Of a stretch of DNA of 64,000 nt, positions 1 to 64,000 are shown in pieces; the first letter of the stretch is position 1; every line of letters starts with the position of its first letter. Source of the stretch: Anolis carolinensis (Eukaryota). A program made the position numbers and the translations under genes. Where the stretch lies: positions 166,238,897-166,302,896 of the forward strand of contig NC_085845.1 in assembly GCF_035594765.1 (NCBI RefSeq). The letters are read 5' to 3'. Under the pieces are notes generated by a model. The model was not told the origin of the DNA. It ran no database searches and saw only the letters and a program-made list of their open reading frames with translations.

Positions 1-1389
1 GGCCATGGGATTATAACAATTATTTCTGAGTTTCAGTTTTAATTAATCTGAAAATAGATAGTGAAGTCAAATTTTAATGTACTGAACATCTGTCAGACAA
101 ATGGAAATACTTAAAACAAATTACCATACATTTAATTTTGGTTATTTTAATCTGATTTTTTAAAAATAAATTAATGAAGCTGCCCTCCATATATTATGGC
201 TTTTATATGGTGCACATTTCTGGCAACCACAAGAGGTACCCTAATATATGATACAAATCAGATTGAACTTTCAAAGATATGCCGGGAAAAGATAGATACA
301 TTTAAAATAAATCAGAAAGTAGTAGCAAAATAGGGATTTTCCTCTATTTCTTCAAAACTAAAAATGTATTTTGAGTGAAATTTGGTGTTTTTTTTTTAAG
401 GTTTCCATTCCAACAAAGTGGTTCACTGCATCACCTCTTTCTCACTTAGAACATCTGAACTTACGGTGGCTACTGATTCTTGGTATAGAAGATTTTGAGA
501 GTTACATAAGAACTTAATTCCTTCTACCTTGTCCCCAGCTAGCACGTAAATTTGGTGACTCAACCACTGATCCATGATCCTATGGCTATAATATGTACTT
601 TATAAAGATCACCTTAAAATTCCTTCCCTTTTATCTGTAGAAAAGCCTTTCTGAAGCGTCATCTCAACAAAATCTCAACAGTATAGTGATTTGTGAAACC
701 TCTGATGTGAAATAGGCTTAAATGCTTTTGAAAACTACAGGAGAAGTTGAAGCAGCTCACTTCATTTCATAAGTTACTACTACATTCAGATATTCCCTGC
801 AGATCAAAAGCTTAGGTCTCCATATTTGAAGTCTTAAAACTATGAGACATTTCTGTATGGAGTTCTAGCAGGTTTAGATCTAAATTGAGAGCAGTCAGTC
901 TAATACAATACTTAGAACAAGTTCAGTATCATTGCATATATAAGTCACTAGGCATTGCTGTTTAATTATAATCACTAGAAAGCAAAGATTTGGGGTAAAA
1001 TTTTGTGCAACTTGTAAAACATACCAGGAAATATTTGATTAACTTTTGTAAATTCAGACTTTAAAAATAGAAGTTATTTTCCCATGTTGAGTCCAATTCT
1101 GTTGATTTGGGGCGGGGTTATTAAGTTGGCTAGGAGGCATTGTTAAGTACCATCATAATAGGAGGGCTCTAAGAAAATGTTTCCATATTCAAATGTCTGA
1201 AATTCTGCCCACAAACCATTTGAGCATGGTTTTACATACTGGGTCCTGTTACGCAAAATAGTTATTTCTTGGAACTTTCTTCTAGAGGATTTATACTCCA
1301 TTTTAATAAATTTCAACCTAATGTTGTACTTGCATGATATTGTAATTAACAACTGTTCTCAGGTTGTTTTTTTATTATACTATATCTCC

Positions 1390-2215
1390 ATAGTCTCAAA
1401 CCATGTCTTATAGACTCATGGCTGTGGCTTCCTTGATACAGTCTATTCATATGGAATGTGGGTTTTTTTGTTGTTGGATTCTGGCTTATCAGGCTTTATT
1501 ATCTTTTCTGATAAGTCATGTCTTCTTGTGATATGGCCAAAATGCAATCGTTTCTGTTTAGTCATCTAGGCTTTTAGAAAGAGTGCCGACTTAATTGCTC
1601 TAGGAGTCATTTATTTGTTTTTTTTTTACATTTCATGGGATCCAATTCTTCTCCAATTCTTCTTCCAGTAGCACATGAGTTGATTTTTCCCCCTATCAGC
1701 TTTCTTCACTGTCCAGCTTTCACAAACATTCATTGAAATTGGAAACACGATAGCATGGAAAATCCTAACTTTGGTATTCGATTATACATCTTTAGACTTC
1801 TGAATCTCATTGAGTTCCCTCATAAGTGCTCCTCCTTTTGACTGCAGTCCCCACTCCGATTAATGACTGAACCAAGATATGGAAAATATTTAAATAATAT
1901 AGTGTCGTCATAGTTTCTTTTAAATTTATTTTTAAAACCGTGGTTGTTATTTTTGTTTTTTAACGTTCAACTGCCTTTGCCTTTCTTCCTTCAGTAATTA
2001 TTCCTTCAGTAATTATTCCAAATCTTTGCTGTTTTCTGCAAATAGTGTGGTAGCATCTGAACATCTTAAACTTGTTGAAATTCCTTCCTCCAATGTGTAT
2101 GCCCCTTTCCTCCAATTCTAATCCTGCTTTATATAGGGTATGTTCAGCATACGACGTAAACAGGATGATAAAATGCAGCCTTTCCTAACACTCTTGCCAG
2201 TTGGAAACTGTATTC
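1390..2215 (-). mobile_element. Degenerate RTE (BovB-like) LINE fragment
   Basis: Minus-strand relics GKSVRKGCILS..., SWTVKKADR.KINS, and FGHITRRHDL.EK. Confidence 0.75.
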
Positions 2216-2562
2216 TGCTTTGCCACTAGCCTCTTATCCTTTAATTTTATTGTTTGTGGAAAGCTCATATCAGAAAAGTCATGTAAGTCTGCTTCAGGAA
2301 AGACCAGTTCAGCAGCTTGTCAAGTCCTGCTGTTTGGCTATCGTGGAGCTGTCCATGGTCCAGCTTCTGATTCACTATACTGTGCACTGCCTATAAAGTG
2401 GGTTGTGGCCTCAAAAAGATAGATTCAGTCCTCTCATGTTGCTAGAAATTTTAATGCATTGCTTTGACTTTCTGTTTTAATATTTAATTTTAATATTTAA
2501 TGTTTTAACTTTTAAATTATATAATTATTTTCAAAATTTTATATTTATACTTTTTTTCAGTA

Positions 2563-2896
2563 CAGTAGAGTTCCAGTTATCTGACTTCCGGTTATCAGAT
2601 CTACCGTATTATCTGACATGCGACCCAGGGTGCTTGCTGGAGGGACGAGATGTGGCTGGAGCAGACTTTCCCTCCTGGCAAGCACCCGGCACTTTGGAGA
2701 AGCCCACTACATGTTGCTAGACAGCAACATGCGGCGGGCTTCTCTAACCTGGTTGCTTGCCAGGAGGGATGAGGCTTTTCCCTCCTGGCAAGCACCCGGC
2801 TTGCCGGGATGGATAATAAGGCCTCCCTATTATCCAAAGTTTCATTTATCTGACATTTGGCCCGCCCGTTTATGTCGGATAACCAGAACTCTGCTG
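2563..2896. mobile_element. Tc/mariner (Tigger-like) MITE
   Basis: TA|CAGTAGAGTTCCAGTTATCTGAC...GTCGGATAACCAGAACTCTGCTG|TA. Confidence 0.88.
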
Positions 2897-5049
2897 TATC
2901 TTTGCAGCTCCATTGATTTGCATTGGGAAATAGAAACAGATTTTTTGTTAATCAAGTTCATGAAGTTTGGCAACATTTGAATCCCTTCAAGTAGATAAAT
3001 CCATAAACAAAGTTGATAAACCTTACCAAATTGCAGACAAGTGGTTCCAGAGCTTTGTGTACTAGCCAAAATAACATTTTAAATCAACTTCACTGATTAT
3101 TTCCAATATATTAAAAACCATAGAAATACACATTTGGCTACCAACATAGAAATAATAAGAAAAGTGAAAACTGTTGAAAACAATCCCACAATACATTTTG
3201 AAAGAAGATTTTAAATGGTATCTAGGGGGGCTCAAAATATTTTTGTTTGCTTATCAAGACTTAATCAACCTGATTGTTTTATTTTATATGTGCATATTGT
3301 TCGTTTTGAATAAAAGGCTTGCTAAAATATATTGTACAGTGTGCATGTAATTTTGGAATCTATACGTACTTCATGTTATTTGTTATTTGTTTTTCAGTGA
3401 AAGAAGTAAGTCCAGGAACACATCTGCTTTCTTAACTGAGATATACTTGTGAACATGCTAAAAATAGGTGCTGTTGTGATATGCAAATGTACAACAATGC
3501 ATTTATTTAAGGTGAGTTTTGACTTACTTGTGGGAGCCATCCCATGGTATTTGCTAAAAGCATCCAAGATTGAACCTACCTATAATTAAGTCCCTTCATA
3601 TTCTTGGCAGTTAATGGTGGAGAGAAATAAAAGGTAAATGAGATGAACTTTTAAAGTGAAACAGGTGTTCTCATCATATATGCCATCATCACGTAAGTCA
3701 GTGTGTACACTGGGACTCCAAACAGCTTAATGAGGATGCTCAGAAGGCAAACAAGCAATAGCTGCCAGTAGGTGGTACCGGAAGAAAAGTAATAACAATC
3801 AAGAGAAACAGCAGTGCAAAGCAGTTCCTTTTCCTATTCCTTAGTGATAATTTAAGCTATTAACCTAAATAAACCTAAAGGTGTCTGTCTGGGTTTATTG
3901 ACTACCTCTGTGAATTGCAAGAGCGGAAGAAAGTCTTCTACTCTTGCAGAATATAATTTCAATTACATCTTCTACAAACATGTTATGTTACTACTACATT
4001 AAAAATGTATTGCAATTTGTCATACCCTACACCTTTCTCATGCCAACTGCCTGGAACTGTTTTTTTTAAAGACATTAAATGCTTATATCTGGGATTTGGA
4101 AATTTTCCAAGTAAGCAGAATTAAATAATATTTCTACCATAAATATAACTCCTCTTCACAGCTTTATTATTTGGAAATAACACAAAAATTCTAATGCTGC
4201 TGAAGATAAATTCAGGTCAGTTTTAAAAGTAGTGATCAAACTTTCTTTTTTGCATCTGGAAGATGAATGTGCTCACTACAGAACTGTATTTGAATATGCA
4301 TGTTATTTCTGGATGGTTCTCTTTGTCATATTGACCACATTCAAAATAGGGCTCATTCTGGAGTGAAAGTATTAACAGAATCACTTCTGAAAATATTTTG
4401 TTGATGAAATACAAAAAGCTATTGCCAACAACACAATTGCCTGCCAGAAGATAGATACACAAGTTCTTTATGGCTTCCAAATGCATCTGAAAACCTCTCC
4501 TTGACCTTCAGTTTCATCATGACCTTTGTAACTTGAACACATGGAAAACAATCACTTGATAAGTTCTACTAGATTATCAACAACTTCCATGATGCCATCG
4601 ACGTGATCCTGTAACAATCCACATAACAAATTCACTTTTTTGAGGTACAACTGCACAATGGGCTAAGTACTACACTATCAGAAGCCTACTAATTTTTACA
4701 CATATTTGCATGCCCCCGGTTTCTACACAGAATCCATTTCTGTTGCGTACACTCTGAAACAATCACATTAGATCAAATGAGACCCACAGGGCAGAGAGTC
4801 ACAACTCTTTGATTTACAACAGACATTTCTCAAACTACAATACTGACTAAGGAAGATGAATTAACAAATTGACAAAGTAATATTAATACCTAGAAATCTT
4901 TACTACAAGACAGATCAAAACCACAAAATAGAAGCAGACTCCTAAATGTCACCTCCAGCCCCCAGGTGAGATCACTTAATCACATCATGAGCACATTGCA
5001 ACCAATTTTGGAAAATAACAGTTTTCTCACAAGCTGCAGAATATTCAAT

Positions 5050-8000
5050 TACTACTTACAACAGAATACATAACATGGATGGTAATACAGTGACAAGCCC
5101 CTGCCAAAAACCTAAGGGCAACTCTATTCCCACATCTACTCTGGAGCATTGTTAGATGGGCCAATAACATCACTCTTAACAGCAGATGTACCTTTACTTC
5201 TTTTTCCTCCAAAGAGATATATGCTATCGTCTGCAAGTAATGCTCCTCTACATGCCACACTAGACAAACAGACCATTTTCTCTGCAAGAGGATTAATAGA
5301 CACCAATCTGGCATTAGAATTGGCAGTGCTCAAAAACGTATCTGCCTTCCTGGACACACAGAAACAGATGTCTGGATGTGTGGTCCTTGAACAAAGAAAT
5401 TTCAAAGATAGAAAGAAAAACTGCTGAATCACACTACATTCATAAATTTCAGTCCATTAGCAGTGGTATTAACAAAGACAGTGGTTTTAAGAGTTCTTGT
5501 TACTGCACAGATAAAGGGAATCTTGGAGTTTTGAAACTGACTTTTGGTAAGATTTTTTGGTTTTACACATCCATACTAATTGACCACTTGCCATTTACAG
5601 GCAAACTACAGTTCAGAAAATAAAAGACTAGCAACTTTATGTAAGAAAATTTAGTTGATCATAGTGCAACATATGTTGGTAGGTTGAGGAATGTACACAA
5701 TACAGTTATAGGTAAAACAATTCAAATATTCCTTAGGCCTTCAGTCCATTTGTCAAGAAGCACATGAGTCCGCTTGCATAGGTTTCCCCCTCATTGGTCT
5801 ACTTATTCAAAACTACTCAGAAATACCTCACCTTCTCATCATACCAGGTTTGTTAAGGCAATGACTAAACTCCCTTTACAACTGCACATAAATCTATTAG
5901 ATGAGGATAAGCAATTCCAAATATGTCCCAGCAGGTCCAATATGCTTGCAGGTAAAAGCATTGTAAAAGCATAATACCCATTATCCATATAATATATAGC
6001 CAAAAAGAGCAATTTATATACATATATTACAGATGAGGAATAAACCTGGCAGGGCTCATGTTTTTTGAAAAATTGGACTAGATTCCTGATTTGCATCTTT
6101 TTGGACCCTATTTGATAATACCCCATTCCTTCAACTATATAAAGATGTTTTCTAACTAAGGCTGTAGTACTACTTTGTATTGCATTCCAAGAAGTGGGTT
6201 TATATCCATGCAAGCCCCCATTAGCATAGACCCATTGAATAAATGGCATGTTATGTTTAAGTACATGCCATTCAGCATTGATGCAGTTTACCTACCTAGA
6301 CTATGTGGGATGAATCATTGCACCGAGACATTTACATTCCCAGATATTCACAAAGTCTTATAGTCATCTGCCCGTTGGACAACAATCACAGTGGATCCTT
6401 TGTATCTGTTGGGATTTGGTTCCAAGACCACCCCACCCTCGTGGATACCAAAAATCCATAAATGCTCAAGACTCATATACAAAGGTGTAAAATGAAGTCC
6501 CTTATGTGAAATGGCAAAGTTTGCCTTCTGGATTAAAAAAGAAAAACAGTTTTAAAGCTGTGGATAGCTGAATGCAGAATCCATCATTACATGTGGGATC
6601 CAACAAAGTTTTAAATCCCCACTAGATGGAGATGTTGGTGCTCCCTCCAATTTCTTCAGTCTGAAGCAAAATGAAACATATCACCAGCAGATGGTAAAAA
6701 CACGTTTTCAAAATGTTTGAGGCGTTGAGCCAGCTTATGTAGTGCTTTTGTTTGGTTGGAATTTGAATGATGTGTGTTGGTGGCATAAAGCCAAGAAGCT
6801 CACTCACTAAACTTGTAAATAATGGAACACACTATTACGGGTAACATTATGTCACTGTCTAGTTATACAAGAATTTGATAAAATGTAGCTATAACCAGCA
6901 TAAGTCAATTTCCTTATTAACTTTTGCTAGCTAATGCATTCATCTACGTAGAATGGCAAAAGGAGTGGGGTCTTAAAGGTTCACCAGATGATTAAGAATG
7001 TCATGTGACACTGCTTTTTGGATGCAAATGCAATTTTCATGTGGTAGACATCACATTTTCTGTTAAACAACAAATTGTCATTACCAGATTGTGTTTGAGT
7101 ATATTTATCTGGTTTAAGTGATATGATGATTACTGCAATGTATAATCTGATGAGAGATACTTGGGAGCCAGAGTAGTTTTGTCCGTCAGTAACAGAACTT
7201 GTTTAAACTGCTTTATAAAACATGGAGTCTCCCCCTGTTGTGTACTTAGCTTCTTGGTGATTTAGATGGGTTCTAAACTAATATTTTGGACAAAAGACGG
7301 CATTATAATAAACATGCTATCAGTAGTTATTCAAAACTGTTGAGAACTTTAAATTTTTATTTTAATGTCATCTACATTTAATGTCATCTACTGCAACCAT
7401 ATTTGGTTTGGTACTTTTAAAGTTTTGATGTAGCTTCACAGATAAGACCAATGCTCTAGGTGTACTAGTCTGGGGGAAAAGCTCTCTCAGGCACTAACTC
7501 CCCAAAGGATCTTGCAAACTAAAAGTTTTAAACACAATTAATCAGAGTGACTCCAAAAAGGAAATGAAGTGACCTGTTTATAAGTTCGGTACAGGAGATT
7601 TTATTAGTGACAATTTACTGCTTTACTTATTGGACATGCCCAAAGGCTGAGACATAACATATCAGTAGGACACAGTCTATATTAAAAGCCTTAACCATGG
7701 CTTTTAAAATGAGTCAATGGTTTTCTGTAAGGAGTAATAAATCCTTGATGTTCTTACCTTTTAATATCATATATTGCACAGTGATAAAAAAGGTTATATT
7801 GAAAATCAGAAAATTAGGATTTTATTCATCATAATGCCAAGTAAATTCTGTGGATTTTTCAAGTATAGATTAAATACAGTATTCATGCTTGCTATTTTGT
7901 TGGAAATTATTGACAAACAGGATATAAAGCTACCAGGAATGATAGCTGTCAAAAATCATGAAGACAAAGAAATCAGCCTATTTTATGTTGCTTCTTGACT

Positions 8001-8635
8001 TCACCAAGGATAAATACACAGAAAACAACTTACCCATAGATTATTTGCTGTTAATGGGAAAGCAGTATAAGATATATAAACCTCCTAGCATTCCGATTTA
8101 CCCAAAGTAAAATCAAAGATTTGGCAACATATTTGGCATGCTTATGAATACTGAAGATCTAATGTTTTCTCTCTCTCATTTTCACTTACAAAGAATGAAG
8201 CAGTTAGTGCATGTAGTTGTCAATATTTAGCTTGTTTTTAAAGGCAATTGATTTGTTTATAATTTATTTTTTGCAGAAAAATACAGAGATGAAGGAAACC
8301 CTTGATATGGTCACAAGTGACAAGTCAAATTTCCCTAAAATTTGTGATTGTCTCAAAGTATAATGCATATTTGAAGGCCATGTTTAATTCACAAGATTGA
8401 TATAATTTATAAAGCATTTAAAAGGTTTGTTGATGCATCTGGATTTATTTTTAAAAGTTGCACTGAGTGAATTGTCAATCACAAAACATTTTCTGCCTCT
8501 AGGGTATTGAGGTTTTGCAACATGGTTTAGATTATGTATATGGCTTGTGTTTCCTGTCTGTGATGAGAATTTCAATGCCCTTTGAATATGGTCAACCCAC
8601 AAACAGCAGAGTACTTTTCTGCATCTCTCCATCAT
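5050..8635 (-). pseudogene. Putative decayed BTB-BACK-Kelch (KLHL-like) pseudogene
   Basis: Ordered relics on the minus strand, with stops and frameshifts: MLQNLNTL/RQKMFCD (BTB start), LNIDNYMH and NNLWV..W......R...L (BACK), YANGGLHG, HLYIVEG, DKWTE, INPLAEK..LSSV.CRGALLADDSIYLFGG (Kelch). Confidence 0.45.
6389..6590. mobile_element. Degenerate Tigger-like MITE
   Basis: cagtggatcctttgtatc...ttggttccaagacc...gtggataccaaaatcc start; 3' end eroded. Confidence 0.55.
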
Positions 8636-9474
8636 CTGAAGAAAAAAAAGCGGGATTTATTTTATTCTAGTAAATTATATTATATAAAAACAAAATATCA
8701 GTAAGGCCAAAGCACTAGCTGGGACTCTTTTTGTCCAATCTGGTTTTGCTTGTTTTTTTTAGTAGTAGGTGGTAGTGTTTAAAAAAGTCTTTGTGGAAAA
8801 AACGTTATGGAAAAGTCAGGGACCCTGTATGCAACACTGCAAGAGACAGTACCTACTATATTTTAATTCTTGTTCTGTGTAGATCTAGCAACATATACTT
8901 TAGATGTACTAAAGTATTCTGTCCTAATACATAAAGGTTAACATTTCTAATAGCCTTAAGAACTCAAACCTTTCCATTTAATTGGGTATCAAACCTATTA
9001 CATGGTAATTATTTGCTTTAAAATTGTCAGTTTAAATGGTACATTTCTTTTTCCTTGAAATTGCAGTAGAATGTGTAAAAACATAACTCTGATCATTTTT
9101 GGTGCAGTAAGACCAGCATGTTGTCATCTTTCCACTGTGCTCTTTGCTATTTAAAATGTCTATAGCAAGGAAGGACATTAATTGGTGGAGTCAAAATGCC
9201 ACAGTCAAACTGTTTTTATTCTTAACCGTGCAGCAGAGAATAGTGACGCCATAATGACCTAGTCTCAGTGCACTCTGTCACACATTGCATGTCACTGCAA
9301 AAGGAGATAATGCACAATCCACACGTCTGCTGCTCACGTTGCACTAGATTTAAAACATTAAAGCACAAGTAAACAATGAGACAAGTACTGTCTATTCGAT
9401 CTCTATTGTATAACTTTTGTTTTTGATAAATTTTATGAATGCATATAGGGGAATATGAACATTTTACCAGGAGA

Positions 9475-9628
9475 ACATGCTGCCTCAGAGGGTGGTGGAG
9501 TTGCCTTTATTGGAAATTTTAAACAGAGGCTGGATGGCCATTTTTAAGGAGTGTTTTTACTGTGCATTCCTTTATGGCAGGCAATTGGACTGGATGTCCT
9601 TTGTGGCCTTTTCCAGCTCTATAATTCC
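9475..9628 (+). mobile_element. Older CR1 3' fragment
   Basis: [18 protein letters not shown]-like end plus a degenerate CR1 3' UTR (ttggactggatg...ttccagctctataattc). Confidence 0.75.
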
Positions 9629-10487
9629 AAACCAACTAGGCAGGAGTTTGCATTCTTTGTCACTTATTGTTATTAAGACCTCTTCTTTCTTCTGTCAGTT
9701 TTTAATATCCTGCCCAGCAACATGACACAAATTTCTCTTCTCCATTTCAGTCAGGGGTAGGATTAAACATGTAGGCTAAAAATTAAACATGTCTGAAATG
9801 GAAAAGAAGGCAAGAGAGGAGAAAACAGTGATGGAAATTTTAAAAAGTGCAAGCTAAAATAAAAAACAAGAAGCTTTCTCTCCCAGTGATGATCCAGAAG
9901 CTGATTGGAGACGTGGAAAAGTGCACTCCCCCCCCCCCCCAGATGACCACTGTCAAACAGATCTTCGAGGATGTAAAAAAAACAGTCAAGAAAGATATTT
10001 CAGTCCCCAAATGATAATCAGACAGAGGAATTGAAATTAGCTACTGGGAGAAACAGTGGAAAAGAAGATGAGTAAAGACAAGGCGCAGCAAACTGAAAAG
10101 AAAAAAAAGTAATTCAAACTGCTTCAATGGACTTCAACAATGAACAAATTCAACTTAAGAACAAACGTACAGAGCCTATCTTGTTAAGGGACTACCTGTA
10201 CTAATATGATAGATTCACACATGGTTTTGCTCACTGTTAAAAAAAAATGAAGCATATTTTGCATGTGTTTGTATTTTTTATTTATACATTTGTTGCTGTT
10301 TTCAGCTAATTATAATTCAGTCTTTTTACAACTCATAATTTAAAATGACATTTTACATTGTATGGAATTTTACCAACTCAATAGAGCGATTAACAATTAA
10401 ATGTGTAATGTACAGCTAGATTACACTTTTTACAAAAATAAAATGTTTAAATATTGTACCAGATCGAGAGTAAGAGAATTTCACTGA

Positions 10488-10649
10488 GGCCCCATCGACA
10501 CTGCCGTTATAATGCAGGATGAGCTGCTTTATATGATCAGTGTAGACATATAATCTAGTTCAGTGCAAGTAAATTGTATTATATGATGAGTCTACACTGA
10601 CCATATAATGCAGTTCAATCTGTGTTATAATGGCAGTGTAGATGGGGCC
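10488..10649. mobile_element. Palindromic PIF/Harbinger-like MITE
   Basis: TGA|GGCCCCATCGACACTGCC...GGCAGTGTAGATGGGGCC|TGA with a 3-bp TSD. Confidence 0.85.
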
Positions 10650-11126
10650 TGAGTTTGAGTAAGCACTATGGCTACAAATGACCAATAATAATTACTGAAA
10701 GCAAACCCTGATCTAATAATGATTCTTTATTTTACAAGTCACTGCCTGGATGATTGGGCAGCTCTCCAATGGCCTAAGATAATGTATAAAGATGAACAGA
10801 ACATTAACATGGCTTCTGCACAGCTAGAATTTTTCCCCATTTTTAGCAACATAAATCTTTTCCAAAAACCTATGAGTAGTTCCAGTGTATTAACACATCT
10901 TGAAGATCTGTGCATGATACAGGAGACACTTCCCCAGGCAAGTTACACTGTTTTTTAGACCAGTCTCTGAAGGGTTACATCACATTTTACTAGCAATAGC
11001 AGACAATTTATAACTAAATGTCTTTATAGTGCAAAGTTCATCTCCCCCACATAGTATTTTTCTTCTAACAACAAAACAGTTTAATCTTCACAAATGAAGA
11101 TACCCTATTGATAACACATGGTACAT

Positions 11127-11140
11127 TTTATTCATTTATT
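11127..11140 (-). terminator. Candidate tandem polyadenylation signals of BLTP3B
   Basis: Minus strand reads AATAAATGAATAAA about 215 nt after the stop. Another AATAAA is at 11329-11334. The actual 3' end is unknown. Confidence 0.4.
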
Positions 11141-11353
11141 CATGCCACCATCTATTAAACAAATTAGTAACATATAATAAAAAGTTATATTCGCTGCGTC
11201 ACTGCAGCTTAAAGCAAGTCTAAAAGAGAAAAAAAAAACCATTGTAATTCTTTGTTGATGTCCCTATAAGAACAATATAGTACGGAAATTTTGTTCTGAG
11301 CTCAAGTTAAAAATGAAACGCATCCCTTTTTATTCTACAGTACACGTGTTCTG

Positions 11354-55697
<44,344 letters not shown>

Positions 55698-58650
55698 CTA
55701 AAATAGAAAACACATTAACTCGGGTGTTACTTCATTAAAAAGTCATTATTAATGTTAAAATATATAAATAAATAATCTTTACCAATTTTAATTTGAAGAT
55801 TACATTTTGAAAAGGGACCCTGAATGTATAGATTAAATATTAAAATATTATCATTTTACTATTATTACACATGTATATAATTCTATTATTATTTTTATCT
55901 TGCTGTGTCCTTTAGGCTCAGAATCTTTTATTTTTTCCATCTTTACAAGAACCCTTATTACAGTAAACATGTGTGAAAGGTCCACTTCAGAAACCCTAAG
56001 GTTCATAGCTGACAGAGGATTTGAATGTGTCTGTATCTGGTCTTCTCCAAATCTTTGGTCCTTGCCACTGGTGATAACAGTGTGTTTATTAACATTCCTA
56101 CAGTTAAAACAAGTACTTAATGGAAGTTGTTTTGCTGTGCTTAGGTTTCCACTCAACTGCTGGAAAACTAGATGGTAACTTGCCAACACTCCTTGCTTTA
56201 CTAACAATACGAAATAAAGGAGGGAAACCACAATTTGGAGTCAAACATCGTACGAAGCAGGCAGTACAAAGTATTTGTCTCACAAGCCACTCCTAAACCA
56301 AAACCAAAATTCTGCTAAATAAAACTCCATACTCTGTGAATGGATGTATTCCAATGATGACACTTCACAGATATGCAATATCCTACTTGTTTATAGTTTC
56401 AGGGATGAAATTTCCTGACTTTAAAAAAATTCTTGTTTATTCTACAGTCAAAAGGAAATAATCCAGTTTCCTTTTAGACTGTTTCAGCTTTCTGGGGGGG
56501 AAAAAAAAACAACCCACATTCAGTCATTACAACAGTACATAGTCTCCAATAGTCCTACTACTGTTTTGTTGCTACTGTCATCCTTAAGAGCTAGCAATAC
56601 TAAGTTCGTTTCTTTTCTGAAAGGAAAAAATGGCTTTATTACTTTCACCATCAAAGGAAATATGCTTTGAATATCAGTTACTGGAGACCATGATCTAGTC
56701 CTATTGCCTTCATGTCATCCAGTGAGCTTAACATGGGGAGTTTTTAAGCCATTATGGAAACAGAATAAGACTATTTTATTTATTTATTTCATAACTCACT
56801 TGTGTGAACAGTTTATTCTACTCGTAACCAATACTATTAAATGTCAATTCAGTACTTTTGAAGAATAAAGGAAGACTATGTGATTTTAATTTTAAAAGTG
56901 TAATTTTCATTATTATTTACTTCTAAATATATATTCACACTACAGAGTGGGGAAGCATAGTCAAGGAACAGGAGCATCTTCGATACGGAAATTCAAAATA
57001 TTTCAAAAAGATGATAGAGTTAGAGATGCCTTTGCATTCTGAAGGCTCTATGTACATAAACTTTGTTTCATGCATAAAATTATTTTAAAATGTTGTGTAC
57101 AGTATACAATTCCCTTCAAAATCCAAAACATTTCTGATCTTGAGTATTTCAGATAAGAGATACCCATCCTGCAACTGTGTTTACTATTTCTTGCAAGTAT
57201 AAATATGACTCTCAAATTTTAATGAGAACAGATCTCTATTTTCCATTACATTACTTGTATGTACTTTTCTAGATACTCTTAATAACTAAGTTTTAAATAG
57301 GCGTATAAGTATATAAATCTCTAGTGTTCCTACCAGAGGTATAAACACAATTTCATGAGCCTTCTCTAGAAAATAAAGGTACTGTTTCATAATGAGTAGT
57401 GTGATGGGAGGCTTGCATTCCATGCTGACATGATCACTACATATTTTCTTTTAAACAGGTTAACTAGTTTCCTCTCCATTTCCATTTGCTTCTTTGCATT
57501 CCTCTAATATGTTCTTCTTGTGTGCCTTCTGAAAGTCTTCTTTATCAGGGCTACTTTACTTTTTTGGGGCTAATTTTACAACCATAGTTCTATCCCATTA
57601 TAGAGCAGAGATGCTGTGGAGATACTATGGGCCCCATGTATTTGTGTTCCAACTTTAAAAAAAACACTGGCCTGTACAGTATTTTTAAAAACGTGTGTTT
57701 TGCTGCTAAGTAACATACAATTTTTATTGGCAGGATTTTTAATGAAAACGTTGCCTATTTCAAACTTTCTACTAAGTGAGCTGCCTTCTGAGAACTAAAT
57801 ACAAGGGATGTATGACTTGTTATTAAATGAAATAAAATATTAATGTCTTGAATTGGCTGTACTTTGCTGATTCATTGCTAGCGTGTTTCCCCGAAAATAA
57901 GACCTCCCCAAAGAATAAGACCTAGCAGGGGTTTGGGGGGATTGCCAAATATAAGGCCTCCCCTGAAAGTAAGACCTAGCAACTAAGGCTGCAGCAGAGT
58001 TCCATTGGGAAGCATGGCTGCAGGGCAGAAGCAGCACTCATTCATACACCGGAGGGAGGGAGGTGCTTGCTTTCTGTGCCTCCCTCCCTCCCTCCCTCCC
58101 TGCCTTGCCTTTCCTGTTTCCCCAGCCACGGCTTGAAAAACCTTCCATGGCTGCTGCTGCGCTGCCGTTTCTTCCTTCCTTCCGTCTCCCTCCTGGCCAT
58201 GCTGCCTTCGCCCCCAAGGCTTCTGATTGGCTCCTGGAGCCCAGGCAAGGGAGGGTGGGAGGGAAGGAAGGAAGAGGGCTTTCCACTCCTCCCCAAGGCT
58301 TCGCTCCTTAAAGGTACAGGATGCATTGGGATTCTCCTCTCATCCTTATTCCTATCCTATGCCATGAAACTGATTATTTTATACTATTATTCTATTACCA
58401 TATTATTATCATCATATTCTGTTACTATTATTATATCCCATTATTATATTATCCTATTAATATATTTTAAATCATTATATTATATTTTTCTATTATTATT
58501 ATATCATTATATTATTATTTTATTATTATTCTATTATATTTTCATATTATTATATTATTATTCTGTTATTATTAAATTCCATTTTATATTACCCTATTAA
58601 TATATTTTATATCATTATATTCTATACTATTATTCTATTATATTATCATA

Positions 58651-60304
58651 GCCATCTTCAACCTCAGCAACATGGAATGGACGAAGGATTGGGGGAAATC
58701 CAACCCCAAATAGGGAAACAAGTTGTCCAGGAACACCTGGCCACTCTAAACGAATTCAAGTCCCCAGGGCCAGATCAGCTACATCCAAGAGTATTGAAGG
58801 AACTAGCGGAAGTTATTTCAGAACCACTGGCAATCATCTTCGAGAGTTCTTGGAGAACAGGAGAAGTCCCAGCAGATTGGAGGAGGGCGAATGTTGTCCC
58901 TATCTTCAAGAAGGGAAAAAAGAACGACCCAAACAATTACCGTCCGGTCAGCCTCACATCAATACCAGGCAAGATTCTGGAAAAGATCATTAAGGAAGTG
59001 GTCTGCAAACACTTAGAAACAAATGCGGTCATTGCTAATAGTCAACACGGATTTACCAAAAACAAGTCATGCCAGACTAATCTGATCTCTTTTTTCGATA
59101 GAGTTACGAGTTGGGTCGATGCAGGGAATGCCGTGGATGTAGCATATCTAGATTTCAGTAAGGCCTTCGACAAAGTCCCCCACGACCTTCTGGCAAACAA
59201 ACTAGTAAAATGTGGGCTAGACAAAACTACGGTTAGGTGGATCTGTAATTGGCTAAGCGAACGAACCCAAAGGGTGCTCACCAATGCGTCGTCTTCATCA
59301 TGGAAAGAAGTGACAAGTGGAGTGCCGCAGGGCTCCGTCCTGGGCCCGGTTCTGTTCAACATCTTTATTAACGACTTAGACGAAGGGTTAGAAGGCACGA
59401 TCATCAAGTTTGCAGATGACACCAAACTCGGAGGGATAGCTAACACTCCAGAAGACAGGAGCAGAATTCAAAACGATCTTGACAGACTAGAGAGATGGGC
59501 CGAAACTAACAAAATGAAGTTCAACAGGGACAAATGCAAGATACTTCACTTCGGCAGAAAAAATGGAAATCAAAGATACAGAATGGGGGACGCCTGGCTT
59601 GACAGCAGTGTGTGCGAAAAAGATCTTGGAGTCCTCGTGGACAACAAGTTAAACATGAGCCTACAATGTGATGCGGCAGCTAAAAAAGCCAATGGGATTT
59701 TGGCCTGCATCAATAGGGGAATAACGTCTAGATCCAGGGAAGTCATGCTCCCCCTCTATTCTGCCTTGGTCAGACCACACCTGGAATACTGTGTCCAGTT
59801 TTGGGCACCGCAGATGAAGGGAGATGCTGACAAGCTGGAAAGCGTCCAGAGGAGGGCGACTAAAATGATTAAGGGTCTGGAGAACAAGCCCTATGAGGAG
59901 AGGCTTAAAGAGCTGGGCATGTTTAGCCTGCAGAAGAGAAGGCTGAGAGGAGACATGATAGCCATGTACAAATATGTGAGGGGAAGTCATAGGGAGGAGG
60001 GAGCAAGCTTATTTTCTGCTGCCCTGCAGACTAGGACACGGAACAATGGCTTCAAACTACAGGAAAGGAGATTCCACCTGAACATCAGGAAGAACTTCCT
60101 CACTGTGAGGGCTGTTCGGCAGTGGAACTCTCTCCCCCGGACTGTGGTGGAGGCTCCTTCTTTGGAGGCTTTTAAGCAGAGGCTGGATGGCCATCTGTCG
60201 GGGGTGCTTTGAATGCGATTTCCTGCTTCTTAGCGGGGGGTTGGACTAGATGGCCCTTGAGGTCTCTTCCAACTCTACTATTCTATGATTCTATGATTCT
60301 ATGA
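58651..60304 (+). mobile_element. 5'-truncated young CR1 LINE nested in a Tc/mariner-type non-autonomous element
   Basis: Uninterrupted ORF2 RT frame 58677..60212 ([39 protein letters not shown]), CR1 3' UTR and (ATTCTATG)n tail. Confidence 0.96.
58677..60212 (+). CDS. CR1 ORF2 reverse transcriptase, C-terminal 511 aa (no endonuclease domain)
   Basis: Stop-free frame with all RT motifs. It is 5'-truncated, so it is not an autonomous gene. Confidence 0.9.
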
Positions 60305-61163
60305 TATTATTATTTTATTATTATTAGCATATTCTGTTATTATTATAATATTCCATTTTATATTATCCTATTAATATATTTTATATCATTCTATTCCATT
60401 CTATTATTCTATTATATTATCCTATTATTATTATATTATTATGCTATTCTGTTATTATATCCCATTATTATATTATCCTATTAATACCATATTATTATCA
60501 TATTCTGTTATTATTATATCCTATATTATATTATCTCATTAACATATTGTATATCATTATATTATTATTATATTATCATATTATTATTATATTATATTAT
60601 ATTATTCATCATTCATGACTACATTGAAACTAGAATAGAGAGAAATCAGCGTGGAAACCTTGTGAAACCTACATTGGAAGAGGTACCATAGATTGTTGTA
60701 CATGTAAATAATGGTAGTAACAAGAAATTCTTGATAGGATTCATAGTTTGTCTGGTTATGCTGGTTTGTGATGACAACTACTTTACAGTATATAATAAAT
60801 GTTCATTTTGTTGTTCAACAATAAATGTGAGCTCTTCTTCATGGAAAAATAAGACATCCCCTGAAAATAAGACCTAGTGCATCTTTGGGAGCAAAAATTA
60901 ATATAAGACCCTGTCTTATTTTCGGGGAAACAGGGTACCTCCTTAATCATGTTAACATACTTTGCTATTATCTGTCATTGTCCTATCTGTTTCTTTGTTC
61001 CAGAAAATCATTCCGTATTTTTTGGGGTACTTCCTTTTGGGTACTTCATTCCTTGTGGTATGAAGATGTTTTCCCTCTATTGTTTGTCTTCTTCCCATTT
61101 CTTTCAGATTAGCATTATTCTCTCATTTGTATTTTTATTAAAAGAACATGATGACATCCTAAA

Positions 61164-61335
61164 GGAACCAGATCTAGTATGATCTTTGATGCTAGATAGG
61201 GTCAGGCCTGCTTAGTACTTGGCTAGGAGACCAAGACCAACAATAATATTAGGTGCTGTAGGCTACTTTCAATGGTAGAAACTGGAAAAGCCACCTCTAA
61301 GTATTCCTGCCTAACTGTCGCTATAAGTCGAAGGA
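61164..61335 (+). mobile_element. 5S rRNA-derived SINE (5S-Sauria-like), degenerate
   Basis: gatct..tgatct..ga.gcta...agggtcaggcctgcttagtacttgg.taggagacc...ggtgctgtaggct matches 5S rRNA, followed by a ccacctct..gtatt SINE body. Confidence 0.75.
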
Positions 61336-62098
61336 TGATTCAAATAAATATATGCACACATACAGTGTAATAAAGACCTTTGTAGATCAATACAAAATCT
61401 AACATGCTCAGACACTGTGAATGGAAGATTCTCTTCCATAAAAGGCAAAAAAATCAATTCAAAATTCAACTGTAATAAACGTTTCTTCCCACTTAATAGT
61501 TTGGGTTATGGATAGGAATTATGACACTCTGCAAAATGTTCTAGTGTGCAATTCTCAGTGTTTCCACCTATGCTAGGTAGGCCTGCTTGAAACTACATTC
61601 CAAAACCAAGTGATATAATTCTCACTTCTAGTTTAGAATGTACATTGCTACCACTCATAATCACTTCCTGCCCACACAACTTCTAAGAAAACACAACATT
61701 AAAATATTTTATTCCTCCAGGATAATTCAAAAACGTAACATTAAAAGACGACATCTCTTTGAGGATACTCTCCTTTAGGATATCTTAAAATTTTATATGC
61801 AATTAGCATCTTTGGCCACCTACATACTTTTATGCATTATCATAGCCTACCAACTATTTCTTAATTGCTTTATACAGAACAGTCCCTGTATCTGCAGAAC
61901 TGATATCAGAGGTTTCGCCTACCCATGTCTGACAAAGTATGTCCTCTCTAGGCATTTTCTATGTCCCCCAGCATGACTCTATAGTATTCTTAGCAAGAAG
62001 TCCTTCATTTCAAGAGAGTCTGCTATTATCCACAGCTCTGTATATCATGTGAAGTCCAGGGACATATTCCTTGTGAATAAAGGGGTCATGCTCTATTA

Positions 62099-62423
62099 CG
62101 GTAGCACAGTGCGTTAAAACGCTGAGCTGCTGAACTTGCAGACCAAAAGGTCCCAGGTTCAAATCCCGGGAGCGGAATGAGCGCCCGCTGTTAGCCCCAG
62201 CTCCTGCCAACCTAGCAGTTCAAAAACATGCAAATGTGAGTAGATCAATAGGTACCGCTCCAGCGGGAAGGTAACGGCGCTCCATGCGGTCATGCCGGCC
62301 ACATGACCTTGGAGGTGTCTATGGACAACGCCGGCTCTTCAGCTTAGAAATGGAGATGAGCACCAACCCCCAGAGTCGGTCACGACTGGACTTAATGTCA
62401 GGGGAAAACCTTTACCTTTTACC
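62099..62423 (+). mobile_element. Near full-length Sauria SINE
   Basis: tRNA-like A box (TAGCACAGTGCG), B box (GGTTCAAATCC), ACCTTT tail, 10-bp TSD TGCTCTATTA (62089-62098 / 62424-62433). Confidence 0.92.
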
Positions 62424-62894
62424 TGCTCTATTAGTAGAAAGCAAGGTGGAAGAGATTTCCTCTTCTCTTCTACAAATACAATCAGATCTTGGATTATTTT
62501 TCCCATTTTTTCTAGTTTTCTACATCACTATTTATTCATATATAATTTTATTGCCTACAACTCTGCTTTTACTAGTCACCTAGGTAAGGCAGATGTAAAG
62601 AAGCCCGCTGCTAGAAGCAATAGCCCCAAGAGAAGTCTGTTCTACATGTTGCAATGTTTTGTATTAGCATTTTAAAGCTTGAAAAAAGCTTTGGGTGGGG
62701 GTATGCAAACGTTGGTTTAGCTCACTAGTCAGCTATTATATGGTCTCTCCCTTGCCTTGCATGAAAACACATGAGAGAAAAGCTGAAGCCTACCTCATTT
62801 GTGTAAGCATAGAGAAAGGAAGAGCAATACCAGTTCTCAGAGCACCAAATAAATTATTTTATGAATTTAACAGTCTTCCATTATATTGTAAGAG

Positions 62895-63070
62895 CTGTGG
62901 AGCCAGCATGATACACTGTTTTGAGCACTGACATGAATTCTGGAAGACCAGAGTTCAAGTCCTGATTCAGCAATGAAATCCCTCTACTTGACCTTGGGAA
63001 AATGATACTCTCTCACCTAAGGGAAGGCAGTGAAAAACCTCCTCTGACTATATGCTGACAAGATAATTCT
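62895..63070 (+). mobile_element. Old squamate SINE
   Basis: B box gagttcaagtcc, gaccttgggaaa core, similarity to 44515-44725. Confidence 0.55.
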
Positions 63071-63499
63071 AGGATAAATGTGTGAAATAGCTACTGGATG
63101 GCAGCAATGGTAAGTGTGTGACAATGGCAGAGGATTTCTCAAAAAATATATACAGCTAATACCTGTTAGCATTGAGCAGAAGGATAAACTCCTTTTGAAT
63201 GTCTTTTACATGAAAACACTATGCTGAAACAATCCAAAATGAAACAAGTACGGTAATAGCACACAAAGATGATAAGATTATTTGGAGGCTTTCATTTACA
63301 AGATCACCGTAAGTTGAAGTCTACTTGATGGCAGATATCAACAAATTAGATTTTTTTTTAAATGAACATAATTAGTGGATTTGTAATTAACATTTTTTAA
63401 AAGTTCTTCTAAGATTTTACTTGATTTTGTTATATATGGTCAAGTCAATTTCAATTTATGGCAACTTTATGAATGAGAGACTTCCAATAAACACTTATT

Positions 63500-63780
63500 A
63501 ATTGTCCTGTTTGGGTCCTGCAAATTTAATGCCATGACTTCCTTGACTGAGTCAATCCACCTATGATACAATTTTCTTACTGCCTTTAAATTGGCCAAGG
63601 CTTATTATCTTTCCCAATAAGTCATGTCATCTCATATATTCAAAATATGATAGCTTCTCTTCAGTCATTTTTTACTTCTAATAAAACTTCAAACTTGATT
63701 TGCTCTCAGACGCTTGTACTTGTCTTTGTTGCAATCCTTGATATATGTAGAACTCTCCTGCAGCACCATACGTATTTCAA
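63500..63780 (-). mobile_element. Degenerate RTE LINE 3' fragment
   Basis: Similar to 1440-1680 (taagtcatgtc, ttgctct, cagcacca). Confidence 0.6.
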
Positions 63781-64000
63781 CTATGAAAGTCTGCATTAAT
63801 TTTTTATGATGCAAATATCTGCTTGTGAATTAAAGCTAGTTGCTTTGATTAATTTTATTTACATAATTTTATCCTTTCTGTAATATTATATAATATTTTA
63901 GGTACTATCTCATTTTTGTATGATGACTGCAAAACAGGTAATCTAATCTTATTATCAGTCGGGAATCAAAAATATAGTGTCTTCTACACTTACAGGAAAA

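Follow-up and report, generated by a model that had tools for sequence, protein, structure and literature searches.

The DNA downstream of BLTP3B in Anolis carolinensis raises the question of whether a stretch in which every reading frame is broken can still carry the outline of a lost gene. KLHL (BTB-BACK-Kelch) proteins are Cullin-3 substrate adaptors of ubiquitin ligases, and an earlier note on this DNA had read the minus strand between positions 5050 and 8635 of the window (the whole stretch of 64,000 nucleotides that was analysed) as the relic of such a gene. The analysis described here gives moderate support to one part of that reading, a decayed Kelch-repeat remnant at 5080-5320 and 6000-6300, and the assignment of BTB and BACK segments is left without statistical support. 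Taken together, it is fairly likely that positions 4900-8635 are the heavily decayed remnant of a dead, intron-bearing KLHL-type (BTB-BACK-Kelch) gene.

The neighbouring gene on the minus strand belongs to the BLTP3A/B family, with Pfam PF24917 (BLTP3A_B) matching its upstream exons at E values of 2.5e-147 and 1.6e-33; this family covers both BLTP3A and BLTP3B, and the label 3B comes from the earlier note. Four of the 24 runs listed were compared with positions 1-19000 of the window, and these behave as RNA, since all of them join BLTP3B exons across CT..AC introns. The end of the gene was placed as follows:

11354..11482, minus strand: final coding exon of BLTP3B with its stop codon, from the sequence and from a CT..AC joint 11482-13915 found in 4/4 runs

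The stop codon itself occupies 11356-11354, about 2.7 kb before the acceptor-like site at 8635, and the candidate relic lies downstream of BLTP3B on the same strand. None of the four runs matches the window at positions 10854, 11228, 15137 and 15457-15458, which points to common alleles or assembly errors. Inside BLTP3B, on the minus strand at 30097-36064, there is an element of about 6 kb that looks young. It has inverted terminal repeats of 155 nt (97%), and of its three long ORFs (727, 713 and 992 codons), which overlap one another, one has RVT_1; we take it to be a DIRS-type retrotransposon. A search of the literature, mostly open papers judged by title and the start of the abstract, found none that connects a Kelch gene or pseudogene with BLTP3B/UHRF1BP1L, and the supplements of gene-loss screens may list the locus.

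The motifs on which the relic had been proposed are all where they had been placed, on the minus strand. The acceptor lies at 8645-8636, MLQNLNTL at 8523, RQKMFCD at 8498-8478, FINYI at 8413, LNIDNYMH at 8230-8207 and NNLWVS at 8045; these are followed by YANGGLHG at 6228, HLYIVEG at 6147, DKWTE at 5754 and SINPLAEK...SIYLFGG at 5300-5205. They fall in three different frames and are separated by numerous stops, and the longest stop-free stretch of this strand within 5050-8635 is 150 codons. A functional KLHL gene would have an intact open reading frame, and here stops and frame changes run throughout. The features that would frame the amino-terminal half are these:

8636..8657, minus strand: strong acceptor-like site, with the top score of a simple count
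7758..8635, minus strand: candidate BTB+BACK exon of 878 nt, broken in all frames, with the motifs present and the domain assignment without statistical support
7750..7757, minus strand: strong donor-like site AAG|GTAAGA ending the candidate BTB+BACK exon, phase 2 in one frame
6390..6500, strand unassigned: short insertion inside the putative first intron, seen in the sequence

The claim of a strong acceptor near 8635 holds in the sense that no site scores higher, although this top score is common to six minus-strand AG sites of the window. The donor-like sites at 7757 and 5831 both belong to the top 15 of the minus-strand GT sites. Among the 15 joints listed of 45 in the RNA-like runs, none uses the 8636-8657 acceptor and none lies on the minus strand within the relic. 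The minus-strand sites at 8635 and 7757 are near-perfect, yet the DNA between them is badly decayed; they are either fortuitous or still in use. The insertion at 6390-6500 presumably belongs to the lizard non-autonomous DNA transposons, which it resembles.

A tandem array or a repeat of the window was considered as the source of the relic motifs, and neither explains them. Elsewhere in the window, at 40358-40884, there is a GC-rich array whose unit measures 90 nt and which contains nested inverted repeats. A 583-codon reverse-transcriptase ORF (RVT_1, E 7e-35) at 58461-60212 on the plus strand marks a truncated LINE, which we assume to be CR1-like, with AT-rich simple repeats on both sides and short 3' fragments at 23867-24117 and 9517-9622.

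Standard searches give little. Pfam found no family in the six frames of 4500-9000 with stops written as X, and with 23 pieces of the relic it gave sub-threshold matches only, of which the sole Kelch-type one was Kelch_4 on the last fragment (the 5080-5320 blade; E 0.02-0.059, under its cut-off), the other weak ones being unrelated. Searches of the PDB with relic pieces returned no relevant match, and neither single-frame hmmsearch nor tblastn of the region returned any. In the Atlas, the query 5136-5456 reached Kelch clusters at 0.88-0.90, which counts as a lead only, and the query 5839-6291 gave no usable match. No related locus was found in the viral contigs searched. Word-indexed protein searches for longer relatives yielded 75 and 6405 candidates with none at E <=10, and the protein searches found no intact relative or orthologue of the relic; both results are weak evidence.

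Frameshift-aware scoring was based on profiles of genuine family members. The reference set consisted of true BTB-BACK-Kelch proteins from public contigs, three of them checked, together with 120 listed of the 417 relatives of one of them; these 120 are mostly arthropod "kelch-like protein 26", and the other references are invertebrate and poxvirus-like KLHLs. One reference locus (L001, 2890-4467), used for reference only, is poxvirus-like and holds a 525-aa BTB-BACK-Kelch gene with thymidylate-kinase-like and ligase-like neighbours, as seen by eye. Three profiles were built: "full" from 11 ORFs of at least 500 aa with L040 left out, "k26" from 60 of the 120 relatives, and "mix" from 20 of those relatives plus the 11 ORFs. 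The profiles overlap and are made of invertebrate and poxvirus-like KLHLs with no named vertebrate protein, which is the main limit of the comparison.

The plainer scores do not set the region apart. Viterbi scoring with a codon-decay model was reached by 0/30 and 1/30 shuffles, and against real background by 19/28 and 17/28 controls. With a corrected null, the Viterbi score of the whole region was reached by 8/32 and 25/32 controls, that of the Kelch part by 2/114 and 35/114 and that of BTB/BACK by 112/162 and 159/162, and the raw Forward score of the region was reached by 14/32 and 9/32. Viterbi and raw Forward are thus not significant, and such scores are confounded by composition. A composition-corrected Forward score was then taken, namely the score minus the mean of column-shuffled profiles, and compared with 35 controls (32 overlapping stretches of the window outside three large repeats, and three versions of the region itself: opposite strand, reversed and complemented). 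By this measure the region stands at +6.6 bits, and the controls have a mean of -0.6, a standard deviation of 1.6 and a maximum of 2.5. Correction by shuffling 20-column blocks gives +5.3 bits against a control maximum of 3.3, and four further settings let 1, 0, 0 and 0 of the 35 controls reach the region. Across the five settings the region beats 34-35 of the 35 controls. The corrected statistic was taken up after the plainer scores had failed and the region had been picked by eye from 64 kb, so the signal is read as moderate support; a rough hand Gumbel estimate after selection from 64 kb is about 0.06.

Masking and posterior decoding show where this signal comes from. The stretches concerned are the following:

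5080..5320, minus strand: best-preserved Kelch blade, aligned with the final blade and closing strand in the KLHL profile, at posteriors up to 0.94
6000..6300, minus strand: Kelch-like blade remnant (TTALVRKHLYIVEG ... RNLVQFF) within the 150-codon stop-free stretch
5700..5900, minus strand: Kelch fragments picked by eye, among them DKWTE, together with a strong donor-like site of phase 1 (5831), unsupported by the profiles
4900..4970, minus strand: possible alternative C-terminal exon remnant, beyond the coordinates of the earlier note, picked by eye from the translation

Masking 5080-5320 lowers the score by about 4 bits, masking 6000-6300 by about 2.5 bits and masking 5320-5700 slightly. 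Masking 5700-6000 produces no drop, which leaves the fragments at 5700-5900 unsupported, and masking 4800-5080 does not reduce the score either. In the posteriors the two remnants keep the correct order: 5255-5110 corresponds to the final blade with the closing strand, and 6174-6115 to a preceding one (0.30-0.37 on its Kelch strands); the placement of 5255-5110 comes from "mix" and "k26", whereas "full" favours 6177-5800. Taken by itself, the 6000-6300 blade has no match in Pfam, the PDB or the Atlas. The corrected Forward score of the Kelch part alone is +6.7 bits, reached by 0/58 controls with one profile and 4/58 with another, and without the last blade the Kelch part is matched by 10/100 and 11/100 controls. 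Of the five to six Kelch repeats expected in a KLHL protein, two blade remnants carry signal and the other blades were undetected. The BTB/BACK/Kelch search of the region lends moderate support to the Kelch component, modestly above controls when frameshift-aware and composition-corrected, with BTB and BACK at background and no significant Pfam match.

A homologous stretch was found in another sequence. A phmmer search of 1.84e9 proteins, with one entire frame (5061-8633) as query, gave P0121 (E 7.2e-5) as its single match. This 135-aa singleton protein from a 1019-nt Logan contig corresponds to:

5184..5504, minus strand: stretch homologous to P0121, with 33/90 residues identical, reaching 5504 with frameshifts

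The relic DNA is thus conserved elsewhere, and P0121, judged by the frameshifts in its alignment, most likely represents this broken DNA as it occurs in a different animal. P0121 has no Kelch match in Pfam. In the blade, 36/40 codons either encode the P0121 residue or are a single base away from doing so, and several of the changes are non-conservative, as drift predicts. A profile of the pair formed by the window and P0121 gives at least 5 bits in 9/131 real KLHL proteins, against 6/655 shuffled and 0/131 reversed ones, with a best value of 16.7 bits. Aligned with "k26" by hhalign, the pair profile scores 30.3 against a column-shuffled maximum of 24.6 (0/40), at an HH probability of only 17%. 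Compared with neutral copies, the Kelch score of P0121 is better kept but not significantly so (20-72 of 300). Two further readings of the alignment were rejected: the end of the homology at the donor-like site 5191 as an exon edge, since a shifted frame accommodates the closing 13 residues of P0121 only at the level of 72/500 shuffles, which decides neither way, and the higher identity in the blade (23/40 vs 11/50, p 0.0009) as protein constraint, which is confounded by the upstream frameshifts.

These results bear directly on chance as an explanation, by which ordinary AT-rich intergenic DNA and antisense intron would hold one accidental Kelch-like word, the other motifs having been picked by eye from three frames. 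Such an account agrees with the non-significance of all the standard searches, with BTB/BACK at background, with the 2/114 controls that equal the Kelch Viterbi score and with the selection of the region from 64 kb; P0121, moreover, shows homologous DNA and not a former protein. It fits less well with two separate blades that contribute in the correct order at the C-terminal end of the profile, or with a region that ranks first among 36 stretches in 4/5 settings. P0121 is also nearly as Kelch-like as the window (18.1 vs 19.0) despite 9/28 differences, although this is a trend only. Chance is accordingly held to be unlikely, and a remnant of a KLHL-type gene is preferred.

For the remainder of the proposed gene, the measurements are of a different kind. 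Pfam and PDB searches with 7758-8635 gave no match, and masking 7750-8640 leaves the score unchanged. The BTB+BACK block alone has its score reached by 37/88, 38/88 and 74/88 controls, and the BTB domain alone by 39/212 and 73/212, both comparisons having little power at deep decay. The argument from colinear BTB-BACK-Kelch order fares unevenly: only 1/150 block-shuffled profiles reaches the real score, yet masking indicates that the two Kelch blades alone drive it. In simulations with 0.2-0.3 substitutions per site, 32/32 relics score at least 34 against the 22.4 observed, which excludes a mildly decayed typical KLHL. At 0.5-0.6 substitutions per site, real and codon-shuffled genes mostly overlap, so that deep decay is hardly testable. 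The apparent tendency of simulated relics to outscore the real region at deep decay turned out to be a composition effect and was discarded.

Accordingly, a narrower origin has to be weighed, in which the Kelch half alone is a real relic, for example of a truncated duplicate or retrocopy, and coincidence accounts for the splice-like sites and the BTB/BACK motifs. The confinement of the measurable signal to 5080-5320 and 6000-6300 speaks for it, as do the gaps between the Kelch motifs, which by eye leave scant room for normal-sized introns. However, the null result for BTB/BACK is uninformative at 0.5 or more substitutions per site, and a top-ranked acceptor and donor flank a block of BTB+BACK size. 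A Kelch half on its own therefore appears rather improbable, and the remnant of a whole KLHL-type gene is retained as the better account.

The opposite strand of the relic is crossed by a spliced transcript. A plus-strand GT..AG joint from 3511 to 8277 (3509->8275, cut +2) occurs in 3/4 runs from three studies, with donor and acceptor both fitting the consensus, and defines:

3398..3511, plus strand: antisense exon of 114 nt with consensus acceptor and donor (an X10 contig holds 3397-3509)
3512..8276, plus strand: antisense intron of 4765 nt spanning most of the relic, its joint seen in 3/4 runs
8277..10605, plus strand: next antisense exon, which starts inside the putative BACK-coding segment (an X4 contig covers 8275-10605)

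The longest ATG ORF in the two-exon join of 3398-3511 and 8277-10605 has 82 codons, and Rfam found no family in 1-12000. The joint probably belongs to a non-coding antisense transcript converging on the 3' end of BLTP3B, the contigs of the runs showing neither strand, ends nor level. One X10 contig carries 95 extra bases without a place in 1-19000, so a further antisense exon probably lies elsewhere. That the region instead has a present non-coding role, supplying the antisense RNA with splice or regulatory sequence or BLTP3B with a read-through exon, the Kelch likeness being incidental, would suit the joint in 3/4 runs, the unusually clean minus-strand splice-like sites amid decayed DNA and the homology to P0121, but it is hardly credible, since the conserved 5184-5504 sits in the middle of the antisense intron and not at either of the splice sites, Rfam gave no match and such a role is in any case compatible with a pseudogene origin.

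In the reading of a dead KLHL-type gene, the ancestral gene would have encoded a Cullin-3 substrate adaptor and would once have had introns, as the splice-like sites and the structure of KLHL genes suggest, with the 878-nt block between the 8635 acceptor and the 7757 donor as its putative BTB-BACK exon. Its function would have been lost long ago, and drift since then would have left no protein, broken every frame and kept only two Kelch-like blades detectable, in DNA that a spliced plus-strand RNA now appears to cross. If this is correct, one lost member would be added to the vertebrate inventory of KLHL ubiquitin-ligase adaptors, together with a datable gene loss and a small case of dead coding DNA re-used as a splice site of an antisense RNA. 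Its relevance would be to specialists in gene families and gene loss, as an ordinary lost-gene fossil that implies no new mechanism.

Among the paralogues, we assume KLHL14 to be the best fit for the order of motifs and the intron phases. Like KLHL14, the relic would have a single BTB-BACK exon ending at a phase-2 intron, and a further intron, of phase 1, behind the first blade; words that we take by eye to match KLHL14 occur near 8523-8478, 8262-8215, 7775, 6084, 5232 and 4967, and on this comparison the relic presumably continues to about 4900. It is this putative fit that raises the case for a dead KLHL gene from about even to fairly likely. Among the 60 PDB rows listed of 184, KLHL22 was present and KLHL14 absent. 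If the gene was KLHL14, the span of the relic, less than 4 kb, would mean that most introns are very short or have lost part of their length. A more specific history is possible but doubtful: early vertebrates would have had an ancient KLHL14-like paralogue 3' of BLTP3B, which died in the reptile line and is still whole in certain fish or amphibians (possibly as the fish "klhl13-like"), and its BACK-coding DNA would have provided a new antisense lncRNA with the acceptor at 8277. In fish, anks1b lies on chromosome 4. In the supplement of a study of fish genes, klhl14 spans 5.5-22 kb (PMC10179623), and its Tables S1-S3 name, for zebrafish and Carassius only, a compact extra KLHL gene, "klhl13-like", of about 2.7 kb and 496 aa on chromosome B4 (PMC10179623). 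This gene is a candidate only, on the strength of its size and name.

Set beside the KLHL adaptors of arthropods, other invertebrates and poxvirus-like loci, the relic shares the Kelch-blade pattern, in which 5255-5110 takes the place of the final blade and closing strand. It differs in that every frame is interrupted, neither BTB nor BACK is detectable and its scores stay far under the Pfam cut-offs. A second comparison is offered by the unitary pseudogenes overlapped by lncRNAs. Membership of that class requires an intact syntenic orthologue in outgroups and the absence of a functional copy in the lizard itself, and the relic is a candidate for it; what it has in common with these pseudogenes is the combination of broken frames, residual splice-like sites and antisense transcription.
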